Part shown: positions 1 to 64,000 of the stretch, in pieces
How positions within the stretch are numbered: position 1 is the first letter of the stretch
Layout of the letters: each line of letters starts with the position of its first letter
Virus record (IMG/VR): IMGVR_UViG_3300042934_000980
Coordinates: 156,496 to 220,495 of that record
Strand: one strand, 5' to 3'
DNA: 64,000 bases
The notes under the pieces: generated by a model
What the model saw: the letters and a program-made list of their open reading frames with translations, nothing else
Told to the model about the DNA's origin: nothing
Databases searched by the model: none
Program-made: the position numbers and the translations under genes

Positions 1-113
1 TTACGGCGAATCATCTGGATCAACTTTAACCGAGCGTCAAGCTCTTTTAAGTAATCCGGGATGACGGTGCAAGGTTGACGTCGGTTGGGGAACAACGGAA
101 TAACTTCACCCAT
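1..113 (-). CDS. small hypothetical protein, runs off window edge
   Basis: ATG at 113, open to window start (MGEVIPLFPNRRQP...); not in ORF track; lies just downstream of 124..498. Confidence 0.5.
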   Translation of the reverse strand, partial: MGEVIPLFPNRRQPCTVIPDYLKELDARLKLIQMIRR

Positions 114-123
114 GACTTAACCC

Positions 124-498
124 TTAATGCAAGGAGCCAGAGCGACCGTGCCCTTTGCTGGATTTGTTCATGGCGGCCGAGACCAGAGGGCTCTTCCAGT
201 TCTGGTCTTCGTTCATCAGCTTGAGCAGAGATGGGCTGGACTTCACCAGAGGACTCATCTCCATTTCAAACCGACCGCCTTTGCGGATGTGCAGTACGCC
301 CAGTTGGTGACCGATCTCGGTACTGGCAAATTCAATGAAATCACCTTCGTTGCAGTAGCTGATGGCCAGCTGCAACATCCGTGGCATCGCGGTGTCAAAG
401 TAACTGTAGTGACGGACCATGATGACTTCTTTGGATTTACCGCGAGTCATGGTGGCGACAACACGGCGACGATGGATACTGCTAACTTCTTTACTCAT
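124..498 (-). CDS. hypothetical protein
   Basis: 124-aa ORF co-oriented with neighbours. Confidence 0.7.
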   Translation of the reverse strand: MSKEVSSIHRRRVVATMTRGKSKEVIMVRHYSYFDTAMPRMLQLAISYCNEGDFIEFASTEIGHQLGVLHIRKGGRFEMEMSPLVKSSPSLLKLMNEDQNWKSPLVSAAMNKSSKGHGRSGSLH

Positions 499-565
499 GG
501 TTATTCTAACCCCAATTATTTGGTTTACTGGTACTTAAGCAACATACGTCTAAGACCGACCGGTC

Positions 566-1159
566 TTATAAGGCTTCGATTGCTAGGCGGTGTTGATCCA
601 CCCGATCGCCGAACACTTTCAAATACATGTCAGGATAACGAACATATCCACCTCGGCTGTACTTTTGTTTGAGGTGTTGGGTTGCACCCTCTCTGCATTC
701 ATCTTCTGAATAATGAGGGTGGGTCTTTTTCAGGTAGGACATGGCGCGACCGATCATGTGATCGATGTTGCCTGGAAACTCCCGGTCAGCTGAGTTAATC
801 AGCTCACAGAAAGTATTCTTGAACGACCCTTTAAAGGACGCACGGTGCTGGCCACACCCCCAAGCCACCAACATGGTTTCTGAAGGGCTCAGGTTTTCAA
901 GTATCACCGGATGATCGGTAGTGCTCATCCAATGAAATGCCAGTTCATGGTGGTTGTTGCGACTCCAAGCGAAGAAGTCGTGGAAGTAGGCGGCGAACAG
1001 AATGAGCTTAGGGTCAAACCCCAAGTCCAGTTGTTGGTTGATCACAAGACCGGTTTGATAAACCGTTTCGAAATGACCTTGCCGGTGGGCCGGATCGTTC
1101 ATCTCCCACTTGTCAGCAAAAGCATTAACAATCTGTTGCGTGAGCGGATGCTTATTCAT
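566..1159 (-). CDS. HD-domain phosphohydrolase
   Basis: H-x3-H (AHRQGH), AAYFHD, HH, H and ADR acidic motif in canonical HD order; early-promoter motif about 35 nt upstream. Confidence 0.85.
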   Translation of the reverse strand: MNKHPLTQQIVNAFADKWEMNDPAHRQGHFETVYQTGLVINQQLDLGFDPKLILFAAYFHDFFAWSRNNHHELAFHWMSTTDHPVILENLSPSETMLVAWGCGQHRASFKGSFKNTFCELINSADREFPGNIDHMIGRAMSYLKKTHPHYSEDECREGATQHLKQKYSRGGYVRYPDMYLKVFGDRVDQHRLAIEAL

Positions 1160-1194
1160 AATCTTCCTAAGAAGGTTGGTTACTTATCCTCCAA

Positions 1195-1202
1195 GTAATA
1201 TA
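1195..1202 (-). promoter_or_regulatory. phiKZ-type early promoter core TATATTAC
   Basis: GTAATATA on + strand, intergenic, upstream of 566..1159; matches published phiKZ early consensus. Confidence 0.7.
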
Positions 1203-1246
1203 GGTCTAAGATGCTCTGTAAGTTAAAAATAAAAACACTGAATAAC

Positions 1247-1274
1247 CCCCTACCTCCCCTAGGGGAGGTAGGGG
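1247..1274 (-). terminator. intrinsic terminator hairpin
   Basis: CCCCTACCTCCC-CTAG-GGGAGGTAGGGG perfect stem after 1297..1854, T-rich run follows on minus strand. Confidence 0.8.
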
Positions 1275-1296
1275 TATTCTTAATCAATCCAGTTGC

Positions 1297-1854
1297 TTAG
1301 CAGGTGACCTTGAAAATCAGTTGTTCGTAGTACTCTTGGGTAAACGCCTGATCCACCATGCGCGGCATGCCAGAGAAACCGAACTCTTTGAACAACAAGA
1401 TCTTGCCCCGAAATGATTGCAGCAAGTGCTTTTCCATGAACGCTTCAATCGAGTCGTTCATGATGTCTTGCTCATCGTCCGGGTTCCAACGGTCATCGCG
1501 CCGCAACCATTTAGGGTTGGCACGAATCTCAAACCCGTAGATCTGGTCCTGGTCCATGATCATGCCGTGGTTACCATCGTCGCGCAGCGCCTGCATGATG
1601 ATGGGGATGTCGTTGATCTCTTTGAAAGCTTCTTTGAGAAACTTCACTGGGTCACCGGCTTTCAGCACACTCGACACCACCCCACGCTTGGCATGCGCCG
1701 GCACTTCAGGGTCGTTCATCAAGCGCAGCGCCAGCTTCTTAAGCTTCTTGATGTTGGTGGTGAAGTGGTCCTCAAAGTACTTAAGTACCCGCCCTTCCTG
1801 CTCCAGCGGCGATTGACTAGCGTCGCCTACAAACGCCGGTGCGCCCTTTTGCAT
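1297..1854 (-). CDS. hypothetical protein
   Basis: 185-aa ORF, start overlaps stop of upstream gene. Confidence 0.75.
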   Translation of the reverse strand: MQKGAPAFVGDASQSPLEQEGRVLKYFEDHFTTNIKKLKKLALRLMNDPEVPAHAKRGVVSSVLKAGDPVKFLKEAFKEINDIPIIMQALRDDGNHGMIMDQDQIYGFEIRANPKWLRRDDRWNPDDEQDIMNDSIEAFMEKHLLQSFRGKILLFKEFGFSGMPRMVDQAFTQEYYEQLIFKVTC

Positions 1855-2042
1855 TACACCACCCCCAAAGCTTGCATGAGCTTCTCAACCGCCAAGTACC
1901 AAGCCCACGGAAAGCAGACGATGGCCACGCAGGTGCTCACGAAGCCTTTGGCGGCGACCACTCCAAGGAGCCACAGAAACAACCAGAAGCTGGCCACCCA
2001 ACCGTGCTTACTACCCAAGCTAAATGAAAACTTCATATCCAC
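1854..2042 (-). CDS. small membrane protein
   Basis: 62 aa with two hydrophobic segments. Confidence 0.65.
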   Translation of the reverse strand: MDMKFSFSLGSKHGWVASFWLFLWLLGVVAAKGFVSTCVAIVCFPWAWYLAVEKLMQALGVV

Positions 2043-2323
2043 TTCCTTAACCAGTTCTTTAGCCGCACCTTAAAGGGCACATGCTCTTTGAGTTCAGGGA
2101 TTCGTTCAGGGTTGACCTTAATAGTCAACAAGGCCTGCTCGATTTCTTTTGCTTCATCCTCCAATGCCAGCGCTTCACGGCGCAGCGCGGCAGAGGCTTC
2201 AGGGTCGCTGTGGTACAAGGCCCAACTACCCTGGTGTTTACGCTGGGCTTCTTCGAGCAGGTGTTGACGTGACAGTGTTAAGTGGTGCTTATTCTGGTTA
2301 TACTTGCGACCGCTCAATGGCAT
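2033..2323 (-). CDS. hypothetical protein
   Basis: 96 aa, helical/coiled-coil character, overlaps neighbours operon-style. Confidence 0.65.
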   Translation of the reverse strand: MPLSGRKYNQNKHHLTLSRQHLLEEAQRKHQGSWALYHSDPEASAALRREALALEDEAKEIEQALLTIKVNPERIPELKEHVPFKVRLKNWLRKWI

Positions 2324-2640
2324 GATAAACCTTCTTCAGATTCAAGGAATTTGATCATGTCCTCAGCGAAGAGGGCATGCACCGGGGCAAAGTTCTTGGC
2401 GCGTTGCACCAGTGACGCGGTGATGGACACAAAGTAGTGATCGGCACTGCCTTGGGCGACAAAGTACATCCCCTTGACGATCCCCACAGTCTCATTCCAC
2501 ACCACGTAAACGTTTCGCTTTACTCCATTACCGAGCTCCAGCACTACCTCACCCAAAAAGACTTTATCTTTGGTGAGTTGATCAACGCCGATGTCAAGTA
2601 CGGTTGGATTAAGACGTTGCTTCATAAACAGGTACCTCAA
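2314..2640 (-). CDS. hypothetical protein
   Basis: 108-aa ORF in operon. Confidence 0.65.
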   Translation of the reverse strand: MRYLFMKQRLNPTVLDIGVDQLTKDKVFLGEVVLELGNGVKRNVYVVWNETVGIVKGMYFVAQGSADHYFVSITASLVQRAKNFAPVHALFAEDMIKFLESEEGLSCH

Positions 2641-2695
2641 TTACAAAATAGCGGACATAAGCCCAGTGCCGGTTAATCGCCGGCACTGGTACTAC

Positions 2696-3820
2696 TTACT
2701 TAACAGCGTCTCGTTGCTCGTTACACCAAGCACGCAGCGCTTTGCCTTCACTATCATCCAGGTTGTCGAGGGTGTCCTCCAACTTGGAAAGATTGTCTTT
2801 GGCAGTTTTCTTCGCCCCGTTCTCAATGTTGCCCTGGATCTGCTTAACCAGCTTTTGAACGCTGGCCAGCTTAGCCTGAGGCACATCTTTGAACAGTTCG
2901 TCAGTGTTCTCCGGCGTTGCAGGTGTGGCTGGGGTAGAAGGAGCCGGGGAGCTACCGTCGGTGGGTGAAGGGGGTACCGGGGTGGTTGGCTTCTCAGGGG
3001 CCGTCGGCTTAAGCGGCGGCAACTGGAAACGCTCAGGAGCATCAAGGTCAAACTGTTCGTTGACCCGCCAGAACGCACCCTCGTCCAGATCAATGATGTC
3101 CAGATCTAGGGTATCACCGTGGTACAGGGCGCACTCAAAGTGAGCCATGATCGCGGTGCCGTCTTTTTGCTCTTTCACCGGCAGCTTAATGTCGGTCTGG
3201 CAGTACAGCCCCCACTTGGCGTACAACCCTTTGTCTTCACTGTACGAGCCGTCTTGGTTGATCTTGACGGTCTTGATGATGGGGTTGTTGGACTTCCAGT
3301 TGAAACCGGCAACAAAGGTGTCTTTGTTGAAGCCAAACGCCAGGTCATAGATCTGACCCCGCTTAACACCCTTGACCAAGATGAACGGCTTTTCCTTGGC
3401 CTTGAAGGTCTCAGCCAACTGCACGTTCAGGTAGTAGGTGTCGGTTTCTTTGTCGTACAGCCACTGTCCTTTAACCAACGGACGGGTGGAGCTGCCGTGC
3501 CACTGAAGCCCGATGGCTTTGCCGTCTGGCCCCAGGTCAAAGATGGCCTGACGTACTGCGATGACGCTGCCTTTGTACTGGCCAATCTTGGCCGCCGCCT
3601 TGTTACCCGTTTTAGGATCCATCTCACGGGTTTCAGAACGACCGTACTTGGTATTCTCAGTGGGCTTAAGGTCAGCCCCCTTGGTGCGTACGATCGAAAT
3701 GATCCGGTCTTTTCGACTGGTGTCCCAGAACTCGTTGTTGAGGTTGGGCAAGTCTTTTTGACTGGTGGTCTTGTTGCAAGGGTCGGTGTGGTTAAAGCAG
3801 TTAATCTGCGCAAATGGCAT
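2696..3820 (-). CDS. polysaccharide lyase family 7 (alginate lyase-like) with Pro/Thr linker and C-terminal helical domain
   Basis: TENTKYGRSETRE, IGLQWH and LYAKWGLYCQ correspond to the PL7 motifs RSELRE, QIH and YFKAGxYxQ; start placed at MPFAQ (ORF track starts at 3865). Confidence 0.75.
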   Translation of the reverse strand: MPFAQINCFNHTDPCNKTTSQKDLPNLNNEFWDTSRKDRIISIVRTKGADLKPTENTKYGRSETREMDPKTGNKAAAKIGQYKGSVIAVRQAIFDLGPDGKAIGLQWHGSSTRPLVKGQWLYDKETDTYYLNVQLAETFKAKEKPFILVKGVKRGQIYDLAFGFNKDTFVAGFNWKSNNPIIKTVKINQDGSYSEDKGLYAKWGLYCQTDIKLPVKEQKDGTAIMAHFECALYHGDTLDLDIIDLDEGAFWRVNEQFDLDAPERFQLPPLKPTAPEKPTTPVPPSPTDGSSPAPSTPATPATPENTDELFKDVPQAKLASVQKLVKQIQGNIENGAKKTAKDNLSKLEDTLDNLDDSEGKALRAWCNEQRDAVK

Positions 3821-3881
3821 GATGAAAGCCTCTGTGGTGATGGAATGCCCTGGGTACTCACTCAAGGCATAACATCCACGG

Positions 3882-4157
3882 TCAACCTTCCAACTGCCGC
3901 TTTAACTGCTCCCTGAGCAACGCCATCTTTTCACCCAGCGCCAGCATGCGCAGCACCACGTTCTCGCGCTCTGTAACCGTTGCGAAGGTGGGGATCGAAT
4001 CACGCAGGTTGGCGATCCGCATTTCAAGCGACAGGATCTCAAGCGACAGACCCAGTTTTTCCGTGGTTTGCGGGGAATCGAGAAGCTGCAACGTGTTAGG
4101 AAACGTTGGTTGCGCACGGCGGTGTTTGAACTCCGCCATGTAGATTACTTGACCCAT
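3882..4157 (-). CDS. hypothetical protein
   Basis: 91 aa, GAGG SD upstream, coiled-coil-like C-terminus. Confidence 0.7.
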   Translation of the reverse strand: MGQVIYMAEFKHRRAQPTFPNTLQLLDSPQTTEKLGLSLEILSLEMRIANLRDSIPTFATVTERENVVLRMLALGEKMALLREQLKRQLEG

Positions 4158-4208
4158 ATAGCACCTCGTAATGATAGTTAGAGCTTACGGTTAAGCGTAG
4201 CTGTTCGA

Positions 4209-4331
4209 CTATGTTGCTTGCACGATAAAAACAAAGCCTGCGATAACAACCCCCACAACCAACCCCACCACCATTACAAAAATGAAGAAGGACCGGTTTG
4301 CTTTAAAGTACTCTTTCCAAAACCCTTCCAT
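4209..4331 (-). CDS. 40-aa single-pass membrane peptide
   Basis: MEGFWKEYFKANRSFFIFVMVVGLVVGVVIAGFVFIVQAT; below ORF-track cutoff, fills an intergenic gap. Confidence 0.55.
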   Translation of the reverse strand: MEGFWKEYFKANRSFFIFVMVVGLVVGVVIAGFVFIVQAT

Positions 4332-4359
4332 ACAAAAAATACCCCTAATCAGTTATAAA

Positions 4360-4385
4360 CCTAGTGCCGGAAAACCGGCACTAGG
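4360..4385 (-). terminator. terminator hairpin
   Basis: CCTAGTGCCGG-AAAA-CCGGCACTAGG after 4392..4631. Confidence 0.7.
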
Positions 4386-4391
4386 GTATTC

Positions 4392-4631
4392 TTAGCTTTT
4401 CTTGCTTAGCGTTTGAAGTTGCTTATTCAAACCCTGCAATTGCTGGTGCAGTTCTTGAATGTACAACGCCACCTGTTGTTGATCAACAGGGTCTTTAACA
4501 GAAGCTGATGCCAAAGACAACGCACGAATACGCTTGGCCAGAGCGTCCATGCGTGTTCTGATTTCAAGTATATCCTTTTTTGTTAAACGGCCGGATGGAG
4601 AAAAATCTGCCATTTGAATCGCCACACCCAT
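4392..4631 (-). CDS. hypothetical coiled-coil protein
   Basis: 79 aa, heptad-like. Confidence 0.6.
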   Translation of the reverse strand: MGVAIQMADFSPSGRLTKKDILEIRTRMDALAKRIRALSLASASVKDPVDQQQVALYIQELHQQLQGLNKQLQTLSKKS

Positions 4632-4645
4632 GTGCTGGGGACCTT

Positions 4646-4906
4646 TTATTTTCGGTTAGGTTGCTGAAGCACAAGCGGAGGGACATCCCTGCCCAGCGAC
4701 AAGAAGTACTGAGTTCTCCTCGCAATAGCCTCTTCGAGTATCGCATTGGCAAGCGCGGTGATGCGTCGCCGTTTCCTAGGTAGGGTCCAAAAACGAATGG
4801 ACCCATAGAGTCGTTCCGCTTCATCGATCAGATCACCGATAAGTCTGAGCTCGTTTACGCGGTACAAAGCACAGTGGGTGTTCTTTAAAGCGACCACCTT
4901 GTTCAC
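4646..4906 (-). CDS. hypothetical protein
   Basis: 86 aa, GTG start with GGAG SD. Confidence 0.65.
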   Translation of the reverse strand: MNKVVALKNTHCALYRVNELRLIGDLIDEAERLYGSIRFWTLPRKRRRITALANAILEEAIARRTQYFLSLGRDVPPLVLQQPNRK

Positions 4907-4915
4907 AACTCCTCC

Positions 4916-5773
4916 TTAGAACTTAGAGGCTTCGACTTGTTCTTTGGTGAGGTTGTAGTAGTAATAATCAAGGGTACGGCGAGGAAACTGGTCTTCACCC
5001 CCTACCCAGGCTTGCAACCAGCGACCCGACTGCCCTACCCCTACGGTATAGTGTGCAAAGCGCTTGGAAAGGGCTATCGCCAAATCAGCAATGTCTTCCT
5101 TTTCCAAGGCCCAGACTTCCATCGATACTGTGCCCAAGGCGAGCTCGATACGAAAGTTTTGGACAAACTTAGGTATCGTTTTCATGATCACGCCCTTAAA
5201 CCCAAGCTTGAACGCGTAGTCCTCGCGGATCAGGAAGGGCTTGCCGTCTATGTTCCAAGCTACCAGCTTACCGTAGTTGCGCTCATGACCATTCTCGTCG
5301 GTACGAATAACGTCTTCGATAACCTTGGAATGTTCTGTATCCCCATGGCGCCCAACTTCGATATTGCCCACATGGACATGCTCTTCGACGTCTACCGCAG
5401 GTGCTGTTACCGAAAGGTTAAAAGGTTCGCCACCGGTGTCAATGTAGGCCTGCACCAACCGCTGGATGACCTTGCGATGGTCTTGCTGCTCAAACACCAT
5501 AAACCAGTGATCGCCCATGGCGTGTTCATGGCCCATGCAGTCCAGGTCCAAACCAAAAGACTCGCCAGTGTCCGGGGCACGGGTCATGAGCTCCAGATGC
5601 TCGTCGCTGTTGTTAACCTGGAGTTCCAGCAAACCCTGAGCATAGAAGCTATGCCCTACCCCCGCATTACTGCCCTTGATAAGGATATCACCAAAGAACG
5701 TCTCGCGGTCAAAGGGGCTGTACAGCGTGCCGGCGGGCAATTCGAGAAACTTTTTCAGGTTTACAATTTTCAT
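4916..5773 (-). CDS. hypothetical protein (MKIVN..FLxLPAGT phage-type N-terminal domain plus second domain)
   Basis: 285 aa; N-terminus resembles a common phage hypothetical family (recognition by eye only). Confidence 0.75.
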   Translation of the reverse strand: MKIVNLKKFLELPAGTLYSPFDRETFFGDILIKGSNAGVGHSFYAQGLLELQVNNSDEHLELMTRAPDTGESFGLDLDCMGHEHAMGDHWFMVFEQQDHRKVIQRLVQAYIDTGGEPFNLSVTAPAVDVEEHVHVGNIEVGRHGDTEHSKVIEDVIRTDENGHERNYGKLVAWNIDGKPFLIREDYAFKLGFKGVIMKTIPKFVQNFRIELALGTVSMEVWALEKEDIADLAIALSKRFAHYTVGVGQSGRWLQAWVGGEDQFPRRTLDYYYYNLTKEQVEASKF

Positions 5774-5819
5774 GACGTAATCCTTTTACGGTTTTAATAA
5801 GTGGTTATTACTCCCCTGA

Positions 5820-5827
5820 ATAATGTA
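5820..5827 (-). promoter_or_regulatory. variant early promoter (TACATTAT)
   Basis: same flanking GGTCTGAGA context as TATATTAC sites; upstream of 4916..5773. Confidence 0.45.
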
Positions 5828-5945
5828 GGTCTGAGATTCATTTAAATGTAATGCGGCGTTAAATATAATTTGCAGTGTCAGTATTTTTACCCCGATGATT
5901 TTATGTTCCATCCCCCTAAATACCTTTATCAACTGTGGAACTCCT

Positions 5946-6530
5946 ATGGCCTTTCCTAATCAGCAACTGTTTTTGGACAGGTTCATCGCTTATAACAAAA
6001 ACAGATATAAGGATGATCCTGAAATCGTTGAGGCGCTGAATGCCCTTCAGCTCGGCGCTGTCACCTTCCTCAATCCCCGTAAAGAGACCGTCGACGGGGT
6101 CACCCAGCACCTGACTGACCTGAACGTTCCAGGGGTGCTGACGGCGGTCAACCAACGTTTCATCCCAGCCGATTACCCCCTTCACGGTGTGGCTCAGCTT
6201 GTTTCTGAAAATCCACTGGTCATGGCTGACCTGCAACTGGAAATGGAAGCCGGGGTATATTGGTTGCGCACTGACGAGGACGGCAGCAAGGTCGGGGCCC
6301 TGTTGGTAGCACATGGTGAAAAGACCGAAGCCAACGTGCTCTCTTTGATCAAAGGCAAGTGCCTGTTTGATCTGCAAGACAGCGAAATCACGGTCAACGA
6401 CGACGTCACCCAAGTGGCGATCGACTCTCCGACGATCACCGGTCTTTTGGCCGTGGTGGAATCGCTGGGTGATATCACCGAGGCTGTCTACAACGGCGAC
6501 TTCGCTTTTGACGGCACCCTGACTTACTAA
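5946..6530 (+). CDS. putative virion protein, paralog of 20506..21099 and 21216..21785
   Basis: FLDRFIAYNKNRYKDD vs FVTRFVAFNLNRYKDD; start placed at MAFPN. Confidence 0.75.
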   Translation: MAFPNQQLFLDRFIAYNKNRYKDDPEIVEALNALQLGAVTFLNPRKETVDGVTQHLTDLNVPGVLTAVNQRFIPADYPLHGVAQLVSENPLVMADLQLEMEAGVYWLRTDEDGSKVGALLVAHGEKTEANVLSLIKGKCLFDLQDSEITVNDDVTQVAIDSPTITGLLAVVESLGDITEAVYNGDFAFDGTLTY

Positions 6531-6598
6531 GGACAGAAGTAGGGGGCTCCACAGGCGTAGCACCGACACACATTTATATTTCCTCAAGGGAAGTTATC

Positions 6599-9568
6599 AT
6601 GGCTGACACTGAAGTAACAGAATGGGTACAAGACGTACCCCTCATCGAAGTCGGTGAGAAGGTTAAGGGCGGCGTTGACGGCGCCGCTAACAAGAGCTCC
6701 AAAGAACTGATCAAACGCACCGACTACCTGTACGCCCAACTGCAAGCACTGGTGGTGGGTGGACTGAGTGTCCTCGGTAAGCTGGACAGTGAAGCAGAAC
6801 TGGACGCCATCGACACCACCGGGTTGGTCAAAGGCACCGCGTACTTTGTCAGCGGCTCCCTGCGAGTCTGGAACGGCGAAGAATGGACGGACTCCGGCTC
6901 TTTGCTCGGTCCTCGCGGCATCAACCTGCTCGGCACCTGGCCTGACGCCCAAGAGTTGCCAGCGATCGCTTCCAACGAAGTGGGTGACGCCTACATCTGG
7001 AAAGGCGACGTCAACATCCTGATCCCGGTGGGTGAAGGTGAAACGGCTACCCGTGAGTGGGCCAGCATCGGTCTTAAAGGCCCTCAAGGTGATTCGGCCT
7101 ACGAGCTCGCCCAAGACATCGACGGCTTCCAAGGCACCAAAGCCCAGTGGCTGGCCAGCTTGGTGGGTAAAAGCAACTACCAGATCTGGTTGGACCAAGG
7201 CAACACCGGCACCGAAGCCGACTTCTTGGCCACGCTCAAGTCAACTGAACCAGGCCCACCCGGTGAGTCGGTTAAAGGCGACCCAGGTGACCCTGCCACC
7301 CCGTTTGCGATTGAAGGCACGGTAGAGTCGGCGGATCAGCTCCCTACCCCGGGTGATGCGCGCAAAGCGTACTACATCGGCAGCCACCTGTTTGTCTGGG
7401 TTGAATCCCAGAGCAACTACGTGGACTTGGGTTCGGTAGGCGGTCTCTCTGCTTACGACCTGTGGAAGGCTGAAGGCAATACAGGCACCCTCGCTGACTT
7501 CTTCGAGGCGTACCGGTCGACAGTTCCGGGTCCAAAAGGTGACAACGGTGCCAACGTCAACGTCAAGGGTACCCTGAGCACTTCGGACAGCTTGGCGGCG
7601 TTGCAAGACCCGCAGAACCAAGACGCCTACGCGATGAGCGACACAGGTAACCTGTGGATCCTTATCGATGGGACTTGGACAGACACCGGCCCATGGCGTG
7701 GTAAGAGCAACTACGATCTCTACGTCGAGAACGGCGGTCAAGCCGATCAACCCACGTGGCTTGCCAGTCTGCAAGGCCGTGATGGGGAAGACGGGACCAA
7801 CATCCAGCTCAAGGGTATCGTTCCTTCCTACGAAAACCTGCCAACCAGTCCTGCCGAACAAGACGTGTACGCCGTACGCGACCTGAACAGCATCTTTGCC
7901 TTCATCAACGGCGGCTGGGACCTGATGGGTCAGTTCAAGGGTGAAGACGGTGAAGATGGCCAGAACGGCACCTCCATCAATGTCGTCAAGATCCTGACCG
8001 CGGATGACACCGCCATTCCAGCGGCTGCTGGTAACGCCGGCAAAGCCTACGTGGACCTCGACGGTCACATCTGGCTGTCCAACAACAGCATCTGGATCGA
8101 CGTTGGTCCTGTGGGTGCTGCAGGCCCTCAGGGTCCTCAAGGTACAGGCTTTAACCTGCGTGGTAACGTGGCCACTGCCGGTCAGCTGCCTAACACCGCC
8201 CAGGTGCAAGACGGCGATGCCTACATCACCACCATCGACAAGATGCTCTACGTGCGCGTGGAAGGTCAGTGGAACGGTCCGTTTGACATCATCGGTCCTG
8301 AAGGTCGTCAAGGTGTGCCAGGTCCTCAAGGTGCTGATGGTAAGTCCATCGCCATCATGGGTTCCTACACCACCGATGCCGACTTGAAAGCCGCTCACCC
8401 CACAGGCAACTTGGGTGAAGGCTACTTGGTGGGCACTCACCTGTGGATCTGGACGACTGCCGATGGCGGTAAGTGGATCGACGTGGGTGAAGTACGTGGT
8501 CCACAAGGGTTGCCAGGGCCTGAAGGTAAAGCCAGCACCAAACCCGGCCCTAAAGGTGAGCGTGGTACGGTGTGGATCACCTTGCCGGCCGGTCAAGATG
8601 AGCCTTCGCAAGGCTTTGCCGGTAACGTGGGTGACTGGGCGGTCTCGGACACCTTCAAGGTGTACTACCGCAGCGTCAACGGCTGGGTGTACTGGGGTCA
8701 ACTGGTAGCGGGTGATGTAAACTCGCCGCTGGAAAGCTTTGGCAAGGCTGTGCGTCTGGGTAACCAGTGGGTGGTGTTGCCGATCGATGAAGTGGAAGCA
8801 CCTCAAGACGGCAAGTTCTACGTTCGTCGTCTCAAAGCAGGCAGCAACCCTTTGGCTACGGAATGGGTCGCACTTAAGGAAGTGCCTGAAGAACTCACCG
8901 CCAAAGACGGTAAGCTCTACGGTCGGTTCTGGGATGCCGCCACCACCAAGTTCCTGTGGAAAGAAGTGGCTATCCCTTCCGGCATCGCCGATCTGGTCAC
9001 CAAAGACGGCAAGCAGTACGCCCGGGTGTTTGAATCGGGTGCGACCACGCCGATCTGGAAAGAGATCGTCACCATCGCCGACATCACGGCCAAGGACGGG
9101 AAGTACTACGCCCGCTTCTTTGCAGCCGACGGCACCGCCCCGATCTGGAAAGAAGTCCCTGTAGGGATCTCCGACCTGACCACTAAGGACGGTAAGCAGT
9201 ACGTTCGGGTCTATGAGGTGGCAGGTGCTGCACCGATCTGGAAAGAGTTTGTGCTGCCTACCATGGACAAGTACACACTCAAGATGTTGGCGGCCACCAC
9301 CATCCTCGACCTGAGCCAGGCACAGGTGTTCAGCATTGCCAATAGCTCGGCCCGCACGCTTGCGTTCATGGCCCAAACCCAACCGGCTGCTGACCGCTCG
9401 ATGACCGTGGTATTGATCATCAACGGTGCAGGTGTGATCACCTGGCCTGCCAACGTGGTCTGGACCGGCAGTACTCAACCGATCTTGGGGGCAACCACCA
9501 CCGTGGTGACCCTGTTGTGGGACGGCATTGGCGGTCGTTGGATCGGTAGCGTAGGCGCCAGCATCTAA
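6599..9568 (+). CDS. long tail fibre with collagen-like triplets and modular repeats
   Basis: 989 aa; GPQG/GPKG triplets, repeated LP..GDAY..LWVW..W.D.G and SAYELW..G..GT...WLASL modules, five DGKxYxR..W repeats. Confidence 0.85.
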   Translation: MADTEVTEWVQDVPLIEVGEKVKGGVDGAANKSSKELIKRTDYLYAQLQALVVGGLSVLGKLDSEAELDAIDTTGLVKGTAYFVSGSLRVWNGEEWTDSGSLLGPRGINLLGTWPDAQELPAIASNEVGDAYIWKGDVNILIPVGEGETATREWASIGLKGPQGDSAYELAQDIDGFQGTKAQWLASLVGKSNYQIWLDQGNTGTEADFLATLKSTEPGPPGESVKGDPGDPATPFAIEGTVESADQLPTPGDARKAYYIGSHLFVWVESQSNYVDLGSVGGLSAYDLWKAEGNTGTLADFFEAYRSTVPGPKGDNGANVNVKGTLSTSDSLAALQDPQNQDAYAMSDTGNLWILIDGTWTDTGPWRGKSNYDLYVENGGQADQPTWLASLQGRDGEDGTNIQLKGIVPSYENLPTSPAEQDVYAVRDLNSIFAFINGGWDLMGQFKGEDGEDGQNGTSINVVKILTADDTAIPAAAGNAGKAYVDLDGHIWLSNNSIWIDVGPVGAAGPQGPQGTGFNLRGNVATAGQLPNTAQVQDGDAYITTIDKMLYVRVEGQWNGPFDIIGPEGRQGVPGPQGADGKSIAIMGSYTTDADLKAAHPTGNLGEGYLVGTHLWIWTTADGGKWIDVGEVRGPQGLPGPEGKASTKPGPKGERGTVWITLPAGQDEPSQGFAGNVGDWAVSDTFKVYYRSVNGWVYWGQLVAGDVNSPLESFGKAVRLGNQWVVLPIDEVEAPQDGKFYVRRLKAGSNPLATEWVALKEVPEELTAKDGKLYGRFWDAATTKFLWKEVAIPSGIADLVTKDGKQYARVFESGATTPIWKEIVTIADITAKDGKYYARFFAADGTAPIWKEVPVGISDLTTKDGKQYVRVYEVAGAAPIWKEFVLPTMDKYTLKMLAATTILDLSQAQVFSIANSSARTLAFMAQTQPAADRSMTVVLIINGAGVITWPANVVWTGSTQPILGATTTVVTLLWDGIGGRWIGSVGASI

Positions 9569-9629
9569 GTGACCGTGCGGTAAGGTTAACGCAACTTACC
9601 GCATCACCCTTTACATTGAGGTAAGTAAC

Positions 9630-10697
9630 ATGGCTGACGAAAACGTTGTGGATAACGACGAATTGGGTGAAGAGCCGTCCAAAGAAGAACTGGACGCCGC
9701 CCCTGATGCAAACGCTGAACCCGAGGCAGATAACACCGCCGCTGAAGAAGGCACGGATGAAACGGTTGAAGGTGACGTTGAGCCTGAAGCTGAATACTCC
9801 AACGCCGTGGCAGCTGAAGCTCCGGTTGCCAGCGCGGAACTGGGTGAAGGGGAATACCCTGACCACCAAGTCCCTGCGCCGGTATCGGACAGTCCTACCC
9901 AGGAAACCACCAACGAACCCCTGCCTGACGATCACGTAGACCAAGTGGCAACCACCACTGCGGTGACGGAAGAAGAAAGCGAGGAAGCGCCTGAACCTGA
10001 GGTGCCTCAGGAACGTGTGAACGCCTCAACCTTGCTGATCGAGCTGGAATCGGGCGGGTATCCGGTGACCCTAGGTGCGATCTTCTCCAAGTACTCGGAC
10101 CGTTCGTTCCCGCAGTCCCCGTTGTTGCATGATCTTGAAGCCTTGGGTTACGCCAAGGTAGAACCCACCCCTCGCCCTGAAGGCGCCGTCGTAACTGAAG
10201 GTAAGCCGGTGGAAGAGGACGGTGTGTGGAAACGGGTCTGGGTAGCACGGGACTGGAACGACGAAGAAAAGGCCACGCAGCTGGCGGCCCAGAAGGAGCA
10301 AGCGAACCAAAAGATTCTGCAGGTTCGCAATGACGACTTCGAGATGGGCTTGGAGTTCTCCTTCCAGGACACTTCGTTCCACGCCCAGTTGCGTGACGGC
10401 GACCGCATCAACCTGATGTTTCTCAATGACCAAGCCAAAGAACGTCTGGCCGCCGGCAGTGACGAAACCGAACCGTTCCGCAGCTACGAGAATATCAGCT
10501 ACGAACTGCCTCCACAGGAGTTGCTGGATCTCACGTACGCAGCGTTGGCAGCCTACAAGGCCATCCTGCGCAACAGCTGGGCCATCAAGGACCAAGTCGA
10601 CAGAGCCACCACAGTAGCCGAGTTGCCGGAAATCCCGGGTACGTTCCTGCCTTCAAGCAGTGCCCTGAAATTGGGCGCAAGCGAAGCAACTGAGTAA
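9630..10697 (+). CDS. tail-fibre assembly/chaperone-like protein (DUF4376-like C-terminus) with long acidic N-terminal extension
   Basis: directly after the fibre; VWKRVWVARD and FHAQLRDGDRINL motifs typical of fibre-associated proteins; first ~135 aa E/D/A/P-rich. Confidence 0.65.
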   Translation: MADENVVDNDELGEEPSKEELDAAPDANAEPEADNTAAEEGTDETVEGDVEPEAEYSNAVAAEAPVASAELGEGEYPDHQVPAPVSDSPTQETTNEPLPDDHVDQVATTTAVTEEESEEAPEPEVPQERVNASTLLIELESGGYPVTLGAIFSKYSDRSFPQSPLLHDLEALGYAKVEPTPRPEGAVVTEGKPVEEDGVWKRVWVARDWNDEEKATQLAAQKEQANQKILQVRNDDFEMGLEFSFQDTSFHAQLRDGDRINLMFLNDQAKERLAAGSDETEPFRSYENISYELPPQELLDLTYAALAAYKAILRNSWAIKDQVDRATTVAELPEIPGTFLPSSSALKLGASEATE

Positions 10698-10757
10698 CAC
10701 GCACGTAGGTGGCCTCCTCAGCTGAGGAGGTCGCTTACTCTTCAAAGGAATTAACCC

Positions 10758-11489
10758 ATGCTAGAAGCAATGCTGTTAGGTGCAAGACCTACCGTCATGC
10801 CAGCACCCATCTTTCTGTTTGATATGGCGACCCAAAAAGCCAGTGGTCCGAATGGGAATATCCCGGTCACCACCACTGTTGCCGGTGGGAGCGTTGTGGA
10901 CAACGCATACCTCATTAACGACAAACCGTCCATGAGCCTGCCTGCCGCCACCAGCAACTTGGTTATTAACATAACCACGCCACTGGATCTGACAAACGGA
11001 CCGCTGCCGAATGAATTCACCTTGGAATGGTCGTTCATTCACCACAGTGGGTTGGCGGCTGCACAGTATTACGGTAGCACGTACTTTCAAAACGGTGCCG
11101 GTAACCCGGGCGCAGCGATCTATTACGGTGATACCCCGTTCAACAACTCGTTGCTCTATTCGACAACACCGGGCACTGCATCCTCAACGTGCTGGGTGCT
11201 TACCGGGGCAACCAAAACGGCTCAGCTGGCACTTCTGATCCAAGCGGCCATCGTGGTAAGGGGAGGCTTGGTGTACTTCTACCGAAACGGCACCTTGCTG
11301 CGCGTTCAACGATACGGTGAGTGGATCGAGCAGGACGCCAGTGCCAACCAAGGTACTTGGAATGCTCTGAGTCGTATCACCTTGGGGTGGTTTAACTCTA
11401 CCTTGAAGAACGCCCCGAGTCACTACGGTAACATTCGTATTTCCAACTACGCCCGCTATACCCAGAACTACGTCCCCACACCGTTCTAA
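10758..11489 (+). CDS. LamG/concanavalin-A-like virion protein
   Basis: EFTLEW, AAIVVRGGLVYFYRNG and NIRISNYARYTQNYVP match the LamG-type pattern of phage structural proteins. Confidence 0.7.
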   Translation: MLEAMLLGARPTVMPAPIFLFDMATQKASGPNGNIPVTTTVAGGSVVDNAYLINDKPSMSLPAATSNLVINITTPLDLTNGPLPNEFTLEWSFIHHSGLAAAQYYGSTYFQNGAGNPGAAIYYGDTPFNNSLLYSTTPGTASSTCWVLTGATKTAQLALLIQAAIVVRGGLVYFYRNGTLLRVQRYGEWIEQDASANQGTWNALSRITLGWFNSTLKNAPSHYGNIRISNYARYTQNYVPTPF

Positions 11490-11542
11490 GGGATAAGAGT
11501 AATTAACGGGTCACATTCCACCCCTGAGCAGCAGGACAAACC

Positions 11543-12001
11543 ATGAGTGATTTTACTCGATTCAGTGCCATTGAGCGATTGGGGTACGACGTTGAATCCA
11601 GCCGTAAGTACGGTAAGGATATCTGGAGCGTAGCGCCTGGGTATCGTTACTACATCGGATTCAAAGGGTCTACACGTTACGTTGACGTGGAAGACGGCTT
11701 TCTGACTGACGGGGCTACTATCCCGCGTTTCCTGTGGTGGTTGTTGCCACCGTTGGGCGAATACAGTCAAGCAACCAGCTTGCACGATAAACTGTGCCGG
11801 TCGTATTACATCTTGGAACTCATCAACGGCGTTGAGACCCAAGTCCCTGTCACTCGTGCTGAGATCGACGCGATCCTCAAAGAAGCCCTGGAAGTGTTGG
11901 AGGTCAAGAAATGGAAAGAGACCTGTATCATGGCTGGGGTGAATGCGTACCGACTCTTTACCAACCCCACGGAGGCCCGAGGACTGGCTGACAGTTTATA
12001 A
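11543..12001 (+). CDS. DUF1353 family protein
   Basis: GFLTDGATIPRFLWWLLPPLGEYSQATSLHD signature. Confidence 0.85.
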   Translation: MSDFTRFSAIERLGYDVESSRKYGKDIWSVAPGYRYYIGFKGSTRYVDVEDGFLTDGATIPRFLWWLLPPLGEYSQATSLHDKLCRSYYILELINGVETQVPVTRAEIDAILKEALEVLEVKKWKETCIMAGVNAYRLFTNPTEARGLADSL

Positions 12002-12039
12002 TCGGGTCGCCATCCACCCTAACCCGCAAAGGTTAAGAC

Positions 12040-12501
12040 ATGGCTGATATCAAAGAGAAACCCGACGCGTTCCCATCCGTGCCGTTGATTCAACCTGGAT
12101 GGAAGATCAAAGGCGGTGCGGAGGATGCCGCTGCCAACCTTCAAGCGGTCGCGCTGACCCAGCGTACCGCCCACCTTAAGAAGCAGCAAGATGAAATCAA
12201 AAAGTTGCTACTGGGTGGGATAAAAATTATTGGTCGTCTGGTGAATGAAGATGCACTGGACACCATCGACACCTCCAAGCTTTCCATGGGAGACGGCTAC
12301 TTTGTAGACGGTGCAATATTCCTGTGGAACGGCAAAGAGTGGGTCAGTTCGGGCTCGCTTAAAGCGGACCCGGTTGATCTGGCTGAAGGGGTCAGCACTG
12401 ACCCTGGCAACATCCTCCGTTTAGGAGAAGATGGTAAGTTGTACGTGTCCTTTGACACTACACGGGATCTTCTTTCGATTTACAATGCCGCTAAGGAGTA
12501 A
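12040..12501 (+). CDS. short fibre adaptor, N-terminus paralogous to tail fibre 6599..9568
   Basis: VPLI..G.K.KGG...AAN....L..RT..L...G...YFV.G....WNG.EW..SGSL shared with the fibre; ends DLLSIYNAAKE. Confidence 0.75.
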   Translation: MADIKEKPDAFPSVPLIQPGWKIKGGAEDAAANLQAVALTQRTAHLKKQQDEIKKLLLGGIKIIGRLVNEDALDTIDTSKLSMGDGYFVDGAIFLWNGKEWVSSGSLKADPVDLAEGVSTDPGNILRLGEDGKLYVSFDTTRDLLSIYNAAKE

Positions 12502-12506
12502 GACGT

Positions 12507-13019
12507 ATGTCACTTGCACTTCAACTGGAAGACTTGGCCGAACAGCTGGGTAAAGATTACAAAACCCTGGTGGGGTCTCAAGGTGATCTGAGCACCCTGC
12601 CCACCGAAGCCAAAGACAACGTGGTCAATGCGATCGCCGAAATCTACAGCCTGCTGGCCGATGCCGGTATCCACATTGACGACACCGCAGGTGCCGGTCA
12701 AACAAACGTGGTGCTGTCCGCTGACAAAGTGGTGGCGCTGCTGGAAGAAGCCAAGAAGGCTGTCAAAGATGACTTGCTCTCAGGCGCAAGCGAAGCTTAT
12801 GACACCTTCAAAGAGCTGCAAGACCGCTTTGAAGCTGACGAAGAAGGCGCAGCTGCCGTCACAGCTGCCTTGGGTAAGCGTGTGCGGTTTGACGCTCCCC
12901 AAACGTTGACTGCTGAAGAGCAGACCACCGCTCGTAACAACATCGGTGCGGTAGCCGCCGCTGACATCGGCGACACCGAAGTTGACTTGGTAGCCATCTA
13001 CAACGCCGCCAAGGCTTAA
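12507..13019 (+). CDS. putative fibre/decoration subunit
   Basis: L..LPT.AKDNVVNAIAEI and Q.LTAEEQTTARNNIGA motifs; ends DLVAIYNAAKA. Confidence 0.75.
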   Translation: MSLALQLEDLAEQLGKDYKTLVGSQGDLSTLPTEAKDNVVNAIAEIYSLLADAGIHIDDTAGAGQTNVVLSADKVVALLEEAKKAVKDDLLSGASEAYDTFKELQDRFEADEEGAAAVTAALGKRVRFDAPQTLTAEEQTTARNNIGAVAAADIGDTEVDLVAIYNAAKA

Positions 13020-13077
13020 GCGCTAGGAGCAAGGGCCGTGTGCGGTTTGGCACGGCCTCTTTTAAAAGGAGTAGTGT

Positions 13078-14154
13078 ATGGACCTTGTGGCGAGGGTTGT
13101 TGCGTTTGTTAAAACTGCCGCCGCGGATTTTAAATCGTTGTCTTCAGCGGTTTCATCCAAGGTAGATAAAGTCGAGGGCAAAGGACTCTCTACGGAGGAT
13201 TACACCACCACCGATAAAGGCAAGGTTGCCTCGTTAGGCGACTTGGGTGGTCAGAACTTGTTTTACAACTCAGCCATGCGGTTGAGTACCATCCCAGGCT
13301 TGGCAGACGGCTGGAAGATTGACGTACCCGGAAGCCCCGGTGCCTCAACAGTAACCTTCTCTCTGGTTCCGTCTCCTATGAACTTGGGAGAGAATGCACA
13401 GCGGCTGACTGTCGCGGGGTTGAACACCAGCACCTTGTACCGCTCGTTGATCAATGACCCTTCCTACCAACCCCCTAGGGTGTGCGAGGGGATGAACATC
13501 ACCGTCTCCACGCATGTGAAAGGCACGGCTGGACTGGGTCTTCGGATCTACGTGCAGGCCCTCAGTGCAGCAGGAGCGGTCTTGGGTACGGTTAACAGTG
13601 CGTTGTCGGCATTGGACGGTACGGTGCAACGGTTTTCCAAGTCGTACAACAACCTGCCGGTGGGTACAACGCGCATTCAGGTGGTGTATCGGATTTATGG
13701 CGGGACGACGGTCACAGCGGGGGTGGTGGACTTTACCCGTCCTCAGTTGCAGATTGGGTTGCTCTCTAGCTGGACTGAGGACACCCTCAGCCACATGACC
13801 GGTTGGATCACGTTGCCCTTGCTCAGCGGGTTCAGTGCGGTAGCCAGCCATCCCCCTCAGTACCGCATCGTCAATGATGAAGTGAAGCTTCGTGGTAAAG
13901 TGACCATGGGGGCTAAAGTGCTGTCTGGCGGTTCTTACCCGTTCGCCACGTTACCTGCTGGGTATCGCCCTGCGGGGATGACCACCGACAGTGAAGTGAT
14001 GATGGTCCCTGTGGTGTGCTCCTCCAGCGTCGGTACAGCGTGTCACTGTTCGGTTACCCGCACGGGGACTTGTTCCATTGTGCTGGGTGGTTCGTTGTCT
14101 TTGGCCTCTTCCACCTACGACCTGTCCAACGTTAGCTTCTCAACGACGGCATAA
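13078..14154 (+). CDS. putative receptor-binding fibre-tip protein
   Basis: KVDKVEGKGLSTEDYTT fibre motif, central carbohydrate-binding-like domain, C-terminal PQYRIVNDEVKLRG..FATLPAGYRP tip domain. Confidence 0.7.
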   Translation: MDLVARVVAFVKTAAADFKSLSSAVSSKVDKVEGKGLSTEDYTTTDKGKVASLGDLGGQNLFYNSAMRLSTIPGLADGWKIDVPGSPGASTVTFSLVPSPMNLGENAQRLTVAGLNTSTLYRSLINDPSYQPPRVCEGMNITVSTHVKGTAGLGLRIYVQALSAAGAVLGTVNSALSALDGTVQRFSKSYNNLPVGTTRIQVVYRIYGGTTVTAGVVDFTRPQLQIGLLSSWTEDTLSHMTGWITLPLLSGFSAVASHPPQYRIVNDEVKLRGKVTMGAKVLSGGSYPFATLPAGYRPAGMTTDSEVMMVPVVCSSSVGTACHCSVTRTGTCSIVLGGSLSLASSTYDLSNVSFSTTA

Positions 14155-14175
14155 CGAAAAAATAAATAGACGTGA

Positions 14176-14214
14176 ATAACCCTACCCAACCCATTACGGG
14201 TTGGGTAGGGTTAT
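14176..14214. terminator. bidirectional terminator
   Basis: perfect 17-bp stem ATAACCCTACCCAACCC/GGGTTGGGTAGGGTTAT between convergent genes. Confidence 0.85.
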
Positions 14215-14222
14215 AACTGGTG

Positions 14223-14432
14223 TTATTCCATTTCTTCCAGTTTCTCTTCCAATTCTTCAAGCAGCTCTTGGAGAGTTTCAGCTTCAACGCCTTCATCAAC
14301 CTCATCACCAAACCAACCCACCCAAATCCCGTTTTGGACGTCGTAGTTCAGTGTGAGGTCAAGTTGGTCGATGTCGCACAGGTCTTGGAGTCGCGAGATC
14401 CGCTCTTCCAAGGTAACGTCGATAACTGGCAT
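14223..14432 (-). CDS. small, very acidic protein
   Basis: 69 aa, 22 D/E vs 3 K/R. Confidence 0.7.
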   Translation of the reverse strand: MPVIDVTLEERISRLQDLCDIDQLDLTLNYDVQNGIWVGWFGDEVDEGVEAETLQELLEELEEKLEEME

Positions 14433-14455
14433 GGTACAGCCCTCGCGATCAGTGA

Positions 14456-15328
14456 TTAACGCGAAGGGGTCAGTTGCACGACGTCTTCAGACACCGTAGT
14501 ACCCGCCAACTCGTCCACCGTGGTGCCGGCCAGGGCTTTCTCAAGCAGCGAGATTTGCTGGGCGCGTTCACGGAAGTTCATGTCAGCAGGGCTGCGCGGG
14601 GTGGCGCGGCGGTCACGGCGTTCGTTGCGTTCGATCACACGCAGCGTCTTGTTGATCTGCGCTTTGGGGTACACGTTCAGGTCATACCCGTACACGTAAC
14701 CACCAACACTGATCATGGCGTCTTGAGGCGCGTCAGGATCGAAGTAAATCCGGCAGGGCATGTCTTCACCCTCAGCGCTGCGAATCGTCGTGACGAGTTC
14801 TACAGGGTCTGGGAAGACTGCTTGCATGATCTTCTCGAAGAAGCTTGTGATGATCATGGCCGTCTTGATGTAGATCCGAGGACCTTTGATCAAGTTGTTG
14901 TACAACAGTTCCAACACCGCTTCACGCATGTTGGTCGAAGCTTCGGGGACGTAAAACGCGAAAGATACATTGCCCCGGACCACGACGTAGTGCGTACGCT
15001 GTGTGCAACCGATGGCGACAAAGCGGAAGTTACCGTTGTCGCCGACGATCATGTTGTACGAAATGATCGGGCCTTCCAGAAACACTTTAACCGCAGGACC
15101 AGGTCCCTCGGGGTTCAGCTTGGGCTTACCGGTGTGGGAAAGAACTTCCAGCACACGTTCCTGGGTTGAATCGATAAACGCCTGATCCAACCCCAAGTCG
15201 GTGATCAATACACCGCCGTTCCCTTCTTCAACGCGGTTGCTGGCTTCCAGCACCACTCTTAACGGACTTTGTGAAAACTTGGGAAGACGATCGTTAAGCT
15301 CGTTGAGATTACTCGACACTGAACTCAT
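14456..15328 (-). CDS. hypothetical protein
   Basis: 290 aa, GGAG SD upstream. Confidence 0.8.
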   Translation of the reverse strand: MSSVSSNLNELNDRLPKFSQSPLRVVLEASNRVEEGNGGVLITDLGLDQAFIDSTQERVLEVLSHTGKPKLNPEGPGPAVKVFLEGPIISYNMIVGDNGNFRFVAIGCTQRTHYVVVRGNVSFAFYVPEASTNMREAVLELLYNNLIKGPRIYIKTAMIITSFFEKIMQAVFPDPVELVTTIRSAEGEDMPCRIYFDPDAPQDAMISVGGYVYGYDLNVYPKAQINKTLRVIERNERRDRRATPRSPADMNFRERAQQISLLEKALAGTTVDELAGTTVSEDVVQLTPSR

Positions 15329-15353
15329 AAATACTCCTTGTTGTACTGCTGGT

Positions 15354-15893
15354 TTATTTCAACCTTCTAATGTGGATGTCTTGTGGACCAACACTCTCAA
15401 GTGGAAGGGAACTGTCATTAAACGGATGCGTCATCCGGGTAGGCGATCTGTTAGTGTTCCTAACTTGGATGATCCCCACCATCCTCATCTCTACCGGATC
15501 AAGTATTCGCCACTCACCTGTCACGTGAGCATCCCACACCAGTCTTTCATTGGTTAGGACCTGGGGCGAAACAATCCGTTCTTTGCCAGTCAACTTCGGT
15601 CGGTACACATAGAAATTAAGATAAGGTACTTTACCGACCTCAAAAAATTTCGCGACGTTTGGAAATACCCCAAGAAAGCATCCTTCCAACGTTGGGGCTA
15701 CACAGACCGCTTGCATCGGTGGTTCCGGGTACGCCCAAGTGGAATCTTCCTGTTCACCTGGTGTATCGAAGCCTGCCTGCTCACCCGGGGTCCACAGACC
15801 TTCAAGTGCGCCGTTAAGGCTTAAGTGAAATAAATCCCCGAAACTCCATTCAGTCTTGGGGACAACCAGCTTTTTAACGTTGACCTTTGCCAT
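15354..15893 (-). CDS. hypothetical protein, possible ADP-ribosyltransferase-like fold
   Basis: LFHLS...EP..AVCVAPTLEGC...FYVY...VWDAHVTGEWRIL pattern. Confidence 0.6.
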   Translation of the reverse strand: MAKVNVKKLVVPKTEWSFGDLFHLSLNGALEGLWTPGEQAGFDTPGEQEDSTWAYPEPPMQAVCVAPTLEGCFLGVFPNVAKFFEVGKVPYLNFYVYRPKLTGKERIVSPQVLTNERLVWDAHVTGEWRILDPVEMRMVGIIQVRNTNRSPTRMTHPFNDSSLPLESVGPQDIHIRRLK

Positions 15894-16017
15894 CCTTTAC
15901 CTGTTTGCCTTTCGCAGCTGCACGGACACTGCGATAGATGTTTTCGATCCGCTTACGCTCCTCAGGTTTCATGGGAGGATGAAGCAACCCGATATAATCA
16001 ATCGTTCGCCCCATCAT
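15874..16017 (-). CDS. 47-aa basic peptide
   Basis: MMGRTIDYIGLLHPPMKPEERKRIENIYRSVRAAAKGKQVKDGKGQR; ATGA overlap with upstream stop; not in ORF track. Confidence 0.55.
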   Translation of the reverse strand: MMGRTIDYIGLLHPPMKPEERKRIENIYRSVRAAAKGKQVKDGKGQR

Positions 16018-16319
16018 ACCCGTGCCCGCGCTAAACGCTGCAAATCGCGCATCAAGCGATCAACGTCCTTTTCTAGGTTGTAGATACGGGCAGGCTTTAC
16101 CATGTCAAGCGCTACCATCGACGCCCCACGCGAAGTATTGACGTACATCATCTCCATCTCCCCAGGGCGATGTCCGCCAAAGGTTTCAGGTTTGCTGTTC
16201 ACGTCGGTCACTGCGCGACCACCCACCAACAGGCGGTTGTGTTCCAGAGTGATGGAGTGATCTGACGTGACTCGGTGAGAACCGAGCATCGCCAACCCCA
16301 GTAGGTTCTTTAGCTTCAT
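16014..16319 (-). CDS. hypothetical protein
   Basis: 101 aa, ATGA overlap. Confidence 0.7.
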   Translation of the reverse strand: MKLKNLLGLAMLGSHRVTSDHSITLEHNRLLVGGRAVTDVNSKPETFGGHRPGEMEMMYVNTSRGASMVALDMVKPARIYNLEKDVDRLMRDLQRLARARV

Positions 16320-16951
16320 GATTTATGACTCGGTCGGGTAGATAGGTTGGGTAGGTTCTTTCTAACCCAATCCTGAACGTCAGAGTTATCGGACTCACTG
16401 ACCGTGTGGGTGATGTGCTTACAAAGACGATCCGTCACCAAATCGTCAAGCACCGAGGGGGCTTCCTGCTTGTGCCATGTCCCCCAGTGCAGAGTTCCCT
16501 GGGCGTTTGCCAGCGCCTGTTGAATGTGCTCCTTAGACGGCATCAGACGGTCGGCGTACTTCTTATCCTCATAACCACCTTTACCCACGCACCAGACCGC
16601 TGCACCCGCTACCACCAGCGTTCCGCCTGCAGTGCAAGTAAGCGCCGGGATACGCCGCTTAGGGTGTGGGGCCATCTTGAACATGCTGACGTACGGCCAA
16701 TTGCTGACATAGTCGGCTGGATTGGAAATATACCCCACGTTTGAGGGAATACGAAACTCCCGGTGGCTCAGCAAGTCATGGTCTTTGTACTCTTGGCGAC
16801 CTACTTGTTGGATGAATGCCGGGGCGTTATAGAGGAGGTACTCCACCCCGTTAAACGTCTGTATGTGTCGGTGACGGCTGTACTGCTCGTCTTCTTGGAC
16901 CTTAAGAGACAGAGGCGTACGCCCAACTAACACAAGAGGAAGCTTTTCCAT
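16316..16951 (-). CDS. hypothetical protein
   Basis: 211 aa in operon. Confidence 0.7.
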   Translation of the reverse strand: MEKLPLVLVGRTPLSLKVQEDEQYSRHRHIQTFNGVEYLLYNAPAFIQQVGRQEYKDHDLLSHREFRIPSNVGYISNPADYVSNWPYVSMFKMAPHPKRRIPALTCTAGGTLVVAGAAVWCVGKGGYEDKKYADRLMPSKEHIQQALANAQGTLHWGTWHKQEAPSVLDDLVTDRLCKHITHTVSESDNSDVQDWVRKNLPNLSTRPSHKS

Positions 16952-16954
16952 GGT

Positions 16955-17380
16955 TCACCCAAAGATGGCGTTGAGGTTTTGGACGACCTTTTTCAGTTGT
17001 TCGTAGTTCTCGTCCGTTTCAGGCAGATCCATGTAGCACAGCCCGATTTCCTTGGCTGCGGCAAACATCTGCTCACGACTGCCGGTCAGCAGCATGACCT
17101 TAAGCATCTGGTCATGAGTGGCCTTGTCGTCAATGCGAATAAACGCCACTTCGTTACTCACAGGTGGCGACAGCGGCCGCCCATTGATCGTGTCGCTCAA
17201 AGCGCTGTCAATCCACTTGCTGTAGTACGGGTACTGCTTGCGGATGGGACCCAGGTAGCATTCGTCCAGATCGGCAATGGCTTTGCCCACCACACACGCT
17301 TCATCTTCAAGCCCTTTGACCGACTGGCTGAACGAATCGCAGGCAGCCTTGGTTTTTTCAAACAACTCTTGTTCCATCAC
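16955..17380 (-). CDS. hypothetical protein
   Basis: 141 aa in operon. Confidence 0.75.
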   Translation of the reverse strand: MMEQELFEKTKAACDSFSQSVKGLEDEACVVGKAIADLDECYLGPIRKQYPYYSKWIDSALSDTINGRPLSPPVSNEVAFIRIDDKATHDQMLKVMLLTGSREQMFAAAKEIGLCYMDLPETDENYEQLKKVVQNLNAIFG

Positions 17381-17444
17381 AAACCCCTAATTACGTCTTT
17401 TAAACTGATAGCATATTGTCAGTATACTATCAGTTTTCTAGTAC

Positions 17445-18065
17445 TTAAAACTCAACCGGCACCCGGACCTTGGTCAGGATCCCGATGGTGTTGAGTAAAG
17501 GCGTGCTGATCCCCATGTACTGGGTATCCTGCCCATGGCGACTGGGGTAGGTGACACTGATATAGCCCGGTGGGGTGTGGTCGCAGACTTCCAAGCTCAG
17601 CGAACAGGGTTTGCCGTCTATCATGCCGTTGATCACTTTGCGGTATTCCCCGTACCGCTCGTAATCCAAGGCAAAGATGAAGAACCTCGCCAGAGCGCGG
17701 AAGAGCTGCGAAGACTTGGGTTGGCGGTCAAACACCAGATGCTCGTACAAAAGCCGCCAGCCCTCTTCATAGCCCCTTACAGCACCCTCTGCGGTGTAGA
17801 TATAACGCTTACCGTTACAGTGCCAGTAGTAACGCGTCTGCGCCTCATCGCTGATGGTGATCAGCATGTCATCATTCAGATGCGTTACCGAGTAGAACTT
17901 CACCGCGCCCTTAAGCGCGTGGCGAATGCGCATGATCTTTTTGGCGTTACGGCGCTGCGGCATAGCCGAGGTAGGGCAACCCGTCACACTGTCCACATTT
18001 AACTGGGTGCCCACATTGCCGTAGTCAGGGAAGACCCCAACGTGCGAATAGGTTTTCTTAAGCAT
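17445..18065 (-). CDS. hypothetical protein
   Basis: 206 aa, GGAGG SD. Confidence 0.75.
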   Translation of the reverse strand: MLKKTYSHVGVFPDYGNVGTQLNVDSVTGCPTSAMPQRRNAKKIMRIRHALKGAVKFYSVTHLNDDMLITISDEAQTRYYWHCNGKRYIYTAEGAVRGYEEGWRLLYEHLVFDRQPKSSQLFRALARFFIFALDYERYGEYRKVINGMIDGKPCSLSLEVCDHTPPGYISVTYPSRHGQDTQYMGISTPLLNTIGILTKVRVPVEF

Positions 18066-18079
18066 AGCCCCTCCGAGGG

Positions 18080-19432
18080 TTACTTGATAATATCGAGCAC
18101 CGGTTGCTTAAGCTCGGTGCTGTCCAGCTCACGTTGGATCGGGTTACAGAACCCGTCACTGGTGGCCACGATCAGTTCTTTGTCGGTCTGAAACAGGTAG
18201 ATGTCAGCATCTTTAAGGATCATGATGCCTTTCTCCCCCATCCCGGCTTTATTCTGCCAGTAGGTTTTATTGCCTTTAAGCCCGACCACGGTGATCTTGT
18301 CGCCGTTGACGTTCATGACCGTGTCGACCAGCACCTTGTTCTCATCAACTAAGCGAAACCCAAACAAGGTTTTGTAAGGATAACTGAAGGTTCGCTTACC
18401 GCTGATGGTCAAGTTGCCTTTGGACACTTTACAGCTGCGCTCATCGGTGTAACGCCCGGTGGTAATGCTGGACATCACATACAGATAAGCCCCGTACACC
18501 AAACCGCCGATGATCACCGCAAACAACAACCGCCACAGCACACCGGCTATCAAGCGGTTACGCTTAAGACGCTTGTTCTCTTTACGGGTTTCCAGCAACA
18601 TCCGAGCCAACGAGCCTTTGTCGTGCCAGTCATCGTCACAGGCCAGGTTCAGGCGTTCGTCGTGTTCCGGTTCCAGCTGGCGGAACTTGCTGGGCGTGTG
18701 CAAGTCCATCCAGATGCCCGGTGGTGACAGCACCCACATGCTGTCGCGCCAAGCATAGGCGTCATACATGTCAAGGGTGTTGGGATCTGGAAGTTCTTTG
18801 TCGTTAGGCCAAGGACCCAAGACGCGCAAACCAGGAAGTGCGGAATTGGATTGTTCAGGGGCGGTGGGGTTGACGGTTTCACGGGTAGCCGCCTTCAGCA
18901 ACCCATTAAGCACCCCGTTCTTCTTCTCCCACTCTTCGCGTGTCCCTTCAAACCCAGAGTCCTGTGCCCGCTCCCACAGCTGGCATTCAACGCTTGGCAC
19001 AGGACTGCCCAAACGAACAGTCCAACCTTGTTTGGTTTTGCTTTGCAGTTCGCCGCGCCACAGCATTCCTGCACCCAATGGAATGGTATCATCCTCAGGC
19101 AGCTCTTCTTCGGTAGGCCATACCCCCAAGTACTTGTCAGGTATGGTCACCCAACCATGGGTAGTCAGAATTTCCTGGCCTTCACCAGTTTCAACGATTT
19201 GACCGACAACCGAGTGGTAGGTGGTCAAGTCACCTTTAAGTGTCCAGTAAGGGGTAAGAAGCCCTGCAATAGATTGCAGCTCAACCACCCACAACTCATT
19301 ACCCGCTACAGCAGCCGCGCCAATTTCACACACTTTTGCGTCGGGTAAAGGCTCGCCCGGTTCGAGAAAAAGTGACACCTCCCAAGAACTGTCCCCGATG
19401 GTAATGGTCTTTAACTTCTCTTTGTCAACCAT
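18080..19432 (-). CDS. membrane-anchored protein with tail-fibre-like repeats
   Basis: LGVWPTEEELP, LRVLGPWPNDKELP..DAYAWR and LWERAQDSGFEGTREEW match modules of fibre 6599..9568; basic run then one TM helix; start placed at MVDKE. Confidence 0.75.
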   Translation of the reverse strand: MVDKEKLKTITIGDSSWEVSLFLEPGEPLPDAKVCEIGAAAVAGNELWVVELQSIAGLLTPYWTLKGDLTTYHSVVGQIVETGEGQEILTTHGWVTIPDKYLGVWPTEEELPEDDTIPLGAGMLWRGELQSKTKQGWTVRLGSPVPSVECQLWERAQDSGFEGTREEWEKKNGVLNGLLKAATRETVNPTAPEQSNSALPGLRVLGPWPNDKELPDPNTLDMYDAYAWRDSMWVLSPPGIWMDLHTPSKFRQLEPEHDERLNLACDDDWHDKGSLARMLLETRKENKRLKRNRLIAGVLWRLLFAVIIGGLVYGAYLYVMSSITTGRYTDERSCKVSKGNLTISGKRTFSYPYKTLFGFRLVDENKVLVDTVMNVNGDKITVVGLKGNKTYWQNKAGMGEKGIMILKDADIYLFQTDKELIVATSDGFCNPIQRELDSTELKQPVLDIIK

Positions 19433-19467
19433 AGTGTAATTTGTCCTTAAACAAAAAGAAAGCAACC

Positions 19468-19504
19468 CCAATACGCCATTAGGGGTTACCTAATGGCGTA
19501 TTGG
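19468..19504 (-). terminator. terminator hairpin
   Basis: 16-bp stem CCAATACGCCATTAGG/CCTAATGGCGTATTGG, T-rich tail on minus strand. Confidence 0.8.
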
Positions 19505-19510
19505 AAGTTG

Positions 19511-20080
19511 TTAGTGGAGAGACTCTAACCGAGTCAAATGGAAGGGGACCATCGTCGTGGTCTTGTCCTTCAGGTTGGCAAATACCAACACACCAAATTC
19601 AGGGTGCGGGGTGTGCCGGTTCAACGTCATCTGCATCGGGATGGAATCCATCACAAACATTACACTTTCCCGGCGCAGATGTTTCATCAGCAACGCAATG
19701 TTGCCCAGGTACCCGTGGTCGAAGAACTCTTGGATCGACGCCATGGTTTCCGGACCGACACTGCAGCCCCACTGGGTTTTGTCGTGCGAGCGACTGGCAA
19801 AGTCGTTGAAGACGTTCACAGCCTGACTGCCAGTCTTGGCAACATCGGGGCTGTTAAGCAGGCGGTCCTTGGGGAAGTTGTTGGTTTTGATCATCTCGTC
19901 CAGATGGTCAACAGCGTAGACAAATTCTTCCAGAACGGTTTCTTGCAAGGGCGTTTGTTTGAACTCTCGTACAAGTTCAGGGTTCAAGGTGCGGGTAACT
20001 TCCTCGAACGTTAATACCGGTTCTGCTTCAAGTACGAGTGGGTTCAATGCATCGCCAACCTCCGCGAGTAGTGCATTCAT
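19511..20080 (-). CDS. hypothetical (early) protein
   Basis: 189 aa; TATATTAC about 100 nt upstream. Confidence 0.8.
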   Translation of the reverse strand: MNALLAEVGDALNPLVLEAEPVLTFEEVTRTLNPELVREFKQTPLQETVLEEFVYAVDHLDEMIKTNNFPKDRLLNSPDVAKTGSQAVNVFNDFASRSHDKTQWGCSVGPETMASIQEFFDHGYLGNIALLMKHLRRESVMFVMDSIPMQMTLNRHTPHPEFGVLVFANLKDKTTTMVPFHLTRLESLH

Positions 20081-20178
20081 GGTACGTGTATCCTGTTATA
20101 AGAGCGGTGGAGTTGCTATAAGTACATGTTTGAGTTATTTAAAGTTAGAAGGTCTAGAAGAGGTCTTGACACAGTGTA

Positions 20179-20186
20179 GTAATATA
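20179..20186 (-). promoter_or_regulatory. early promoter core TATATTAC
   Basis: exact motif, intergenic. Confidence 0.7.
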
Positions 20187-20231
20187 GGTTTCAGATTGGC
20201 CAAGACCTCCCCTTATTAGGACGTCTTTACC

Positions 20232-20414
20232 TTAACGCATGATCCCTGCATACCCTACATACGCCAACGACACACCTACCACCATGACTGCGGTAATCAA
20301 CAGGTTCTTCCAACGACGTTTGCGGATCTGGACCTCCAGTACATCTGCCATGGCGATCTGGTCCAGTGAGGACATGTCGTATTTTGGGAGGTGACTATGA
20401 GTACGATCGGACAT
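20232..20414 (-). CDS. small protein with C-terminal TM helix
   Basis: 60 aa from MSDRT; RKRRWK then hydrophobic helix. Confidence 0.6.
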   Translation of the reverse strand: MSDRTHSHLPKYDMSSLDQIAMADVLEVQIRKRRWKNLLITAVMVVGVSLAYVGYAGIMR

Positions 20415-20505
20415 TGTTATTCTCCTAAATTTCCTAAATGCGGAATAATGGCAGAACGGAAGAGCGCCCGAAGGCACTCCTCCTTTCTAGCTAACCCTGA
20501 TGGGA

Positions 20506-21099
20506 TCAGACGGCTGGTTCTTCTGGGAAGGTCAGTTGACCATAATCGGTATCAGGGATGGTGAACACCTCAGCTTGCGCCACGGCGTGAACAACGCTAC
20601 CCCAGATGCACGGGGCGTCGATCGACACAGTGGTGGCGTCTGCGGTGACTTCTTGATCCAGCGTGTCGTACTTGAGCGCTGTGGCAAACGCAGCTTTGGC
20701 AGCAGCAGGACGGTCAGCTTCGGCTGTGCCGTGCGGCAGCAAGATTGCGATCTTGGTGGTGGTCCCGTCTTCGTCCAGGAACGCGTAGGTGCCGGGTACT
20801 ACCAGCGCCTTGACCGCGTCAAAGTCTTCGTAGACGGTAGCATCCGTCATGTCGTAACCGCGGGCGCTGTTGGGGTTTGCAGCGGTCCAAGATTGCTCCA
20901 GACCGATAAAGCGACGCGCTGCCGACTTTACGGTAGCCGAACGCAGACCATTGGCACCTGACGTGATGTCTTCGAAGGAGAGTTCTGCTTCAGTCAAACC
21001 GTCGAACAACGCTTTCTTCTCAGCATCGTCTTTATAACGATTCAGGTTGAAAGCCACGAAACGGGTGACGAACAGACTCATCCGGGAGGATTTAGCCAT
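20506..21099 (-). CDS. putative virion protein (paralog family with 5946 and 21216)
   Basis: 197 aa, alignable over most of its length; TATG late-type motif upstream. Confidence 0.75.
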   Translation of the reverse strand: MAKSSRMSLFVTRFVAFNLNRYKDDAEKKALFDGLTEAELSFEDITSGANGLRSATVKSAARRFIGLEQSWTAANPNSARGYDMTDATVYEDFDAVKALVVPGTYAFLDEDGTTTKIAILLPHGTAEADRPAAAKAAFATALKYDTLDQEVTADATTVSIDAPCIWGSVVHAVAQAEVFTIPDTDYGQLTFPEEPAV

Positions 21100-21169
21100 T
21101 ACTGTACTCCGGGGAATGAGGTGTGGTGGTCAGGGAATCCTGTCACATAATATCTCATCCAACCGGCTA

Positions 21170-21198
21170 TAAAGCCCTACCCAGTGGGTAGGGCTTTA
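21170..21198 (-). terminator. terminator hairpin
   Basis: TAAAGCCCTACCC-AGT-GGGTAGGGCTTTA. Confidence 0.8.
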
Positions 21199-21215
21199 CG
21201 TTTACGCCAACAGCC

Positions 21216-21785
21216 TTAGCCGTTGAGGTCCATCGGCTCACCTGGCTGCAGTTCAGCTACAGGCGCCTTGGCGACCACGTAGTCGACTTCACCGTAGATG
21301 GTGTCGCCTTCCACGATGATGGTGCCATCGGTCGCGGTGATCTGGTCAGCCGGGATGTCGTACTTGAGCGCGTCGATCAGCACGGCAGTGGCGGCGTCGG
21401 CTTGCTGGGCTTCAGCGGTGCCTTCGGCGATGACCACAACGGCCTTGGCGTCAGCGCCTTCGCCGACCAGGTACACACCAGGCTCTTGCTTGGCTTGTGC
21501 CGCGTCCGTGTCAGCCAGTGTCTCGCTGTCGGTCAGGGTCAGGACTTTGGGGCTGTTGACATTGGCCGACTTCCAGGTCTGATCAGGCCCGGTAAAGTTG
21601 CGACCTTGCGAGTCGATGTTGGCGGTGCGCACGCCATCGGCTTGGTGCTGGATGTTGGTGATCTGCAGATCTTCCAGGGTCAGGCCTTCGAAGCTCTTCA
21701 GCATTTCCTTGTCGGCTTTGTACAGCTGCTGGTTCTTCTGAACGAAAGGCCCCAGCAGAAGGCTTAGGGGCGATTGCTTGCTCAT
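21216..21785 (-). CDS. putative virion protein (paralog family with 5946 and 20506)
   Basis: 189 aa; ALKYD and GTAEA motifs shared with 20506. Confidence 0.75.
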   Translation of the reverse strand: MSKQSPLSLLLGPFVQKNQQLYKADKEMLKSFEGLTLEDLQITNIQHQADGVRTANIDSQGRNFTGPDQTWKSANVNSPKVLTLTDSETLADTDAAQAKQEPGVYLVGEGADAKAVVVIAEGTAEAQQADAATAVLIDALKYDIPADQITATDGTIIVEGDTIYGEVDYVVAKAPVAELQPGEPMDLNG

Positions 21786-21848
21786 GGGTAGTCCTCAGTG
21801 AGTGGGTGTAGCAGACCGGGGTGGTCGTAAGGCATATAATCCGTGTTG

Positions 21849-22055
21849 CTAGAAGAGCAGGGCTTTAACGAACCACAGCCCGACCACCGACCAGTACGCG
21901 GTGTGAAGCTTAAAGCGGTTGATTAAAACCAGCGCGGTAAACAACAGAATACCTAAGAGCGGGGATGCCTTATGAGCGAATAAGGGGATAAGCAGCAGCC
22001 CCAACATGTACAGCCCTCCCTCAAAGCTGAACAGCTTCTTCATTTCAGCAGTCAT
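21849..22055 (-). CDS. small membrane protein
   Basis: 68 aa, three hydrophobic segments. Confidence 0.65.
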   Translation of the reverse strand: MTAEMKKLFSFEGGLYMLGLLLIPLFAHKASPLLGILLFTALVLINRFKLHTAYWSVVGLWFVKALLF

Positions 22056-22083
22056 TACTACCTCAAAGATACAAAAAAGAAAA

Positions 22084-22107
22084 GCAAGGGAAATGACTCT
22101 CCCTTGC
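22084..22107 (-). terminator. terminator after chaperonin
   Basis: GCAAGGGA/TCCCTTGC stem with T-run on minus strand. Confidence 0.65.
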
Positions 22108-22119
22108 CTTACTTAGGTC

Positions 22120-23841
22120 TTAGTGCGTCTTGACCGCGTGCAGCTTGTCGCCCAACAGCAGGCTGCTGGCATTGGCCAAGATCTTGGCTGTTTGCAGGCC
22201 GCCCTTAAGCGCTGTGACCAACGCGAACGCAGTGTCGTACACACCCAGGTCTTGAGCTTGTCCCGTTTCACCGGTGGCCAAGTTGGTGATGTCCGGTACA
22301 TTACCTGCGTACTTTTTGAGCAGCTCTGGCAGGTCAGGTATGTACGCACCCTCGTCGCTTTGCTTGGCCAGATGCACGTACGGCACGCACACCAGCTCGG
22401 CTAGGCGTTCGAGGATCTTTGCATCCGTCTTGTCCCGGGCGAAGGTCACCGGATACAGGCTTTCCTTATTCTTGGGGGCAAGGACCACATGGTCTTGGTG
22501 ATGGCAGTGATCATAAAGATCCGACAACACCAACAATCCAGCCTTCATCAACGAGGTACCGGCGCCTGGCAGAATGCCGTTGTCCAACGCACTCTTGACC
22601 GCCTTGACGACGTCCTCGAACCGATCCAAACGCTCCTTCACGTCCGAATAGGTTTCACCGCCCACAAAGATGGTGACCAACTGGCCGCGCAGGTTACGGA
22701 TCCGGCTTTCGTTGAACTTGGCGCGTACGCTGAAACGGTCACCCATTTCGTACCCGCTCAGTTCTTGCTCGATGGCATCAGCACGCTGCTGCACGCGCAC
22801 TAAGGCATTAGCATCCAGCTCGCTCACCAACGAGCGGCTGTTGCCGACCGTGACGTGCATGTTCGGAACGTTGAACTCCGCACCCACCGCGTCTTGCAGC
22901 TGAGTGAACATCGGCACGCCAAAGATGGTGGCGATATCACCCATGATCAAGCTGCCCACCGAACCACCGGCGTTGGTGTTGATCCCCACGAAAGTTGGGC
23001 CGCCCAGGAAGGTGTTGACCATTCCACCCATGCGTGCACTGGATTTTACTTGGTTATTGATGTTGGCCATGACAGCCCCCACCTCATGCTCGATCGAGCG
23101 GGCAATGATAAGGATGTGGTCGGTCTGGCCCTTGAACTGGTCATGCAGCTTGATCAGCTCATCGGTCAGGTCCGCACCACGCCCCAGCGTACCGTCGATC
23201 ACCACCGGGATGAAGTTTTCCAGCAAAGTGTCGGCACCGTTGCCGTACTTGCTAAAGCCTGGGTTACTGAAACTCATGTTCAGTGGCAGGCCGTTGCTGT
23301 GCACCACCTTGTCTTCGCTGCTCTGGCCTTCCTTGAGCTCGATGGCAGGGTAACGATCACCCGACTGCTTGTAGATGTCGGTGATGATGGTCGACAGCTC
23401 GTGGTCGCTGTTGGAGGAGGTCAGGGCCAGCTTGAACAACCGATCGTCTTCCGGGGTAACCTGGATGGCGAGGCTGCGCAGCTTCTTGCCGATCTCACCG
23501 ATCACTTGCTCGATGAAACGCTGTTCACGAAAGCTCTTGAACTGGCTGAGCACGCTGTACAGTTCAGCGGTCAACATGACGGTGGTGGTGGTGCCATCGC
23601 CACACTCGTGGTCGGTCTTGATCGCCGCTTCAACGATCACCCGGTTAATGACCTCATCACGCGGGTCATCGAACTTGATGGACTTGGCGACCGTCACGCC
23701 ATCCTTGGTGACCTTAACCGAGGTGCCGGTGCCGATCAAAGCGAGTTTGCCATTGGGACCCATGGTGGCCACAACTGCTTGGTGTACCTTGGTCATGACG
23801 TCTTTGACCATGTCCTGGGTGTTATCCAAAGTCAGCAGCAT
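22120..23841 (-). CDS. groEL: GroEL-like phage chaperonin (EL gp146 type)
   Basis: TMGPNG, VTKDGVTVAKSI, GDGTTT, VGGETYSDVKERLDRFEDVVKAVKSALDNGILPG; no GGM tail; no GroES gene adjacent. Confidence 0.95.
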   Translation of the reverse strand: MLLTLDNTQDMVKDVMTKVHQAVVATMGPNGKLALIGTGTSVKVTKDGVTVAKSIKFDDPRDEVINRVIVEAAIKTDHECGDGTTTTVMLTAELYSVLSQFKSFREQRFIEQVIGEIGKKLRSLAIQVTPEDDRLFKLALTSSNSDHELSTIITDIYKQSGDRYPAIELKEGQSSEDKVVHSNGLPLNMSFSNPGFSKYGNGADTLLENFIPVVIDGTLGRGADLTDELIKLHDQFKGQTDHILIIARSIEHEVGAVMANINNQVKSSARMGGMVNTFLGGPTFVGINTNAGGSVGSLIMGDIATIFGVPMFTQLQDAVGAEFNVPNMHVTVGNSRSLVSELDANALVRVQQRADAIEQELSGYEMGDRFSVRAKFNESRIRNLRGQLVTIFVGGETYSDVKERLDRFEDVVKAVKSALDNGILPGAGTSLMKAGLLVLSDLYDHCHHQDHVVLAPKNKESLYPVTFARDKTDAKILERLAELVCVPYVHLAKQSDEGAYIPDLPELLKKYAGNVPDITNLATGETGQAQDLGVYDTAFALVTALKGGLQTAKILANASSLLLGDKLHAVKTH

Positions 23842-23895
23842 TTACGTGTTCTCCGTACAAGTTTAAAAAGTTAATGGTTGCTGTGCTACGGGTAA

Positions 23896-23903
23896 GTAAT
23901 ATA
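23896..23903 (-). promoter_or_regulatory. early promoter core TATATTAC
   Basis: exact motif about 55 nt upstream of chaperonin. Confidence 0.7.
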
Positions 23904-23998
23904 GGTTTCAGATTTGCTTACAAAAAACAAAATGGCGGCATAGAGGTTAGGGACCTCCCCTCAAGCCTGTTGGCCCGACTAAAGGGGAGGGTGTTGCT

Positions 23999-24364
23999 CT
24001 ACGAAGCCTGGGCAGCCTTTTTGGACTGCCACGGTTCTTTCTGGACCAGGAAGAGAAGTTTTTCCTTGTTGTGCTCTTCAAACACAAACGCTGAGTCAGC
24101 GACAAAGCGGTGCGGTTCGGTAACCGAAATCAACACCTCAAAGTCAATGCCTTGCTCCAGGATATTCTCCACCTGCCCAATGCAGTCTTGGCTGTCCACG
24201 TCACCTTCTGGTTGCATGACCAGTAGCACTAAGCCGCTGTCGATCATCAACTTCAGGCGCTCGTACTGTTCAGGCTCAAGGACGTTGGGAACTTTAACGG
24301 TAATCATGGGGTCCTCAGGTAATATACCCGCCTCAGTGATGCAACAGTGAAAAGGGGTAACCAC
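23999..24364 (-). CDS. hypothetical protein
   Basis: 121 aa in operon. Confidence 0.65.
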   Translation of the reverse strand: MVTPFHCCITEAGILPEDPMITVKVPNVLEPEQYERLKLMIDSGLVLLVMQPEGDVDSQDCIGQVENILEQGIDFEVLISVTEPHRFVADSAFVFEEHNKEKLLFLVQKEPWQSKKAAQAS

Positions 24365-24369
24365 TACCC

Positions 24370-24717
24370 CTACACGATTTTAGGTTTACGCATGTCTTTC
24401 ATGATGCGAAACGAGGTGTCGTCGTGGGCCAGTCTGAGTGGCTCACGGGTGCTCTCGTGTTCTTGTCGTTCCGCTTCATTACGTTCTGCGTGCGCTAGGT
24501 GTTCATTCAAGTCCGACTCGCGACCTTGGGTGTAGAGCTCGTAACAGGTTTGACACATGAGGTGATGCTCAGCGCCCCATTTGTCGTGCTTAGCCAGATA
24601 ACCAAACGCTTGATCACCCTCATGGAGGTGTTCACAATGGTCACCTTCAGATACCCGGCCATCCTCACAGAACCCTACTAACCGCTCTGTCGGACCCCAG
24701 GTAATCCAGGTGTCCAT
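24370..24717 (-). CDS. Cys/His metal-binding protein, paralog of 25262..25702
   Basis: HCEHL...H..G.E..LMCxxCYE. Confidence 0.75.
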   Translation of the reverse strand: MDTWITWGPTERLVGFCEDGRVSEGDHCEHLHEGDQAFGYLAKHDKWGAEHHLMCQTCYELYTQGRESDLNEHLAHAERNEAERQEHESTREPLRLAHDDTSFRIMKDMRKPKIV

Positions 24718-24719
24718 TA

Positions 24720-25265
24720 TCAGTCATCCTTTTCAGGTTTGGGTGGGGGTTGCTTCTTTACCGCCTTGGGGAGTTTAAACACTTGGATCTTGCCCCCGGT
24801 ATGAGGATCCATGTCCTTGGCCAGTTTAATGGCCCCTTTAGCACCCTTACCTAAGCGCAGCGCAGCTTCGGCGTGAATGCCACCTGACCCGATACCAAAG
24901 GGGACGTAACACCGTGTTACGTTGAAGGTGTCGGGGACGTTAGCCCCTTGCTTGTAACTGCCCTGTATCGACCACCCATTATGAAACTCATCGATCACAA
25001 TGGCTGAAAAGCTCATCTTGGTCGCGATCTTAAGTTCAGTGCGGTGAGTGATCCCTTCTTTGCTTTGCAAGGCTTCTTTAATGAAAAGCTCACAACCTGG
25101 CTGCCCTGCCCGTCCAAAGGCAATCACTCGCTGGCCCATGATTTTCCATTCTTCCCCGACCTCAGGAAAAAGGATCTTCCTTACCGTGGCATTGGAAATA
25201 ATCCCGCCACGCACCCGACGTGAATCGGAAGCGAGTTTGCCTTTTGTCCAAATAACTGTAGTCAT
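24720..25265 (-). CDS. Ntn-hydrolase (HslV/proteasome-beta-like) peptidase
   Basis: N-terminal MTT, LASDSR, RKI, GIGSGG and D.HTGG motifs. Confidence 0.75.
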   Translation of the reverse strand: MTTVIWTKGKLASDSRRVRGGIISNATVRKILFPEVGEEWKIMGQRVIAFGRAGQPGCELFIKEALQSKEGITHRTELKIATKMSFSAIVIDEFHNGWSIQGSYKQGANVPDTFNVTRCYVPFGIGSGGIHAEAALRLGKGAKGAIKLAKDMDPHTGGKIQVFKLPKAVKKQPPPKPEKDD

Positions 25266-25702
25266 AGGTCGTCTTCTCTATCCCAGTGTTCGTCGTCCAG
25301 CGATTCCATTTCTTCACGGTCGCGGTCGATCTCTTGTTGATCTCGCAGCAACCGATCCTTGTGCCGGGCTTCTTGTTGACAGCCTTTGCAGATACGCATG
25401 CGGATCCGTTCGTACTCAGGAGTGCCTGGGTCGTACGGGGTGTAGGTTACAGTCTGACTGCGCGGAAACTCACCCCCGCAGTCGTGGCACGTGGTCGGCT
25501 CTTCCCGCTTCTCCACCACGAACTTCTCGTAGCAGGGCTTGCACATCAGGTACATCTCAGAGCCGAACGAATCGTGCTCAGACGAATGCCCGAACACTTC
25601 ACCCCCATTGTCCAAGTGTTCGCAGTGACCGCCCTCGCAAACATTCCCATCCATGACAAACCCAACTTCTTTGTGGGTCAAGCCAAAGGTAGTCCAACCC
25701 AT
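25262..25702 (-). CDS. Cys/His metal-binding protein with extra CxxC...CxxC finger
   Basis: HCEHL..LMCKPCYE plus CHDC and CKGC; start placed at MGWTT (ORF-track extension overlaps 25704..26072). Confidence 0.75.
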   Translation of the reverse strand: MGWTTFGLTHKEVGFVMDGNVCEGGHCEHLDNGGEVFGHSSEHDSFGSEMYLMCKPCYEKFVVEKREEPTTCHDCGGEFPRSQTVTYTPYDPGTPEYERIRMRICKGCQQEARHKDRLLRDQQEIDRDREEMESLDDEHWDREDDL

Positions 25703-25703
25703 A

Positions 25704-26072
25704 TCAGTGCACTCCTTTGGGAGCTGAGTGGAGCATGGCAGGGGCGGTGACTTTGATCGAGCGCAGGTAATCTTCAGCCTGCACGTCAGCCGGGTGGAAT
25801 TCGTTGAGCAGGTCGCAAACAAACTTGCCGATCTCTTGTTGCTGCACCGGATTGCCCTCGCGGTCAACAATAGCCGGTTTACCCGTGGCTTTGTCGGTAC
25901 CCCGAAAGTACACGTCCCGGTACGCGTCAATCCGCTTACCCAAGCGCTTTTGGAAATTGGCCAGAAACGTTGCGGCGTCCTGATCACCTGCTTTGGCGCG
26001 TTCGTTGAGCTGGTTAAGCAGCCGGATGGTTGCAACTTCCAACGGGGAAAGGATGTTCTTGAAATGGTCCAT
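25704..26072 (-). CDS. hypothetical protein
   Basis: 122 aa, AGGAG SD. Confidence 0.75.
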   Translation of the reverse strand: MDHFKNILSPLEVATIRLLNQLNERAKAGDQDAATFLANFQKRLGKRIDAYRDVYFRGTDKATGKPAIVDREGNPVQQQEIGKFVCDLLNEFHPADVQAEDYLRSIKVTAPAMLHSAPKGVH

Positions 26073-26125
26073 GGTACTTCTCCTACCAATACGGCGCTCA
26101 TTTTGAGCTTAGGTTAATAACACCC

Positions 26126-26353
26126 TTACAAATATAAGGGCTGGTGGTCGGCAATGAGGGTGTTGCCTTTACGGATCAAGGTTTCACCCACGGTTAGCCC
26201 GTCGATAACCCCTTTGATGTGGAACCGTTTACTTCCGTGCACCAGGAGGAAATCCCTCTTCCGGACTGATGTCACTTTGAAGATACTGTAAGTCTTTAGG
26301 AGACAGTACTCTTCGGTCTTCAGCGTCAGGGTTCGACTGGGCATCGAGATCAT
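26126..26353 (-). CDS. possible small protein overlapping 3' end of 26229..26750
   Basis: 75-aa ORF filling a gap but with 125-nt overlap. Confidence 0.4.
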   Translation of the reverse strand: MISMPSRTLTLKTEEYCLLKTYSIFKVTSVRKRDFLLVHGSKRFHIKGVIDGLTVGETLIRKGNTLIADHQPLYL

Positions 26354-26750
26354 CCGTCTTGATCATCGACGAGCATTGGGTGTACAGCGACTTGTCCATG
26401 AACCCTGCATCAGAGTCCATTTCGTAATGGCTGATGCCGATGTTGGTCACCCCATGATCGTCTTTGTAGAGATAAAGGATCCGCGAATCTTGCTCCAGGT
26501 AATAGGTGGTAGCAAGCCCCGCTAACCCCACACTGGCCGGATCGACCGTGGTGAACACCTTGTCGCGAAACACCACACTGCCGGTGCCCAGCAAGAACAC
26601 GTTGGTGCGCTCGTGGGTGTTGATGTTGTGGAAGTTGTCCGGGTTATTGGTGTAACCCACCTGACTGCAGACAATGGCGTCCACCGAAGACTGGGCCAGC
26701 GCTGGAGCTGCCAGCAGCAACCCCAGGGCCCCTGCGATCAAAGCTTTCAT
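26229..26750 (-). CDS. exported (signal-peptide) protein
   Basis: MKALIAGALGLLLAAPALA-Q signal peptide; two Cys at ends of mature domain. Confidence 0.75.
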   Translation of the reverse strand: MKALIAGALGLLLAAPALAQSSVDAIVCSQVGYTNNPDNFHNINTHERTNVFLLGTGSVVFRDKVFTTVDPASVGLAGLATTYYLEQDSRILYLYKDDHGVTNIGISHYEMDSDAGFMDKSLYTQCSSMIKTDDLDAQSNPDAEDRRVLSPKDLQYLQSDISPEEGFPPGARK

Positions 26751-27280
26751 GCACATGCTCCTTCAACAGCGTTGGAGAATTCGATCTGTTCGATCTGGGT
26801 CAGGTGGTCCGCCATGGCCTGGCGGAACTCTTCGATCTTTTCCTCGAAGCTGCCGGTGGTGTGGTCGACCCGGGTCACGTCCCAGCTGATGGCCATGTCA
26901 AACAGCCCCTCGCCAAAGATCTTGAGGTTCAGGGTGCCGTCTTTGCACACCGCATGAAAGTACATGGGCTTTTCTTGGCACAATACCTTGCTGTACGGGT
27001 ACGCCATGTTACCGCGTGCCCACAGCTGCACATCTTCCAGCACATCGATCTGTTCCAGAAGGTCTTGCTGGTAGTTCTTCAGCTTCTTGGTGACTTCCCA
27101 CATCGGGACGCCCTTTACCGGGATGCGCACTTCGTTCTTCCAGCGCCCCCACTGACCGAAGTCAAAGTCCAGCTCAAACCACAACTCTCCCAGCCGGTTA
27201 CGATTACCGCGAGACAGAATAACAACATTACGCAGCGGAAACGAATCAGCCAGTTTACGATTTTGGAATAGAACAGCCAT
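26747..27280 (-). CDS. hypothetical protein
   Basis: AGGAG SD before MAVLF. Confidence 0.75.
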   Translation of the reverse strand: MAVLFQNRKLADSFPLRNVVILSRGNRNRLGELWFELDFDFGQWGRWKNEVRIPVKGVPMWEVTKKLKNYQQDLLEQIDVLEDVQLWARGNMAYPYSKVLCQEKPMYFHAVCKDGTLNLKIFGEGLFDMAISWDVTRVDHTTGSFEEKIEEFRQAMADHLTQIEQIEFSNAVEGACA

Positions 27281-27343
27281 GGGTACAACTCCTAGTTTTT
27301 CAAAGACTCCAATAGTCCCTGGTAAAAGGTAAAACACAACGGG

Positions 27344-27616
27344 TTATTGACCACCTCTTAGTTTGAAAGAGATGGCGTCGAGCTCGTTCACAGAGTACGC
27401 ACCATTAAGAACGATGTGCCTTGGGTCTTCATGCGGGGCATGCCGGCCCAAATCCTCCGAATCATAATGGTGCGCTTTTTCTGCGACTTCCACACGAACC
27501 ACCGCCACTAACCCCTCTTGTCTCAGCAAGGCGCTGATCTTTTTAAAGAGGGACTCGTTTAAAGAACCATCAAGACCTGTTATCGTGATGGTGTTCTCTG
27601 GGGCTAGTTCAGACAT
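27344..27616 (-). CDS. hypothetical (early) protein
   Basis: 90 aa, GGAGG SD, TATATTAC upstream. Confidence 0.75.
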   Translation of the reverse strand: MSELAPENTITITGLDGSLNESLFKKISALLRQEGLVAVVRVEVAEKAHHYDSEDLGRHAPHEDPRHIVLNGAYSVNELDAISFKLRGGQ

Positions 27617-27663
27617 TGATCCTCCTGGATCTACTACTTATCGGCTATTGCCTATACCCCCTG

Positions 27664-27671
27664 GTAATATA
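27664..27671 (-). promoter_or_regulatory. early promoter core TATATTAC
   Basis: exact motif, intergenic. Confidence 0.7.
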
Positions 27672-27691
27672 GGTTTGAAAACAACTGTAAC

Positions 27692-28132
27692 TCAATTGAT
27701 TTCAGTCATGCCGATGGTGATGGGAATGAACCCCAGGGATTGGTAAAACAATTGAGCCTCTTTGTTGTTGATCACGGTGTTGACCCGGGCAGAGCCCGAA
27801 ATCATCTCCTTGATCTGGCGCACCAGTTCCTTACCAATGCCTTGTCGCCGCCGTTCCTCGATGACGTACAACCCAGAGATGCAACCTGGGTCGCGCTTGG
27901 TCGTACAGATAAAGCCTAAGAGCTTGGTGTTCTCTATGGCCAGTGCCAGCTTACCCACTTGCATGTAAGCGGTGGTCGCTGCGGCCACCAGTTGCTCATC
28001 GGTCATCTCAACCCGGTCCAGTAAGTGGAACCGGTCCTCATTACCCAGTTTGATGAACAGCTCCTTTAAGCCATGGGTTTTGGGGTAGTCGGAATGGGGG
28101 TTGACAACAGGCAGTTTAACGTAATGAATCAT
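27692..28132 (-). CDS. GNAT family acetyltransferase
   Basis: LYVIEERRRQGIGKEL (motif A) and NKEAQLFYQSLGF (motif B). Confidence 0.9.
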   Translation of the reverse strand: MIHYVKLPVVNPHSDYPKTHGLKELFIKLGNEDRFHLLDRVEMTDEQLVAAATTAYMQVGKLALAIENTKLLGFICTTKRDPGCISGLYVIEERRRQGIGKELVRQIKEMISGSARVNTVINNKEAQLFYQSLGFIPITIGMTEIN

Positions 28133-28218
28133 GGTGAGACTCCTTGTTTTACACACCTAACAACCCAAGGACCTAACGGCCCCTGAGTCGTCATAACGGA
28201 TGGAGGATGGGGTTTAAT

Positions 28219-29505
28219 TTAAGAGACCAGTTCGAGCACAGGTCTCCAGCCAATGTCAGCGTTGACGTTGGTGGCAACGGTAACAAAGTAGTTGTTGATG
28301 CTGCGGCGCAGCACCACGTAGCCGCTGGCGGCGGCGTTGGACTGGTTACGGGTACTGGTCTCGTAACACAAGGTGGAAGCACCGTTGGCGTACGTTCCAG
28401 AGCTTACTACCGCGCCCAATTCAGCGTCGGTAAAGGCTGCCCATTTCTTGCCGTTGCTGGGTTGGCTGGCGCTGATGTTCTGGAACAACCGGGTCCACTC
28501 GGAGTTCAGGGTGCCGGGTGGGTTGGTGGTGTTGTGGTTGGCTGTGGCAGGGTCGGCATCAGCACCTTTGATACAGCGCACGTTGTAGGTCTTACCAGCA
28601 ATGACCACTTGCTTGGTGCCTTTGGTCAACCCTAGGGCATTGAGCTGGTTCCAGCTTAGCCCGTAACGGAATGGCTTCTTGGCCACCAGCAAGGTCTTGC
28701 CTTCCTGGGTTTGGAACTTAAGCCAGCCGGCGTCGGTGTTGGTGGCTGTACCGTTGGTCAATCCCACGGCCGTGGTCAGGTCGGCGTTACTGATCAGGTC
28801 AGCAGGGGCCACTTCACCTTGGTAGGAATCCCCCGCGTAAGGGTCAGGCCCCAAGTACTCCAGCACCGGACGCCACGCAGGTTCTTTGGAGTTGTTGGTC
28901 AGCAGTGTCACGTAGTAGTTAAGGATGCCTTTATACCCACGCACCACGCCGTACCCGGTGGCGGCCTCGTTGCTTTGCCCGATGGAAGATTTGTTACTCA
29001 CCCACGTGGAACTGGCAGTGGCACCGTTTACAGTCCCCAGATCGGCCTCTGTAAATTGCGCCCAGTTACGGCTGGCCGGGTTGGCCACGCAAACGTTTTC
29101 CAGCAATCGGTTCCATTCCGAGGCATCGGTGCCTACCGGGTTACTGGTGTCGTGCACCGCAGAGGAAGGGTCCTCATCAGCACCGGTCATGATCCGTACC
29201 AAGTACTGGCTGTTGCCAATGTTGACCTTGGCGTTGCCGTTGATCAGATCCAGCGCCAGCAGGTTGTTGTAAGACACCGCTGAACGGAACGGTCTTTTGG
29301 CAATGTGAAGGGTCTTGCCCTCCTCGGTCGTAAATTTAAGCCAGGTGGCTGTAGCGTTAGCCACTGCCCCGGCGCTTAGTCCAACCAACGCGGTAAGGTC
29401 AGCGTTGGTGATTAAATCTGTCGCGGCAATCTCGCCCAAGTAGGTGTCGTTATAGACCCGCCTGGCAGGAGTGTTGTGCGCTGAAAACAACATGGCTTCA
29501 AGCAT
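28219..29505 (-). CDS. putative virion protein with internal domain duplication
   Basis: two ~200-aa repeats (Y.GE.A..DLI.NADLT..VGL...WLKF.T.EGKTL..AK.PFR...SEW.RL...W..FT.A.LG...WRPVLE); MLEAML N-terminus. Confidence 0.8.
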   Translation of the reverse strand: MLEAMLFSAHNTPARRVYNDTYLGEIAATDLITNADLTALVGLSAGAVANATATWLKFTTEEGKTLHIAKRPFRSAVSYNNLLALDLINGNAKVNIGNSQYLVRIMTGADEDPSSAVHDTSNPVGTDASEWNRLLENVCVANPASRNWAQFTEADLGTVNGATASSTWVSNKSSIGQSNEAATGYGVVRGYKGILNYYVTLLTNNSKEPAWRPVLEYLGPDPYAGDSYQGEVAPADLISNADLTTAVGLTNGTATNTDAGWLKFQTQEGKTLLVAKKPFRYGLSWNQLNALGLTKGTKQVVIAGKTYNVRCIKGADADPATANHNTTNPPGTLNSEWTRLFQNISASQPSNGKKWAAFTDAELGAVVSSGTYANGASTLCYETSTRNQSNAAASGYVVLRRSINNYFVTVATNVNADIGWRPVLELVS

Positions 29506-29595
29506 GATGTTAGCCTTGGCAAGATAAGTTAAGAGACGAAAGAAATGGGTTATTCCCTCGAAGACACGCTATAAAATCTGAAACAAAAAAAAATA

Positions 29596-29638
29596 ACTAC
29601 TCCAGCAGCCAAGGCGTTAGCCCGGCTGCTGGAGTAGT
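29596..29638 (-). terminator. terminator hairpin
   Basis: 15-bp stem ACTACTCCAGCAGCC/GGCTGCTGGAGTAGT with long T tail on minus strand. Confidence 0.85.
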
Positions 29639-29651
29639 GGTTGGTTACGAT

Positions 29652-31607
29652 TTAGTCGAGACTAACAATCCCTTTCTTCAAGGTAAACCCGAAGAACTCC
29701 CGAACAGCTGGATCTTTGGGCATGGGTACCATAAACCGCATGGCCCTGCCGAAGTAATCGCTGTCAGGTTTGACCATCACCACCAGATTGTCCAGGTTAC
29801 CCCCGGCGTTCTGGAAGTGCTCGATCGCCCCTGCCTTGTCCGCCTCGTTTGCAACAACCATTACGGCTTGCCACTGCGAGGTACGGGTCAGGTGATGGAC
29901 CAACCCCACACACGCCGGCGGAATCTGTTCGTCCGTGTACAGCAACGGAAGCACCAATTCCTCGGTCGTCATTTCCAGATCACCCTCAGGGAAACGCTCA
30001 GCGCCCAGGTAGTTGCCCCGCTTTGTGCAGGTATGAACAAAGCCCTGACCTTGGGTGTCGACCGACCGATGGTAAATCTTTGTCCGGTCTGTATCGGAGA
30101 CGATCAACGTGCTGAGGTAGAAGCGACCTTCCGGCAGAATGGGTGGGTTCAGGTCAAACCCTGGCGGGATCACCGTATCACCCGGCGCCAATTCCATTGC
30201 TTTGAGATCCTTCACCAACCGAACACCGAAGTGTTTAGTCCAGCCTTCTGCCGTGGACAGCTCTTTAGCCCCGTCCAGCTTTTTCCAACGTTGCATTTCT
30301 CCGTAAGGGGAAGCTTTCAAACCACCCGGCAACAGCGACTTTTCAGCACTGCGGCTTTCGGAGCCTGAGAAAAGGTCTACCCCTTTGAGATTGGCAGCCA
30401 GGTTGCCCAAGATACTGCCCCCGGTTCCACGCTGAGCTTGTTCATCGCGCATGGTTTCCATGCGTTCGACCAGAACAGCACTGAGGTCCCGATCGGTAAA
30501 GCCACGCAATTGAGCATCCAGCTCTGGGCCAAACGGAGTACCGTTTTGACGCCATTTTGCGATCTCTAACAACTGGTCGGTGTCAAGGTCACGCAACACT
30601 GTCAGATTTTTCTGAGACACGTTACCGCCTGGCGCATCAGTCAGGATAAACCTTGACAACGGTTCACCAGTGATGTCTCGCGCAATGAGGTGATCTAGCG
30701 GTACCAGTGGCTTGGCGGTGTTGAGGTATGTGCCAGCCTCCGCAACCATGCCGCCGACAGGTGCTGAGAAGATGTTAGAATCAACATCCGTCATGCCCCG
30801 CCCCGGAAGGATGACTTGACGCAGTTGATTCACCTGAACCAGCTCGATATTAGGGATCGGGGCATCAGGTAACTTCGCCACCAGTTCCCGCACCCGCGCC
30901 GCGAACAACAGAGCTTCCAGCTCTTTGGTGTTAAGGTAGCCCTCCACGTAGTAGGTACCATCTACTTGGTCGTAATACCTGTCACGCTGTCCAGTGACTG
31001 ATTCCTCAGCCTCTTTGATCGTCTTGAACTCTGGCAGACCACGGGATGGGTCGGTTTCCAGCATTTTGTGCACTGCACTTTTAAGCGCTTCACGCATGGC
31101 TTCAGAAGTCAGTTCGTGATGGTCTTCAACCGTTTGGTACGCGAACAGTACCTGGTTGATGATCGCTTTGCCCTTGATGAAGCCAGAGCCCGTGTCGGTA
31201 CCGTAGGTGGATTCGTACCAATCACACCAGTCCGGATTGACCGTCAGGATGCGCCCTTCATCACCCGCCATAGCCAGCTCAGGCATCTCAGACACGCCGT
31301 GAGATGGCATCCCTGGGTAACGCCCTTCTGCTACCGCCAAACGCCGTGAGAGCCAACGCAGACGCTCCTTGACCGCGGTCATGATGGCGATCTTGGGAAG
31401 GCCCTCGATATGACCCATCATGACTGCCAGTTCGGCGTTCATATCACGGTCGTAGTTCATGAAGGCGTAGTTGGCCAGCTCATCATCACTGAGGTCAGCC
31501 GCTGGCAAATCTTCCCGCGGGCGGTTCAAGTAGTGAGCGAAGTCGTCGTCACGACCTTCGACCAACCAACGCATATCTACAACCGGTTGTTTATCTTTAA
31601 AAGGCAT
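29652..31607 (-). CDS. multidomain hypothetical protein
   Basis: 651 aa; N-terminal DLSDDELAN..TAVKERLRWLSRRL segment looks like a phage/prophage module fused to unrelated domains. Confidence 0.8.
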   Translation of the reverse strand: MPFKDKQPVVDMRWLVEGRDDDFAHYLNRPREDLPAADLSDDELANYAFMNYDRDMNAELAVMMGHIEGLPKIAIMTAVKERLRWLSRRLAVAEGRYPGMPSHGVSEMPELAMAGDEGRILTVNPDWCDWYESTYGTDTGSGFIKGKAIINQVLFAYQTVEDHHELTSEAMREALKSAVHKMLETDPSRGLPEFKTIKEAEESVTGQRDRYYDQVDGTYYVEGYLNTKELEALLFAARVRELVAKLPDAPIPNIELVQVNQLRQVILPGRGMTDVDSNIFSAPVGGMVAEAGTYLNTAKPLVPLDHLIARDITGEPLSRFILTDAPGGNVSQKNLTVLRDLDTDQLLEIAKWRQNGTPFGPELDAQLRGFTDRDLSAVLVERMETMRDEQAQRGTGGSILGNLAANLKGVDLFSGSESRSAEKSLLPGGLKASPYGEMQRWKKLDGAKELSTAEGWTKHFGVRLVKDLKAMELAPGDTVIPPGFDLNPPILPEGRFYLSTLIVSDTDRTKIYHRSVDTQGQGFVHTCTKRGNYLGAERFPEGDLEMTTEELVLPLLYTDEQIPPACVGLVHHLTRTSQWQAVMVVANEADKAGAIEHFQNAGGNLDNLVVMVKPDSDYFGRAMRFMVPMPKDPAVREFFGFTLKKGIVSLD

Positions 31608-31630
31608 GGCTAGTTTCCTACAAAGTTAGG

Positions 31631-31873
31631 TTATTTTGAATAGATCGCGGACGCGACATCGTTGCACTTTTTGATAATGTCCGGAGTCTGTTCTTTGCTT
31701 TCTTTCAAGCAGCGCTCCACCACGTGGGCGTGCGCTTGCTGTTTACGTTGCTGCAGGTGGTTGTCAAACAGCAGGGAGGCCACTGCCACCAGCACCCCCG
31801 CCACACCTGCAATAAGAGCGCGTCGAATATACAGCTTAGTTCGATTGCGCTCAGAACCCTTGCCATCAGTCAT
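31631..31873 (-). CDS. small single-pass membrane protein
   Basis: TM helix then CxxxxxxxxxxxxxC segment. Confidence 0.7.
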   Translation of the reverse strand: MTDGKGSERNRTKLYIRRALIAGVAGVLVAVASLLFDNHLQQRKQQAHAHVVERCLKESKEQTPDIIKKCNDVASAIYSK

Positions 31874-32342
31874 CCGTACATTTCCCGAGAACGATCAGAC
31901 GTTTCGCAGCGCCCGGCACCACAGCAGCCCCTGGACGCTGCACCTTGGTTTCTTCAAATTCGTAAATGATGAAATACGGGTTGCCTTCACCGCCGTCCTT
32001 TTTGAGGATCAACGTGGTAGGGTCGCCCGCCATACCGGCTGCCGAACCCATATTGGAGTTCGTCAGTTCTTTTTTGTACGCGTACACCGCACCTGGACGA
32101 ATGGTGAACCCCATCAATGTCTGCACCACACGGGTAGTAGCCATGATGGGGGCATTGTCCGTGACCGTCTTGTCGTTGACGATCCTGTTACTGGTGTAGG
32201 CTTTGCAGGTGTAGGTGATCTCTTTGTGGCTGGAGAGCACCTCATCCTGTGGCATCACCCAGCCCGACTCGCCCGAACGCGGCGACACCGCATAAGCCGA
32301 AAAGGACAGCACCACCAACAGCAACAGACTCAAACGTTTCAT
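31866..32342 (-). CDS. exported (signal-peptide) protein
   Basis: MKRLSLLLLVVLSFSAYA signal peptide; Cys near both ends of mature domain. Confidence 0.8.
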   Translation of the reverse strand: MKRLSLLLLVVLSFSAYAVSPRSGESGWVMPQDEVLSSHKEITYTCKAYTSNRIVNDKTVTDNAPIMATTRVVQTLMGFTIRPGAVYAYKKELTNSNMGSAAGMAGDPTTLILKKDGGEGNPYFIIYEFEETKVQRPGAAVVPGAAKRLIVLGKCTDD

Positions 32343-32416
32343 TGTGTATCTCCTGATAATTTACAATGGTGTAATTTGATACACTCTAATGATGTAGACT
32401 TATACCGATCTACAGA

Positions 32417-33004
32417 TCAATTTCTGACTTGCGTCACGAACTTGTATGTCCCAAGCCATACCCGTTCATTGGTCTGCTGATCGATTTTGGAACGCACCAC
32501 TTCCACCGTCTTGATGTGCCGGCGGTTGATCTTGTCCGTCGTGAAGGACACTTGGTGGCAATGAAGAAACCCTGGCTTGGCTTCTTCTGGCTCCAAGGCG
32601 TAGGGAATCCCGAACCGTTCCATGGTGTCATCGCAGTGGTGCAAGCTATAGGTTTTAGCCGTTTCGCGCACCCCTGCGTAACCCAACCCAAACAGCCCCG
32701 AGATACGGGGCTGCAAGGTGGCCGGTAAGGTGAGTCCAAAGCAATCGGTCCGCCCCTCATCCACCGCTGCTTTGCGCATGTCAGTGTAAGGGGTCAACGG
32801 AGTGCCTACGTACACGTCCAAGCCTTCTGGCAGCTTGGAGACGACGTCATGCAGGCTGGCCACCCACTGCACCCCAGAACGCAACGTATCAAAGTCTACG
32901 TTGTTACTGGCAGCCAGCAGCAAACCTGAAAGCTTGGTGTACTCGTATTCGTAACTTGCAGCGGTGTCAAGAATACGTGCCTCTTCACGGGTCAAGTACT
33001 TCAT
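32417..33004 (-). CDS. hypothetical protein
   Basis: 195 aa, ATGA overlap. Confidence 0.7.
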   Translation of the reverse strand: MKYLTREEARILDTAASYEYEYTKLSGLLLAASNNVDFDTLRSGVQWVASLHDVVSKLPEGLDVYVGTPLTPYTDMRKAAVDEGRTDCFGLTLPATLQPRISGLFGLGYAGVRETAKTYSLHHCDDTMERFGIPYALEPEEAKPGFLHCHQVSFTTDKINRRHIKTVEVVRSKIDQQTNERVWLGTYKFVTQVRN

Positions 33005-33381
33005 GCGCTTTTCCTGTTCAGTAACCAGACGTCTAGTGTCTTGGTGGGTGGAAATACCCGGCCGACCTTGGGGATGGTGTCAAGTCCTAAGCTTACACAC
33101 CCCAGCAGTTGCTTGAGCACGTAGCCAAAGGCCCGATCCCCAAACCACTGGGTGCGGTAAGTGGAGGAGTAGCCGTTGTCCTTGATCTCAGCCATGGGCA
33201 GACCATTGACAATGGCGTCTTCCTCGTCCTCGTCCAAGTCAAAGACTTCGATCCCCTCGATAGGGCCCATCCCGATGACGATACGTACGTCATCGGTGTA
33301 CAGGGTCTTACCTTCATAGCGTGGGCAATACAGTCCTGCCACCACCAACGCCCGAAACAGCTTAGAGATTTCGTCTTCCAT
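33001..33381 (-). CDS. hypothetical protein
   Basis: 126 aa, GGAG SD. Confidence 0.75.
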   Translation of the reverse strand: MEDEISKLFRALVVAGLYCPRYEGKTLYTDDVRIVIGMGPIEGIEVFDLDEDEEDAIVNGLPMAEIKDNGYSSTYRTQWFGDRAFGYVLKQLLGCVSLGLDTIPKVGRVFPPTKTLDVWLLNRKSA

Positions 33382-33392
33382 AACCTTCTCCC

Positions 33393-34049
33393 TTATGCTT
33401 TAAACGAGGTTGCATCACCCGACGCCATCCGGATTAAGCCCACATCGTGAGCCTTCTCCATCTTGATGCCGTTATGCAGCGCATGGAACAAGACCCAACG
33501 CAGGCTTGGAACCCCAGGCAGCGAGGACGTCAGGGGTGGCTCACCCTTGCCAAAGGCGGCCTTGTACTGCTGACGGGTGATCTTGAGGGTCGAACCGATG
33601 ATCATCTCAGCCACTTGGCTGGTGTGTACACGGGCCAGGTTCTCGTCCCGGATCACGGTACTCAGCCAGCTGCGGATCCCCACGTTGCTGCCAGAGGTGG
33701 CAAAGACCGAGGGGTCGCTGTCTTTGATCCGGGCAATCCAGCCGCGGGCGCGGATGTCACTGATAAAGGCAAACAGCCGCTGGCACTGCTGCATGTTTTC
33801 AGCCAAGGCTATCAGCTGATTGCTGGAGTTGCGGTGACGCTCCCCCACGCACTCCACCGAGCTTAGGTAAGTCAAGTGGTCGACCATGTCGTCCAGCTTG
33901 CTCAGGCCTGCAATGATGGCGTCGGTGGCACCAGCGTCGTGCTTGGTCATGTACCAGTCAACCCACTTACCGTTAAGGCTGACAATGGTCGGATCAAAAA
34001 CTGCGGGTTCTTCTTCAATCAAGATGGTGTTGGTGGTGTTCATGTTCAA
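33393..34049 (-). CDS. EPSxF-WxxW family protein
   Basis: EEPAVFD..NGKWVDWY and SLRWVLFH motifs. Confidence 0.75.
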   Translation of the reverse strand: MNMNTTNTILIEEEPAVFDPTIVSLNGKWVDWYMTKHDAGATDAIIAGLSKLDDMVDHLTYLSSVECVGERHRNSSNQLIALAENMQQCQRLFAFISDIRARGWIARIKDSDPSVFATSGSNVGIRSWLSTVIRDENLARVHTSQVAEMIIGSTLKITRQQYKAAFGKGEPPLTSSLPGVPSLRWVLFHALHNGIKMEKAHDVGLIRMASGDATSFKA

Positions 34050-34064
34050 TACCGAAAAGAAAGG

Positions 34065-34586
34065 TTAAAAGTTTTGACCTAAGCCTGAGAACCCATATTC
34101 CCAGAACATTGCCACCATGCCCGTGAACTTGCGTCCATTGGCCGCTTCCCACTCATCCATTGCCCAGTCCATGAGGTCAGTTTCCTCATCCATCGTGAAC
34201 TTGTAATCGGGGGAGTAGAGTTTAAAGCTGTCCTCAAACTGATCGATGTCATCCAGCTTGAGCGGGTACACAGTTTTGCGGTCCAGCACCATGATACCGT
34301 GGTAACCCTGTTTGAGTAGGGATGGAATCAGTTCCATGTACTCGCTGATCAGGTTGTAGGTATCGTCTAAGTGCGCCAGCGGTTTGGGCGCTGACAGCAA
34401 ATAGCGAAACAGCCGTTTTTGCAGGTACTCGGGGTACTCGGGCTGGATTTTGAGCACAAACTTTTTAAGCTTGAGCGGGTTGGTGAACTTCTGATCCACA
34501 ATGCGCTTGATGGCCAAGTATTCAACAACAATCGGCGCCTGTTCGTTCAGATCAAGGGTCGGTACTTCTTTGACGGTGTCTTTCAC
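34065..34586 (-). CDS. hypothetical protein
   Basis: GTG start in GTGA overlap with stop of 34583..34975 (ORF track starts at 34676). Confidence 0.7.
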   Translation of the reverse strand: MKDTVKEVPTLDLNEQAPIVVEYLAIKRIVDQKFTNPLKLKKFVLKIQPEYPEYLQKRLFRYLLSAPKPLAHLDDTYNLISEYMELIPSLLKQGYHGIMVLDRKTVYPLKLDDIDQFEDSFKLYSPDYKFTMDEETDLMDWAMDEWEAANGRKFTGMVAMFWEYGFSGLGQNF

Positions 34587-34975
34587 AGCGCAACTTCCCG
34601 GGACAACATCAGTTGACCGTCTGCGTGGGTTTCCAACCAGTCCAAGTCCCGGCGGTACTTGGCGTAGATCACCCAACGAAACGAGAGCACGCGGCGTTTA
34701 ATGCCCGCTTTCTTGAACTCTTCTTGGTAGATGCTCATGGCGGGCTCATCGCCCAGATCACCGACCGGCCGCGGCGCTTCTGCCATCAGACTTTCGATGA
34801 TCCTGCTGCCGTACTCGAACGCTTTGAGGATCGAGGTTTCGGCTTTGCGCGAGTACCAGAGCATCCATTCGCTGCCTGGTTGCCCTACGTTTACGCCAAA
34901 GATGCTTGGCTCGTCCTCGGCTGGGGTGTAGTGGTGAGAAGGGGTACGCCCATTTGGCGCAACTATGCTGTTCAT
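34583..34975 (-). CDS. EPSxF-WxxW family protein
   Basis: YTPAEDEPSIF..SEWMLWY and SFRWVIY. Confidence 0.75.
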   Translation of the reverse strand: MNSIVAPNGRTPSHHYTPAEDEPSIFGVNVGQPGSEWMLWYSRKAETSILKAFEYGSRIIESLMAEAPRPVGDLGDEPAMSIYQEEFKKAGIKRRVLSFRWVIYAKYRRDLDWLETHADGQLMLSREVAL

Positions 34976-35604
34976 TCTCTTTTCCTTAGTACATTGACAT
35001 GAATAATGCGATTGTCTTCAAACTGCTCTAAGGGGTAAAGGACTTCATTAAGCCATCCCCCAATGTAGACTTCTAAGTAGCGCGTGCTGCGCGCCTTTTC
35101 CTTAAAGATCAAATGCAAGCCGTGGTCCACTTTAAAGCCGACCAACATCTTGCCCATCTTCATCAACGCTTCCAGTATGTCCCCCAGTACCACCAGTGTA
35201 ATGTTGCGCATGGGGGTTTTGTACATCAGGCGCTCTTTGACAAAGTGGTGAAACTCTTTGGTTAACCCTGACGAACGAAACGGGGAGCACTCAATGGTGT
35301 CCAAGTACACCCGCCTTACACTGAGAAAATCCCCAGTGTATTCAGGAACACGGCTGGTGATGAGAAACTCATCAATCCCCATACCCCTTAACTGTTTACC
35401 CTTCACCCACACAAACGCTGAATGGGTCAGCACACTGTTGTTAGCGTGCGGGGTTTTTAACACACGGTTTGCGTAACTTTTTACAAAAGCAGAAACGCCA
35501 CAGCCGCCTGTAGCCACTTCTTCCACGTAGGGATAAAGCCGCTTAAGGGAGCTGTGTAAATCCTTTACTTGCCGTGCGTTGGTAAGTGTTGCAATTTTGT
35601 CCAT
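34972..35604 (-). CDS. hypothetical protein
   Basis: 210 aa, ATGA overlap. Confidence 0.75.
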   Translation of the reverse strand: MDKIATLTNARQVKDLHSSLKRLYPYVEEVATGGCGVSAFVKSYANRVLKTPHANNSVLTHSAFVWVKGKQLRGMGIDEFLITSRVPEYTGDFLSVRRVYLDTIECSPFRSSGLTKEFHHFVKERLMYKTPMRNITLVVLGDILEALMKMGKMLVGFKVDHGLHLIFKEKARSTRYLEVYIGGWLNEVLYPLEQFEDNRIIHVNVLRKRE

Positions 35605-35630
35605 GGGTACTACTCATGAAGACTATTGGG

Positions 35631-35876
35631 TTAAGCCCGCAGCAAAGGGTGGATCCCTCGTCTTAGGAGCTCTTCTCTAGCCAAGAACAAGTTGCTCTGA
35701 TCGAACAACAATTGCCCTTGGTGTGGGTCGACACACATCATTTTGTAATCTGTGTGTTCGAGCCTAACCATAGCTTCCAACCGCCACGCTTCGGATCTTC
35801 GCAGATAAGAAATGTGGTGACGCGATTTCTTCTTGTTATTAAACTGTTGACGGGAGATGAACAACAAAACGCTCAT
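35631..35876 (-). CDS. hypothetical protein
   Basis: 81 aa. Confidence 0.6.
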   Translation of the reverse strand: MSVLLFISRQQFNNKKKSRHHISYLRRSEAWRLEAMVRLEHTDYKMMCVDPHQGQLLFDQSNLFLAREELLRRGIHPLLRA

Positions 35877-35879
35877 GCG

Positions 35880-36230
35880 TTAAAGAGTCCTATCGTTTTC
35901 CATATCGGTTCGATCCATCTCATCGAGCACCAGGCGAGCCTTACCGCACTTGCACTGGGTCTGTGAGAGGGCTTTAAAGCCGTAGGAGGACACCACCAAA
36001 GCCCGACCCTCTGCGAACGTTTGTATGCACACAGAGGCGCCTTGGGCGGGGTGTTTCACTTGGCGGATAGTACTCATGATCGACACACCGTGGACCGCTT
36101 CGGTGTAGTAATCAATGAACTCCTCCAACGATGCTTGCACAGAATTGGCCGGGAGGTTGGCAAACAATGCAGTGAAACGTTTGCGCACCTCCTCGTCCAC
36201 CTGAGGGTTAAACACAAGCTCAGGTTCCAT
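35880..36230 (-). CDS. hypothetical protein
   Basis: 116 aa in operon. Confidence 0.65.
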   Translation of the reverse strand: MEPELVFNPQVDEEVRKRFTALFANLPANSVQASLEEFIDYYTEAVHGVSIMSTIRQVKHPAQGASVCIQTFAEGRALVVSSYGFKALSQTQCKCGKARLVLDEMDRTDMENDRTL

Positions 36231-36232
36231 CG

Positions 36233-36607
36233 TTACATCCTTTTCAAAGCAGCCGCCAATTGCATGGCTTCTTCTGGGGTGAGGTGGTCACGGCGTGCAA
36301 CGTCCAACACCCACGCTAAGGAGATGTAATCGGTGCCGGCTACGTACATGCTAGGAGGCCTGGGTGGGAGTGTTACCCGTTGGGTAAGCAGCTCCTCACG
36401 GATGCGGTTACGTAGTTCGACGGCAACGCTTACAACGTCGTAGTTGGGGCGTTTGAGGCTGTAGGGACGGCCGCTGTCACGTCCAAACACTTGGATGTGG
36501 CTAAACCAGCTGGTCCACTCAATCGGCACCCCGGTGTCCTTGTCCGAGAATACCGACGGCTCATCCGCAGAAGGGGTATAAACAGTGAGGGGATCTTCTG
36601 GGTTCAT
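36233..36607 (-). CDS. EPSxF-WxxW family protein
   Basis: YTPSADEPSVF..IEWTSWF and SLAWVLD. Confidence 0.75.
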   Translation of the reverse strand: MNPEDPLTVYTPSADEPSVFSDKDTGVPIEWTSWFSHIQVFGRDSGRPYSLKRPNYDVVSVAVELRNRIREELLTQRVTLPPRPPSMYVAGTDYISLAWVLDVARRDHLTPEEAMQLAAALKRM

Positions 36608-37140
36608 TTGGTCTCCTTACCCGGATCGTGGTATTTGATTTTAACCAGGTACATGTCACTTGGGTCGATGGGCAAGATCTCAACGTTCATGCGCATCTTT
36701 TCCTGGAATTCTCGGTCCATCATTTGACTTGCTCCTGCCAACCATGCCAAGTCAAAGTCGGTACAACCGTGCTGGTGCTGGTACCATTTCACCCATTCAG
36801 GGTTCAGGTAACGTTTCTCCCAAGGTTGGGTCAGGGAGGGTTCTGGCATCAGGCTAACAGAGGTGTTTTCCATCGGGGGTGAGTCCTTGACGTTGTTCAC
36901 CACAAGCCTTGGGCGTAACTGGGCTTGCAGTTCTTTGATCAGTTGTTCGGTATTGAGGCGCGAGGCCGGTGCAGCCTTTTTGACCACCTGCAGTGGTTGA
37001 GGGTGGGCAAAGGGCTGGCTTAAAAAGTCTGCCACAGGGTCATGGGTTACGGGCTTGGGTCCTGCACTGATTACGTCTTTAATACGCTTTAGAAAGGCTT
37101 TTAGCATGCCAACCTCACAAAAATAAATAACCCGATTCAC
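36604..37140 (-). CDS. protein with partial EPS-WxxW motif
   Basis: PEPSL..LNPEWVKWY. Confidence 0.7.
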   Translation of the reverse strand: MNRVIYFCEVGMLKAFLKRIKDVISAGPKPVTHDPVADFLSQPFAHPQPLQVVKKAAPASRLNTEQLIKELQAQLRPRLVVNNVKDSPPMENTSVSLMPEPSLTQPWEKRYLNPEWVKWYQHQHGCTDFDLAWLAGASQMMDREFQEKMRMNVEILPIDPSDMYLVKIKYHDPGKETK

Positions 37141-37153
37141 CCCAAGGTATAAA

Positions 37154-37184
37154 CTAACCAGTAGGGAAAACCCCTACTGGTTAG
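37154..37184 (-). terminator. terminator hairpin
   Basis: 13-bp stem CTAACCAGTAGGG/CCCTACTGGTTAG. Confidence 0.75.
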
Positions 37185-37192
37185 CTCAACAC

Positions 37193-37666
37193 TTACGCTT
37201 TCAGAGGCATTGGAACGAGCTCTTCATGCAGCTCACCTGTGGTGTATTCAAAACCCGGCGTACCGGCTTGCAAAGACACCAAGTCATACCCGACGGTATA
37301 GGCTTCGGTAAAGCTTACGTTGTGTTTGTGCTTGTAGTGAAGAACAAACGCCATGGAGACCAGGGCCACATCTTTCAACATGGCTTGTGGTTCAGGGGCG
37401 TTCGGGTCAATGTAACGGCGCGGTTCGCGCTCCAGGTGGTCATACAGGGCGTTGCCGATGTTGGACGCCATCTGGTGGCTGAGGGCGAACTTGTTCATGA
37501 ACCAGTTGACCCAGCGAGGATGCAACACGCCCTCACCGCGGGTGAACATGCTAGGCTCAGTTGCCTCAGGTTGATAAGCTGTTTTGAACACAGGGTCTTG
37601 GTGCAGGTTTTCGTACGCCTTCGCCATTACGACTGGGTGTGCTACTACGTTGTGTTGGTTGATCAC
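37193..37666 (-). CDS. EPSxF-WxxW family protein
   Basis: YQPEATEPSMF..HPRWVNWF and SMAFVLH; GTG start with GAGG SD. Confidence 0.75.
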   Translation of the reverse strand: MINQHNVVAHPVVMAKAYENLHQDPVFKTAYQPEATEPSMFTRGEGVLHPRWVNWFMNKFALSHQMASNIGNALYDHLEREPRRYIDPNAPEPQAMLKDVALVSMAFVLHYKHKHNVSFTEAYTVGYDLVSLQAGTPGFEYTTGELHEELVPMPLKA

Positions 37667-37840
37667 GGCCTTGTACCTCTCGATAAAGTTTGGATGGGAA
37701 GGTTAAACATCTCCGGGGTGCTGCTCTCAATACCGGTAATGCCCAACTACGCTCCGGTGTTGTGGTGCCTTACCTGGCAAAACACTTAAGACTGCACCCT
37801 CCCGCCACATAGAGTCAGCATTGGAAGGGTTTGTACATGT

Positions 37841-37993
37841 TTACATGTAGCGTCGGTTCCTTGTAATACGGCCGAACTGAGCGCTCTGGCTGATGGACTT
37901 TTTATCCTTTCTGCTCAGGTCATGGTGTATGAACCCTTCGGGGCAGATGGACCTGGTGATATGTCCAAACAGCATTTGAGCTTTCTTTTTCAT
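37841..37993 (-). CDS. possible 50-aa basic peptide
   Basis: MKKKAQMLFGHITRSICPEGFIHHDLSRKDKKSISQSAQFGRITRNRRYM in an otherwise empty gap; no clear SD. Confidence 0.4.
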   Translation of the reverse strand: MKKKAQMLFGHITRSICPEGFIHHDLSRKDKKSISQSAQFGRITRNRRYM

Positions 37994-38050
37994 AAGGAAA
38001 TACCCAAAGGAGTTAAATAATAAAATTTAGCCAAGCAAAAACAAAAGGGG

Positions 38051-38078
38051 TAAGAGAGCCCCGTGAAGGGCTCTCTTA
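38051..38078 (-). terminator. terminator hairpin
   Basis: TAAGAGAGCCC/GGGCTCTCTTA with T-rich tail. Confidence 0.8.
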
Positions 38079-38090
38079 GATCACTGCTTG

Positions 38091-39665
38091 TTACAGCCCG
38101 GCCGCTGCGCCTTTGATACCGAACGCAGCTGTTGCTGGCATGGCTGGAACTGGGAGCGACGGCACGTCAGCAGCAGAGCCTTCAACGCCTTGACCGGCGC
38201 CAACGACTTTGCCTTCGATGAACCGACCGGCTTTGGAGCCCAGAGCACCGACTGCCATACCCAGCATGCCTGCCGCCACATAGCGACCGAACTGGCCTTC
38301 GATGTGCTTGTCGGTTTGCTCGGCCAGGAAGAAGGATGCACCCGCACCCACCAGCGTACCGACACCGGCGCCGACGGTGATCTGACCGGCATGGCCCATT
38401 TCCAGAGCACCGCCGACCAACGCCGAACCGACCGCTACCCAGCTCGACCGCACGCCTTCGTCACGATCACCCATGATCGAGTAACGCGACTTGGGTGCAG
38501 TGCTGCCGCCGCTGCTGCCCATGGCTTGCTCGGCGATCTTCTTGGCGATGTCCGGGTGCTTGGCCAGAATCCACAGGGTGAAGGTTTCTTCCAGCTCGCT
38601 GTTGCTTTCGCACGCCTTGAAGAAGGTTTCGTCAACCGACAGGGTGTCAGGCTGTGCGCTCACAGTTTCCTGGAACTTGGGGTGCAGCTTGATGAACTCT
38701 TGGAACAGTTCACCGCGGGCTTTGTCGCTGTCGTAGCCGAACACAACCAGGCCGGCGACGAAAGACATTACGTTTTCAGTTTTCATGGAAGTGGCCTTTT
38801 CAGAAGTGTTGGTTTCGGTGGAAGTGGTGGTGGTTGGGTTGGCGGCGTTGGTGTCTACAGAAGTAGCGTCGCGGAAGTCTTTCAGGTTGTTGTTCATGTC
38901 AGTGTGTTCCAAGGCAGGCGCGGCTACAGCAGGGGCTGGCTGCGCAGTTTCAGTTGGCTGGTTATCAGCGGTTTGGGTGGGTGCTTTGTCGAGCTCGATC
39001 TTGTGCAGGACAACTTCTTTGAAATCTTCACGCAGCTCTTTGGATTGAGTGCGCAGGAAGGTAAAGAACTTGTCATCGGTGTTGGAGCTGCGCATCTGTT
39101 GCTGAACCGTCAAGAACTGAGCGAGGACCTCTTTGCTCTGCGCGGCCATCCAGATGCTGTAGATGCTAGCCCGGCGGTCTTCGTCGTACTCGCCAAACCC
39201 TGCTGCAAACAGGGTATTGACAAAGTCCAACATTTCCTGGTCACTGATCTCGTGAACTGCACCGCCCACGATTGAGGACTTCAGTTGATCTTCCTTGATC
39301 ACATGCTCGATGACATGGGCCACGTCATCACCGCCTTTGGCACCGGCTTGAATCTCCACGCTGCCGTGCAGTTCATCGACCGGGATCAGGGACGGCTCTT
39401 TATGTTCCTGTGTCACGCTGCGCAGCAACGCCGGGTTGGCCTTACGCACTTGGTTCATGGTGAAGGTGGTTTTGAAGGCGGCGTTAACATCGCGCAGCAA
39501 AGCCTGCCGATCGTTTTTGGCGATCAGGCTTTCGTCGTACATCTTGGAGCGGAATACTGCAAGCAGCATGTCCTGCTCGCCACCTGCAGCTTTGGCAGCT
39601 TCGATAGCCTTGATGGTTTCATCAGCGGCGTCGTGGAAGTTTGGCAGGTCTTTTTTAGTGGTCAT
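38091..39665 (-). CDS. large protein with C-terminal glycine-zipper membrane segments
   Basis: 524 aa; T/A-rich linker; GxxxG repeats in VAVGSALVGGA..GAGVGTLVGAGA..AAGMLGMAVGALG. Confidence 0.8.
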   Translation of the reverse strand: MTTKKDLPNFHDAADETIKAIEAAKAAGGEQDMLLAVFRSKMYDESLIAKNDRQALLRDVNAAFKTTFTMNQVRKANPALLRSVTQEHKEPSLIPVDELHGSVEIQAGAKGGDDVAHVIEHVIKEDQLKSSIVGGAVHEISDQEMLDFVNTLFAAGFGEYDEDRRASIYSIWMAAQSKEVLAQFLTVQQQMRSSNTDDKFFTFLRTQSKELREDFKEVVLHKIELDKAPTQTADNQPTETAQPAPAVAAPALEHTDMNNNLKDFRDATSVDTNAANPTTTTSTETNTSEKATSMKTENVMSFVAGLVVFGYDSDKARGELFQEFIKLHPKFQETVSAQPDTLSVDETFFKACESNSELEETFTLWILAKHPDIAKKIAEQAMGSSGGSTAPKSRYSIMGDRDEGVRSSWVAVGSALVGGALEMGHAGQITVGAGVGTLVGAGASFFLAEQTDKHIEGQFGRYVAAGMLGMAVGALGSKAGRFIEGKVVGAGQGVEGSAADVPSLPVPAMPATAAFGIKGAAAGL

Positions 39666-39732
39666 TTTGACAACTCCGATTTGGTTATTACAACTAAAGG
39701 TTAGAAAGATTTGTGTGCATTACACTACCTGA

Positions 39733-39740
39733 ATAGTACA
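39733..39740 (-). promoter_or_regulatory. variant early promoter (TGTACTAT)
   Basis: same flanking GGTTTGAAA and CTGTAA elements as TATATTAC sites. Confidence 0.5.
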
Positions 39741-39781
39741 GGTTTGAAAGAAACTGTAAGTTAAAAATAAAAGAACAAACA

Positions 39782-39821
39782 TAAACCCCTACCCCACCGT
39801 TATGGTTGGGGTAGGGGTTTA
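39782..39821 (-). terminator. terminator hairpin
   Basis: 15-bp stem TAAACCCCTACCCCA/TGGGGTAGGGGTTTA. Confidence 0.8.
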
Positions 39822-39824
39822 GTC

Positions 39825-40169
39825 TTAAGCAGGTTGAGAAGTAACGTGTACTGCTGGATGGTCTTTGCGCGCTACCAGCAACATCTCAGCGCCCAAGGAC
39901 AGCAAGTGCTGAGGAGCAACGCCTGCCACCTTGCTGATCATGGTGGTGCCGTTCTCATGGTGGTAACGCGACAGGTCTTCGCCCAACACGATCCAGACAC
40001 CGGTGTTCAGGCCTTCAAACAATCCTTGGGTTTCCCCGTCGTTGAAGTGCGCCGCTTCACCCGGGGCAACATAGGCAAGCAGGGTGACCTGTTTACCGAT
40101 GTTCTCTTTGACCTTGAAAGCGCCCATGATGATCGCCCGCGCCCCTGGAAATAAATTAGATGCTCTCAT
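39825..40169 (-). CDS. hypothetical protein
   Basis: 114 aa, ATGA overlap with 2H gene. Confidence 0.7.
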   Translation of the reverse strand: MRASNLFPGARAIIMGAFKVKENIGKQVTLLAYVAPGEAAHFNDGETQGLFEGLNTGVWIVLGEDLSRYHHENGTTMISKVAGVAPQHLLSLGAEMLLVARKDHPAVHVTSQPA

Positions 40170-40606
40170 ACTTTACCCAGTCCGTATGCTTGGTTGGTGA
40201 AGGTCAACGCACGACCCGCCCAACCAGCCAGAGCCGACTTGAGTTTGAGGATGTCGTAATCGTTGAAGTCGTACGTCAGTGACATGTGTGGTAGGTACCC
40301 GTCGTAAGGACTTTGGTACCCCGCCTCGCGCAAACGCCGGTGTTCTTCTTGCAGTTCTTTGCTGGTCAGGTGAAAGACCAGCCCATCGCCCAGCACATCG
40401 ATCGACACCACGTACGCGGTAAACACCCGCTTAGGATCAAGCTCGGTAAAGGGCTTATCGATCTCACGCTTGCGCTTGTCGTACATCACGGTGCAGTGAA
40501 AGTCGTGGGTGGGCGCAGGGGGAATCCCAGCAGCCATCACGGCGGCCATCAGTTCGGCTTCGATGTCGTCGGTGAGTTCGACGCTGATGTAATGATAATC
40601 GGGCAT
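40166..40606 (-). CDS. 2H phosphoesterase, Acb1/T4 gp57B-like anti-CBASS nuclease candidate
   Basis: two HxT/S motifs FHCTVMY and YLPHMSLTY, spaced as in T4 57B (IHSTICY, YTPHITLSY); 146 aa. Confidence 0.75.
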   Translation of the reverse strand: MPDYHYISVELTDDIEAELMAAVMAAGIPPAPTHDFHCTVMYDKRKREIDKPFTELDPKRVFTAYVVSIDVLGDGLVFHLTSKELQEEHRRLREAGYQSPYDGYLPHMSLTYDFNDYDILKLKSALAGWAGRALTFTNQAYGLGKV

Positions 40607-40615
40607 AACGGTGTC

Positions 40616-41458
40616 CTAGTGACTGTTGAGTTCGACGTGGGAGAGGGGGAAACGAGGGTCGTCGAATTTCAGCTTGAAGCCCGATGCGTTCTTGTGTCCG
40701 CCGCCGCCAAAGGCTTCGGCTACCAGGTTCACGTGCTGGCCGCCGTCTTTACGGCTGCGCAAGGAGAACTGGCGTTCATCCACCCCGTCGTTATAGATAA
40801 CGGCGTAATCATTGTCCTGAGCCAGCAGGTGGCCGATCTCAGAGGCGTACATGTAAGGAGCGTTGACCACCGGCACATCTTGTCCATTGATCTTCATGCG
40901 TCGTACATTGGGCATGAACTTACCGATGTCGCTCTTTTCTTTGCGGATCAACAAAATGCCTTCTGAGATCAGTTCCATCTCAGGGCGCTTCATGATCTCG
41001 GAGAACGTCTCCAAGGACAGCGGGTAGCTGAAGGCCCCCATGGTCCAAGGTTTGGTGTTCTCCAATTTGAACTGGAACAGGTCGCGGTCCTGTACGTACA
41101 ACAGCTGCACAGGAGGGCGCTCAGAGCCAAAGAAGTAGTTCCAGGTCACCATCGCACCAGAGTGCGCTTGATCGATCTCAAACAGGCCTTCCAGGTCCTT
41201 AGCGGCGGTCTCATGGTGGTCCAAGATCACCACGTTGTTGTGCTGCATCAATTGCACAATCTGGTCGCGCTTGTAGCTGAAGTCGACCAAGTAGATGGTG
41301 CAACCGGTCAGTCCCTCAGGAACAGGGTGACCGTATTGTGCTGCGTGGAACTCCACCACGCCTGGGCCAAAGAATTGCTCAACCACCCAGGCAGAGGCGG
41401 CGCCGTCCAGGCAGTTAGCGTGGTAGATACATACCACACGATTATTTTCCTGAGTCAT
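40616..41458 (-). CDS. DHH/DHHA1 phosphoesterase
   Basis: YHANCLDG, LVDFS, ILDHHET, QDRDL, FSLRS, GGGGHKNASGF. Confidence 0.9.
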   Translation of the reverse strand: MTQENNRVVCIYHANCLDGAASAWVVEQFFGPGVVEFHAAQYGHPVPEGLTGCTIYLVDFSYKRDQIVQLMQHNNVVILDHHETAAKDLEGLFEIDQAHSGAMVTWNYFFGSERPPVQLLYVQDRDLFQFKLENTKPWTMGAFSYPLSLETFSEIMKRPEMELISEGILLIRKEKSDIGKFMPNVRRMKINGQDVPVVNAPYMYASEIGHLLAQDNDYAVIYNDGVDERQFSLRSRKDGGQHVNLVAEAFGGGGHKNASGFKLKFDDPRFPLSHVELNSH

Positions 41459-41537
41459 AAACCCGTCCCCTTGTGAGGATTAAGAAAGTCAATTGTCCAA
41501 TACAATTTGTAAAAGACTTTCTTAGCCCTTTCATTGT

Positions 41538-42287
41538 TCAGTTAACGTCGATAATGTCGAGGCAACGAAACACGCCAAAGGGAGAGTTAAACTCTGCGGA
41601 CAACCGGTTTGCTTCTTCTATTGCCTGGGCTTTGGTGGCGTGGCGGTACGGGGCTTTGGTAAAGACTGCCACCCCGTTAGTGGCTACCCGGCCAATCACG
41701 TAACGACCCAGTGTCTTGCCGTAACTGGGCTTGGCTTTGTTAGCCGCCACGATGACCAGTTTGCGCTGATACATCAGAAAACCTTTCCAGCGCTCCGCCA
41801 CCCACTGGACGATGTAGTGACCGCGTTCGTCCTTGGCCAAGTCCTTGGGGTCCAGCAGCACGTCTTCGTGCAGCAGGTTTTCAAACTCAGCCTGCAGGTT
41901 GGAATCCGAGGATGGCTTGTAGCTGTCTACGGGCACGCTCGGCTGGCTGCGTTTATCCAGCCTGCGTTGGTACGCCGAACGGTAATCCAACGGAATCCCG
42001 ACCACGTAAGGGTGGTTGCTGTCCTCTTCAGGCACAAACACCATGGCCGGTACATCGTCCTTGGCGTTAGGTCCTACGCGCTCATAGAGCACCTGTACGG
42101 CCTCCATTAACGCACCCGTGACATTCGGCTGGCCTGGATCGCCCACGTTGGTCAGTTGGGCTGCCCGCTTGTTGACCCACTGCGGATCAATGGCGCGAAA
42201 CGCAACAGGCTCTGACAATAAGAAGTCCTGTTCGGCTGGGGGGTTTTCCGTCAGCATGTCTTCGACGGTATTGTTTGTTCTTTCCAT
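41538..42287 (-). CDS. hypothetical protein
   Basis: 249 aa in operon. Confidence 0.75.
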   Translation of the reverse strand: MERTNNTVEDMLTENPPAEQDFLLSEPVAFRAIDPQWVNKRAAQLTNVGDPGQPNVTGALMEAVQVLYERVGPNAKDDVPAMVFVPEEDSNHPYVVGIPLDYRSAYQRRLDKRSQPSVPVDSYKPSSDSNLQAEFENLLHEDVLLDPKDLAKDERGHYIVQWVAERWKGFLMYQRKLVIVAANKAKPSYGKTLGRYVIGRVATNGVAVFTKAPYRHATKAQAIEEANRLSAEFNSPFGVFRCLDIIDVN

Positions 42288-42289
42288 TA

Positions 42290-42559
42290 CTACATGTCCC
42301 TTGCGAAAAACTCAGTGATGGTCGACGGCACCTCACTAGTATCGTGAAGTTCGGCCTCAATGATAAAACCGTTACTGATTCGTACCCTGTACGTGGAACC
42401 TGGTTCCCGGGCCGGAAGAATAACAATGTACTCCCGGTTACCGGTGATTCCAAGCACGGTGTCCATAACGTGCGCATCCACTTCTTTACCGACATCAAAA
42501 CCTGGACGTTTAAGGTAGAACCATTTTTCTTTGTGTTGGTAGAACTTGTACGTAGCCAT
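42290..42559 (-). CDS. hypothetical protein
   Basis: 89 aa in operon. Confidence 0.7.
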   Translation of the reverse strand: MATYKFYQHKEKWFYLKRPGFDVGKEVDAHVMDTVLGITGNREYIVILPAREPGSTYRVRISNGFIIEAELHDTSEVPSTITEFFARDM

Positions 42560-42561
42560 GT

Positions 42562-42825
42562 TCAGTCTTTTAACTCACGCTTAAAGATTCGGTCATGCAA
42601 CTTCATGGACGACACCATTCCAAAGGCAGCCCCTGTCCCTGCACTGAACATGACCGTCCAATCGCCTTTTACCACCAAGGCGATCGCGGCCACTTCAAAA
42701 GCGGCCATGAAGTAGGAGGTGAAGAACACCGACTTGACGTGGTTGCCGATGACGTTCTTGTGCTGAAACCCTTTAAGGAAGACAGCACAGAACGAGACAA
42801 CAAAACTCAGTGCGTATAACCACAC
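42562..42825 (-). CDS. small multi-pass membrane protein
   Basis: GTG start after GAGGAG; three hydrophobic helices, FLKGFQHKNV motif. Confidence 0.7.
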   Translation of the reverse strand: MWLYALSFVVSFCAVFLKGFQHKNVIGNHVKSVFFTSYFMAAFEVAAIALVVKGDWTVMFSAGTGAAFGMVSSMKLHDRIFKRELKD

Positions 42826-42826
42826 G

Positions 42827-43114
42827 TTACTTCTCCTCATCCTGAGGGGGATTGCAGTCGTGGTAACTTTCCTCAAGAAGCTTGGGGTCCCAAGGAATAC
42901 GCCCCTCCAGCATCTTCTCACGCTCTGTGAGCTCTGCCACAGGCTTACGACCCTCAGCCTTACGCCAAACCTTATCCAGCTCAGCCATGTGACCATCTAG
43001 GGTTTGTACCTTCACCCCGTTGGTCTTAGGTTTTGGTGGATCTAGGTGCAGCTCCAACGCGTGACTACCCGGCATCATGAGGGTGCCATCTTTGTAACGA
43101 ACAGGCTTAGCCAT
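42827..43114 (-). CDS. hypothetical protein
   Basis: 95 aa. Confidence 0.7.
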   Translation of the reverse strand: MAKPVRYKDGTLMMPGSHALELHLDPPKPKTNGVKVQTLDGHMAELDKVWRKAEGRKPVAELTEREKMLEGRIPWDPKLLEESYHDCNPPQDEEK

Positions 43115-43484
43115 GATCTGGTCTCCGTGGTACGGCGGGTTGAATGTGGAAGAAGAACGGTGTCAACCCTTTCCTCTCGCGCATCTGGTTCATCGTGAGT
43201 GTGAGACTGTTACTGGTGGGTTCAATGAACACGATCTCAAACCCTTCGGCGTCATTACTAAAGATCATGTCCATCGGATCTTCTTTGATAACCTTGAAGT
43301 AGGAGACTGCAAGCATCTCAATCCCCTCGTTAAGGTCGACGACAGCTTGATCGAAGGTTGGCCACTTTTCTGGCCATGCACCAGCTTGCTGAAGTTCTTT
43401 GAAGAATACCAACCCAGGCTCAATGGTCTTGCGCTTCTGATCTTCCAAGAGAAACTCTTGGAAGGGAATCGCTTTAGGTAGCAT
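43107..43484 (-). CDS. hypothetical protein
   Basis: 125 aa. Confidence 0.7.
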   Translation of the reverse strand: MLPKAIPFQEFLLEDQKRKTIEPGLVFFKELQQAGAWPEKWPTFDQAVVDLNEGIEMLAVSYFKVIKEDPMDMIFSNDAEGFEIVFIEPTSNSLTLTMNQMRERKGLTPFFFHIQPAVPRRPDHG

Positions 43485-43486
43485 GG

Positions 43487-43966
43487 TCAGACCCTCGTGT
43501 ATTCGATGTCGTGGACTTCGGGTTTGGCGGCGGCCTCTTTGGCCAGCCGGTCCGCTTCCTCGTTCTCCGGAATACCGGAGTGCGCCTTCACCTTGATGAA
43601 CTTAACCTTGTTTGCCCGCAGCAACTCGTTGAGGATCATCCACAGGTCTTTGTTCTTGACCATGGCACCGTCGCGGGTTAGCCAGTCATTGCGGTACCAG
43701 TTCTTCACCCACTTGGTAGACCCGTCAATGGTGTACTGGGAGTCCGTGTAGATATTGATCCGGGCGTTAGGACCAAACTCTTCGAGTGTGGCAATCACCG
43801 CCATCATTTCCATGCGGTTGTTGGTGGTCAGGAAATAGCCTTTTGAGAGTGTGACCTTAGTGTCTCCGCATCTCACTATCGCCGCATAACCACCAGGTCC
43901 TGGGTTACCGAGGGCACTGCCGTCGGTATGGACTTCATACACGATCGGTTCTTTCTTTTTCGTCAT
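43487..43966 (-). CDS. rnhA: ribonuclease HI
   Basis: TDGSALGNPGPGG, TNNRME, YTDSQY, VKNKDLW, KVKAHSG.PENEEADRLA; TAATG overlap sets start. Confidence 0.95.
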   Translation of the reverse strand: MTKKKEPIVYEVHTDGSALGNPGPGGYAAIVRCGDTKVTLSKGYFLTTNNRMEMMAVIATLEEFGPNARINIYTDSQYTIDGSTKWVKNWYRNDWLTRDGAMVKNKDLWMILNELLRANKVKFIKVKAHSGIPENEEADRLAKEAAAKPEVHDIEYTRV

Positions 43967-44946
43967 TAGCACACCGCGCTTAGTCGTAGATATTCTCTAG
44001 TGTTGATTTGTTTGATTACTTTAAGCCTGGACTGAATGCACTCTTCCACGTACTCAAGGATGGAGTCCAAGTGTTGTTCGCCCTTGATCTTGAGCTGATG
44101 GGTCAACCAATCATCAAATGCACCGGCTGGGGCGTTATAGGGTACTCCAAGGTCAACGCTGTCTTCAACTGTTACCCAAAAGTTGTCGTCGCTCTGACTG
44201 TCTTTAATCACGACCAAGTTAAAAGAGGGCAAGGTAATGATAAAGTGATCAAACTTGTTTCTAAGTTCTACATTCGGGAAATTACCCGTAAAGTGCTCTA
44301 GTCGGGTTCTTACCAACGTCACGTTGGATCCACTGGCCAGCCAAACATCGTCCAGCGAGGTGCGACCTAAGAAGATAGCCTCTCCAGTTATAGAGACGTC
44401 AGACAGACCGCACTTGATTATCTCAACCGTGCCACCTTCCTTTATATCAATCTGTACATCGAACAGCGTGGAGTCCACCACTACCCCAGGACCGTCTATG
44501 GAGACGCTGTGCGCCCGTACGTCATGGAACTGAATACCTTTGGCAGCTGGATTATTGTACCCCCGAACAGAGGAGAGACGACTGCCGATTACGTCACAGT
44601 CTTCCAGTCTGCAGGCCTCAATATCGGCCGCCCCAAAGAACGTTACGTTAGTCAAGTCCGAGCATTGAACTTTAAGCACACTTTCCAAGACGGGCGGGGC
44701 GCTGGGGTCATTATTGTAGTTTTCTATCACACCTTCCTCAATCCAGCGCTTGATAAAGCTGTCCGACTTCAAGGAGATCGTGCAATCCCCGTTCAGATAG
44801 ATCTTGACAGGATGATCCAAGATCGTTAGGTCATACTGCTCGTTCAGCCCTCGGTTGTACGGCATGTGCAATTCTAAACGCTCTGAGACAGTGGGGGTCA
44901 GTTTAACTCCATCCATCCATACACCCGTTTCTTTGTCGGTTTCCAT
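43966..44946 (-). CDS. beta-helix/pentapeptide-like repeat protein, paralog of 45013..46389
   Basis: 5-residue-periodic S/C/L repeats; C-terminal Y..E...SRLKVI motif; start placed at METDK. Confidence 0.7.
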   Translation of the reverse strand: METDKETGVWMDGVKLTPTVSERLELHMPYNRGLNEQYDLTILDHPVKIYLNGDCTISLKSDSFIKRWIEEGVIENYNNDPSAPPVLESVLKVQCSDLTNVTFFGAADIEACRLEDCDVIGSRLSSVRGYNNPAAKGIQFHDVRAHSVSIDGPGVVVDSTLFDVQIDIKEGGTVEIIKCGLSDVSITGEAIFLGRTSLDDVWLASGSNVTLVRTRLEHFTGNFPNVELRNKFDHFIITLPSFNLVVIKDSQSDDNFWVTVEDSVDLGVPYNAPAGAFDDWLTHQLKIKGEQHLDSILEYVEECIQSRLKVIKQINTREYLRLSAVC

Positions 44947-45012
44947 CTCTACTCCAATCAAAAATAAGGTTAGCCTCCGCCAGGGGGTTAGCCTGACGGA
45001 GGACATTAACGG

Positions 45013-46389
45013 TTAGGCGGAATACATGTCGTCCCACGCGTGGTTTTTTGCACCGACATCACGCACCAATTGCTTGGCTTCGTCGATCAGCTGGATCACC
45101 TTCAGGCGCGACATCACCGACTCGGTCAGGTAGTTGGCAAAACTGCGGGTGATCGAGGTCTCAGCCACCGGGAAGCCTTCTTCGTCGATGGACATGACCC
45201 CTGAGATGACTTTGCGCACCTCCTCAATGGTGCAGTTAAGCTTAAGGCGCTGCAGGTTGTACACCGACGTCCCCAAGTCAAACTCGCGATTAGACGCACG
45301 CACCAGGAACATTTTGCTGGCGGGGGTGTCCAACGACAGGTAGTTGAACTTGTTGAGGATGTGGATGGTCTTGCCCGAGAACATCAGGTTGTTGAACACA
45401 CTGTACTTGATCAGCAGTTCAGCTTCCGAACGCACGGTGCAGCTACCCAAGTTGACGTTCTTAAGCGTCATGCGGGTGCCCGACAGAGTGGTCTTGTCCA
45501 GATAGGACCGACTAGCGCTGGTAAAGCCGCTGGCTTCGATGGTGCAGCGGTTGAACTGGCATTCCAGGTACGAACCTTGGGTGATCATCGAATTGACCAC
45601 CGTGGTGCGTTTGAATTGCGACTCCGACACAGTCGCTCGGGATTTGATCGATTCGATCTTTTTACCGCTTATTTCCCACGGCTTGTCCACTGCGTGGTCG
45701 GCAAAGAGACCGTTATACCCGTACCCGTGAGGCGTTACGACGTCTTCGGTTGCAATCAGCGCGCTGCTATTGAGCAGGTTCTTCTGGGAGATAACGTTGA
45801 TCAACGCCGCTTCCCCCACGACGGTGTCATCGGTGCTCGACGAGTTAACCAGCGCCATTATGCTTTTGCGTGCCGCTACTGAGCCACCTTCGAAACCAAA
45901 TCGGTTACGTCTATTTTCCTTGATGTTGAGTTCCACGCTCGATTCATCGTCGAGCAGGTAGTAGTTTTGGTTAACCCCCACCTTGACGCTGAACAGTTTG
46001 AATTCCCGGTCGCTTACCCGGTAGCCGTGAGTGCCTGGCAGGTGGATGGCCTCGCCCAGTTCTTTGATGTAGATGGAGGTGAGGTCGGTTTTGATGCCGG
46101 TGGCGATCGGTTCGATTTCAACGCCATCAACGGTGACAGTACCCAGCTTACGGTTCATACCACGCCCCGCTGCTTTAAGGATGCGTTCTGCGTTCTGGAT
46201 TTGGCGATCGGTTGGTGAAGCGTCAACAGGCTGGGCTTCTTCAACCTTGTGGGCCGCCCCTGGAAGCTTGATGGAGACAACGGTGTCATCCGGTTCACCG
46301 CCGAAGGCTTGCTTGACCTCAGGTGTTACAACAAGGTCTTTGACTTTGCCCGTGGTCACGGTGGCGGTTTTCTTTTCCGGTTTACTCAT
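45013..46389 (-). CDS. beta-helix/pentapeptide-like repeat protein
   Basis: 458 aa; repeats SQFKRTTVVNSMITQ..CQFNRCTIEAS; NKF and SRLKVI motifs shared with next gene. Confidence 0.7.
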   Translation of the reverse strand: MSKPEKKTATVTTGKVKDLVVTPEVKQAFGGEPDDTVVSIKLPGAAHKVEEAQPVDASPTDRQIQNAERILKAAGRGMNRKLGTVTVDGVEIEPIATGIKTDLTSIYIKELGEAIHLPGTHGYRVSDREFKLFSVKVGVNQNYYLLDDESSVELNIKENRRNRFGFEGGSVAARKSIMALVNSSSTDDTVVGEAALINVISQKNLLNSSALIATEDVVTPHGYGYNGLFADHAVDKPWEISGKKIESIKSRATVSESQFKRTTVVNSMITQGSYLECQFNRCTIEASGFTSASRSYLDKTTLSGTRMTLKNVNLGSCTVRSEAELLIKYSVFNNLMFSGKTIHILNKFNYLSLDTPASKMFLVRASNREFDLGTSVYNLQRLKLNCTIEEVRKVISGVMSIDEEGFPVAETSITRSFANYLTESVMSRLKVIQLIDEAKQLVRDVGAKNHAWDDMYSA

Positions 46390-48386
46390 TGTACTGCCCC
46401 TGTTTTGAGAATGGTGATGAGAGCGTCAATGCTCGATGCATCGGTTGCGTTGATCGTAGGAATACTGAGCTCGGTAGCCTTAAGTACTTTGCTCTGCCCC
46501 GCCTTTTCCCCGATCAACAGGTAGTTACAGTCTTTGGTCAATTTATCAACCAGCTCGATACCATGGTCGGCGAAGTAATCAATCAATTCTTCGCGCGATT
46601 GCCCCAAGGTGCCGGTGATGCACACCTTAAGTTCGTTGCTGGCCGGAACGGTGTAATCGATCTTGAGCAGATTGATCAACCCTACCGCATTGGTGACAAA
46701 GTCTTGGCTTTCAAAGCTTAGACTGATCGGGATGGCAATGCCTGCCGAAATCCCGGGAACCTTTTGCAGTTCTTGCGGTTTAGCCAGCCAGTCCAGCAAA
46801 CGCTGACCTTCGTGGTTTTGCTGCACCTGTTCCCACTTGGGGATGTGCGCTGCCAGTTTCTTGGCTCGCACCAAGTCCACGTTAGGTAAGCCCAACGCTT
46901 TGATCACCACATGCACCGGGACCGGGTTGTTCTTGATCGCTTGGATGCGCTCGTAAACTTTCTCCGGCACGGCGGTGAATGGCAGCAGTAAGACGTCCAT
47001 CGGGTATTGGATAAACTTGTTTTCCACCAACGCCGCCAACGTCACCGGACCCAGCCCGTCAATGTCCAACGTGCGCTTGTGCACCAGGTTAATGCACCGG
47101 CCGATCAGTTGCGCCGGGCAGTCGGTAAGGTTGGTGCAGATCAGGTCCGCACTTTGTTTACCCACCCGCACTTCCAATACACAGCCGCAGCTTGGGCAAT
47201 CTTCAGGGTGCTTAAGCACCGGGCCTTTACCACCCTCGATCACCCGGTTAAGCCGTGGGATAACGTCCCCGTTGCGGGTAATCCCCACCACCGACCCCTT
47301 ACGCAGCTCCAGCGCAATGAATTGCTTGTAGTTGTCCAGGTTCGCCCGGGTACAGGTCACACCCCCGATGATCACAGGACGGTAGAGAGCCACCGGAATA
47401 ACCCGCCCGGTTGCAGCTGTCGACCACACCACGTCTTCCAGCGTACTGACTTCTTCCACGTCTGGGAACTTGTACGCGATGCCCCAGTTGGGGTACCGGT
47501 TGTTGACCCCCAGCTCTTTTTGCAAGGCAAAGCTGTTGGCCCGCACCACCACCCCGTCCATGGGAACGTTTGGATGCCGTGCATTGTTCTTCATATCGTC
47601 GGGATGACGGATTTGTGGCGGAGCCATGAAGCCTTGGTTGATGCACCACGTGCGCTGCTCTTCATAGGTATCAAACCACACATCACTCATCCAGTAAGCG
47701 GCAAATTGCAACTTACCCATGATGGCTGGGTCTTGGTTATCCGGCAGGGCGCGGATCCAGCCGCTGACCGCGTTACGTGGGGTGGCCTTCTGTTTAACCG
47801 AAGTTTCGTTGTACCGGTGGAAGTCATCCAGCAGGACAAACGCTTCACCACGAATGGCGATGTCCACATCAAACAGTTCGCCGTTGTCACCTTTGAGCGT
47901 ACGGGGGATGTACGCAAAGAGTGGCAAGGCGTGCATGACGTCTTCACCAATCAACCCATCCCCTCGGGTGGCCATGGCTACCAATCTACCGCGGGTGTAG
48001 ACCAGCTCCAACGCCAACCCATCAATCTTGGCGTCTTTGAACAGTTGTTCGTCGGTCAGCTTCTTGCTTTCCTGCCACTTGTCCACCGCTTCCAGCGTCA
48101 GGGCCTTCTTAAGGCTCAGCATGGGGTGATCGAACTTTACCGCGGTCAAACCCTGGTTGGTCGGTTCATGGATCGGCACAGGCTTCTGAGCGGTCTCAAA
48201 CAGCTCGGCAATCTCGGGGTGGTTTTCAGCCAACACCTCAAAACGTTCCACCAGCTCGTCATAGACGTGGTTGGGGACCTCTTGGGTGTCTTTGTTAAAG
48301 TACAGGTCGGCGTGATGAGTGATCTGCCGGTTGAGGTCATGCATTTCCTCGTAGACAGTTTTGTATTCAGGTTTCATGGTGTTCAA
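46386..48386 (-). CDS. ligA: NAD-dependent DNA ligase
   Basis: HPMLSL, KIDG adenylation motif, ATRGDG..GEDV, AYKFP, CPSC/C..C zinc finger, HhH repeats, C-terminal BRCT. Confidence 0.95.
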   Translation of the reverse strand: MNTMKPEYKTVYEEMHDLNRQITHHADLYFNKDTQEVPNHVYDELVERFEVLAENHPEIAELFETAQKPVPIHEPTNQGLTAVKFDHPMLSLKKALTLEAVDKWQESKKLTDEQLFKDAKIDGLALELVYTRGRLVAMATRGDGLIGEDVMHALPLFAYIPRTLKGDNGELFDVDIAIRGEAFVLLDDFHRYNETSVKQKATPRNAVSGWIRALPDNQDPAIMGKLQFAAYWMSDVWFDTYEEQRTWCINQGFMAPPQIRHPDDMKNNARHPNVPMDGVVVRANSFALQKELGVNNRYPNWGIAYKFPDVEEVSTLEDVVWSTAATGRVIPVALYRPVIIGGVTCTRANLDNYKQFIALELRKGSVVGITRNGDVIPRLNRVIEGGKGPVLKHPEDCPSCGCVLEVRVGKQSADLICTNLTDCPAQLIGRCINLVHKRTLDIDGLGPVTLAALVENKFIQYPMDVLLLPFTAVPEKVYERIQAIKNNPVPVHVVIKALGLPNVDLVRAKKLAAHIPKWEQVQQNHEGQRLLDWLAKPQELQKVPGISAGIAIPISLSFESQDFVTNAVGLINLLKIDYTVPASNELKVCITGTLGQSREELIDYFADHGIELVDKLTKDCNYLLIGEKAGQSKVLKATELSIPTINATDASSIDALITILKTGAVQ

Positions 48387-48465
48387 GACCTTTGAAAAAT
48401 GAGAAAGCGGAATAAACCCTAGGTAACCGGGATAGGCCTAAACCTACCCCAGTCCCTAGGTCACT

Positions 48466-48906
48466 TCATGCACGGACTTTGTGACGCTCTGCGTGAATCT
48501 CAGCCAACAGCTTAAGGTCGATCATGTCCTGCTGGCGTTTGGCCAGTGGACGCTGGTGCTCGGCGTAACCGCCACGCTTTTGCAGGATCAACCCCATCAC
48601 GTCGAACACCTGGAAGCCCTCGATCACTTCGTGGTTAAACCACATGTTGCGCTGACGGATGTAGTACTTGGGGGTGGGGAGTTGAATGACCGTGTCACGC
48701 AGGGGGTGCACCAACACCTTGCAGTCTTCGGCCAAGCGCATGAACTGATCAGATTCGATCCACAGGTTCAGATCGTCCGTCGACTCACGCAACCCCATCA
48801 GGACCATTGCCGCGCCACCGCCGACGGTGATGTACTTGACAGGAACCTTGTGCTCGGCGCTGAAACGGTGGATGCCCTGAATAACTTCTTGCTTGTTGTT
48901 AAACAT
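48466..48906 (-). CDS. minimal nucleotidyltransferase-like protein (degenerate active site)
   Basis: VGGGAAMVLMGLRESTDDLN; second catalytic Asp replaced by Asn. Confidence 0.7.
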   Translation of the reverse strand: MFNNKQEVIQGIHRFSAEHKVPVKYITVGGGAAMVLMGLRESTDDLNLWIESDQFMRLAEDCKVLVHPLRDTVIQLPTPKYYIRQRNMWFNHEVIEGFQVFDVMGLILQKRGGYAEHQRPLAKRQQDMIDLKLLAEIHAERHKVRA

Positions 48907-49003
48907 AATGGAACCTTAAATGGATCGGTAGTGCGTCAGTAGAAGGGAGGTTGCGTGGGGTCGATACAAAGGTACTCAGTAAAGACAAGACCCCACCGAA
49001 CAG

Positions 49004-49441
49004 TTAAGCCATGCGTGCGGTCAACTTGGGAGAGCGCACCAGCGATTCAAGCTGGACAATCTCCATCAAGTCTTTCTCACGCTTGTTAGGGGCGCGGTTA
49101 GGCATGCTGGCCAAGTGGCGCTTTTGCAACAGCAGTTCATTAGGGCTGTACACCCAAACACCGTCGATACACACCACCCCAGTGTTGTCACTGAGTTCGT
49201 GCAGATCAACAAATTCGTTGTACGCCACCCGAGGACTTACATTCTCCTCGTGGATGACGTTGCGACTAATCGAAGCCCAGCGAAATACATTGCCGGGGAT
49301 ATCCACGTCCATGTCGTTGGTGCACGGGCGAACACCCATCATCACCAATGCCGAACCTGCACTCAGTACCACTCGGTGCGCCGGCTCGTTCAACTCCTTA
49401 ACTAACTTGTGGTACTCGCGGATCAACTGATCTTTGTTCAT
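49004..49441 (-). CDS. minimal pol-beta-type nucleotidyltransferase
   Basis: SAGSALVMMGVRPCTNDMDVD, VDLH, L.QK...R..KREKD. Confidence 0.8.
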   Translation of the reverse strand: MNKDQLIREYHKLVKELNEPAHRVVLSAGSALVMMGVRPCTNDMDVDIPGNVFRWASISRNVIHEENVSPRVAYNEFVDLHELSDNTGVVCIDGVWVYSPNELLLQKRHLASMPNRAPNKREKDLMEIVQLESLVRSPKLTARMA

Positions 49442-49853
49442 TGCTATTCTGCCTCGGCTGCATGATGATTAAGGCCGGGGCAACAGCCCTCAGCTTATTA
49501 AAAAATTGCGCTGCATCCCACTGGTTTACGCTCTTACGCACGTAAGGGGTAAACGGAGAACTCAAGATAAAGTTCTCAAAGGCAACCCGCAACATTTCAA
49601 ATTTGAAAGAGTGCGGGAAAGACGCACCGTTGTTCCGAATGCGTTCGACAGCGGTATCAACTCGAACCGCGTCTAAGGGGACGTCAACACCCCATTCCGG
49701 AAAACGTTTGCGAATAACAAAGTACCAAGTATCGTGTTCATTGACTAAGCCTAAGACCAGCGAGCTTTTGTCAGTGCAAGACCTAACTTCAAAAGTAAGG
49801 GAGTCGAAAGCCCCTTCTGACTCAGGGGCTTTCGAGCGACTGGAGACGTTCAT
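49398..49853 (-). CDS. hypothetical protein (start uncertain)
   Basis: 151-aa ORF, but 5' part contains a 12-bp terminator-like hairpin at 49804-49835. Confidence 0.45.
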   Translation of the reverse strand: MNVSSRSKAPESEGAFDSLTFEVRSCTDKSSLVLGLVNEHDTWYFVIRKRFPEWGVDVPLDAVRVDTAVERIRNNGASFPHSFKFEMLRVAFENFILSSPFTPYVRKSVNQWDAAQFFNKLRAVAPALIIMQPRQNSNEQRSVDPRVPQVS

Positions 49854-49854
49854 A

Positions 49855-50145
49855 TCAATGCAACGACACCGGCAGCTGAGGGACGGAGGTGATGTAGCGG
49901 ATCAGGTTCTCCACACTCCGTTGTGTGGTGAAGTCAGCCGCCGGGTTTAGCAAGGTGTAATTCAGAACTTGCGTGCCCGTTTCATCGAAGTTCACCACGG
50001 CTTGGTTGAAACCAAAGAACGTGATGATGGCGGTTTTGGGTTGAGTGGGATCGTTGTTCACGTTAACCGTGGCAACGCCTTCGCCAAGGTGGTTAGGTGC
50101 CAACGAGCCGTCGGGCTGTTGCGACACGTTGATCTGGTAGTTCAT
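49855..50145 (-). CDS. hypothetical (early) protein
   Basis: 96 aa, AAGGAG SD, TATATTAC upstream. Confidence 0.75.
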   Translation of the reverse strand: MNYQINVSQQPDGSLAPNHLGEGVATVNVNNDPTQPKTAIITFFGFNQAVVNFDETGTQVLNYTLLNPAADFTTQRSVENLIRYITSVPQLPVSLH

Positions 50146-50262
50146 GATACAAAGACTCCTTCAGGGTCTCAAAAGTTAAAAGTACGGTTTGCTCCATAAA
50201 CATGGGGCGTAGTGTCCTAATACCACCTAGCTGATGAGACATCTGAGTCTGCACTCAACTAG

Positions 50263-50270
50263 GTAATATA
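50263..50270 (-). promoter_or_regulatory. early promoter core TATATTAC
   Basis: exact motif, intergenic. Confidence 0.7.
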
Positions 50271-50282
50271 GGTTTCAAAAAT

Positions 50283-52748
50283 TTAAGCGATGACACTGTT
50301 ACGGTTAACCTCACCCGGCATTGTCAGTCCCTCATAACGTAGGCCGATAATGTTGGGGTTGTCAAAGATCCCGTACTGGGCAATGTAGTGCGACACGATG
50401 AACAGCTGCTTGTGCGATTTGCTGCGGGTGTAGTCTTGAACGTAGTTAAAGAACCGCCCGCGGTTGATCTCGTCCAAGTTCACCCCCACCTCGTCCATGA
50501 TCAGTGGGTATTCGTCGGGGTAGTAATTGAGCATGACAAACCGGAACGTCCAGTCGATCAGGTCTCGTTCCCCTGCACTGCAATCGGTCACATCAGGGTT
50601 TGGGTCGCCTTCCCCCACCACCACTGGAAACTTGTAGGTCAAATCCCCGTTGGCCTTGGCGCACGGCTTGATAAAGAGTGTGGTGTTCCACACAGCCTTT
50701 AAGACCGCGTTCATGTTGGCGCACACCGCCTTGATGAAGTCGCCCATCAGTTTACCGATCACCCCCTTGTTGGGGCACAACCCGTCCTGACAGATCTCCA
50801 CAATCAACAGCCGGCGCTTCATGCGTTCGATGTCTTCGGAGATCGAGTTTACCACCGCCGTCAAGCTACGGTTTTTAATGATTGAGGTCATGTAGTCCTC
50901 TTTCTCAGAGGTGAGCATCATGATCCGGTCATCGACCTTCTGACGAAACTCATACTTGCCTTGGTTGGCCAAGCCCTTCATGATCTCTTCACGCAGACGA
51001 CGCAAAGTTTCCAAGTCGGTGTCGTAGGACAAAATAGCCGCCAGCTGGCGCTTCATCGATTCCACTTTACCGCGGTAGTAGGAGACCTTATTGTTCTCCT
51101 CGTGCAGCTCACGTTCCAAACCTTCCACGTACGAAGCCACAAACAGGACGTTGTTACGGTCCAGCAGGCCTATGCGAGTCTCCAGCAGGTTTTGTTCTTT
51201 GAGCAGCTCCGCTTTATGGCTCTTAAGCTTAGAGCGCTCCACGTAGCCTTGCAGAGCGTTTAACAACCGGTTGGTCTCAGCCTTACCGATCTCGTACTCG
51301 CGGATCAGTTGGGGCAGGATCTTGACGTGACCGTTTTCGCGCACAAACATGTACAGCTGGTTCATGCTCATGTACCAGTCGCTGTCGTTCTCGATCTTAG
51401 CCACCAGGTTCTTAAGCCGCTCTTCCATGCGCTCAATGTTCTTGTTCAAGGCATCGCGCCGGCCTTTAAGGTTGGCAATGTCCTGCGGGGTAATGCCGAT
51501 CTTGAACTTGTGCGTGCAGTCCGGACACTCCACCACTTCGGCCCGTTCATAGTGCTTGAGCTGGTGGGTCATGTCACTGGCTGTTTGCTTGGCTTGGCGA
51601 ATCTGGTTGGTCAGCTGCTCTTGTTCACGCAACCAGTCCTTGTACCCCGCGCCTGTCACTGAGGGGTCACTGGCCAAGGTCACCCGGTACAGGTAGCTTC
51701 TCAAGGTTTCATGGATCACTTCGATGTTGGCAAAGTCCGCTTCCGGGTCGTTAAACACCGGGTAGGCTTTGAGCAGCAGGTCGTGTTGCTCCAGCTGTTC
51801 ATTGATCTCCACCAATTCTTCGTTGATCTGCTTGGCTTGGCTTTTGAACACCTCAGGGTCTGCCAAGAACTCTTCCAAGCCTTCCAGTACCGAGGCGTTC
51901 TCAGCGATCGCCCCTTTGAGCACCAGGGCTTGGTCTTGGTGCAGGCTCATGAGGTTATTGTGGGTCTCAATGGCCGCTTCAAGTTCATGCCGGGTAAAGA
52001 TAAACCCGGACAGTTTGTTCACCGTCAGCTTATCGGTCAGCTGGGTGAACTCTTGGATGTGGTCGTTAACGCGCCGGTCCAACGTTACTCCATCCAGGCT
52101 GCCGCGCACCAACAAGCACTGACGCAGTTCCCCGTCCAGTAGCTTGATCCGGTTTTCCAACTCTTCCACGCCACACTCGGTGATGGTGGTCAGCTTGCGG
52201 TTCTCTTCGGTGTACCGGTTGATCTGGTTTTTGATCGCGCCCTTAAGGTCGTTACGCTCTTGGCGCAGCTTATTGAACACGTCCAAGGCGTAATCGGTGT
52301 TGTTGGGGTAGAGCTGCATGAACACGTCTTTGCGCCGCGCAGCACTCATGCCTGACAACAGGTCAGTCACCCGCAGGCCACTTAAGACCCGGTTAAGCCC
52401 CGGGTCCAAACGAAAGTAACTCTCGACCAGTTCTTTTTGTGAGGTGTAGGTGCCGCCGGTATTGAGCTCTTTACCGTTAAGCTTAAAACTGTGACCGTTA
52501 CCCATCCCGGTGTAAGAGTCCAGTACAAAGTGTTTGTTGCCCACTTTGCGTTCCACGTATTTGCGCCCACCGGCTTTGTAGTTTCCGTTCTCAGGCGGCA
52601 GCATGTTGAGTTCTTTCAGAATGCTCGTTTTACCCGTGCCGTTCTGAGAAATAAACAAGTTGATCATTTCATGGGTGTCAAGTTCCACCCGGTGAATTCC
52701 CTTACCCAGTAAAGGAATGTAGTTTTCCAGGATAAGTTTAAGTAACAT
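50283..52748 (-). CDS. sbcC: SbcC/Rad50-like SMC ATPase (phiKZ gp165-like)
   Basis: Walker A SQNGTGKT, coiled coil with CPDC hook, CSAGE signature, Walker B LIMDE, H-loop IVSH; start placed at MLLKL. Confidence 0.9.
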   Translation of the reverse strand: MLLKLILENYIPLLGKGIHRVELDTHEMINLFISQNGTGKTSILKELNMLPPENGNYKAGGRKYVERKVGNKHFVLDSYTGMGNGHSFKLNGKELNTGGTYTSQKELVESYFRLDPGLNRVLSGLRVTDLLSGMSAARRKDVFMQLYPNNTDYALDVFNKLRQERNDLKGAIKNQINRYTEENRKLTTITECGVEELENRIKLLDGELRQCLLVRGSLDGVTLDRRVNDHIQEFTQLTDKLTVNKLSGFIFTRHELEAAIETHNNLMSLHQDQALVLKGAIAENASVLEGLEEFLADPEVFKSQAKQINEELVEINEQLEQHDLLLKAYPVFNDPEADFANIEVIHETLRSYLYRVTLASDPSVTGAGYKDWLREQEQLTNQIRQAKQTASDMTHQLKHYERAEVVECPDCTHKFKIGITPQDIANLKGRRDALNKNIERMEERLKNLVAKIENDSDWYMSMNQLYMFVRENGHVKILPQLIREYEIGKAETNRLLNALQGYVERSKLKSHKAELLKEQNLLETRIGLLDRNNVLFVASYVEGLERELHEENNKVSYYRGKVESMKRQLAAILSYDTDLETLRRLREEIMKGLANQGKYEFRQKVDDRIMMLTSEKEDYMTSIIKNRSLTAVVNSISEDIERMKRRLLIVEICQDGLCPNKGVIGKLMGDFIKAVCANMNAVLKAVWNTTLFIKPCAKANGDLTYKFPVVVGEGDPNPDVTDCSAGERDLIDWTFRFVMLNYYPDEYPLIMDEVGVNLDEINRGRFFNYVQDYTRSKSHKQLFIVSHYIAQYGIFDNPNIIGLRYEGLTMPGEVNRNSVIA

Positions 52749-52794
52749 GATATAGTTTCTTTCAATGAAGTGTCTACAGAATGAGGTTTGAGGT

Positions 52795-53790
52795 ATGAAC
52801 TTAATCAACCACTTGGGGGTGGGCACCGTCGCGAGTACGAAGCAGACAGGCACCCATGAGATCATGGTGTACTTGCCAGGCTTTGCTCCGCAGGCCGATG
52901 GTCGAGTGGTGGCAACTGCTAAGGAAGTCGAAAAGACCAGCCAGAATGCTTACGGGGAAGAGACCAAGAGCAAGGTCTTAACCTCCAACACCTTTCCGGC
53001 TGAATGGCGAGCGATGGGCGACACCAACCGGGTTACGTCCCCGGATGTGCGTGAAGGCTCTCAAGTCTCTATCTACCAGGTCAGTGGGCAGAACAAGTAC
53101 TACTGGACCACGTGGGGCATCAACGCGGAAACCATGCGCCTTGAAACGGTGGTGATGGGCTTTCAAGCCAACCCCGCCCAAGGTGAGGACACCCCGTTTA
53201 ACATCGACAACTTCTACACCCTGACCGTCTCCACCCACGAAGGCTTTATGGCCTTGCGCACCACCCAGCAGAACAACGAGAAGACCACCTTTGAAGTCAA
53301 GGTCGACGCCATGAACGGCAAGATCATGATCGGCGGCGGTTACCGTAACTACTTAGTGTTTGACGACGTGGCGCGTTCGTTCACCTACAAGAACGCGGAC
53401 GAGTCGGTCTTTGACATCAACAAGAAAAAGATCACCGTGGTCTGCGAAGATTCGATTACCTTCGCCCCCAAAGAAACCTTCAGCATCAAAACCACCAACT
53501 TCAATCTGCTGTGCAACAAGATTGGGATTAAGGCGGATGAGGCTGACATTCATATTGGGGAGACCCGCTGGAACGGTAACATCATTCACACCGGTGATTA
53601 CGACCAGACAGGGGACTACACCCAAGCCGGCGACACTAACCGTACTGGCAACTCTACATCCACTGGGACGGTGATCGGGGCTAAAGGGGTCTTTACCGCC
53701 CTTAACAGCCTAGACGCTCACTTCCATGGCGGTGTGCGTACTGGCGATGGCACCACCAGCCAACCGGTACCTGGTACTGGCGCAGGGTAA
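52795..53790 (+). CDS. baseplate central spike / tail tip (gpV, phiKZ gp164-like)
   Basis: 6-residue beta-helix repeats TGDYDQTGDYTQAGD and apex HFH motif; divergent from SbcC as in phiKZ-like phages. Confidence 0.8.
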   Translation: MNLINHLGVGTVASTKQTGTHEIMVYLPGFAPQADGRVVATAKEVEKTSQNAYGEETKSKVLTSNTFPAEWRAMGDTNRVTSPDVREGSQVSIYQVSGQNKYYWTTWGINAETMRLETVVMGFQANPAQGEDTPFNIDNFYTLTVSTHEGFMALRTTQQNNEKTTFEVKVDAMNGKIMIGGGYRNYLVFDDVARSFTYKNADESVFDINKKKITVVCEDSITFAPKETFSIKTTNFNLLCNKIGIKADEADIHIGETRWNGNIIHTGDYDQTGDYTQAGDTNRTGNSTSTGTVIGAKGVFTALNSLDAHFHGGVRTGDGTTSQPVPGTGAG

Positions 53791-53798
53791 TAACCGTA

Positions 53799-53832
53799 CT
53801 ACCCCAAGCCCTTTTGCAGGGGCTTGGGGTAG
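53799..53832. terminator. bidirectional terminator
   Basis: CTACCCCAAGCCC/GGGCTTGGGGTAG between convergent genes. Confidence 0.8.
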
Positions 53833-53844
53833 GGGTTATGTTTG

Positions 53845-56715
53845 CTACTTCACATCTCGACGGGTAAAGAACTGGTTAGTCCCCAAGTTACCGTCATCTT
53901 GGAACACCGGAATGGCCGAACCTTGTCGCGTTGCGCTGACTTGGTGATCGTACATGACCAAGAAGTCCTTGTTCAATTCCAAGATCCCATTGCGGGCAAT
54001 CCCGAACATGACTTCGTTGTTACCTGGTTCACGCCGGATGGTTTGAGCAATCGCCGTCACCGCACCTGCTTGCCGTACCAAGTAGCAGTAGTACGTCCCC
54101 GTTGTACCGACTTTGACTGCGTAGTCTTTGTCAAGTATGTAGGTTCTGCCGCTGAGCACCACCCGCGTGCCGGAAGGTAGCCGCACCCAACCGGCTTCAT
54201 TGACCTCGTAAGGGTCCATGAAACTGGCACCACCCACTTCGCGCAGGTTGGTGGCAAACGCCCCACTGTTGCCGTCGTACTGGTAGACCCCTTTGTTGGG
54301 GATCAACAAGGCAGGGAACAACTCTTCGACCAAGTCAAATTGTTGCGTGCCGCTGTACAACCGTGCAGGGTTTACGCCACCTGCCGCGAACACAGGGGCT
54401 CCGGTAAAGCCTGTGACCGAGAAACTCACATCGCCGTACACTTCACCAAACGCCCGGGTCAACACAAACGAGTACACGTCTGCCGAGGTGCGTGTTACCA
54501 GCAGGTCCGAAGACTTGCTCCACACATCGTCGCCTGACTGCGAAGTCCGCGAAGTCCCTACCGGTACAGCCGCATTACCCGGTGTGACTCGGGTCAGGGG
54601 CAGACTCCCAGTGGTCACGTTCTGCAGGGTAAAAACATTGCCCGCAAGGGTAAACGGACTTACCCCGGCTTCAGCGTAGTTCAACCCGTCAGTAAAGACC
54701 ACCAAGGCTCGGTTGGCTGTGATCGCAAAGACTTGGATCTGCGGGACACGCAGCTTGTCATTGAGGTCCGGGTAGAGCCCCCGGGCCCGGGTGGTGACTT
54801 GAGACAGCAATGCGGTCAGACCGTTCTTGCTGTCTCGCGCCAGTGCAACATCCGCCCCCACCGTAAAGCTGCGGGTGTTGGCGCTGTACGCCACCGACGC
54901 CTTGCCGGTGAAGTTGTTGCCCGTGGTAAAGCACAGCCCGTCCAAGGACACACCCGTTGCAGCTTTGTTGACGAGCACCCGAAGCGAACTTGGGATGTTA
55001 GCCACCACCTTGTTCTCTTCCAACTGGTCCGGAGTCCGGATACCAAACTTCCCGTCACCGGTAGTCACCCCCACAGGACTGGCCGACGACCACGCCACGT
55101 TGCGCCATTCGTAGCGCCCATTAGACGGATCGGCGCAGTAGCTTAGAAAGCTTATGGAGGTTGCGTCACTGCCCACCGGAATGATCCGCTCAGGCACTGC
55201 ACCAAACGGCTGGTGGCGTGCTGGAGCGTAGATTTCAGTGGAAGCGTACTTGACGTTGATGTTACCCCGATCACTTCCCACAAAGGCTTTAAGGCCTGCG
55301 TGGCTGCTTTTGTAGCGCTTGGTGCGTAGTGCGTACTTGGTGGTCGCAGCTTTGACCACATCCCCCGAGTTCAGCACCACCCCAGGCCACTGCGACATGT
55401 CCATGAAGTTGAACGGATCGGTGGCCTTGAAAAAGCTTGGGGTGCCTTTCAAGGTCAGGTCCGCTTGCAGTACATCCTTGGTGCGGCTACCCAGTTGCTT
55501 GAAGATTGCCGAACCGCCTGCCACCAGTTTACCCGGTTGCACCGATTCGGTGAACTCCAAGGTAAAGACCTTGCTCACCCCGTTTAAGGTTGCCGTGACC
55601 GGCACCGCCACGTGCAGGTGCAGCTCCACATCCTGAGCGTTCCAGTACAAGGCGCTGGAAGGGCTCCCTAGGGCGAGTGTAGTGCCCGCCGGTACATCGA
55701 GGAAGTCCGCTGCGTTGTAGCTGTGAGAACCGATTGCAGGCGCACTGTAAGTGGCTTTGTTGATCTGGTCGAACGTTGCAGGGTAGGCGGTGGTGACAAC
55801 CGGCACCATGTTGGGGTTGGTGTTGATCGCATCGACGTAGAAGAACGAGTGATGGATCGTCAGAGTGCCCCCTGCCACGGCCAAACTGATTGCCAGTCCC
55901 TTAAAGGTGTAGCTGCCGAAAGCTTTGTACAGCAGGTAATTACGCTCGCCTGCCGGCAACCCCAAAGAGTTGATGAACTGGTAGACCTTCTTGTCCGCCA
56001 AAGAGCGGAAGAAGTTGGTCCGGCCGTTGGAGCTGTCGCAGCCCGTCTGGTTCCACCCCCGGCCTTGGTAGAGGCTGGTGATGTTGACAATCTCTGCCAG
56101 GCGTGTTTTTGCGCTGGTTTTGGTAGCGCCGCTGTAGAACAGGGTTTGCCGGCTGAACTGTGCGCCGTCTGAGACGGGCTGGAAGATCAACCGGTCGCCG
56201 TTGAACAACACCGGTGCTCTGGCCCCTTGGTTGAAGTAACGCGTCCCCAGCACAGTATCAGGTACTGCCACGGGGTATTCGTCGGGGGTGTAGAGTGAAG
56301 CCAGTTGGAAGACGTCGTTAAGTTGCAGGTTGGTGGTGACAAACTGCGCGTTGTTCTGCACAATCGCCTGTCGTGCCCCTTGAGGGGTAACGTAAGCGTT
56401 GACGTTGGCAAAGGCAATTTGTTCAGCCAAGGTAGCAGTGCGAAAGTTGTCCTTCTTACTCAGCCCTACGGTGACCTTGGTTTCGCCGTGCGCAGCGCCC
56501 CGTTTGGCCACGTGCGTATCCGACAACCCTGTCACGCTTGCCACATAGCCGTCGATAAACGTGTTGAGGTCGGTGATGCGCTGCTTGACCGTCTTGTTGA
56601 AGTTTTCCGTGGCTTCTCGGGTCACCCGATCCAGTTCGTTGAGGGTAACAATCACCTCACCGAATTCAGGTTCCGGTTGTTCCACAAAGGGGGGTTCTCC
56701 GCCCAGAATAATCAT
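53845..56715 (-). CDS. large tail-fibre/baseplate structural protein
   Basis: 956 aa; H..K.GAAHGETK.TVGL..KDNF.TAT motif. Confidence 0.8.
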   Translation of the reverse strand: MIILGGEPPFVEQPEPEFGEVIVTLNELDRVTREATENFNKTVKQRITDLNTFIDGYVASVTGLSDTHVAKRGAAHGETKVTVGLSKKDNFRTATLAEQIAFANVNAYVTPQGARQAIVQNNAQFVTTNLQLNDVFQLASLYTPDEYPVAVPDTVLGTRYFNQGARAPVLFNGDRLIFQPVSDGAQFSRQTLFYSGATKTSAKTRLAEIVNITSLYQGRGWNQTGCDSSNGRTNFFRSLADKKVYQFINSLGLPAGERNYLLYKAFGSYTFKGLAISLAVAGGTLTIHHSFFYVDAINTNPNMVPVVTTAYPATFDQINKATYSAPAIGSHSYNAADFLDVPAGTTLALGSPSSALYWNAQDVELHLHVAVPVTATLNGVSKVFTLEFTESVQPGKLVAGGSAIFKQLGSRTKDVLQADLTLKGTPSFFKATDPFNFMDMSQWPGVVLNSGDVVKAATTKYALRTKRYKSSHAGLKAFVGSDRGNINVKYASTEIYAPARHQPFGAVPERIIPVGSDATSISFLSYCADPSNGRYEWRNVAWSSASPVGVTTGDGKFGIRTPDQLEENKVVANIPSSLRVLVNKAATGVSLDGLCFTTGNNFTGKASVAYSANTRSFTVGADVALARDSKNGLTALLSQVTTRARGLYPDLNDKLRVPQIQVFAITANRALVVFTDGLNYAEAGVSPFTLAGNVFTLQNVTTGSLPLTRVTPGNAAVPVGTSRTSQSGDDVWSKSSDLLVTRTSADVYSFVLTRAFGEVYGDVSFSVTGFTGAPVFAAGGVNPARLYSGTQQFDLVEELFPALLIPNKGVYQYDGNSGAFATNLREVGGASFMDPYEVNEAGWVRLPSGTRVVLSGRTYILDKDYAVKVGTTGTYYCYLVRQAGAVTAIAQTIRREPGNNEVMFGIARNGILELNKDFLVMYDHQVSATRQGSAIPVFQDDGNLGTNQFFTRRDVK

Positions 56716-56745
56716 CGTGCTACTCCATTCTTGGTGAGGGAGAAT

Positions 56746-56765
56746 CCGGGGGAATGCTCCCCCGG
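56746..56765 (-). terminator. hairpin between fibre genes
   Basis: CCGGGGGA-ATGC-TCCCCCGG. Confidence 0.6.
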
Positions 56766-56770
56766 GGTGG

Positions 56771-59700
56771 TTAGTTCAACAGCTCCGCACTGCGCACGAA
56801 GTAGAAATCACCTTCGTCTTGTGGGAAGCCTGCCGAGATAGGAATGATCCCACCTTCACGGGTGTAGCTGAGCAGGTACTCCCCGATCATGAACGGCTGG
56901 TGCCGGGTGATGGTCAAGATCTGCTTTTGGTTAGTGACCAAGGTGGCGCCTTTAAGCAGGGTGCCCGACTTACGCAGGGCAATGCTTGAGATGATCCACT
57001 GGGGGGTGTCGTCTTCAATGGTGGCGTACACGTAGAACGTTTTGTTCTGCGGGGCAGTGTCAATGTCCCGCAAATCAAAGGTGCCGCCTGGCAGGGTGTA
57101 CATCGTGCCGTTGAAGATGACCCGAATCCCTTCCTGGATAAACACCAGCCACCCGGTCTCAGGGTACACCGACCCCAGCATGTACTGCGCCGCGCCTTTC
57201 TTAAAGATCGACGCCCCACCGCCTGTGTAAAGGAACGGGTCGGGACCCACTTCGCTGATCAAGCCATTGGCCAAGGTGACCGTGTCGCTCAACCCCAATC
57301 GTGGAATCATCGCCGCCATTTCACCCCAACCACCCCAACGCCCACCAGTAGCCAAGTTGCCAAGCTGGTTGGTGGACAGGTTTAGGTCCATGATGAACCG
57401 CATGGGGTTGTTGCCCTCATCAGAGGTGGTGACGGTGTAACCGCCAATCCCGTAGATCTTCAGGTTGTTGCCGTCGCGGTAGATCGACAGGAAGGTCTTG
57501 GTCAGGTTGCCGTGGTACAGCTGCTGCCCGTAACCGTCCTGCTTGTTGCGGTTGGCACTGGCGTTGTACTGTGAGATGGCGTGCAGGAACGTGTAGTCCT
57601 TGATCCAGTACACCCCTGGGTGGTCAGCGTTGGGGGCTTCCACCACCGGCCGGGCCAAGATCATTTCCCCGCCAAACTTACCGTTGCCGTCGTTGACCCA
57701 GTTGACCATGATCAGCATCAGGTTCAGGTTGCGGAACATGTACCCAGCTTCGGCTCCCAACATGTAGACGGTGAAGGACCATTTGTTGGTACGCCCCTCG
57801 GCCGGCACAAAGGTGTAGAGCTTGTCAATCAACGCCTGTCGCATCCCGTAGAAGCTATCGGGGGTAAAGGTTGCTGTTTTGGCTAACTCATCAATGCTGC
57901 GTGTGTGCGTACGAGGCCAAGAGATCTTGACGTTGCCGCTGGCTGGGGCACGCATGGCTGCGTTAACGGGTAAGAACTCATTGGGGTACATGGAACTGTA
58001 CCCACCCACCGACAACGACAGGCTGCCCTGTTCCACCCCGGCGGCCGCCAGTTCTGCGGCAGACCCTGTGATGTTGATGTAGCCATCTTCATGGCGCAGG
58101 TTGGCCTTGTAGATGGTGGTCACCAACGGGCGGGAGTAGACGTTGCCCAAGGTCAGGTTGTTCACCCCTTCCCGGATAGCGTAATCCCCTGCTACCCGAC
58201 GGTAGTAAGCCTGACGCACCCCGGTCTCTTGGTCCAAAGCTTCAAACAGTTCACCTTCAGGGTCATACGCCACAGTAGCCGGCGACGTGCCATTCAGGGT
58301 GGCCGGTTTGATCTTGGGGACAATACGTTCTGCACGGGTGTAGCTGACCACATCCGTTGCCCAGCTGCGTTCCATCACCGCTGGCGCGGTATCAAGCCCT
58401 GCCATCTTGAGCACCACCAACTGGGTGGGGAACAAGATGCCGGCTTCCACCACACTGCTGCACACCAAATGCCCGCTGGGCAGCAGCACGGTGGCAGGGC
58501 AGGTGTAACTGACCATCAACGGATCAAGGACTGAGTACCTAGCCCGTTGGTTGCCCGCACCGGTGTCTTTGGAGTCCACGTTCTGTGCCGGAGACTTCAT
58601 GGTCATGGAGAACACCCCCGTAGCGGGGTTGACCTCGTACTGCACTTCCATAATGGTGGCAATGGTGTTGGTGTCAGGTAGCTCCCGGTATGCCAAGTGC
58701 CAGTACTGCATTTGGCGCAGGTAGCAGATCCCGTTACCGTTGGGCTTTTCCAATGAGACGTGGAGCACCCGACGGATCTGGGCAAAGGTGGTCAGCGGCA
58801 GGCTGGGGGTCCAAGGACCCACCCGAACTACCCGATCACCGGCGGCGTTCAGGGTAGGCTTGCACAACTGCATGTAGTCGGCGTTGCTGAACGACTCACC
58901 GTGCCAGTTCTGGTAGGTAAGTCGCATCTTCTCCCACGCAATGGGTACCCCGTTGCGCACATCAGCGGTCTTGCAGCGGAAGAACTGCTGACGGCTGACG
59001 TTACCCAACCCTTCGTACGCCAAGTAGCTTTGGATCAGCACGATGTATTCACCCATCAGGTGGATCGTTGCCAAATCATGCTGGGTCCAAGGACTGCCAA
59101 AGACGTTGATCACCGCGGTCATGTCACACTTGACAAAAGCGTGAGAGCCTGGGTCAAAGGTGCCGTTGGTCAAGGCCAGGTACCAGTTGTTGGTGTTGCG
59201 CTGCCCCACCAAGATCACTTGGTTACCGCTACCCCCCACAATGGCGTCCACTTCCACGCCCTGAGACTGCAAGGTCGGCGGGGCGTACTTGTAGTTGGTG
59301 TACTTCACCACACTGCCCGGTTTGTCGTAGTCGTTCACCGTGCTGAAGTACAATCCCTTGGTACGACCGTCCAAGTGGTTGGTCAACATCATCAACACAC
59401 CGCTGGGTTCCAAGCACAGGCCAGACACTTCGTTCACCTGCCCCATGCCCTCAAACGAGCCGCTGATGGTGGGTGGGATAAACGTCTCACCACCCAGTCG
59501 GCTCAACGGCACGATGCCTGAACGCATCACCCCACTGGTGTCCGGCTCCAAGCTCTTGGCAAGTTCCTGAACCCCTAGGGGGGTACTGAACACATCGCTG
59601 CGCGTACCGGCCAAGTCTTCGGCGGGGGTAGCTGTGGCGAAGTTATCCACGTTGCCCAAGTCCACGTCAAACTTGGTCATGCCGTGGGGGTTGTAGTAGT

Positions 59701-60328
59701 TCCCGTCGTGCGCCTTCATCTTGGCTAGCACTTGGTCTTTGACCGGCTTGAGCAAGCTGTAAGCCCGGTCTACTGCGCTGGTGGCGTCGTCATTGAGCCC
59801 GGTGTCTTTGTTGTGCTGAGCGGTGGCCAGCAGTTTAAAGAACCAAGTCAGCTCGTACCAATCGGTGATCTCTTCTTTGGCGTTGTGCAGGTGGGAGGAA
59901 GGTGGCAAGGTCGCCGGGACTTTAAACACCTTGCTCCATGGGATGGGGCGGTTACCGCTGCGAATAGCGTCGAGCCATTCTTGCAGGTTGTTGCGTGGAA
60001 CAAAGTACGCCCCGATCGATTGGTAGTCGATGGAGACGGTTTTGTTGTTTTTCAAGATCTCGTCTGACAGCCGAATAAAGCTGCAGATCGAACGACCGGA
60101 GACGAGGCAGAGGGGTGGGAATTCACCCTCAAAGAAGTAGTCCCGGCCCAGCTTCATTTCCGCACCGCTCTGGTCGTAGACCGTGGTCAGTGCAGCTTCT
60201 GCGAAGAAGGGGGATCCGTTGGGGATGATCCACTCACACGTCTTGTCGACGGGAATGCGTTCACCCGGAATTGAGTTAACCGGGTTGGTGCCATGAATGT
60301 CAAACTGTACCAGCCTGATCGGTTCCAT
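56771..60328 (-). CDS. large tail-fibre/baseplate structural protein (paralog of 60399..63959)
   Basis: 1185 aa from MEPIR; NPHG..VDNFATAT, FIPP.I.GSFEG.G, SVYPE.GW..F, DLRDID.AP.NKTFYVYA. Confidence 0.85.
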   Translation of the reverse strand: MEPIRLVQFDIHGTNPVNSIPGERIPVDKTCEWIIPNGSPFFAEAALTTVYDQSGAEMKLGRDYFFEGEFPPLCLVSGRSICSFIRLSDEILKNNKTVSIDYQSIGAYFVPRNNLQEWLDAIRSGNRPIPWSKVFKVPATLPPSSHLHNAKEEITDWYELTWFFKLLATAQHNKDTGLNDDATSAVDRAYSLLKPVKDQVLAKMKAHDGNYYNPHGMTKFDVDLGNVDNFATATPAEDLAGTRSDVFSTPLGVQELAKSLEPDTSGVMRSGIVPLSRLGGETFIPPTISGSFEGMGQVNEVSGLCLEPSGVLMMLTNHLDGRTKGLYFSTVNDYDKPGSVVKYTNYKYAPPTLQSQGVEVDAIVGGSGNQVILVGQRNTNNWYLALTNGTFDPGSHAFVKCDMTAVINVFGSPWTQHDLATIHLMGEYIVLIQSYLAYEGLGNVSRQQFFRCKTADVRNGVPIAWEKMRLTYQNWHGESFSNADYMQLCKPTLNAAGDRVVRVGPWTPSLPLTTFAQIRRVLHVSLEKPNGNGICYLRQMQYWHLAYRELPDTNTIATIMEVQYEVNPATGVFSMTMKSPAQNVDSKDTGAGNQRARYSVLDPLMVSYTCPATVLLPSGHLVCSSVVEAGILFPTQLVVLKMAGLDTAPAVMERSWATDVVSYTRAERIVPKIKPATLNGTSPATVAYDPEGELFEALDQETGVRQAYYRRVAGDYAIREGVNNLTLGNVYSRPLVTTIYKANLRHEDGYINITGSAAELAAAGVEQGSLSLSVGGYSSMYPNEFLPVNAAMRAPASGNVKISWPRTHTRSIDELAKTATFTPDSFYGMRQALIDKLYTFVPAEGRTNKWSFTVYMLGAEAGYMFRNLNLMLIMVNWVNDGNGKFGGEMILARPVVEAPNADHPGVYWIKDYTFLHAISQYNASANRNKQDGYGQQLYHGNLTKTFLSIYRDGNNLKIYGIGGYTVTTSDEGNNPMRFIMDLNLSTNQLGNLATGGRWGGWGEMAAMIPRLGLSDTVTLANGLISEVGPDPFLYTGGGASIFKKGAAQYMLGSVYPETGWLVFIQEGIRVIFNGTMYTLPGGTFDLRDIDTAPQNKTFYVYATIEDDTPQWIISSIALRKSGTLLKGATLVTNQKQILTITRHQPFMIGEYLLSYTREGGIIPISAGFPQDEGDFYFVRSAELLN

Positions 60329-60351
60329 TGTGTTAACCTTATAAAGAAAAG

Positions 60352-60388
60352 AAGGGGAAGTGGGAGGGTTGCCCCTCCTACTCCCTTT
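60352..60388 (-). terminator. terminator hairpin
   Basis: GGGAGGG/CCCTCC core with extended purine/pyrimidine arms and T-tail on minus strand. Confidence 0.65.
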
Positions 60389-60398
60389 ACCCTTGGAT

Positions 60399-63300
60399 TT
60401 AAGGAAGCAGCTCCCTTGAATAGATCCAAGGGATTTGACCTTCCTCTGCCACCAAACCAGACGAGGCTGGGATGGAGTTACCGCGCTTGACTTCCGAGAT
60501 CCGGTGGCCATCCAAGGCCAGCACGTTAAAGCGATCCACCGAGACGATTTGGGTGGCGTTGGTCACGGCCGTGGCAACCCACAACTGATAATCCGACTCC
60601 AACCGTTTCTGGGTGGTGACCTCGTACACCGCCTTGCCGTCGCGCAGCACCGCGTACACGTAGAACGTCTTGTTGCCCGGGGCGCTGTCAATGTCTCGCA
60701 AGTCCACCAAGCCGTTCGGGATGGTAAACGTCTTGCCACGAAACACTGCCTGGATTGCGGTTTGGAAGAAAATCACCCAACCCACTTCCGGGTACACCGA
60801 GGCCAGTAGCACGTTATGGCCACTGCCGGCCTTGCGGGCGATGATTCCCGCGCCACCCGTTGATTCCTCGTAAGCGTAGGTTTGGGTGATGCCGTTATCC
60901 GGGGTGACCGCGTACGGCGGGACGTTAACCTGGGTGGAGCGCCACTCTGCCGTTGTCCACCGCTGGGTGTTGCGGTTGTCGTAGCGCAGGGAGATTCCCA
61001 TCCCCACCACGTTACTGTAGGCCCCCGATTGCACTGCTGGATCAAACCAGATATCCAAAGCGTTGCCGTTGAGGTAGTAATAACAGTGTTGGGCGCCTCG
61101 GTTATACCGCACGTCAGGACCTTCACTGTTACCGGTTACCCACCCATCTGCCCACCCGTTGTTCAGTTGACCCGAAGCTGAACCCTCAAAGAGGAAGTGC
61201 GTCTTATCCAGCACCGTGAACCCTGTGACCACCGACCGGGCGCCTTGCGCGCTGTAGGTTGGAGTAATGGTCAGGGTGGTTTGGCGTCTGGAGAAGTTTG
61301 CCCGTTCTGCGTAAGTGATCATCACCACCACAGGGAGCCAACCAAACCTGTTGGTCAACTGCCCATTAGGGTCGCAGATGGTCACCCAGACCTTGGCACT
61401 GCTCTGCATGGAGGCAAGGTTTTCCACCTGCTGCTTGAGCTGGTTAACAATCGTTGCCGGGTACAGGATCTCATGCCCTGGAACCAACGTTGCCGCACCA
61501 TCTGCATCCAAGCGGAAGGTGTGGGTGTCAATCAGCAGGACGTCGTCCAAGCCTACCGCCGGGGTCCAAGCGTCACCCATGGTGTTGCGGTCCGCGTAAC
61601 GCCGTTGCGGGGCCATGCACCATGAAGAGAGGGCTGTCTCGATCCCGTATGCATCCAGCTGGGCAGACGGCACCGACACTGTAGCCCCGCCCAAGTGAGT
61701 GGGTGCCTTGAGCAGACGAATGTCGTTGGTCAACCGGCGACTCCACAAGTCACTGATAAACAGGTTGCTGACGTTGCTTTGGGCTGCGTACTTACCGGTG
61801 ATGTTGCGCAGGTAAAACCCGAGGGCGTCAGAGTTGTCACCCCGGTTGCTGAGAAACACTTCAGCCGTTGGGAACGTCATCGGTGGGCGTGGAGCCACGT
61901 TGTTGGCTGTCGGCGGTACCACGCCTTCGTACGGGGCAACAGACACCTCGTACCCGGTGTTTTGCCAGACCCGGGTGAAGAAGTCATACTTGTTGATGAC
62001 CCCTGCAGGTTTGAGGATCTTGGTGTACCACGGGAACCCACCCGTCTTAAGGCAGCCTGAAGACAAGCAGCGCATGTCATCCAAGCACACCAACCCCACT
62101 TTGGCATCGCCAGTCACCAAAATGTCCCACGGCCCCGTCAGGTAGTTGTTACGCGGGTATTGATCGGCCCAGTTGATCGTGGGAAGCGTTGTCTGGGAGA
62201 TCTTGGTCATGACGTTGGTGTCAGGGTTGAACTCGTAGCACACCTCCAAGAACGCGTAGGTGTACTTGCCGCTTGCCACATCGCCACAGTAGTAGTAGCT
62301 CAGGAATTTCAGGGCAAAGAACCCAGGCTTGTTGGGGTTGGGGGTAGCCAAGGTGCACTGACTGTAGTTAATCCGGGCGTGCTGGTCTTCGTAAGGCTCG
62401 AAGTTAAACAGCAACTTTTTCGTCATCCCCGCACTGCCGCCTGGGAGCATGACACGAGTCCCCCAGCGCCAGACGTTGGTATTGTTCCAGGAATTGTTGT
62501 CAAGGTCAGTAAAGCTTAACGACACCGGTTGGGGTGTCATCTTGACCAGGTTCTTGATCCCTGAGAAACTCACCCGAAACACATGGCGGTACGTCAGGCT
62601 GTAAAACACCTCTTCGCTGGTGTCGGTGGGGTTAGGCCGCGAATGGGCAAAGAAGATGTACACCCAGTCCCCGATCTTGGCAATGCTGCAGGTGTAGAGC
62701 CAGTCGGACATCTTGCGTGTTTGCCAGTCGCTGTAGACCGCTTGGAGCAGCGGGTTCAAGTCGATCTGAGAATACACGTGCTTGGCCGGGTTCATGGTCC
62801 CGTTGGTGACCCCGATGTAAAACAGCTGTTTAGCGCTGTCTGCCACCAGCATCGCTTCGCCGTTACTGCCATTGACGACCATGTCAACGTTAGCCCCGTC
62901 CTGGATAAACTTCTGGTGGTTGTAGCGGTACGCCGAATACATCTGCTTTGGATTGTTGGTGGTGTAGTCTTTGAGCACCGAGAAGTACAGGCCATTGTTC
63001 CGCCCATCCAACCGGTTGCCCACGATCACCACCGAACCGTCATTTTCCAGCGCAAAGGCACAGGTTTCCGCTTTACTACCCAGCCCTTCAAACGACCCGT
63101 CAATCGACGGCGGGATGAAGTTGGTGTTACCAAACTGACTCATCGGCAACACACCGTTTTCCAAGTAGTCCCCTGGGGTGTACCCATAGGTCTCCACGAT
63201 CGACTTTAGGCCGCTGGGGGTCAGGTGCATGTCTTTGCGGGGCTGCAGGGCTTGGGCGGGGGTCGCGGTGGCAAAGTTATCCACCTTCTCCAGCAGCACT

Positions 63301-63959
63301 TGCGCGGCAGTCAGACCGTGAGCGTTGTAGGCGTTTTCATGGTTGCTCAGGTAGGAGCGCAACATGTCGCCAAACACTTGGGTGTAGTTCTTGATCAGGT
63401 TGTAGTAGTGCTCAACCCGCAACTGGATCCAGTCCCGCTGGTGGTTTTGTACGTAATCGATCAGGTGCCCGAAGAACTCGATCATGTCTTGGAAAGCCAC
63501 AATGTCGTACAAGATACTGTGGCTGTGCAAGGTGGGTGGGAAGACAGTGGGTTTACCCTGCAAGTATTCCCAGTAGACCGGGCGGTCGTCGTTCATGGCG
63601 TTGGCGATCAACTGGAGCAAGGCGTTGTCGATCACCGAAAACTCACCCGCGGTCTTGTAGTAGAACTTACCGGTGGTGATGTTGGGGTCCAGCAATTCGA
63701 TCATGCACGCCATAGGTGCGGCGGTAAGGTTACTCAACCGACCCATGTGCTGGAAGATTCTCCAGTGTTTACCAAAGATCAAAGGTTCGCCGGTGAGGGT
63801 GGTAAGCCTTAAGCTTTCTACAAAGAACGGTGCATGCCGTGGCACCACAACCCGGCTGAACAAACCGGCTTCGACCGAGAACGGTTCATTGTCGATTGCG
63901 TTCTCAAGGTTGGTGCCTTCGATGTCGGTTTTGTACTCTTTGACGATTGGGAATTGCAT
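60399..63959 (-). CDS. large tail-fibre/baseplate structural protein
   Basis: 1186 aa; NAHGLTAAQV..VDNFATAT, FIPPSIDGSFEGLG; same architecture as 56771..60328. Confidence 0.85.
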   Translation of the reverse strand: MQFPIVKEYKTDIEGTNLENAIDNEPFSVEAGLFSRVVVPRHAPFFVESLRLTTLTGEPLIFGKHWRIFQHMGRLSNLTAAPMACMIELLDPNITTGKFYYKTAGEFSVIDNALLQLIANAMNDDRPVYWEYLQGKPTVFPPTLHSHSILYDIVAFQDMIEFFGHLIDYVQNHQRDWIQLRVEHYYNLIKNYTQVFGDMLRSYLSNHENAYNAHGLTAAQVLLEKVDNFATATPAQALQPRKDMHLTPSGLKSIVETYGYTPGDYLENGVLPMSQFGNTNFIPPSIDGSFEGLGSKAETCAFALENDGSVVIVGNRLDGRNNGLYFSVLKDYTTNNPKQMYSAYRYNHQKFIQDGANVDMVVNGSNGEAMLVADSAKQLFYIGVTNGTMNPAKHVYSQIDLNPLLQAVYSDWQTRKMSDWLYTCSIAKIGDWVYIFFAHSRPNPTDTSEEVFYSLTYRHVFRVSFSGIKNLVKMTPQPVSLSFTDLDNNSWNNTNVWRWGTRVMLPGGSAGMTKKLLFNFEPYEDQHARINYSQCTLATPNPNKPGFFALKFLSYYYCGDVASGKYTYAFLEVCYEFNPDTNVMTKISQTTLPTINWADQYPRNNYLTGPWDILVTGDAKVGLVCLDDMRCLSSGCLKTGGFPWYTKILKPAGVINKYDFFTRVWQNTGYEVSVAPYEGVVPPTANNVAPRPPMTFPTAEVFLSNRGDNSDALGFYLRNITGKYAAQSNVSNLFISDLWSRRLTNDIRLLKAPTHLGGATVSVPSAQLDAYGIETALSSWCMAPQRRYADRNTMGDAWTPAVGLDDVLLIDTHTFRLDADGAATLVPGHEILYPATIVNQLKQQVENLASMQSSAKVWVTICDPNGQLTNRFGWLPVVVMITYAERANFSRRQTTLTITPTYSAQGARSVVTGFTVLDKTHFLFEGSASGQLNNGWADGWVTGNSEGPDVRYNRGAQHCYYYLNGNALDIWFDPAVQSGAYSNVVGMGISLRYDNRNTQRWTTAEWRSTQVNVPPYAVTPDNGITQTYAYEESTGGAGIIARKAGSGHNVLLASVYPEVGWVIFFQTAIQAVFRGKTFTIPNGLVDLRDIDSAPGNKTFYVYAVLRDGKAVYEVTTQKRLESDYQLWVATAVTNATQIVSVDRFNVLALDGHRISEVKRGNSIPASSGLVAEEGQIPWIYSRELLP

Positions 63960-64000
63960 AACCCGACCTCTTAGTTAATGTTGAGCGTACCGGCGGCTTG

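What the first reader, a model, noticed from the sequence alone, without database searches (positions are those of the whole stretch)
33393..37666. Local array of five divergent paralogs defined by a bipartite EPSxF-WxxW / S-h-x-W-V motif
Seen, motif 1: EEPAVF..GKWVDWY (33393), YTPAEDEPSIF..SEWMLWY (34583), YTPSADEPSVF..IEWTSWF (36233), PEPSL..PEWVKWY (36604) and YQPEATEPSMF..PRWVNWF (37193). Seen, motif 2 in four of them: SLRWVLFH, SFRWVIYA, SLAWVLDV and SMAFVLHY, followed by a short helix ending in A/H..G. The sequence between the two motifs is variable in length and content. Inference: the two motifs fold together as a conserved scaffold or docking unit that carries a variable insert. This suggests an expanding adaptor or effector family, for example cargo tagged for a common phage machine such as the nuclear shell or RNAP, or diversified anti-defence binders.
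Basis: partly seen in the sequence, partly recalled or inferred. Interest (0 to 1): 0.65.

Follow-up and report, generated by a model that had tools for sequence, protein, structure and literature searches.

The report
Unnamed protein domain family in EL-like phage
The five genes share a real, previously undescribed protein domain of about 110 residues, found only in relatives of Pseudomonas jumbo phage EL and kept as an old, ordered set of paralogs; its function is unknown, and it is most likely a non-enzymatic binding module.

Summary
All five minus-strand genes (A 33393-34043, B 34583-34975, C 36233-36607, D 36604-37107, E 37193-37666) carry the motifs. The strict motif 1 occurs in 4 of the genome's ORFs against 0.005 expected.

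Profile searches link B, C, E, the C-terminal half of A, and a sixth gene F outside the window. A wider search finds 120 protein clusters, all without names. Those traced sit on jumbo-phage contigs up to 236 kb with phiKZ-type genes.

There is no Pfam family, no solved relative and no fold match, although the AlphaFold models are confident.

Three corrections:
- A is a half-module plus a complete domain. Its motif 2 pairs with an overlooked second motif 1.
- D has only the motif-1 half.
- The stretch between the motifs is a fairly constant 45-60 residue helical segment, not a free insert.

The paralogs are old. Each has a 27-60% identical counterpart, in the same order, in another soil phage, always downstream of an Acb1 anti-CBASS gene.

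The family is present in EL and was not detected in phiKZ, OBP, 201phi2-1, SPN3US or RisingSun.

Function is inferred only: a conserved scaffold with variable, mostly acidic surfaces suggests binding modules.

The parts
33393..34043 (-). Gene A. 216 aa from the ATG; the ORF extends to a TTG at 34049. It is an N-terminal half-module followed by a complete domain.
   Evidence: A database copy (P0007) is identical from the ATG. Proteins with this architecture, 206-247 aa long, form at least 12 other clusters.
33870..34025 (-). Half-module of A (residues 9-60). It has motif 1 (EEPAVF...NGKWVDWY) and a following helix, with no detectable motif 2.
   Evidence: HMM domain iE 1e-4. hhalign against A3 gives probability 91% over residues 9-44.
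33402..33752 (-). Complete domain of A (residues 100-216). It has the overlooked motif 1 (DSDPSVF...RSW) and motif 2 (SLRWVL).
   Evidence: HMM built without A: full-sequence E 1.6e-8, match at residues 110-207. Wider HMM: iE 3e-22.
34583..34975 (-). Gene B, 130 aa, a single complete domain.
   Evidence: AlphaFold model with pLDDT 85. In a variant contig, 5 of 6 differences are synonymous.
36233..36607 (-). Gene C, 124 aa, a single complete domain. Its start overlaps the stop of D.
36604..37107 (-). Gene D. 167 aa from the ATG; the ORF extends to a GTG at 37140. It carries the motif-1 half-module only, at residues 95-151 (36688-36858).
   Evidence: HMM E 3.4e-4 among 1216 ORFs. hhalign probability 82.5%. 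Database gene call of 167 aa. A counterpart in L010 is 47% identical over 75 aa and also overlaps the C-like gene.
37193..37666 (-). Gene E, 157 aa with a GTG start. The complete domain is at residues 24-136.
   Evidence: The ortholog P0008 has the same length and a matching N-terminus.
31149..31265 (-). Possible further motif-1 half-module (VNPDWCDWY plus a helix) inside the 651-aa protein encoded at 29652-31607.
   Evidence: phmmer with D gives 0.004. HMM E 0.019. hhalign probability 89.5% over 39 columns. This is borderline.
34065..34586 (-). Interspersed gene X1, not a family member (173 aa from a GTG that overlaps the stop of B). It is conserved at the same position in L010.
34972..36230 (-). 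Three interspersed genes that are not family members (210, 81 and 116 aa). The 210-aa and 116-aa genes are conserved in the same order in L010.
37141..37195 (-). Strong RNA hairpin between E and D.
   Evidence: -30.5 kcal/mol, z-score -6.2.
38051..38078 (-). Terminator-like hairpin upstream of the block. It is followed by a 424-nt gap before E.
29596..29638 (-). Strong terminator-like hairpin (18 base pairs plus a T run) that closes the co-directional gene block.
40166..40606 (-). Acb1-family (anti-CBASS 2H phosphoesterase) gene upstream of the block. It is in the same relative position in L010.
   Evidence: Pfam PF23474, E 1.3e-15, 57.9 bits against a cut-off of 27. L010 counterpart 56% identical.

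Best explanation
The five genes encode members of a previously unnamed alpha+beta domain family of about 110 residues, restricted (as far as tested) to Pseudomonas phage EL and its uncultivated soil relatives.

The two motifs are the structural signature of one domain. Motif 1 (Y-x-P-x-x-D-E-P-S-x-F, about 10 residues, W-x-x-W) is an N-terminal extended strap that runs into helix 1. Motif 2 (S-L-x-W-V-I) is a short strand, a helix-capping serine and helix 3.

The window holds four complete domains (B, C, E and the C-terminal half of A). It also holds motif-1 half-modules in the N-terminal half of A, in D, and perhaps in the 651-aa protein. A sixth member, F, lies elsewhere in the genome and carries the domain at the C-terminus of a 419-aa protein.

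The paralogs are old and non-redundant. They sit in a fixed order in a tightly packed, co-directional gene block downstream of Acb1, and that block is conserved in another jumbo phage.

Inferred, not shown:
- Almost all conserved positions are aromatic, proline or helix-capping residues.
- No polar set of residues is invariant.
- Most domains are acidic.

From this the domain is most likely a non-enzymatic protein-binding scaffold whose variable surfaces give each paralog its own partner. Half-modules recur directly before complete domains: fused in A and in the B-like protein of L010, and translationally coupled in D-C. This suggests the half-module docks on a complete domain.
For: Family is real:
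- (see observation check).
- A profile of the 5-row alignment A2, searched against 1.84 billion cluster representatives, gives 120 clusters at E<=1e-3, 43 at <=1e-10 and 4 at <=1e-30.
- Signature over 104 members: P23 and W37 100%; Y16, E22, S24, F26 and V102 at least 90%; W40 86%; S98 85%; P78 83%.

One folded unit:
- AlphaFold model of B has pLDDT 85 and pTM 0.81.
- The same domain in F has block-mean pLDDT 75-96 with the same order of elements.

New family:
- No Pfam hit.
- Only phrog_31119, of unknown function, at 8e-5.
- No real relative among solved sequences.
- Foldseek against PDB, best E 2.8. Against BFVD, best E 0.7, an EL protein.
- Exhaustive VIA search, best Z 2.8. Atlas TM below 0.4.

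Host clade:
- tblastn finds only EL-group phages.
- EL gp89, gp92 and gp84 match the profile.
- The contigs traced for family members are 233-236 kb; the one checked for markers (L011) has phiKZ-type tail sheath and head protease.
- The genome's GroEL is 41% identical to EL's.

Old, syntenic paralogs:
-.

Non-enzymatic, acidic:
- Median domain pI 5.95, 86% below 7. H117 is conserved in only 59%.

Coding under constraint:
- 5 of 6 differences in B in a variant contig are synonymous.
Against: - There are no functional data of any kind: no expression timing, localisation, virion proteomics or partner.
- The complex prediction of D (85-178) with C gave no verdict (score 0.00), so docking of the half-module is pure inference from gene architecture.
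- I could not inspect model coordinates. Contact between motif 1 and motif 2 is inferred from the confident single-domain models and isolated beta-bridges at residues 23 and 26, not measured.
- Conserved E22, S24, E115 and H117 could still form a functional site in a subset of members.
- Conserved order and 27-60% orthologs fit core-like genes as well as accessory binders.
- Absence from the other phages rests on one profile search per genome.
Confidence: 0.55

Rival explanations
1. The proteins are anti-defence or host-takeover effectors: small acidic proteins that each bind and neutralise a different host factor.
For: - The block lies 2.5 kb downstream of an Acb1 anti-CBASS gene in the window and in L010.
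- The proteins are small and mostly acidic.
- Multiple diverged paralogs share a conserved core and have variable surfaces.
Against: - The link is guilt by association only.
- The paralog set is old and collinear between phages, not patchy or fast-turning as many counter-defence islands are.
- The array is near-identical in soil metagenome runs filed under several studies, though five of the seven holders may be the source sample.
- None of the five exact copies of the repeated promoter-like motif lies in front of the array.
Confidence: 0.2
2. The domain is a docking or addressing module that delivers different proteins to one common phage machine, such as the nuclear shell or import system, the RNA polymerase or the capsid.
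For: - The domain is appended to the C-terminus of otherwise unrelated N-terminal regions of 290-742 aa. It also occurs alone and in tandem.
- The motif-1 half-module occurs alone in other proteins: D and the 651-aa protein.
- EL is reported to encode chimallin (preprint 10.1101/2023.02.24.529968).
Against: - The family was not detected in phiKZ, 201phi2-1, OBP, SPN3US or RisingSun, so it cannot be a general chimallivirus signal.
- Most members are the domain alone, with no cargo attached.
- The conserved residues look buried and structural rather than like an exposed linear signal.
- I could not show chimallin in this genome. The phiKZ query also misses EL's chimallin, so that test is uninformative.
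Confidence: 0.15
3. The proteins are virion-internal (inner body or ejection) proteins. phiKZ-like phages are known to encode these as paralog families.
For: - F and its positional ortholog P0033 lie between the head maturation protease and thymidylate kinase.
- Paralogous inner-body protein families exist in phiKZ-like phages (my own knowledge; the SPN3US paper PMC5694885 turned up but I did not read it).
Against: - No PHROG head or virion family is hit.
- The array itself sits among non-structural genes (Acb1, DHH phosphoesterase, RNase H, ligase).
- There is no consistent protease-type cleavage motif (S/A/G-x-E) at a fixed position. This is from inspecting the five sequences, and the motif is from my own knowledge.
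Confidence: 0.07
4. The domain is a nucleic-acid-binding domain of the three-helix (HTH, homeodomain or HMG-box) type.
For: The top structural rows, although insignificant, are mostly HMG boxes, homeodomains and winged-helix regulators.
Against: - Best Z is 2.8 with rmsd 4-5 A over about 55 residues. The Foldseek E-values are at least 0.7. Both are at noise level.
- 86% of the domains are acidic.
Confidence: 0.03

Closest known systems
Pseudomonas phage EL gp89, gp92 and gp84 (hypothetical proteins; gp89 is probably what PHROG phrog_31119, of unknown function, represents)
   Same: They share the same domain signature. The profile matches gp89 at 7e-12, gp92 at 6e-11 and gp84 (motif-1 half only) at 6e-6. 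All three lie within a 5-kb stretch of EL.
   Different: In EL the domain sits at the C-terminus of 261-268 aa proteins, whereas B, C and E here are stand-alone domains. Identity to the window proteins is only about 27%. There is no functional annotation in either case.
Collinear block on a 236-kb soil metagenome contig (locus L010)
   Same: The order is Acb1, the 524-aa protein, then E-like (60% identity), D-like (47%), C-like (48%), 116-aa-like, 210-aa-like (47%), B-like (52%), X1-like and A-like (27%), all in the same order and direction.
   Different: The B-like protein there has an extra N-terminal half-module (248 aa). The D-like protein is 302 aa. There is one additional family member (L010 7522-8292). 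The homolog of the 114-aa gene sits at a different place.
HMG-box, homeodomain and winged-helix three-helix folds
   Same: These are the top rows of every structure search, and they are small helical domains with aromatic cores.
   Different: The scores are at noise level (Z at most 2.8, Foldseek E at least 0.7). This domain has four main helices plus short strands and an N-terminal strap, and it is acidic.
Paralogous small-protein families of phiKZ-like jumbo phages, for example inner-body proteins (own knowledge)
   Same: Several diverged paralogs are kept in one jumbo-phage genome, partly clustered.
   Different: There is no sequence or profile link, the family was not detected in phiKZ itself, and the surrounding genes are non-structural.

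Membership tests
New 'EPS-W' domain family (defined here by alignment A3) | Significant profile match over the whole domain (about 110 residues) | tested here: met
   Wider HMM full-sequence E among 1216 ORFs: B 1.5e-31, C 6e-30, E 1.6e-36, F 1.3e-32; A's C-terminal domain iE 3e-22 (these five are themselves in the model). An HMM built without A still finds A at 1.6e-8. Not met by D or by the N-terminal half of A, which match the first half only.
New 'EPS-W' domain family (defined here by alignment A3) | Motif 1 (E-P-S-x-F, then W-x-x-W) and motif 2 (S-h-x-W/F/Y-V-h) at a spacing of 45-60 residues | tested here: met
   Met by B, C, E, F and the C-terminal half of A. D and the N-terminal half of A have motif 1 only.
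New 'EPS-W' domain family (defined here by alignment A3) | Common predicted core: N-terminal strap, two helices, a short strand or helix, a strand, then two helices | tested here: met
   The models of B and of the domain in F show the same order of elements at high confidence. Only two members were modelled, and I could not superpose coordinates.
PHROG phrog_31119 (unknown function) | Significant HMM match | tested here: inconclusive
   B hits at E 8e-5 over residues 7-93. Only 5 of 104 family members hit, and A, C, D and E do not.
Any Pfam family | Match at or above the gathering score | tested here: not met
   No family for the five proteins or for the 104 members. No family for the 10 long fusion proteins scanned.
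HMG-box / HTH DNA-binding folds | Structural match clearly above background, and a basic surface | tested here: not met
   Best Z 2.8. Median pI 5.95.
Chimallivirus nuclear-import cargo or import factors | Localisation to, or import into, the phage nucleus; dependence on the import factors | not testable with these tools
   Sequence tools only. The family was not detected in phiKZ, 201phi2-1, OBP, SPN3US or RisingSun.
phiKZ-type inner-body or ejection proteins | Presence in virions, and processing by the head protease | not testable with these tools
   No virion proteomics at hand. No PHROG structural hit.

The most novel reading that the evidence does not exclude
The family is a new fold that works as a clade-specific modular docking system. 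Motif-1 half-modules, whether fused or on a separate and translationally coupled protein such as D, would clip onto complete domains. This would assemble a defined hetero-oligomer from the ordered paralog set, and it would recruit larger proteins such as F, the 651-aa protein and the 572-742 aa fusions to that assembly during infection.
Probability: 0.1. Interest if true: 0.7.

Novelty: new variant of a known kind. Interest (0 to 1): 0.42.

Why it matters
EL-like jumbo phages are a poorly studied branch of the nucleus-forming phages, and most of their genes have no assigned function. This work defines a domain family with 120 clusters, clear signature residues, a confident predicted structure with no known fold match, and a conserved gene block next to an anti-CBASS gene.

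That gives experimenters a concrete set of targets in a cultivable phage: EL gp84, gp89 and gp92. It also gives domain databases a candidate new entry.

If the half-module and complete-domain pairing reflects real docking, it would be a new modular interaction system in phages. If not, this remains a well-delimited family of unknown function.

Tried and rejected
- **Near-identity DNA search of the array in phage records:** no match.
- **Word-based protein search with B and with D:** each found only itself.
- **tblastn with E:** no match.
- **The search for related loci with alignment A2:** With E it found no relatives in viral contigs.
- **Structure searches of the B model** in PDB, BFVD, the exhaustive PDB set and the Atlas: nothing above noise.
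- **Language-model look-alikes:** uninformative.
- **PDB sequence profile:** only spurious hits to designed helical repeat proteins.
- **Model of full-length F:** the N-terminal 300 residues are low-confidence (overall pLDDT 57). The structural hits for that part (Z at most 6.5) are not trustworthy, so the fusion partner gives no functional clue.
- **Complex prediction of D (85-178) with C:** no verdict (score 0.00). The chains were folded without alignments and the partner's own fold was uncertain. This is neither evidence for nor against binding.
- **Chimallin in this genome:** phiKZ chimallin finds nothing here, but it also finds nothing in EL, so the test is uninformative. phiKZ-type RNA polymerase subunits are present.
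- **Literature searches** for EL gp84, gp89 or gp92 and for a described paralog family: nothing relevant.
- **Head-protease cleavage within motif 1:** rejected, because the P3 residue fits in only two of the five proteins.
- **Enzyme idea (a Glu-Ser-His triad from E22, S24 and H117):** rejected as a general feature, because H117 is conserved in only 59% of members and is absent from C and E.

Full report
**What the window is**

The window is bases 156496-220495 of a 220,495-bp virus record estimated at 96% complete. It encodes a GroEL-type chaperonin, an NAD-dependent ligase, an SbcC-like protein, a DHH phosphoesterase and large virion and tail proteins. The GroEL is 41% identical to that of Pseudomonas phage EL and 38% identical to that of Erwinia phage RisingSun. 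phiKZ-type RNA polymerase subunits are present elsewhere in the genome. Near-identical DNA occurs in soil metagenome runs filed under five studies, though five of the seven holders may be the source sample. This is therefore an uncultivated soil relative of the EL group of jumbo phages.

**Checking the observation**

The five ORFs lie on the minus strand:
- A, 33393-34049. The ATG at 34043 gives 216 aa.
- B, 34583-34975, 130 aa.
- C, 36233-36607, 124 aa.
- D, 36604-37140. The ATG at 37107 gives 167 aa.
- E, 37193-37666, 157 aa.

They contain the quoted strings.

A strict motif-1 pattern occurs in 4 of the genome's 1216 ORFs, against 0.005 expected from shuffles. Both motifs together occur in 4 ORFs against 0.

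phmmer against all ORFs of the genome links:
- B to E at 2e-4
- B to C at 5e-4
- C to E at 1e-3
- A to D at 1e-3
- B to a sixth gene F outside the window at 1.5e-6. F lies at genome 113972-115231 and encodes 419 aa, with the domain at residues 300-419.

An HMM of B, C, E and F finds A at 1.6e-8. The family is real.

**Corrections to the observation**

The quoted N-terminal motif 1 (residues 12-33) is a separate half-module. This architecture of half-module plus complete domain is itself conserved in at least 12 other clusters of 206-247 aa.

D matches only the first half of the domain, at residues 95-151. The HMM gives E 3.4e-4 and hhalign gives probability 82.5%. A similar half-module probably sits in the neighbouring 651-aa protein, with hhalign probability 89.5% and HMM E 0.019, which is borderline.

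The segment between the motifs is not a free insert. Over 104 members the W40-S98 distance has a median of 53 residues and an interquartile range of 48-61. The segment carries conserved L59, L63, E66, R69 and P78.

**How wide the family is**

A profile of five domains was searched against 1.84 billion cluster representatives. It found 120 clusters at E<=1e-3, 43 at <=1e-10 and 4 at <=1e-30.

Three architectures occur:
- stand-alone domains in proteins of 105-185 aa, which are the majority
- half-module plus complete domain, in proteins of about 205-250 aa
- a C-terminal domain on proteins of 290-742 aa with unrelated N-terminal regions that match no Pfam family among those scanned

No member examined carries an informative name. 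The longest contigs are 233-236 kb, and the one checked for markers (L011) carries phiKZ-type tail sheath and head protease.

Among cultivated phages the profile matches EL gp89, gp92 and gp84, with a weak fourth site. It matches nothing in phiKZ, OBP, 201phi2-1, SPN3US or RisingSun.

Over 104 members the signature (in B numbering) is: Y16, P18, D21, E22, P23 (100%), S24, F26, W37 (100%), W40, L63, E66, R69, P78, S98, W101, V102, E115, A116, H117 (59%) and G120.

**Relation to known families**

- No Pfam family is hit.
- Only phrog_31119, of unknown function, is hit, at 8e-5 and by 5 of 104 members.
- There is no real relative among solved sequences.
- AlphaFold2 models B confidently even with five sequences: pLDDT 85 and pTM 0.81. 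The elements are an extended N-terminal strap with isolated bridges at residues 23, 26 and 33, then helices 35-44 and 49-64, strand 81-83, helix 85-89, strand 95-98, and helices 99-109 and 113-129.
- The domain in the model of F has block-mean pLDDT of 75-96 with the same order of elements.
- No library gives a match above noise: Foldseek PDB E at least 2.8, BFVD E at least 0.7, exhaustive VIA Z at most 2.8, Atlas TM below 0.4.

A weak match does not prove that the fold is new, but nothing known is close.

**Age and context of the paralogs**

The window's paralogs are 16-30% identical to each other. Each has nearer relatives in other phages, at 47-59% identity.

On a 236-kb soil contig (L010) the whole block is collinear with the window: RNase H, then Acb1, then the 524-aa protein, then E-like (60%), D-like (47%), C-like (48%), 116-aa-like, 210-aa-like, B-like (52%), X1-like and A-like (27%), and further on the 158-aa-like gene.

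In both phages the stop of the D-type gene overlaps the start of the C-type gene.

F and its counterpart P0033 both lie between the head protease and thymidylate kinase.

This is therefore an old, ordered set of non-redundant paralogs, not a recent expansion.

The genes in the block are tightly packed or overlapping. The block is bounded by terminator-like hairpins at 38051-38078 and 29596-29638.

In a variant contig, 5 of 6 differences in B are synonymous.

**How it probably works (inference)**

- The conserved positions are almost all aromatic, proline, aliphatic or helix-capping residues. S98 comes directly before helix 99-109. S/T112-x-x-E115 comes before helix 113-129.
- No polar set of residues is invariant.
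- 86% of the domains are acidic, with a median pI of 5.95.

This pattern fits a rigid scaffold with variable surfaces. I therefore read the domain as a binding module rather than an enzyme or a nucleic-acid binder.

The domain also occurs at the C-terminus of unrelated larger proteins, and half-modules recur directly before complete domains, either fused or translationally coupled. Both features suggest modular docking. The one complex prediction I ran (D with C) gave no verdict, so it is not evidence either way.

The nearby Acb1 gene is conserved with the block, which keeps an anti-defence role open. That link is by association only.

**Verdict**

As a protein domain this appears undescribed. 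As a phenomenon, a conserved paralog family of unknown function in a jumbo phage is familiar.

Noticed in passing
window 40166-40606 (-) and 40616-41458 (-): An Acb1-family anti-CBASS 2H phosphoesterase (Pfam PF23474, E 1.3e-15) lies directly downstream of a DHH phosphoesterase (phrog_4771, E 3e-82). Acb1 keeps the same position relative to the paralog block in the metagenomic contig L010.
   Followed up: partly
window 1195-1205, 20179-20189, 23896-23906, 27664-27674, 50263-50273 (all on the minus strand): There are five exact copies of ACCTATATTAC. The longer EL-derived pattern TTTYAAACCTNNAYTATT matches 8 times at up to 3 mismatches, against 1.1 expected. The motif resembles EL's annotated 'putative phage promoter' and, from memory, the phiKZ early-promoter element TATATTAC. 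None of the five exact copies lies in front of the paralog array; a variant of the longer pattern sits at 39732-39749, before the 524-aa gene.
   Followed up: partly
window 37141-37195 (-): A very stable RNA hairpin (-30.5 kcal/mol, z-score -6.2) lies between genes E and D. It could be a terminator, an attenuator or a processing site inside the block.
   Followed up: partly
window 37667-38090: A 424-nt gap lies upstream of E. It follows a terminator-like hairpin and holds a 50-aa ORF (37841-37993, minus strand). The block's own promoter is presumably here but was not identified.
   Followed up: no
window 38091-39665 (-): This 524-aa protein is conserved next to Acb1 in L010 (41% identity over 235 aa). 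Its C-terminal 100 or so residues are glycine- and alanine-rich and hydrophobic, which could be a membrane-active or glycine-zipper segment.
   Followed up: no
genome 112478-113332 (-), outside the window (L016 8478-9332): The second called gene downstream of F, about 640 nt away, belongs to phrog_8902 (unknown function). In another phage one protein (P0122, 565 aa) fuses an N-terminal family domain to a phrog_8902 region. This links the two families by both neighbourhood and fusion.
   Followed up: partly
window 22120-23841 (-): A phage GroEL-type chaperonin is 41% identical to that of phage EL. It is a useful marker for placing this uncultivated phage.
   Followed up: yes
locus L010 7522-8292 (+): The related contig carries one more family member (256 aa) directly after the C-like gene. 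It has no counterpart in the window, so the copy number of the set is not strictly fixed.
   Followed up: no

What the first reader, a model, noticed from the sequence alone, without database searches (positions are those of the whole stretch)
39825..41458. Coupled DHH + Acb1-like 2H phosphoesterase operon: possible two-step destruction of immune second messengers
Seen: the DHH/DHHA1 gene, the 2H gene 10 nt later and a 114-aa gene joined by ATGA overlap end at one terminator. Established: Acb1 (T4 gp57B) opens cyclic di- and trinucleotides of CBASS, and DHH/DHHA1 enzymes (NrnA, GdpP, Pde2) degrade linear pNpN and c-di-NMP. Inference: ring opening followed by digestion of the linear product, or a 2',3'-cyclic-phosphate RNA end-healing pair. 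A nucleus-forming phage is not shielded from abortive signalling systems, so such a module would be useful.
Basis: partly seen in the sequence, partly recalled or inferred. Interest (0 to 1): 0.65.

Follow-up and report, generated by a model that had tools for sequence, protein, structure and literature searches.

The report
Acb1-like gene beside optional DHH phosphoesterase
An uncultivated relative of the giant Pseudomonas phage EL carries a well-supported member of the Acb1 family (enzymes that destroy bacterial CBASS alarm nucleotides) next to a DHH phosphoesterase, but the DHH gene comes and goes among relatives, so the two look like neighbours at the end of a replication operon, not an obligate two-step pathway.

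Summary
On the minus strand lie a 280-aa DHH/DHHA1 gene, a 146-aa 2H gene after a 9-nt spacer, and a 114-aa gene joined by an ATGA overlap. All three end at one strong terminator.

The 2H protein is a member of Pfam Acb1 (57.9 bits against a cut-off of 27). Its His-x-Thr / His-x-Ser tetrad is conserved, and its best structural matches are solved phage Acb1 enzymes. It is probably an anti-CBASS phosphodiesterase of a divergent EL-like subfamily.

The two-step idea is not supported:
- The tight trio occurs only in the nearest relatives.
- Five EL-like or RisingSun-like genomes (four of them complete or near-complete IMG/VR records, plus the RisingSun record) keep Acb1 and have no DHH anywhere.
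- DHH presence changes at least 4 times on a 12-locus tree.
- Only 3 of 80 DHH-bearing viral loci have Acb1 within 10 kb.
- In Dickeya phage JA11 the two genes lie 61 kb apart.
- In unrelated phages the DHH gene sits beside ligase, RNase H, SbcCD or DNA polymerase.
- Acb1 leaves 5'-OH/3'-phosphate products, not the pNpN that NrnA-type enzymes are known to take.

The 114-aa protein is the more constant partner of Acb1. Its function is unknown. Overall this is a new member of a known kind, of moderate to low interest.

The parts
40616..41458 (-). DHH/DHHA1 phosphoesterase, 280 aa. Stand-alone two-lobed enzyme of NrnA/NrnB type. An accessory gene in this phage lineage.
   Evidence: phrog_4771 'DHH phosphoesterase' at 3.1e-82. 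Pfam DHHA1 scores 23.4 bits and DHH 17.1 bits, both below their cut-offs. In 43 homologues D18/G19, D59, D80-H81-H82, D124/D126 and G252-G-G-H255 are invariant, and H13 is conserved in at least 90%. The AF2 model has pLDDT 95.8. Foldseek matches: mycobacterial NrnA/Rv2837c, GdpP, TM1595, Pde2, PggH and DhhP at E 1e-12 to 1e-9.
40166..40606 (-). Acb1-family 2H phosphodiesterase, 146 aa. Probable degrader of anti-CBASS cyclic oligonucleotides.
   Evidence: Pfam PF23474 Acb1 at 57.9 bits against a cut-off of 27. H37-x-T39 and H107 are invariant and S109 is conserved in at least 90% across 19 homologues. The AF2 model has pLDDT 89. Best structural matches are phage Acb1 structures: 9q2g (Z 13.9, rmsd 3.0, 142 aligned residues) and 7t26 (Z 11.9). 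A profile search of the PDB finds only Acb1 chains. dN/dS is 0.10.
39825..40169 (-). p114, a small protein of unknown function, translationally coupled to Acb1 by an ATGA overlap.
   Evidence: phrog_2529 (unknown function) at 2.3e-8. The family has 48 representatives of about 100-115 aa. It lies immediately 3' of Acb1 in L012, L013, L014, L030 and L031. It has no Pfam or PDB match. dN/dS is 0.52.
39777..39825 (-). Intrinsic terminator hairpin (core stem 39820-39783) followed by a U-rich tail. It ends the transcription unit.
   Evidence: -33.3 kcal/mol, z = -6.16. Relatives carry hairpins at the same place whose sequences differ but remain complementary.
39732..39747 (-). EL-type promoter-like motif TCAAACCTGTACTATT. 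It starts the next unit (the 524-aa gene at 39665..38091).
   Evidence: It is the only exact match in the window to TCAAACCTNNNNTATT, a pattern I derived from this site together with a promoter annotated in phage EL (TTCTCAAACCTACATTATT), so that match is not an independent test. No such motif lies between 39748 and about 46000.
43487..43972 (-). RNase H. It is an upstream member of the same conserved block and an anchor for synteny.
   Evidence: 56-87% identical homologues lie upstream of Acb1 in all EL-like loci that reach that far. The EL orthologue is annotated as RNase H.
46386..48386 (-). NAD-dependent DNA ligase, at the upstream end of the replication-gene block.
   Evidence: Pfam DNA_ligase_aden at 6.4e-38, plus the OB-fold and BRCT domains. 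EL has the same order: ligase, RNase H, DHH, Acb1.

Best explanation
The window comes from an uncultivated EL-like jumbo phage. The three genes are the last cistrons of a long leftward unit that also carries NAD-dependent DNA ligase and RNase H.

The 146-aa protein is a divergent member of the Acb1 family. I infer that it acts as a metal-independent 2H phosphodiesterase. Its His37-x-Thr39 / His107-x-Ser109 tetrad would cleave 3'-5' bonds of CBASS cyclic di- and trinucleotides through a 2',3'-cyclic phosphate, leaving inactive linear or 3'-phosphorylated products. That would blunt abortive-infection signalling.

The 280-aa protein is an independent, metal-dependent stand-alone DHH/DHHA1 phosphoesterase of the NrnA/NrnB type. 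I infer that it belongs functionally with the replication and nucleotide-turnover genes. It would degrade short oligonucleotides, such as RNase H products and nanoRNA from host RNA breakdown, or short ssDNA, down to mononucleotides. It is dispensable, because close relatives lack it.

Its adjacency to Acb1 reflects a shared position at the end of this block. Any help it gives Acb1 is optional, not part of an obligate pathway.

The 114-aa protein is the gene most constantly coupled to Acb1 in this sub-clade. Its role is unknown.

Shown: gene structure, family membership, conserved catalytic residues, folds and the synteny pattern. Inferred: all substrates and the biological roles.
For: Acb1 membership:
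- Pfam PF23474 at 57.9 bits against 27, compared with 24.1 bits (below cut-off) for the generic 2_5_RNA_ligase2 family.
- All 26 homologues carry PF23474.
- The tetrad is invariant or nearly so.
- Acb1 structures are the top structural and profile matches.
- Hobbs et al. found that T4 Acb1 and the nine further homologues they cloned all cleaved 3'3'-cGAMP and cAAA (PMC9117128).

DHH is an intact enzyme.

DHH is facultative:
- It is absent from the whole genome in L004, L005, L008, L010 and RisingSun, all of which keep Acb1.
- Its presence changes at least 4 times on the Acb1+RNase H tree of 12 loci.
- The spacing between DHH and Acb1 runs from 9 nt to 1.2 kb, with up to four intervening genes.

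The DHH family is large and mostly free of Acb1:
- 4395 proteins match in the word-index search, and source annotations name some of them 'oligoribonuclease NrnB'.
- At least 578 IMG/VR contigs encode a relative. Of the best 80, only 3 have Acb1 within 10 kb, and all 3 are EL-like.
- In Dickeya phage JA11, which has both genes, they lie 61 kb apart.

DHH recurs in a replication or repair context in unrelated phages:
- next to NAD ligase in Serratia phage 2050HW;
- between SbcC and SbcD in PaBG;
- beside DNA polymerase and a helicase in JA11;
- near a dNMP phosphatase and RNase H in Caulobacter phage Karma;
- near dNMP kinase and a DNA methylase in mid-sized viral contigs.

No promoter motif separates the trio from RNase H and ligase.
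Against: - No activity was measured for any of the three proteins.
- This Acb1 subfamily is only 15-20% identical to the crystallised enzymes. By sequence its C-terminal quarter does not align with the lid that holds the bases, so substrate range may differ.
- The second motif is His-x-Ser, not His-x-Thr.
- In the window's own sub-clade the DHH and Acb1 genes are tightly packed (7-41 nt apart in four contigs). Both are under strong purifying selection. This is what a functional pair would also look like.
- DHH/DHHA1 enzymes that degrade immune or signalling nucleotides do exist: GdpP, CdnP, the archaeal membrane-associated enzyme that degrades cOA, and mimivirus R106 acting on 3'3'-cGAMP (bioRxiv 10.64898/2026.07.21.739742). 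An anti-defence role for the DHH protein is therefore not excluded.
- The 'replication neighbourhood' evidence rests on annotation as deposited and on a handful of lineages.
Confidence: 0.55

Rival explanations
1. Parallel anti-signalling cassette. The DHH protein is itself an anti-defence phosphodiesterase. It would cover signals that Acb1 cannot cut, such as c-di-GMP, cUU, cA4/cA6 of type III CRISPR, or c-di-AMP. Together the two enzymes would widen the range of second messengers destroyed without acting in sequence.
For: - Acb1 does not cleave cGG, 3'3'-cUU, 3'2'-cGAMP or cA4 (PMC9117128).
- DHH/DHHA1 enzymes cleave c-di-AMP, c-di-GMP, cGAMP and cOA. Fold matches include GdpP and Rv2837c/CdnP. 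The membrane-associated DHH-DHHA1 degrader of cOA is cited in PMC7824862 and PMC7841402.
- A 2026 preprint reports that mimivirus R106, and possibly one phage DHH protein, abolish 3'3'-cGAMP signalling.
- Iyer et al. 2021 already proposed that jumbo-phage DHH phosphodiesterases counter CBASS and type III signals.
- The two genes are tightly packed in this sub-clade.
Against: - The DHH family is found overwhelmingly without Acb1 and in replication or repair contexts.
- Gain and loss of DHH is uncorrelated with Acb1.
- The fold and motifs cannot separate a nanoRNase from a cyclic-dinucleotide phosphodiesterase.
- In the preprint most viral DHH proteins tested were not reported as active, and the one phage candidate had an ambiguous control.
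Confidence: 0.2
2. Acb1 opens the ring and the DHH enzyme digests the linear product. This would either complete the destruction or relieve product inhibition of Acb1.
For: - Cellular precedent exists for a two-step route with product feedback. GdpP makes pApA, which Pde2/NrnA removes, and pApA accumulation inhibits GdpP. The same holds for pGpG and Orn (PMC9779919).
- The spacing of 9 nt and the shared terminator are conserved in the nearest relatives.
- NrnA-type enzymes also have 3'-phosphatase (pAp) activity (PMC9779919).
Against: - Acb1 products are GpAp or 3'-NMP, with a 5'-OH and a 3'-phosphate. They are already inactive as signals and differ from the pNpN substrates known for NrnA, Pde2 and PggH (PMC9117128).
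- cAAA is taken down to mononucleotides by Acb1 alone.
- Five related genomes keep Acb1 without any DHH gene, so the second step cannot be needed.
- Variable spacing and intervening genes separate the two elsewhere.
- The genes are unlinked outside the lineage.
Confidence: 0.1
3. RNA end-healing or 2',3'-cyclic-phosphate pair. The 2H protein would be a LigT/CPDase-like 2',3'-cyclic phosphodiesterase acting on cleaved tRNA or mRNA ends or on 2',3'-cNMPs. The DHH protein would remove the resulting phosphate or trim the ends.
For: - The 2H fold is shared with plant CPDase (Z 11.3, close to the FBB1 Acb1 score) and with LigT (Z about 9).
- PHROG and RefSeq label the family 'RNA ligase'.
- Iyer et al. 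2021 assigned jumbo-phage 2H enzymes to 2',3'-cyclic phosphate and RNA repair.
Against: - Sequence membership is with Acb1 and not with the LigT-type family, which scores 24.1 bits, below its cut-off of 27.
- Only Acb1 chains match the family profile in the PDB.
- No Rnl2-type RNA ligase and no RtcB was found in the 96%-complete genome. The Rnl1-type search was also blank, but its control was uninformative.
Confidence: 0.07

Closest known systems
Acb1 (phage T4 gp57B; Erwinia phage FBB1 Acb1, PDB 7T26/7T27; Burkholderia phage BCSR5 Acb1, PDB 9Q2G/9Q2Y)
   Same: - Similar size: 146 aa against 152-165 aa.
- Same 2H fold.
- Pfam PF23474 score above the cut-off.
- Two catalytic His-x-Thr/Ser motifs at equivalent positions.
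- A conserved aromatic residue six positions before the second His (Y101, matching T4 F107).
- A conserved aromatic residue near the C-terminus (Y141).
- Encoded by a phage.
   Different: - Only 15-20% identical.
- The second motif is His-x-Ser.
- Equivalents of W74 and of the adenine-reading E141 are not evident by sequence.
- The C-terminal 'lid' region does not align in profile searches.
- It is encoded in a jumbo-phage replication block, not a T4-like context.
- No activity has been tested.
Stand-alone DHH/DHHA1 phosphoesterases: NrnA/Pde2, NrnB (COG2404), Rv2837c/CdnP, TM1595, PggH, GdpP catalytic domain
   Same: - Two-lobed DHH + DHHA1 architecture with a linker helix.
- All metal-binding and catalytic motifs are present (DHH, GGGH).
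- Similar size class, with no OB-fold or other extra domain.
   Different: - 14-19% identical to every solved member.
- Pfam scores fall below the gathering cut-offs.
- Motif I reads H-x-N-C-x-D-G, not the usual D-x-D.
- It belongs to a phage-rich family (phrog_4771) whose substrate has never been tested.
Viral DHH phosphodiesterases reported to degrade cGAMP (mimivirus R106 'Euk-DHH-1B'; phage 'Ph-DHH-3B'; bioRxiv 10.64898/2026.07.21.739742)
   Same: - Virus-encoded DHH-DHHA1 enzyme.
- An ordered helix links the two lobes, as described for that paper's groups 4 and 5.
   Different: I could not establish the relationship to the tested proteins, because no sequences were available here. The mimivirus gene was dispensable in its host, and the phage candidate had an ambiguous control.
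Pseudomonas phage EL gp125 (DHH) and gp126 (annotated 'RNA ligase')
   Same: - They are orthologues, 40% and 50% identical.
- They keep the same order: ligase, RNase H, DHH, Acb1-like, then the homologue of the 524-aa protein.
   Different: - In EL the two genes are about 260 bp apart.
- EL has no p114 homologue.
- The EL DHH gene is annotated with a longer N-terminus.

Membership tests
Acb1 (Pfam PF23474, anti-CBASS 2H phosphodiesterase) | Sequence score above the family's curated threshold. | tested here: met
   57.9 bits against a cut-off of 27, E 1.3e-15, covering residues 6-123. The own-genome scan agrees. All 26 homologues carry PF23474.
Acb1 (Pfam PF23474, anti-CBASS 2H phosphodiesterase) | Active-site tetrad of two His-x-Thr motifs (T4 H44/T46 and H113/T115). 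| tested here: met
   H37-C-T39 and H107-M-S109. H37, T39 and H107 are invariant and S109 is conserved in at least 90% of 19 homologues. Both motifs align with those of 7T26 and 9Q2G. Ser replaces Thr in the second motif.
Acb1 (Pfam PF23474, anti-CBASS 2H phosphodiesterase) | 2H fold closest to solved Acb1 structures and not to other 2H enzymes. | tested here: met
   9q2g at Z 13.9, 9q2y at 13.2, 7t26 at 11.9 and 7t27 at 11.6 rank first. Plant CPDase at 11.3 is within 1 Z unit of FBB1 Acb1, and LigT scores about 9.
Acb1 (Pfam PF23474, anti-CBASS 2H phosphodiesterase) | Base-stacking aromatic residues (Y12, W74, F107, W147), adenine-reading E141, and the C-terminal lid. | tested here: inconclusive
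   Conserved aromatic residues sit at Y6, Y101 (six before the second His) and Y141. No conserved equivalent of W74 or E141 is seen by sequence. Profile alignments stop near residue 116-123. No residue-level structural superposition was available.
Acb1 (Pfam PF23474, anti-CBASS 2H phosphodiesterase) | [quoted passage not shown] | not testable with these tools
   This needs enzyme assays and plaque assays.
DHH/DHHA1 phosphoesterase superfamily (stand-alone NrnA/NrnB type) | DHH motifs I-IV and the DHHA1 GGGH motif. | tested here: met
   D18, D59, D80-H81-H82, D124/D126 and G252-G253-G254-H255 are invariant in 43 homologues, and H13 is conserved in at least 90%.
DHH/DHHA1 phosphoesterase superfamily (stand-alone NrnA/NrnB type) | Sequence score above the Pfam thresholds for DHH (PF01368) and DHHA1 (PF02272). 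| tested here: not met
   DHHA1 scores 23.4 against 25.9 and DHH scores 17.1 against 28.1. phrog_4771 matches at 3e-82, and many homologues carry the Pfam domains. The shortfall therefore reflects divergence and not a different fold.
DHH/DHHA1 phosphoesterase superfamily (stand-alone NrnA/NrnB type) | Two-lobed fold matching solved members. | tested here: met
   The model has pLDDT 95.8. Foldseek probability is 1.00 to NrnA, Rv2837c, GdpP, TM1595, Pde2 and PggH, at E down to 1e-12.
DHH/DHHA1 phosphoesterase superfamily (stand-alone NrnA/NrnB type) | NCBIfam equivalog for NrnA or RecJ. | tested here: not met
   NrnA scores 18.8 bits against 350 and archaeal RecJ scores 13.5 against 360. The protein is not an orthologue of either, and its substrate is open.
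   DHH is absent from five genomes that keep Acb1. Its presence changes at least 4 times on 12 loci. Only 3 of 80 DHH loci have Acb1 nearby. The two genes are 61 kb apart in JA11.

The most novel reading that the evidence does not exclude
In this EL-like sub-clade DHH, Acb1 and the 114-aa protein would form a dedicated anti-signalling cassette. Acb1 opens adenosine-containing cyclic di- and trinucleotides. The DHH enzyme either destroys signals that Acb1 cannot touch (c-di-GMP, cA4/cA6, c-di-AMP) or clears 3'-phosphorylated products. The fast-evolving, translationally coupled 114-aa protein modulates or extends Acb1, for example as a nucleotide binder or an adaptor. This would be the first multi-enzyme second-messenger degradation module described in a jumbo phage.
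Probability: 0.15. Interest if true: 0.65.

Novelty: new member of a known kind. Interest (0 to 1): 0.35.

Why it matters
Jumbo phages related to phiKZ and EL are exposed to abortive-infection systems that sense infection from the cytoplasm. A type III-C CBASS gives more than 10^5-fold protection against a phiKZ-like phage (PMC10889362).

A 2026 review states that Tad1 is so far the only anti-defence protein described in jumbo phages (PMC13282480). A conserved Acb1-family gene in every EL-like and RisingSun-like genome examined here would add a second, enzymatic anti-CBASS mechanism to this group. It would also correct the legacy 'RNA ligase' and 'structural protein' labels in the databases.

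The negative result is useful too. The attractive two-step reading is not backed by comparative genomics. It should therefore not be propagated as annotation, and the phage DHH family (phrog_4771; at least 578 IMG/VR contigs) remains an open target that is cheap to test.

Tried and rejected
- Megablast of the region against cultured phages found nothing. The phage is known only from an IMG/VR record.
- The word-index search and tblastn against phages for p114 gave nothing beyond the protein itself. The exhaustive profile search found a small family without annotation. A Pfam scan of 30 members and a PDB profile search were both blank. The ESM Atlas gave only unnamed look-alikes below 0.9.
- The predicted complex of Acb1 with p114 scored 0.00. 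The verdict was 'no answer', which is not evidence either way.
No read or expression data were examined, and read laying was not used.
- A Pfam scan of ten 560-690-aa ORFs did not reveal a chimallin. Nuclear-shell status is left untested.
- RNA ligase and RtcB searches of the own genome were blank. The Rnl1 control was uninformative.
- The simple terminator scanner missed the real terminator, so it was verified by folding instead.
- I considered and rejected a RecJ orthologue (no OB-fold, 280 aa, NCBIfam far below cut-off) and an NrnA orthologue (same call).
- No alternative genetic code was needed.
Full report
**What is there**

The window is bases 156496-220495 of a 220,495-bp IMG/VR viral record estimated 96% complete.

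All three reported ORFs lie on the minus strand:
- DHH gene, 41458..40616, 280 aa.
- A 9-nt spacer, with an AGGA that overlaps the DHH stop.
- 2H gene, 40606..40166, 146 aa.
- An ATGA overlap.
- Third gene, 40169..39825, 114 aa ('p114').

A hairpin with a U-rich tail follows directly. It folds at -33.3 kcal/mol, z = -6.2. Sixteen bases of promoter-like sequence come next (39747..39732). They are the window's only exact match to TCAAACCTNNNNTATT, a pattern I built from this site and a promoter annotated in phage EL, so the match is not an independent test. They precede the following 524-aa gene.

No such motif and no strong terminator separates the trio from RNase H (43972..43487) or the NAD-dependent DNA ligase (48386..46386) upstream. 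The trio is therefore best read as the distal end of a long replication-gene unit.

dN/dS against the nearest relative is 0.14 for DHH, 0.10 for the 2H gene and 0.52 for p114.

**Which phage**

No cultured phage matches at the DNA level. At the protein level the nearest cultured relatives are Pseudomonas phage EL and its kin, at 40-50% identity, followed by Erwinia phages RisingSun and Joad.

- The window also encodes a GroEL-like chaperonin, the kind of gene for which phage EL is known (from my own knowledge, not checked here).
- Elsewhere the genome has sub-threshold hits to two RNA polymerase beta-like ORFs and to a tubulin.
- I did not identify a chimallin.
- A published survey places EL in a subcluster with phuZ but no detectable chmA (PMC11448039).

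**The 2H protein**

- It scores 57.9 bits on Pfam Acb1 (cut-off 27). The generic LigT-type family stays below its own cut-off.
- All 26 homologues found in metagenomes carry the same Pfam family.
- In an alignment of 19 of them, H37, T39 and H107 are invariant and S109 is nearly so.
- An AlphaFold model (pLDDT 89) matches solved phage Acb1 enzymes best. The scores are Burkholderia phage BCSR5 Z 13.9 and 13.2, and Erwinia phage FBB1 Z 11.9 and 11.6. Plant CPDase follows at 11.3, penguinpox cGAMP PDE at 9.9 and LigT at about 9.
- A profile of the family finds only Acb1 chains in the PDB.

Hobbs et al. (PMC9117128) showed the following for Acb1:
- It cleaves 3' of adenosine through a 2',3'-cyclic phosphate.
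- It yields GpAp from cGAMP.
- It does not cleave cGG, 3'3'-cUU, 3'2'-cGAMP or cA4.
- T4 Acb1 and the nine further homologues they cloned were all active.

This subfamily is divergent, at 15-20% identity. Profile alignments stop before the C-terminal lid. Equivalents of W74 and E141 are not evident, although aromatic residues matching Y12, F107 and W147 are conserved. I file the protein as an Acb1-family member whose exact substrate range is open.

The RefSeq labels 'RNA ligase' and 'putative structural protein' on its orthologues appear to be legacy names.

**The DHH protein**

- Pfam scores are just below the cut-offs, but phrog_4771 matches at 3e-82.
- D18, D59, DHH 80-82, D124/D126 and GGGH 252-255 are invariant in 43 homologues, and H13 is nearly so.
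- The model (pLDDT 95.8) has the two-lobed fold of stand-alone DHH/DHHA1 enzymes. Matches include mycobacterial NrnA/Rv2837c (CdnP), GdpP, TM1595, Pde2, PggH, DhhP and archaeal RecJ-like proteins, all at 14-19% identity.
- It is not an NrnA or RecJ equivalog.
- The fold cannot tell a nanoRNase from a cyclic-dinucleotide phosphodiesterase.

**Is the pair linked?**

Within the nearest sub-clade, yes. L012, L013, L014 and L030 carry Acb1-p114 followed by a terminator, with the DHH gene 7-41 nt upstream of Acb1 wherever the contig reaches that far (L014 starts at Acb1). Their terminator stems differ in sequence but stay complementary.

Further out, the backbone is RNase H ... p249 ... Acb1 ... p524, and DHH is optional:
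- DHH is present in EL, L007, L009, L011 and L031. The gaps to Acb1 run from 260 bp to 1.2 kb, with up to four genes between.
- DHH is absent from the entire genome in L004, L005, L008, L010 and RisingSun.
- On a tree built from Acb1 plus RNase H for 12 loci, DHH presence changes at least four times. The tree is only partly resolved.

Outside the lineage the two families are essentially independent:
- The DHH family has 4395 word-index hits, and source annotations name some of them NrnB-like.
- It has at least 578 IMG/VR contigs.
- Of the best 80 loci, only three have an Acb1 within 10 kb, and all three are EL-like jumbo phages.
- Dickeya phage JA11 has both genes, 61 kb apart.

In unrelated phages the DHH gene sits in replication or repair contexts:
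- beside NAD ligase in Serratia phage 2050HW;
- between SbcC and SbcD in PaBG;
- beside DNA polymerase and a helicase in JA11;
- near a dNMP phosphatase and RNase H in Caulobacter phage Karma;
- near DUF2303, a C5 methylase and dNMP kinase in mid-sized viral contigs.

**Chemistry**

Ring opening by Acb1 already inactivates the signal, and cAAA is reduced to 3'-AMP by Acb1 alone. The products carry a 5'-OH and a 3'-phosphate, unlike the pNpN that NrnA, Pde2 and PggH are known to take.

A two-step route with product feedback does exist in cells: GdpP with Pde2, and EAL enzymes with Orn (PMC9779919). NrnA also has pAp 3'-phosphatase activity. The sequential idea is therefore possible, but it is not needed and not indicated.

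**The third gene**

p114 belongs to a small family of proteins of about 100 aa, with 48 representatives. The family has no Pfam or PDB match.

- It sits immediately 3' of Acb1 in six contigs.
- It also occurs without Acb1 (L032).
- It occurs as two copies 1.6-2.5 kb from Acb1 in L033.

It is the more constant partner of Acb1 in this sub-clade, and it evolves faster. A predicted-complex job gave no answer.

**Alternatives**

- RNA end-healing is weak. Sequence membership is with Acb1 and not LigT, and no RNA ligase or RtcB was found in the genome.
- A parallel anti-signalling role for DHH remains open. DHH enzymes degrade c-di-AMP, cGAMP and cOA. Mimivirus R106 degrades 3'3'-cGAMP (bioRxiv 10.64898/2026.07.21.739742). 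Iyer et al. 2021 had already suggested that jumbo-phage DHH phosphodiesterases counter CBASS and type III signals, and that jumbo-phage 2H enzymes act on 2',3'-cyclic phosphates (PMC7824862).

**Verdict**

- The Acb1 assignment is supported.
- An obligate two-step operon is not supported.
- Novelty: a new, divergent member of the Acb1 family in EL-like jumbo phages, next to an accessory DHH gene of unknown substrate.
- A 2026 review notes that Tad1 is the only anti-defence protein so far described in jumbo phages (PMC13282480). Showing Acb1 activity here would be a useful but unsurprising addition.

**Limits**

- No reads or expression data were examined.
- No enzyme data exist.
- The neighbourhood evidence relies partly on annotation as deposited.

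Noticed in passing
window 39825-40169 (-); L012:3258-3578, L013:1052-1372, L014:470-790, L030:4001-4303, L031:4001-4297, L032:694-999, L033:13449-13772 and 14306-14638: The 114-aa protein belongs to an uncharacterised family of about 100-aa proteins. The conserved pattern is roughly PG..ALI.GA....ENIGK.V.L ... W.V.G..L ... HL.PL. The family usually sits directly after Acb1 (ATGA overlap or a 2-nt gap). It also occurs alone in a small-phage recombination context and as a double copy. Weak profile hits to repeated stretches in very long proteins suggest a small beta-rich domain.
   Followed up: partly
window 39732-39747 (-); variants at 5819-5834, 20178-20193, 23895-23910, 27663-27678 (all -): Motif TCAAACCTNNNNTATT, or T[CG]AAACCTATATTAC. 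It resembles a promoter annotated in phage EL. It follows the terminator, together with a conserved TTTTTAACTTACAG stretch shared with L012, L013 and L030. With up to 2 mismatches the window holds 9 matches against 3.5 expected, and 2 of 100 shuffles reach 9. It is a candidate phage promoter consensus for this lineage.
   Followed up: partly
window 22120-23841 (-): A 573-aa GroEL-like chaperonin (Pfam Cpn60_TCP1 at 2e-24). Phage EL is known for such a chaperonin (my own knowledge, not checked here).
   Followed up: no
window 38091-39665 (-): A 524-aa protein conserved directly downstream of Acb1 in all EL-like loci and in RisingSun. It has a low-complexity, acidic, Thr/Ala-rich middle and a glycine-rich hydrophobic C-terminal part. 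It has no Pfam family and only a weak hit to phrog_29858. Function unknown.
   Followed up: no
window 36604-37666 (-) and repeated hits in L004, L005, L007, L013, L014: The 157-aa and 178-aa proteins downstream belong to a paralogous family that recurs several times per locus in relatives (multiple tblastn hits per locus).
   Followed up: no
L012:3697-4482: In one close relative a 261-aa gene with a weak HNH_3 hit lies between the p114 homologue and the p524 homologue. It is probably a homing endonuclease. The window has no such gene.
   Followed up: no
public records NC_007623.1 gp126, NC_042018.1 gp120, MF459646.1, PV400809.1: Annotation looks inconsistent across records. Acb1-family orthologues are labelled 'RNA ligase' or 'putative structural protein'. 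The DHH orthologue is labelled 'methyltransferase' in some EL-like records and 'single-stranded-DNA-specific exonuclease' in Brevundimonas and Serratia phages.
   Followed up: partly
genome G000:C1:91262-91687 (-), 66854-67033 (-), 121971-122522 (-): Sub-threshold hits to a tubulin-like ORF (PhuZ-sized, 332-aa open frame) and to two RNA polymerase beta-like ORFs. They are consistent with phiKZ/EL-type biology. No chimallin was identified among ten ORFs of 560-690 aa.
   Followed up: partly

What the first reader, a model, noticed from the sequence alone, without database searches (positions are those of the whole stretch)
48466..49441. Active plus pseudo-enzyme pair of minimal nucleotidyltransferases
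Seen: two ~145-aa paralogs in tandem, downstream of an early promoter. 49004 keeps GS...R.T.DxD and a third Asp (VDLH). 48466 has GG...R.T.DLN and no third acid (YYIRQ). Both keep the L.QK...R..K...D C-terminal helix. Established: this G[GS]xA..G..RxTxDxD signature marks pol-beta NTases of the AbiEii/MenT/DUF6036 type, which modify tRNA ends or proteins. Inference: a catalytic subunit with a dead regulatory partner, used for tRNA repair or attack, NMPylation of host defence proteins, or decoy signal synthesis.
Basis: partly seen in the sequence, partly recalled or inferred. Interest (0 to 1): 0.65.

Follow-up and report, generated by a model that had tools for sequence, protein, structure and literature searches.

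The report
Phage mini-nucleotidyltransferase with fixed pseudo-enzyme paralog
A soil jumbo phage related to Pseudomonas phage EL carries two neighbouring 145-residue genes of an uncharacterised nucleotidyltransferase-fold family, one with a complete catalytic site and one whose site was rebuilt long ago and has been kept ever since. The two do not behave as an obligate pair, and what they act on is unknown.

Summary
Two minus-strand ORFs, A (49004-49441, 145 aa) and B (48466-48906, 146 aa), are paralogs: 26% identity, E 2e-12, both in PHROG 12854. Both fold with pLDDT about 96 into a minimal pol-beta nucleotidyltransferase fold. The nearest solved folds are TM1012, LnuA, ANT(2'')-Ia and MenT1/MenT3, at Z 9-10.

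A keeps G-S, R..T.D.D.D, D.H, K and D. B has D.N.W in place of D.D.D and a basic R.RN.YF strand in place of D.H, but keeps the K...R...K..D helix.

The Asp-to-Asn change is not an error. N and W stand in all 19 distinct B sequences found. B is one old clade, its dN/dS is 0.13-0.26, and contigs from four soil studies read the same.

The reading "catalytic subunit plus dead regulatory partner" is only partly supported. Syntenic EL-like loci show A without B, B beside A copies that have lost their own Asp residues, catalytically dead A alone, a third truncated paralog, and A replaced while B stayed 80% identical. The complex prediction gave no verdict.

This is a variable cassette of MenT/AbiEii-like mini-NTase-fold proteins between an SMC-like ATPase gene and the NAD-ligase gene. 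Substrate and role remain untested.

The parts
50263..50275 (-). Phage promoter-like motif AAACCTATATTAC, upstream of the first gene of the cassette.
   Evidence: It occurs 5 times in the window, all on the minus strand, against 0.43 expected. It aligns with the annotated EL promoter upstream of gp119. It matches the EL consensus WTTTYAAACCTACATTATY and the phiKZ core TATATTAC (PMC7058600).
49855..50145 (-). 96-aa ORF, ortholog of EL gp119. Function unknown. First gene of the cassette.
   Evidence: Synteny with EL. Orthologs in L027, L028 and L029 are 39-53% identical. No Pfam match.
49802..49837 (-). G+C-rich hairpin just after the gp119-like stop codon. A possible attenuator or terminator, lying inside the first codons of the next ORF.
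   Evidence: RNA fold of 49770-49860(-): -30.9 kcal/mol, z -3.0.
49398..49853 (-). 151-aa ORF of unknown function. It overlaps the start of A by 44 nt.
   Evidence: Homologs stand at the same position in L004, L005, L027 and L028, at 38-45% identity. It is absent from EL, L029 and L031. No Pfam match.
49004..49441 (-). A: minimal NTase-fold protein (145 aa) with a full catalytic signature. Ortholog of EL gp120.
   Evidence: 52% identical to EL gp120. AF2 model pLDDT 95.9. Nearest folds are TM1012, 5uvd, Megavirus PAP, LnuA, TglT/MenT3, ANT(2'') and MenT1, at Z 9.5-10.4. Family conservation of G29, R38, T41, D43, D45, D47, D79, H81, K107 and D124.
48907..49003 (-). 97-nt spacer between A and B. 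The same spacer is about 1-15 nt in the related loci that carry both genes.
   Evidence: No significant structure, z 0.12.
48466..48906 (-). B: paralogous NTase-fold protein (146 aa) with D-x-N-x-W and R-x-R-N-x-Y-F in place of the acidic motifs. Ortholog of EL gp121.
   Evidence: 39% identical to EL gp121. AF2 model pLDDT 96.3. Nearest folds are TM1012, MenT1, LnuA, 5uvd and ANT(2''), at Z 9.1-10.2, with TglT at 8.9. N47 and W49 are invariant. dN/dS is 0.13-0.26.
48418..48460 (-). Long (about 20-bp) hairpin followed by a U-rich tail, directly after the B stop codon. Terminator-like end of the cassette, ahead of the ligase gene.
   Evidence: RNA fold of 48378-48470(-): -34.3 kcal/mol, z -2.9.
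46386..48386 (-). NAD-dependent DNA ligase gene. Conserved downstream neighbour (context only).
   Evidence: Pfam DNA_ligase_aden at 6e-38, plus OB, BRCT and zinc-finger domains. A ligase stands in the same place in the EL-like loci that reach that far.
50283..52865 (-). SMC/Rad50-like ATPase gene (860 aa). Conserved upstream neighbour (context only).
   Evidence: Pfam SMC_N at 6e-08, below the curated cut-off. Ortholog of EL gp118. The same gene lies upstream in L027-L029 and L031.

Best explanation
The two genes are old paralogs of a phage-specific family of minimal (about 145 aa) nucleotidyltransferase-fold proteins. They sit in a promoter-to-terminator cassette between the SMC-like ATPase gene and the NAD-ligase gene of an EL-like jumbo phage from soil.

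A keeps every residue expected of a working MenT/AbiEii-like pol-beta NTase: the G-S turn, the T-x-D-x-D(-x-D) strand, a third acid on the neighbouring strand, and the lysine and aspartate of the C-terminal helices. A is therefore most likely a Mg-dependent enzyme that transfers an NMP from an NTP to a hydroxyl group. I rank an RNA 3' end (tRNA-like) as the first candidate acceptor and a small molecule as the second.

B keeps the fold, the first Asp and the Lys/Arg/Asp helix that would hold the NTP phosphates. It has replaced the central metal-binding Asp and its neighbours with an invariant Asn and Trp, and the third-acid strand with a basic R-x-R-N-x-Y-F strand. B is a selected pseudo-enzyme, most likely a binder of a nucleotide or other phosphate-bearing ligand rather than a transferase.

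The two proteins are not an obligate co-evolving pair. The locus is a variable cassette holding one to three paralogs, with catalytic residues lost more than once.

Shown here: paralogy, fold, motif states, conservation, selection, synteny and locus variability. Inferred: that A is catalytically active, that B is inactive, the nature of the acceptor, and any role in infection.
For: - Paralogy and family.
- Confident models and NTase-fold matches for both proteins.
- Related families by language-model and structure search are DUF6036, DUF2204, Aminoglyc_resit and AbiEii.
- Family-wide conservation across 113 sequences, in A numbering: G29 106, R38 109, T41 98, D43 103, D45 101, D47 82, D79 67 (Ser in 26), H81 96, K107 101, D124 111.
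- The pattern S/T-x-D, then K, then D matches the residues shown essential in MenT3 (S78, D80, K189, D211) and MenT4 (S67, D69, K171, D186) (PMC7450476), and the DxD plus catalytic-lysine description in PMC11375011.
- B-specific invariants: N47 and W49 in 14 of 14 sequences, and in all later ones.
- B forms a single clade with 100/97 support.
- dN/dS where dS is unsaturated: B 0.13-0.26, A 0.08-0.21.
- Identical sequence in contigs of four soil studies.
- Separability of A and B: L005 has A without B. L027 and L029 have only a dead A. L028 has dead A plus C plus B. L030 and L031 have an A lacking D43, D79 and H81, plus B. Between L006 and L014, B is 80% identical, A 37%, ligase 48% and the ATPase 50%.
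- Nucleic-acid context: SMC-like ATPase, NAD ligase and RNase H in the window, and DnaB nearby in the RP12-like phages.
Against: - No enzymatic or binding data exist.
- No Pfam family reaches its threshold, and no solved structure is found by sequence. Residue equivalence with MenT rests on motif pattern, not on a superposition I could inspect.
- A clade of A orthologs that lost all three Asp residues has persisted as intact genes. The function under selection at this locus may therefore not be catalysis at all.
- A is near neutral overall (mean pI 6.1), unlike the electropositive MenT toxins. This does not favour tRNA binding.
- A fusion of this domain to a GNAT acetyltransferase in phiKZ-like contigs, together with equal fold scores for LnuA and ANT(2''), fits a small-molecule or protein acceptor as well as an RNA one.
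- B could still be an enzyme with a non-canonical site.
Confidence: 0.5

Rival explanations
1. A and B form a heterodimer in which B, a dead paralog, regulates or targets the catalytic subunit A. It would parallel the way AbiEi and MenA antitoxins bind and control DUF1814 NTase toxins.
For: - A and B are adjacent and co-oriented in 17 of 20 EL-like loci examined, between one promoter-like motif and one terminator-like hairpin.
- B keeps the fold and the NTP-side helix.
- My fold searches place the non-catalytic AbiEi antitoxin (6y8q, Z 8.3 and 7.7) and Rv2827c (1zel, Z 6.6 and 6.5) among the structural neighbours of both models.
- A 2026 preprint shows the AbiEi C-terminal domain binding across the AbiEii active-site face.
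- Giant-virus poly(A) polymerases are also among the neighbours.
Against: - A occurs without B in L005 and the Ralstonia phages.
- B occurs beside A copies that lack catalytic Asp residues (L028, L030, L031).
- Dead A occurs alone (L027, L029).
- A and B histories disagree: between L006 and L014, B is 80% identical and A 37%, and the A genes of L014-L016 belong to another clade.
- No fused A-B protein was found among 13 longer relatives.
- Adjacent paralogs arise by tandem duplication whether or not they bind each other. L024 and L025 carry an independent duplication in which both copies keep DxDxD.
Confidence: 0.2
2. Catalysis is not the selected function of either protein. Both are ligand- or protein-binding modules of an accessory counter-defence cassette, for example nucleotide sponges, decoys or inhibitors of host NTase-type systems. 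A's intact site would then be ancestral baggage, or serve only for binding.
For: - Catalytic Asp residues were lost at least three times: in B, in the A-dead clade, and in the S-D-D clade that lacks D79 and H81. In each case the ORF, the fold residues and the K...D helix were retained.
- Copy number varies from one to three, and a truncated paralog C exists.
- B's alternative motif is strictly invariant.
Against: - D43, D45 and D47 are all kept in the 14 EL-like A orthologs of DDD type and in 16 of 16 close A orthologs aligned from the protein search, and D43 and D45 in about 90% of the wider family. This implies selection on the metal site in most lineages.
- dN/dS of A is low.
- No ligand or target is known.
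Confidence: 0.15
3. A is a small-molecule O-nucleotidyltransferase of the ANT(2'')/LnuA kind. It would inactivate anti-phage or antibacterial metabolites that a soil phage and its host encounter. B would be a binding paralog.
For: - LnuA (Z 9.8) and ANT(2'')-Ia (Z 9.5) tie with the best structural neighbours, and Foldseek ranks ANT(2'') among its top hits.
- Atlas neighbours carry PF10706 Aminoglyc_resit.
- The family domain is fused to a GNAT acetyltransferase in phiKZ-like contigs.
- The size is similar (145 aa against 158-177 aa), A is near neutral, and the phage comes from soil.
Against: - There is no Pfam match to the antibiotic NTase families.
- The gene context is nucleic-acid enzymes, not resistance or metabolism.
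- The GNAT parts of the fusions weakly resemble protein N-terminal acetyltransferases, not aminoglycoside acetyltransferases.
- The T-x-D-x-D, K, D pattern fits DUF1814 toxins at least as well.
Confidence: 0.1
4. B is a decaying duplicate or a sequencing error, with no function.
For: B evolves somewhat faster than A: mean pairwise identity is 41% against 49.5%. A gene caller shortened B to 108 aa.
Against: - B is a full-length ORF in 19 distinct sequences, all with invariant N and W.
- dN/dS is 0.13-0.26, and 0.04 for L006 against L014, where dS is saturated.
- The model is confident, at pLDDT 96.3.
- The sequence is identical in independent contigs.
Confidence: 0.02

Closest known systems
DUF1814 NTase toxins: AbiEii, MenT1, MenT3/TglT, MenT4
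   Same: Same pol-beta NTase fold: Z 9.5 to MenT1 and to TglT, 6.9 to MenT4. Same order of key residues: Ser/Thr two positions before the first Asp of DxD, then a lysine and an aspartate in the C-terminal helices (PMC7450476, PMC11375011). These toxins are controlled by a bound non-catalytic partner.
   Different: The window proteins are about 145 aa, against 190-300 aa with a second lobe. They give no PF08843 match. No AbiEi or MenA-type antitoxin gene lies next to them. They are encoded by a lytic jumbo phage, not a host TA locus. A is not markedly basic. tRNA activity and toxicity are untested.
ANT(2'')-Ia and LnuA antibiotic nucleotidyltransferases; TM1012
   Same: These are the best-scoring solved folds, and are also small single-domain proteins: TM1012 Z 10.4, LnuA 9.8, ANT(2'') 9.5. 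Atlas neighbours carry PF10706.
   Different: Sequence identity is only 13-16%. There is no Pfam match and no resistance context. The function of TM1012 is itself unknown.
Pfam DUF6036 (PF19502) and DUF2204 (PF09970)
   Same: DUF6036 is the only Pfam NTase family hit at all: B at E 0.052, and 4 of 113 relatives down to E 0.0012. The nearest Atlas clusters carry these families.
   Different: All scores are below the curated cut-off. DUF6036 is itself uncharacterised.
EL gp120/gp121 and PHROG 12854
   Same: Direct orthologs in the same gene order, between gp119 and the NAD ligase gp122. Both window proteins match phrog_12854.
   Different: These genes are annotated only as hypothetical proteins. 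I found no paper on them, but my paper search for them was poorly aimed and returned only unrelated hits.
AbiEi antitoxin C-terminal domain and Rv2827c
   Same: Non-catalytic proteins that my fold searches place among the neighbours of both models (Z 8.3/7.7 and 6.6/6.5). AbiEi binds and neutralises an NTase.
   Different: They carry an N-terminal winged-helix DNA-binding domain and are host-encoded. The similarity is moderate, aligning 108-112 residues. No sequence relationship was detected.
Giant-virus and poxvirus poly(A) polymerases
   Same: Viral NTases whose catalytic region aligns over almost the whole A model: Megavirus PAP Z 9.8 with 142 residues aligned, plus BFVD hits.
   Different: They are 450-500 aa multi-domain enzymes of eukaryotic viruses. 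There is no evidence that this phage polyadenylates RNA.

Membership tests
Pol-beta superfamily nucleotidyltransferase fold | Alpha-beta-alpha-beta core fold shared with solved NTases. | tested here: met
   Both models (pLDDT 95.9 and 96.3) match TM1012, LnuA, ANT(2''), MenT1 and TglT at Z 8.9-10.4 over 118-138 residues. Foldseek E-values are 1e-4 to 1e-2.
Pol-beta superfamily nucleotidyltransferase fold | hG[GS] turn followed, 9-13 residues later, by a [DE]h[DE]h strand that binds the metals. | tested here: met
   Met for A: A-G29-S30, then 12 residues, then D43-M-D45-V. Not met for B, which has G-G-G-A and then D45-L-N47-L. Asn is invariant in B.
Pol-beta superfamily nucleotidyltransferase fold | Third carboxylate on a neighbouring strand. 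| tested here: inconclusive
   A has V-D79-L-H on strand 78-82 of the model. Across the family, D79 is Asp in only 67 of 113 sequences and Ser in 26. I could not inspect side-chain geometry. B has no acid there (Y-Y-I-R).
DUF1814 / AbiEii / MenT toxins (PF08843) | Match to the family profile. | tested here: not met
   No PF08843 hit for either protein even at E 10. None of 113 relatives hit it at E 0.01. AbiEii appears only among Atlas neighbour clusters.
DUF1814 / AbiEii / MenT toxins (PF08843) | Ser/Thr-x-Asp pol-beta motif plus a toxin-specific Lys and Asp (MenT3 S78, D80, K189, D211). | tested here: inconclusive
   A has T41-x-D43, K107 and D124, and B has T43-x-D45, K110 and D127, in the same order with similar spacing. 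The equivalence is by pattern only. No residue-level superposition was available.
DUF1814 / AbiEii / MenT toxins (PF08843) | Adjacent cognate antitoxin gene (AbiEi/COG5340 or MenA type). | tested here: not met
   The upstream ORFs (96 aa and 151 aa) and the downstream ligase gene have no such domain. The only neighbour of the NTase kind is the paralog itself.
DUF1814 / AbiEii / MenT toxins (PF08843) | Growth toxicity and nucleotide addition to tRNA 3' ends. | not testable with these tools
   This needs expression and labelling assays.
DUF6036 (PF19502) | Score above Pfam's gathering threshold. | tested here: not met
   B scores 13.8 bits against a cut-off of 23.6 (E 0.052). A gives no hit.
ANT(2'')/LnuA antibiotic NTases (PF10706 and relatives) | Profile match, and activity on aminoglycosides or lincosamides. 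| tested here: not met
   There is no Pfam hit. Only fold similarity and Atlas neighbours point this way. Activity is not testable here.
HEPN-MNT minimal NTase pairs | A minimal NTase gene next to a HEPN-domain gene. | tested here: not met
   No HEPN or NTP_transf_2 match in either protein or in the flanking ORFs. No PADLOC model matched.
PHROG 12854 (phage proteins of unknown function) | Profile match over the full length. | tested here: met
   A: E 1.1e-30 over residues 1-133. B: E 2.7e-24 over residues 4-143.

The most novel reading that the evidence does not exclude
B-type proteins, and the Asp-less A-type proteins that stand alone in some EL-like phages, are phage-made mimics of the NTase-like neutralising domain of AbiEi/MenA-type antitoxins. 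They would bind host DUF1814 (AbiEii/MenT) abortive-infection toxins, or another host NTase-type defence enzyme, and keep them switched off during infection. The catalytically intact A copy would be the ancestral enzyme from which these inhibitors were repeatedly derived.
Probability: 0.07. Interest if true: 0.8.

Novelty: new variant of a known kind. Interest (0 to 1): 0.5.

Why it matters
Nucleus-forming jumbo phages carry many genes of unknown function. This work gives two of them, EL gp120 and gp121 and their relatives, a confident fold and a clear family signature.

The locus is also a natural series of states: intact enzyme, fixed pseudo-enzyme, independently inactivated copies and a truncated copy, all at one position in the genome. 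That makes it a compact system for asking how a nucleotidyltransferase turns into a binding protein.

It also offers a route to learning whether phages use MenT/AbiEii-like chemistry, or mimic its regulators, against their hosts. If A modifies RNA ends, or B blocks a host NTase toxin, either would be a new kind of phage counter-defence or host-takeover tool. If neither holds, the pair is one more accessory duplication.

Tried and rejected
- **Near-identity DNA search of phage records:** no match. The window is an IMG/VR virus record of 220,495 bases.
- **NCBIfam and PADLOC:** nothing meaningful.
- **Profile searches of PDB sequences with 22- and 113-row alignments:** no NTase hit.
- **The search for related loci with the broad alignment, and in genome contigs:** Bacterial genome context was therefore not surveyed.
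- **Complex prediction of A with B:** ipSAE 0.00 in both runs, verdict 'no answer'. I count it neither for nor against binding.
- **Search for A-B fusion proteins among 13 longer relatives:** none. Extra domains were GNAT in two proteins and unidentified in the rest.
- **Paper searches for EL gp120/gp121 and for DUF6036:** nothing relevant. A jumbo-phage comparative genomics paper mentions RlaP, CCA-adding and Thg1 NTases but not this family.
- **GNAT parts of the fusion proteins:** only weak matches to generic N-terminal acetyltransferases, so they do not identify a substrate.
- **Net charge and pI:** did not discriminate between substrates.
- **RNA runs:** none on record for this phage, so expression and promoter timing could not be checked.
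- **The 97-nt A-B spacer:** no significant structure.
- **Rejected: B as a pseudogene or an error.** See the rival explanations.
- **Rejected: one loss of activity for the whole locus.** The tree shows B and the A-dead clade as separate events.
Full report
**What is in the window.** The finding's coordinates hold two ORFs on the minus strand. A is 49004-49441 (145 aa) and lies upstream. B is 48466-48906 (146 aa). BLASTP aligns them at 26% identity over 130 residues, E 2e-12. Both match one PHROG of unknown function, phrog_12854, at E 1e-30 and 3e-24.
- A reads A-G-S, R38, T41, D43-M-D45-V-D47, V-D79-L-H81, Q-K107, R116, K120, D124.
- B reads G-G-G-A, R40, T43, D45-L-N47-L-W49, then Y-Y-I-R-Q-R-N where A has V-D-L-H, then Q-K110, R119, K123, D127.

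**The genome.** The window is the last 64 kb of an IMG/VR virus record of 220,495 bases, estimated 96% complete. It holds only these two family members. tblastn finds the nearest annotated relatives in Pseudomonas phage EL and its kin: gp120 is 52% identical to A and gp121 is 39% identical to B. Single copies occur in the Ralstonia phages RP12, RP31 and FLC and in two other Pseudomonas jumbo phages. Gene order is the same as in EL: gp118 (SMC-like ATPase), gp119, gp120, gp121, then NAD-dependent ligase gp122, with RNase H further on. Contigs from soil metagenomes of four studies carry the same sequence over both genes. The only difference is an A>G at 49505, outside them. Some of those runs may be the source of the record.

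**Transcription signals.** A 13-base motif, AAACCTATATTAC, lies at 50263-50275 on the minus strand, just upstream of the gp119-like ORF. It occurs five times in the window, always on the minus strand, against 0.43 expected. It aligns with the promoter annotated at the same place in EL. It also fits the published EL consensus and the phiKZ TATATTAC core (PMC7058600). That the phiKZ motif marks early genes is my recollection of the phiKZ literature and was not tested here. A strong hairpin follows the gp119-like stop (z -3.0). A long hairpin with a U-rich tail follows the B stop (z -2.9). The 97-nt A-B spacer is unstructured. The cassette therefore reads: promoter-like motif, gp119-like ORF, hairpin, 151-aa ORF, A, B, terminator-like hairpin, ligase.

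**Fold.** Exhaustive HMMER search with A found 200 representative clusters at E 0.001 or better, mostly standalone proteins of 130-150 aa. With a 113-row alignment, AlphaFold2 gives A a mean pLDDT of 95.9. With 125 rows, B gets 96.3.

| Search | Query | Nearest matches |
|---|---|---|
| VIA-align against 48,161 PDB chains | A | TM1012 Z 10.4, 5uvd 10.1, Megavirus poly(A) polymerase 9.8, LnuA 9.8, TglT/MenT3 9.5, ANT(2'')-Ia 9.5, MenT1 9.5, AbiEi 8.3, MenT4 6.9 |
| VIA-align against 48,161 PDB chains | B | The same set of families, without the giant-virus polymerases, in a slightly different order |
| Foldseek against PDB | A | Agrees with the above |
| BFVD viral models | A | RP12, EL gp121, 201phi2-1, PhiEaH1, RSF1, Noxifer, Phabio |
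| ESM Atlas | A and B | Own cluster is 98% viral; neighbours carry DUF6036, DUF2204, Aminoglyc_resit and AbiEii |

The BFVD hits are, by my own knowledge of these phages, mostly phiKZ-like jumbo phages. The fold is therefore common in that group.

By sequence, no Pfam family reaches its threshold. The best hit is DUF6036 for B, at E 0.052. No solved structure is found by sequence. Membership of a named family is not shown.

**The catalytic signature.** Counts across 113 family sequences are given in the Best explanation section. The order Thr-x-Asp-x-Asp, then Lys, then Asp mirrors the residues shown essential in MenT3 (S78, D80, K189, D211) and MenT4 (S67, D69, K171, D186) (PMC7450476). It also mirrors the DxD plus catalytic-lysine description of DUF1814 enzymes (PMC11375011). 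The equivalence is by pattern only, because I could not inspect a superposition. On this basis A looks competent. B lacks the central Asp and the third-acid strand.

**Is the Asp-to-Asn change real and conserved?** Yes. I collected B orthologs from 12 IMG/VR jumbo-phage contigs, from EL, from three further metagenome contigs and from two database proteins. That gives 19 distinct sequences.
- All 19 have D-x-N-x-W.
- In the first 14 aligned, R40, K110, D127 and D130 are also invariant, and N87 is nearly so.
- B forms a single clade with 100/97 support, outside all A-type and other family sequences sampled.
- dN/dS for B is 0.13-0.26 where dS is unsaturated, close to A's 0.08-0.21.

B is therefore a long-lived protein under selection, with a rebuilt pocket. 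It is not a decaying copy.

**Is it a catalytic-plus-regulatory pair?** Here the evidence turns against the simple reading. I examined 20 syntenic EL-like loci.

| State of the locus | Loci | Which |
|---|---|---|
| A with D-D-D, plus B | 14 | window, EL, L004, L006-L016 |
| A with D-D-D, a truncated paralog C, no B | 1 | L005 |
| A lacking D43, D79 and H81, plus B | 2 | L030, L031 |
| A with none of the three Asp, plus C, plus B | 1 | L028 |
| Asp-less A alone | 2 | L027, L029 |

- The three Asp-less A proteins form one clade (99/94 support) nested inside the EL-like A clade. This loss of activity is separate from the one in B, and it has persisted in intact genes.
- Between L006 and L014, B is 80% identical with saturated dS. 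A is 37%, the ligase 48% and the ATPase 50% identical. The A genes of L014-L016 belong to a different clade.
- An unrelated jumbo-phage lineage duplicated the gene independently, with both copies keeping D-L-D-V-D, and in one contig the second copy is truncated.
- None of 13 longer relatives is an A-B fusion.
- The complex prediction gave no verdict, and I do not count it either way.

Together, these results describe a variable cassette of one to three paralogs, not a fixed two-subunit enzyme.

**What it may act on.**
- For an RNA or nucleic-acid acceptor: the MenT-like residue pattern, the flanking nucleic-acid enzymes with DnaB near the single-copy genes, and Atlas structural neighbours in which a similar domain is fused to RNase HII or RNase III.
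- For a small-molecule or protein acceptor: the equal fold scores of LnuA and ANT(2''), the PF10706-bearing neighbours, a fusion of the family domain to a GNAT acetyltransferase inside phiKZ-like contigs, and the near-neutral charge of A.

I rank RNA 3' ends first and small molecules second. The tools cannot decide between them.

**Precedent for a non-catalytic partner.** My fold searches place the AbiEi antitoxin and Rv2827c among the neighbours of both models. A 2026 preprint shows the AbiEi C-terminal domain binding across the active-site face of AbiEii and inducing its auto-phosphorylation. MenA antitoxins do the same to MenT toxins at the Ser/Thr that precedes the DxD. It also suggests the most novel reading not excluded: phage B-type proteins could mimic such antitoxin domains to silence host NTase toxins.

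**Verdict.** The family assignment is right at the fold level. The 'dead partner' is real, but it is better described as a fixed pseudo-enzyme with its own conserved pocket. An obligate regulatory pairing is not supported by the comparative data. The family is uncharacterised in every library and paper text that I searched. I class it as a new variant of a known kind, of moderate interest.

Noticed in passing
window 49398-49853 (-): A 151-aa ORF of unknown function lies between the gp119-like gene and A and overlaps A's start by 44 nt. Homologs stand at the same place in L004, L005, L027 and L028, but not in EL, L029 or L031. Its first codons contain a strong hairpin.
   Followed up: partly
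window 1195-1207, 20179-20191, 23896-23908, 27664-27676, 50263-50275 (all -): Five copies of the promoter-like motif A(A/G)ACCTATATTAC, all on the minus strand, each preceded by a T-rich stretch. This is probably the phage's own promoter class. A sixth TATATTAC at 24319 lacks the extended motif.
   Followed up: partly
L004 4965-5333; L005 4470-4877; L028 3473-3793: A third, truncated and acidic paralog ('C', 106-135 aa) of the same fold family. The family HMM detects it at E 8e-6 to 7e-9. It lacks the G-S turn, the R..T.D.D motif and the C-terminal helices. The window has no such copy.
   Followed up: partly
L024 4001-5013; L025 235-1247; L023 4001-4755: An independent tandem duplication of the family in another jumbo-phage lineage. 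Both copies (169 and 168 aa) keep D-L-D-V-D. In L023 the second copy is cut to 82 aa.
   Followed up: partly
L020, L021, L022 4001-4849: A 282-aa fusion of the family domain (D-I-D-A-A variant) to a GNAT acetyltransferase. It lies in contigs that also carry a phiKZ inner-body protein gene and a tail-tube gene.
   Followed up: partly
L006 vs L014, 4454-4955: B is 80% identical between two phages whose ligase, ATPase, gp119-like and A proteins are only 37-50% identical. dS is saturated, so this reflects strong constraint or an old exchange, not a recent transfer.
   Followed up: partly
window 48466-48906 (-): The public protein collection holds B only as a 108-aa product (P0023), called from an internal start. 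The conserved N-terminal helix in all orthologs supports the 146-aa form.
   Followed up: yes
window 48907-49003: The A-B spacer is 97 nt here but about 1-15 nt in the related loci that carry both genes. It has no significant fold and no detected repeat.
   Followed up: partly
window 48400-49900: The phage turns up in soil metagenomes of at least four studies with essentially identical sequence. The one difference is an A>G at 49505. No RNA run on record holds it.
   Followed up: yes
models of A and B: The AbiEi antitoxin (6y8q, residues 57-173) and Rv2827c (1zel) score as structural neighbours of the NTase-fold models, at Z 6.5-8.3. These antitoxins may therefore contain an NTase-like non-catalytic domain.
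   Followed up: partly
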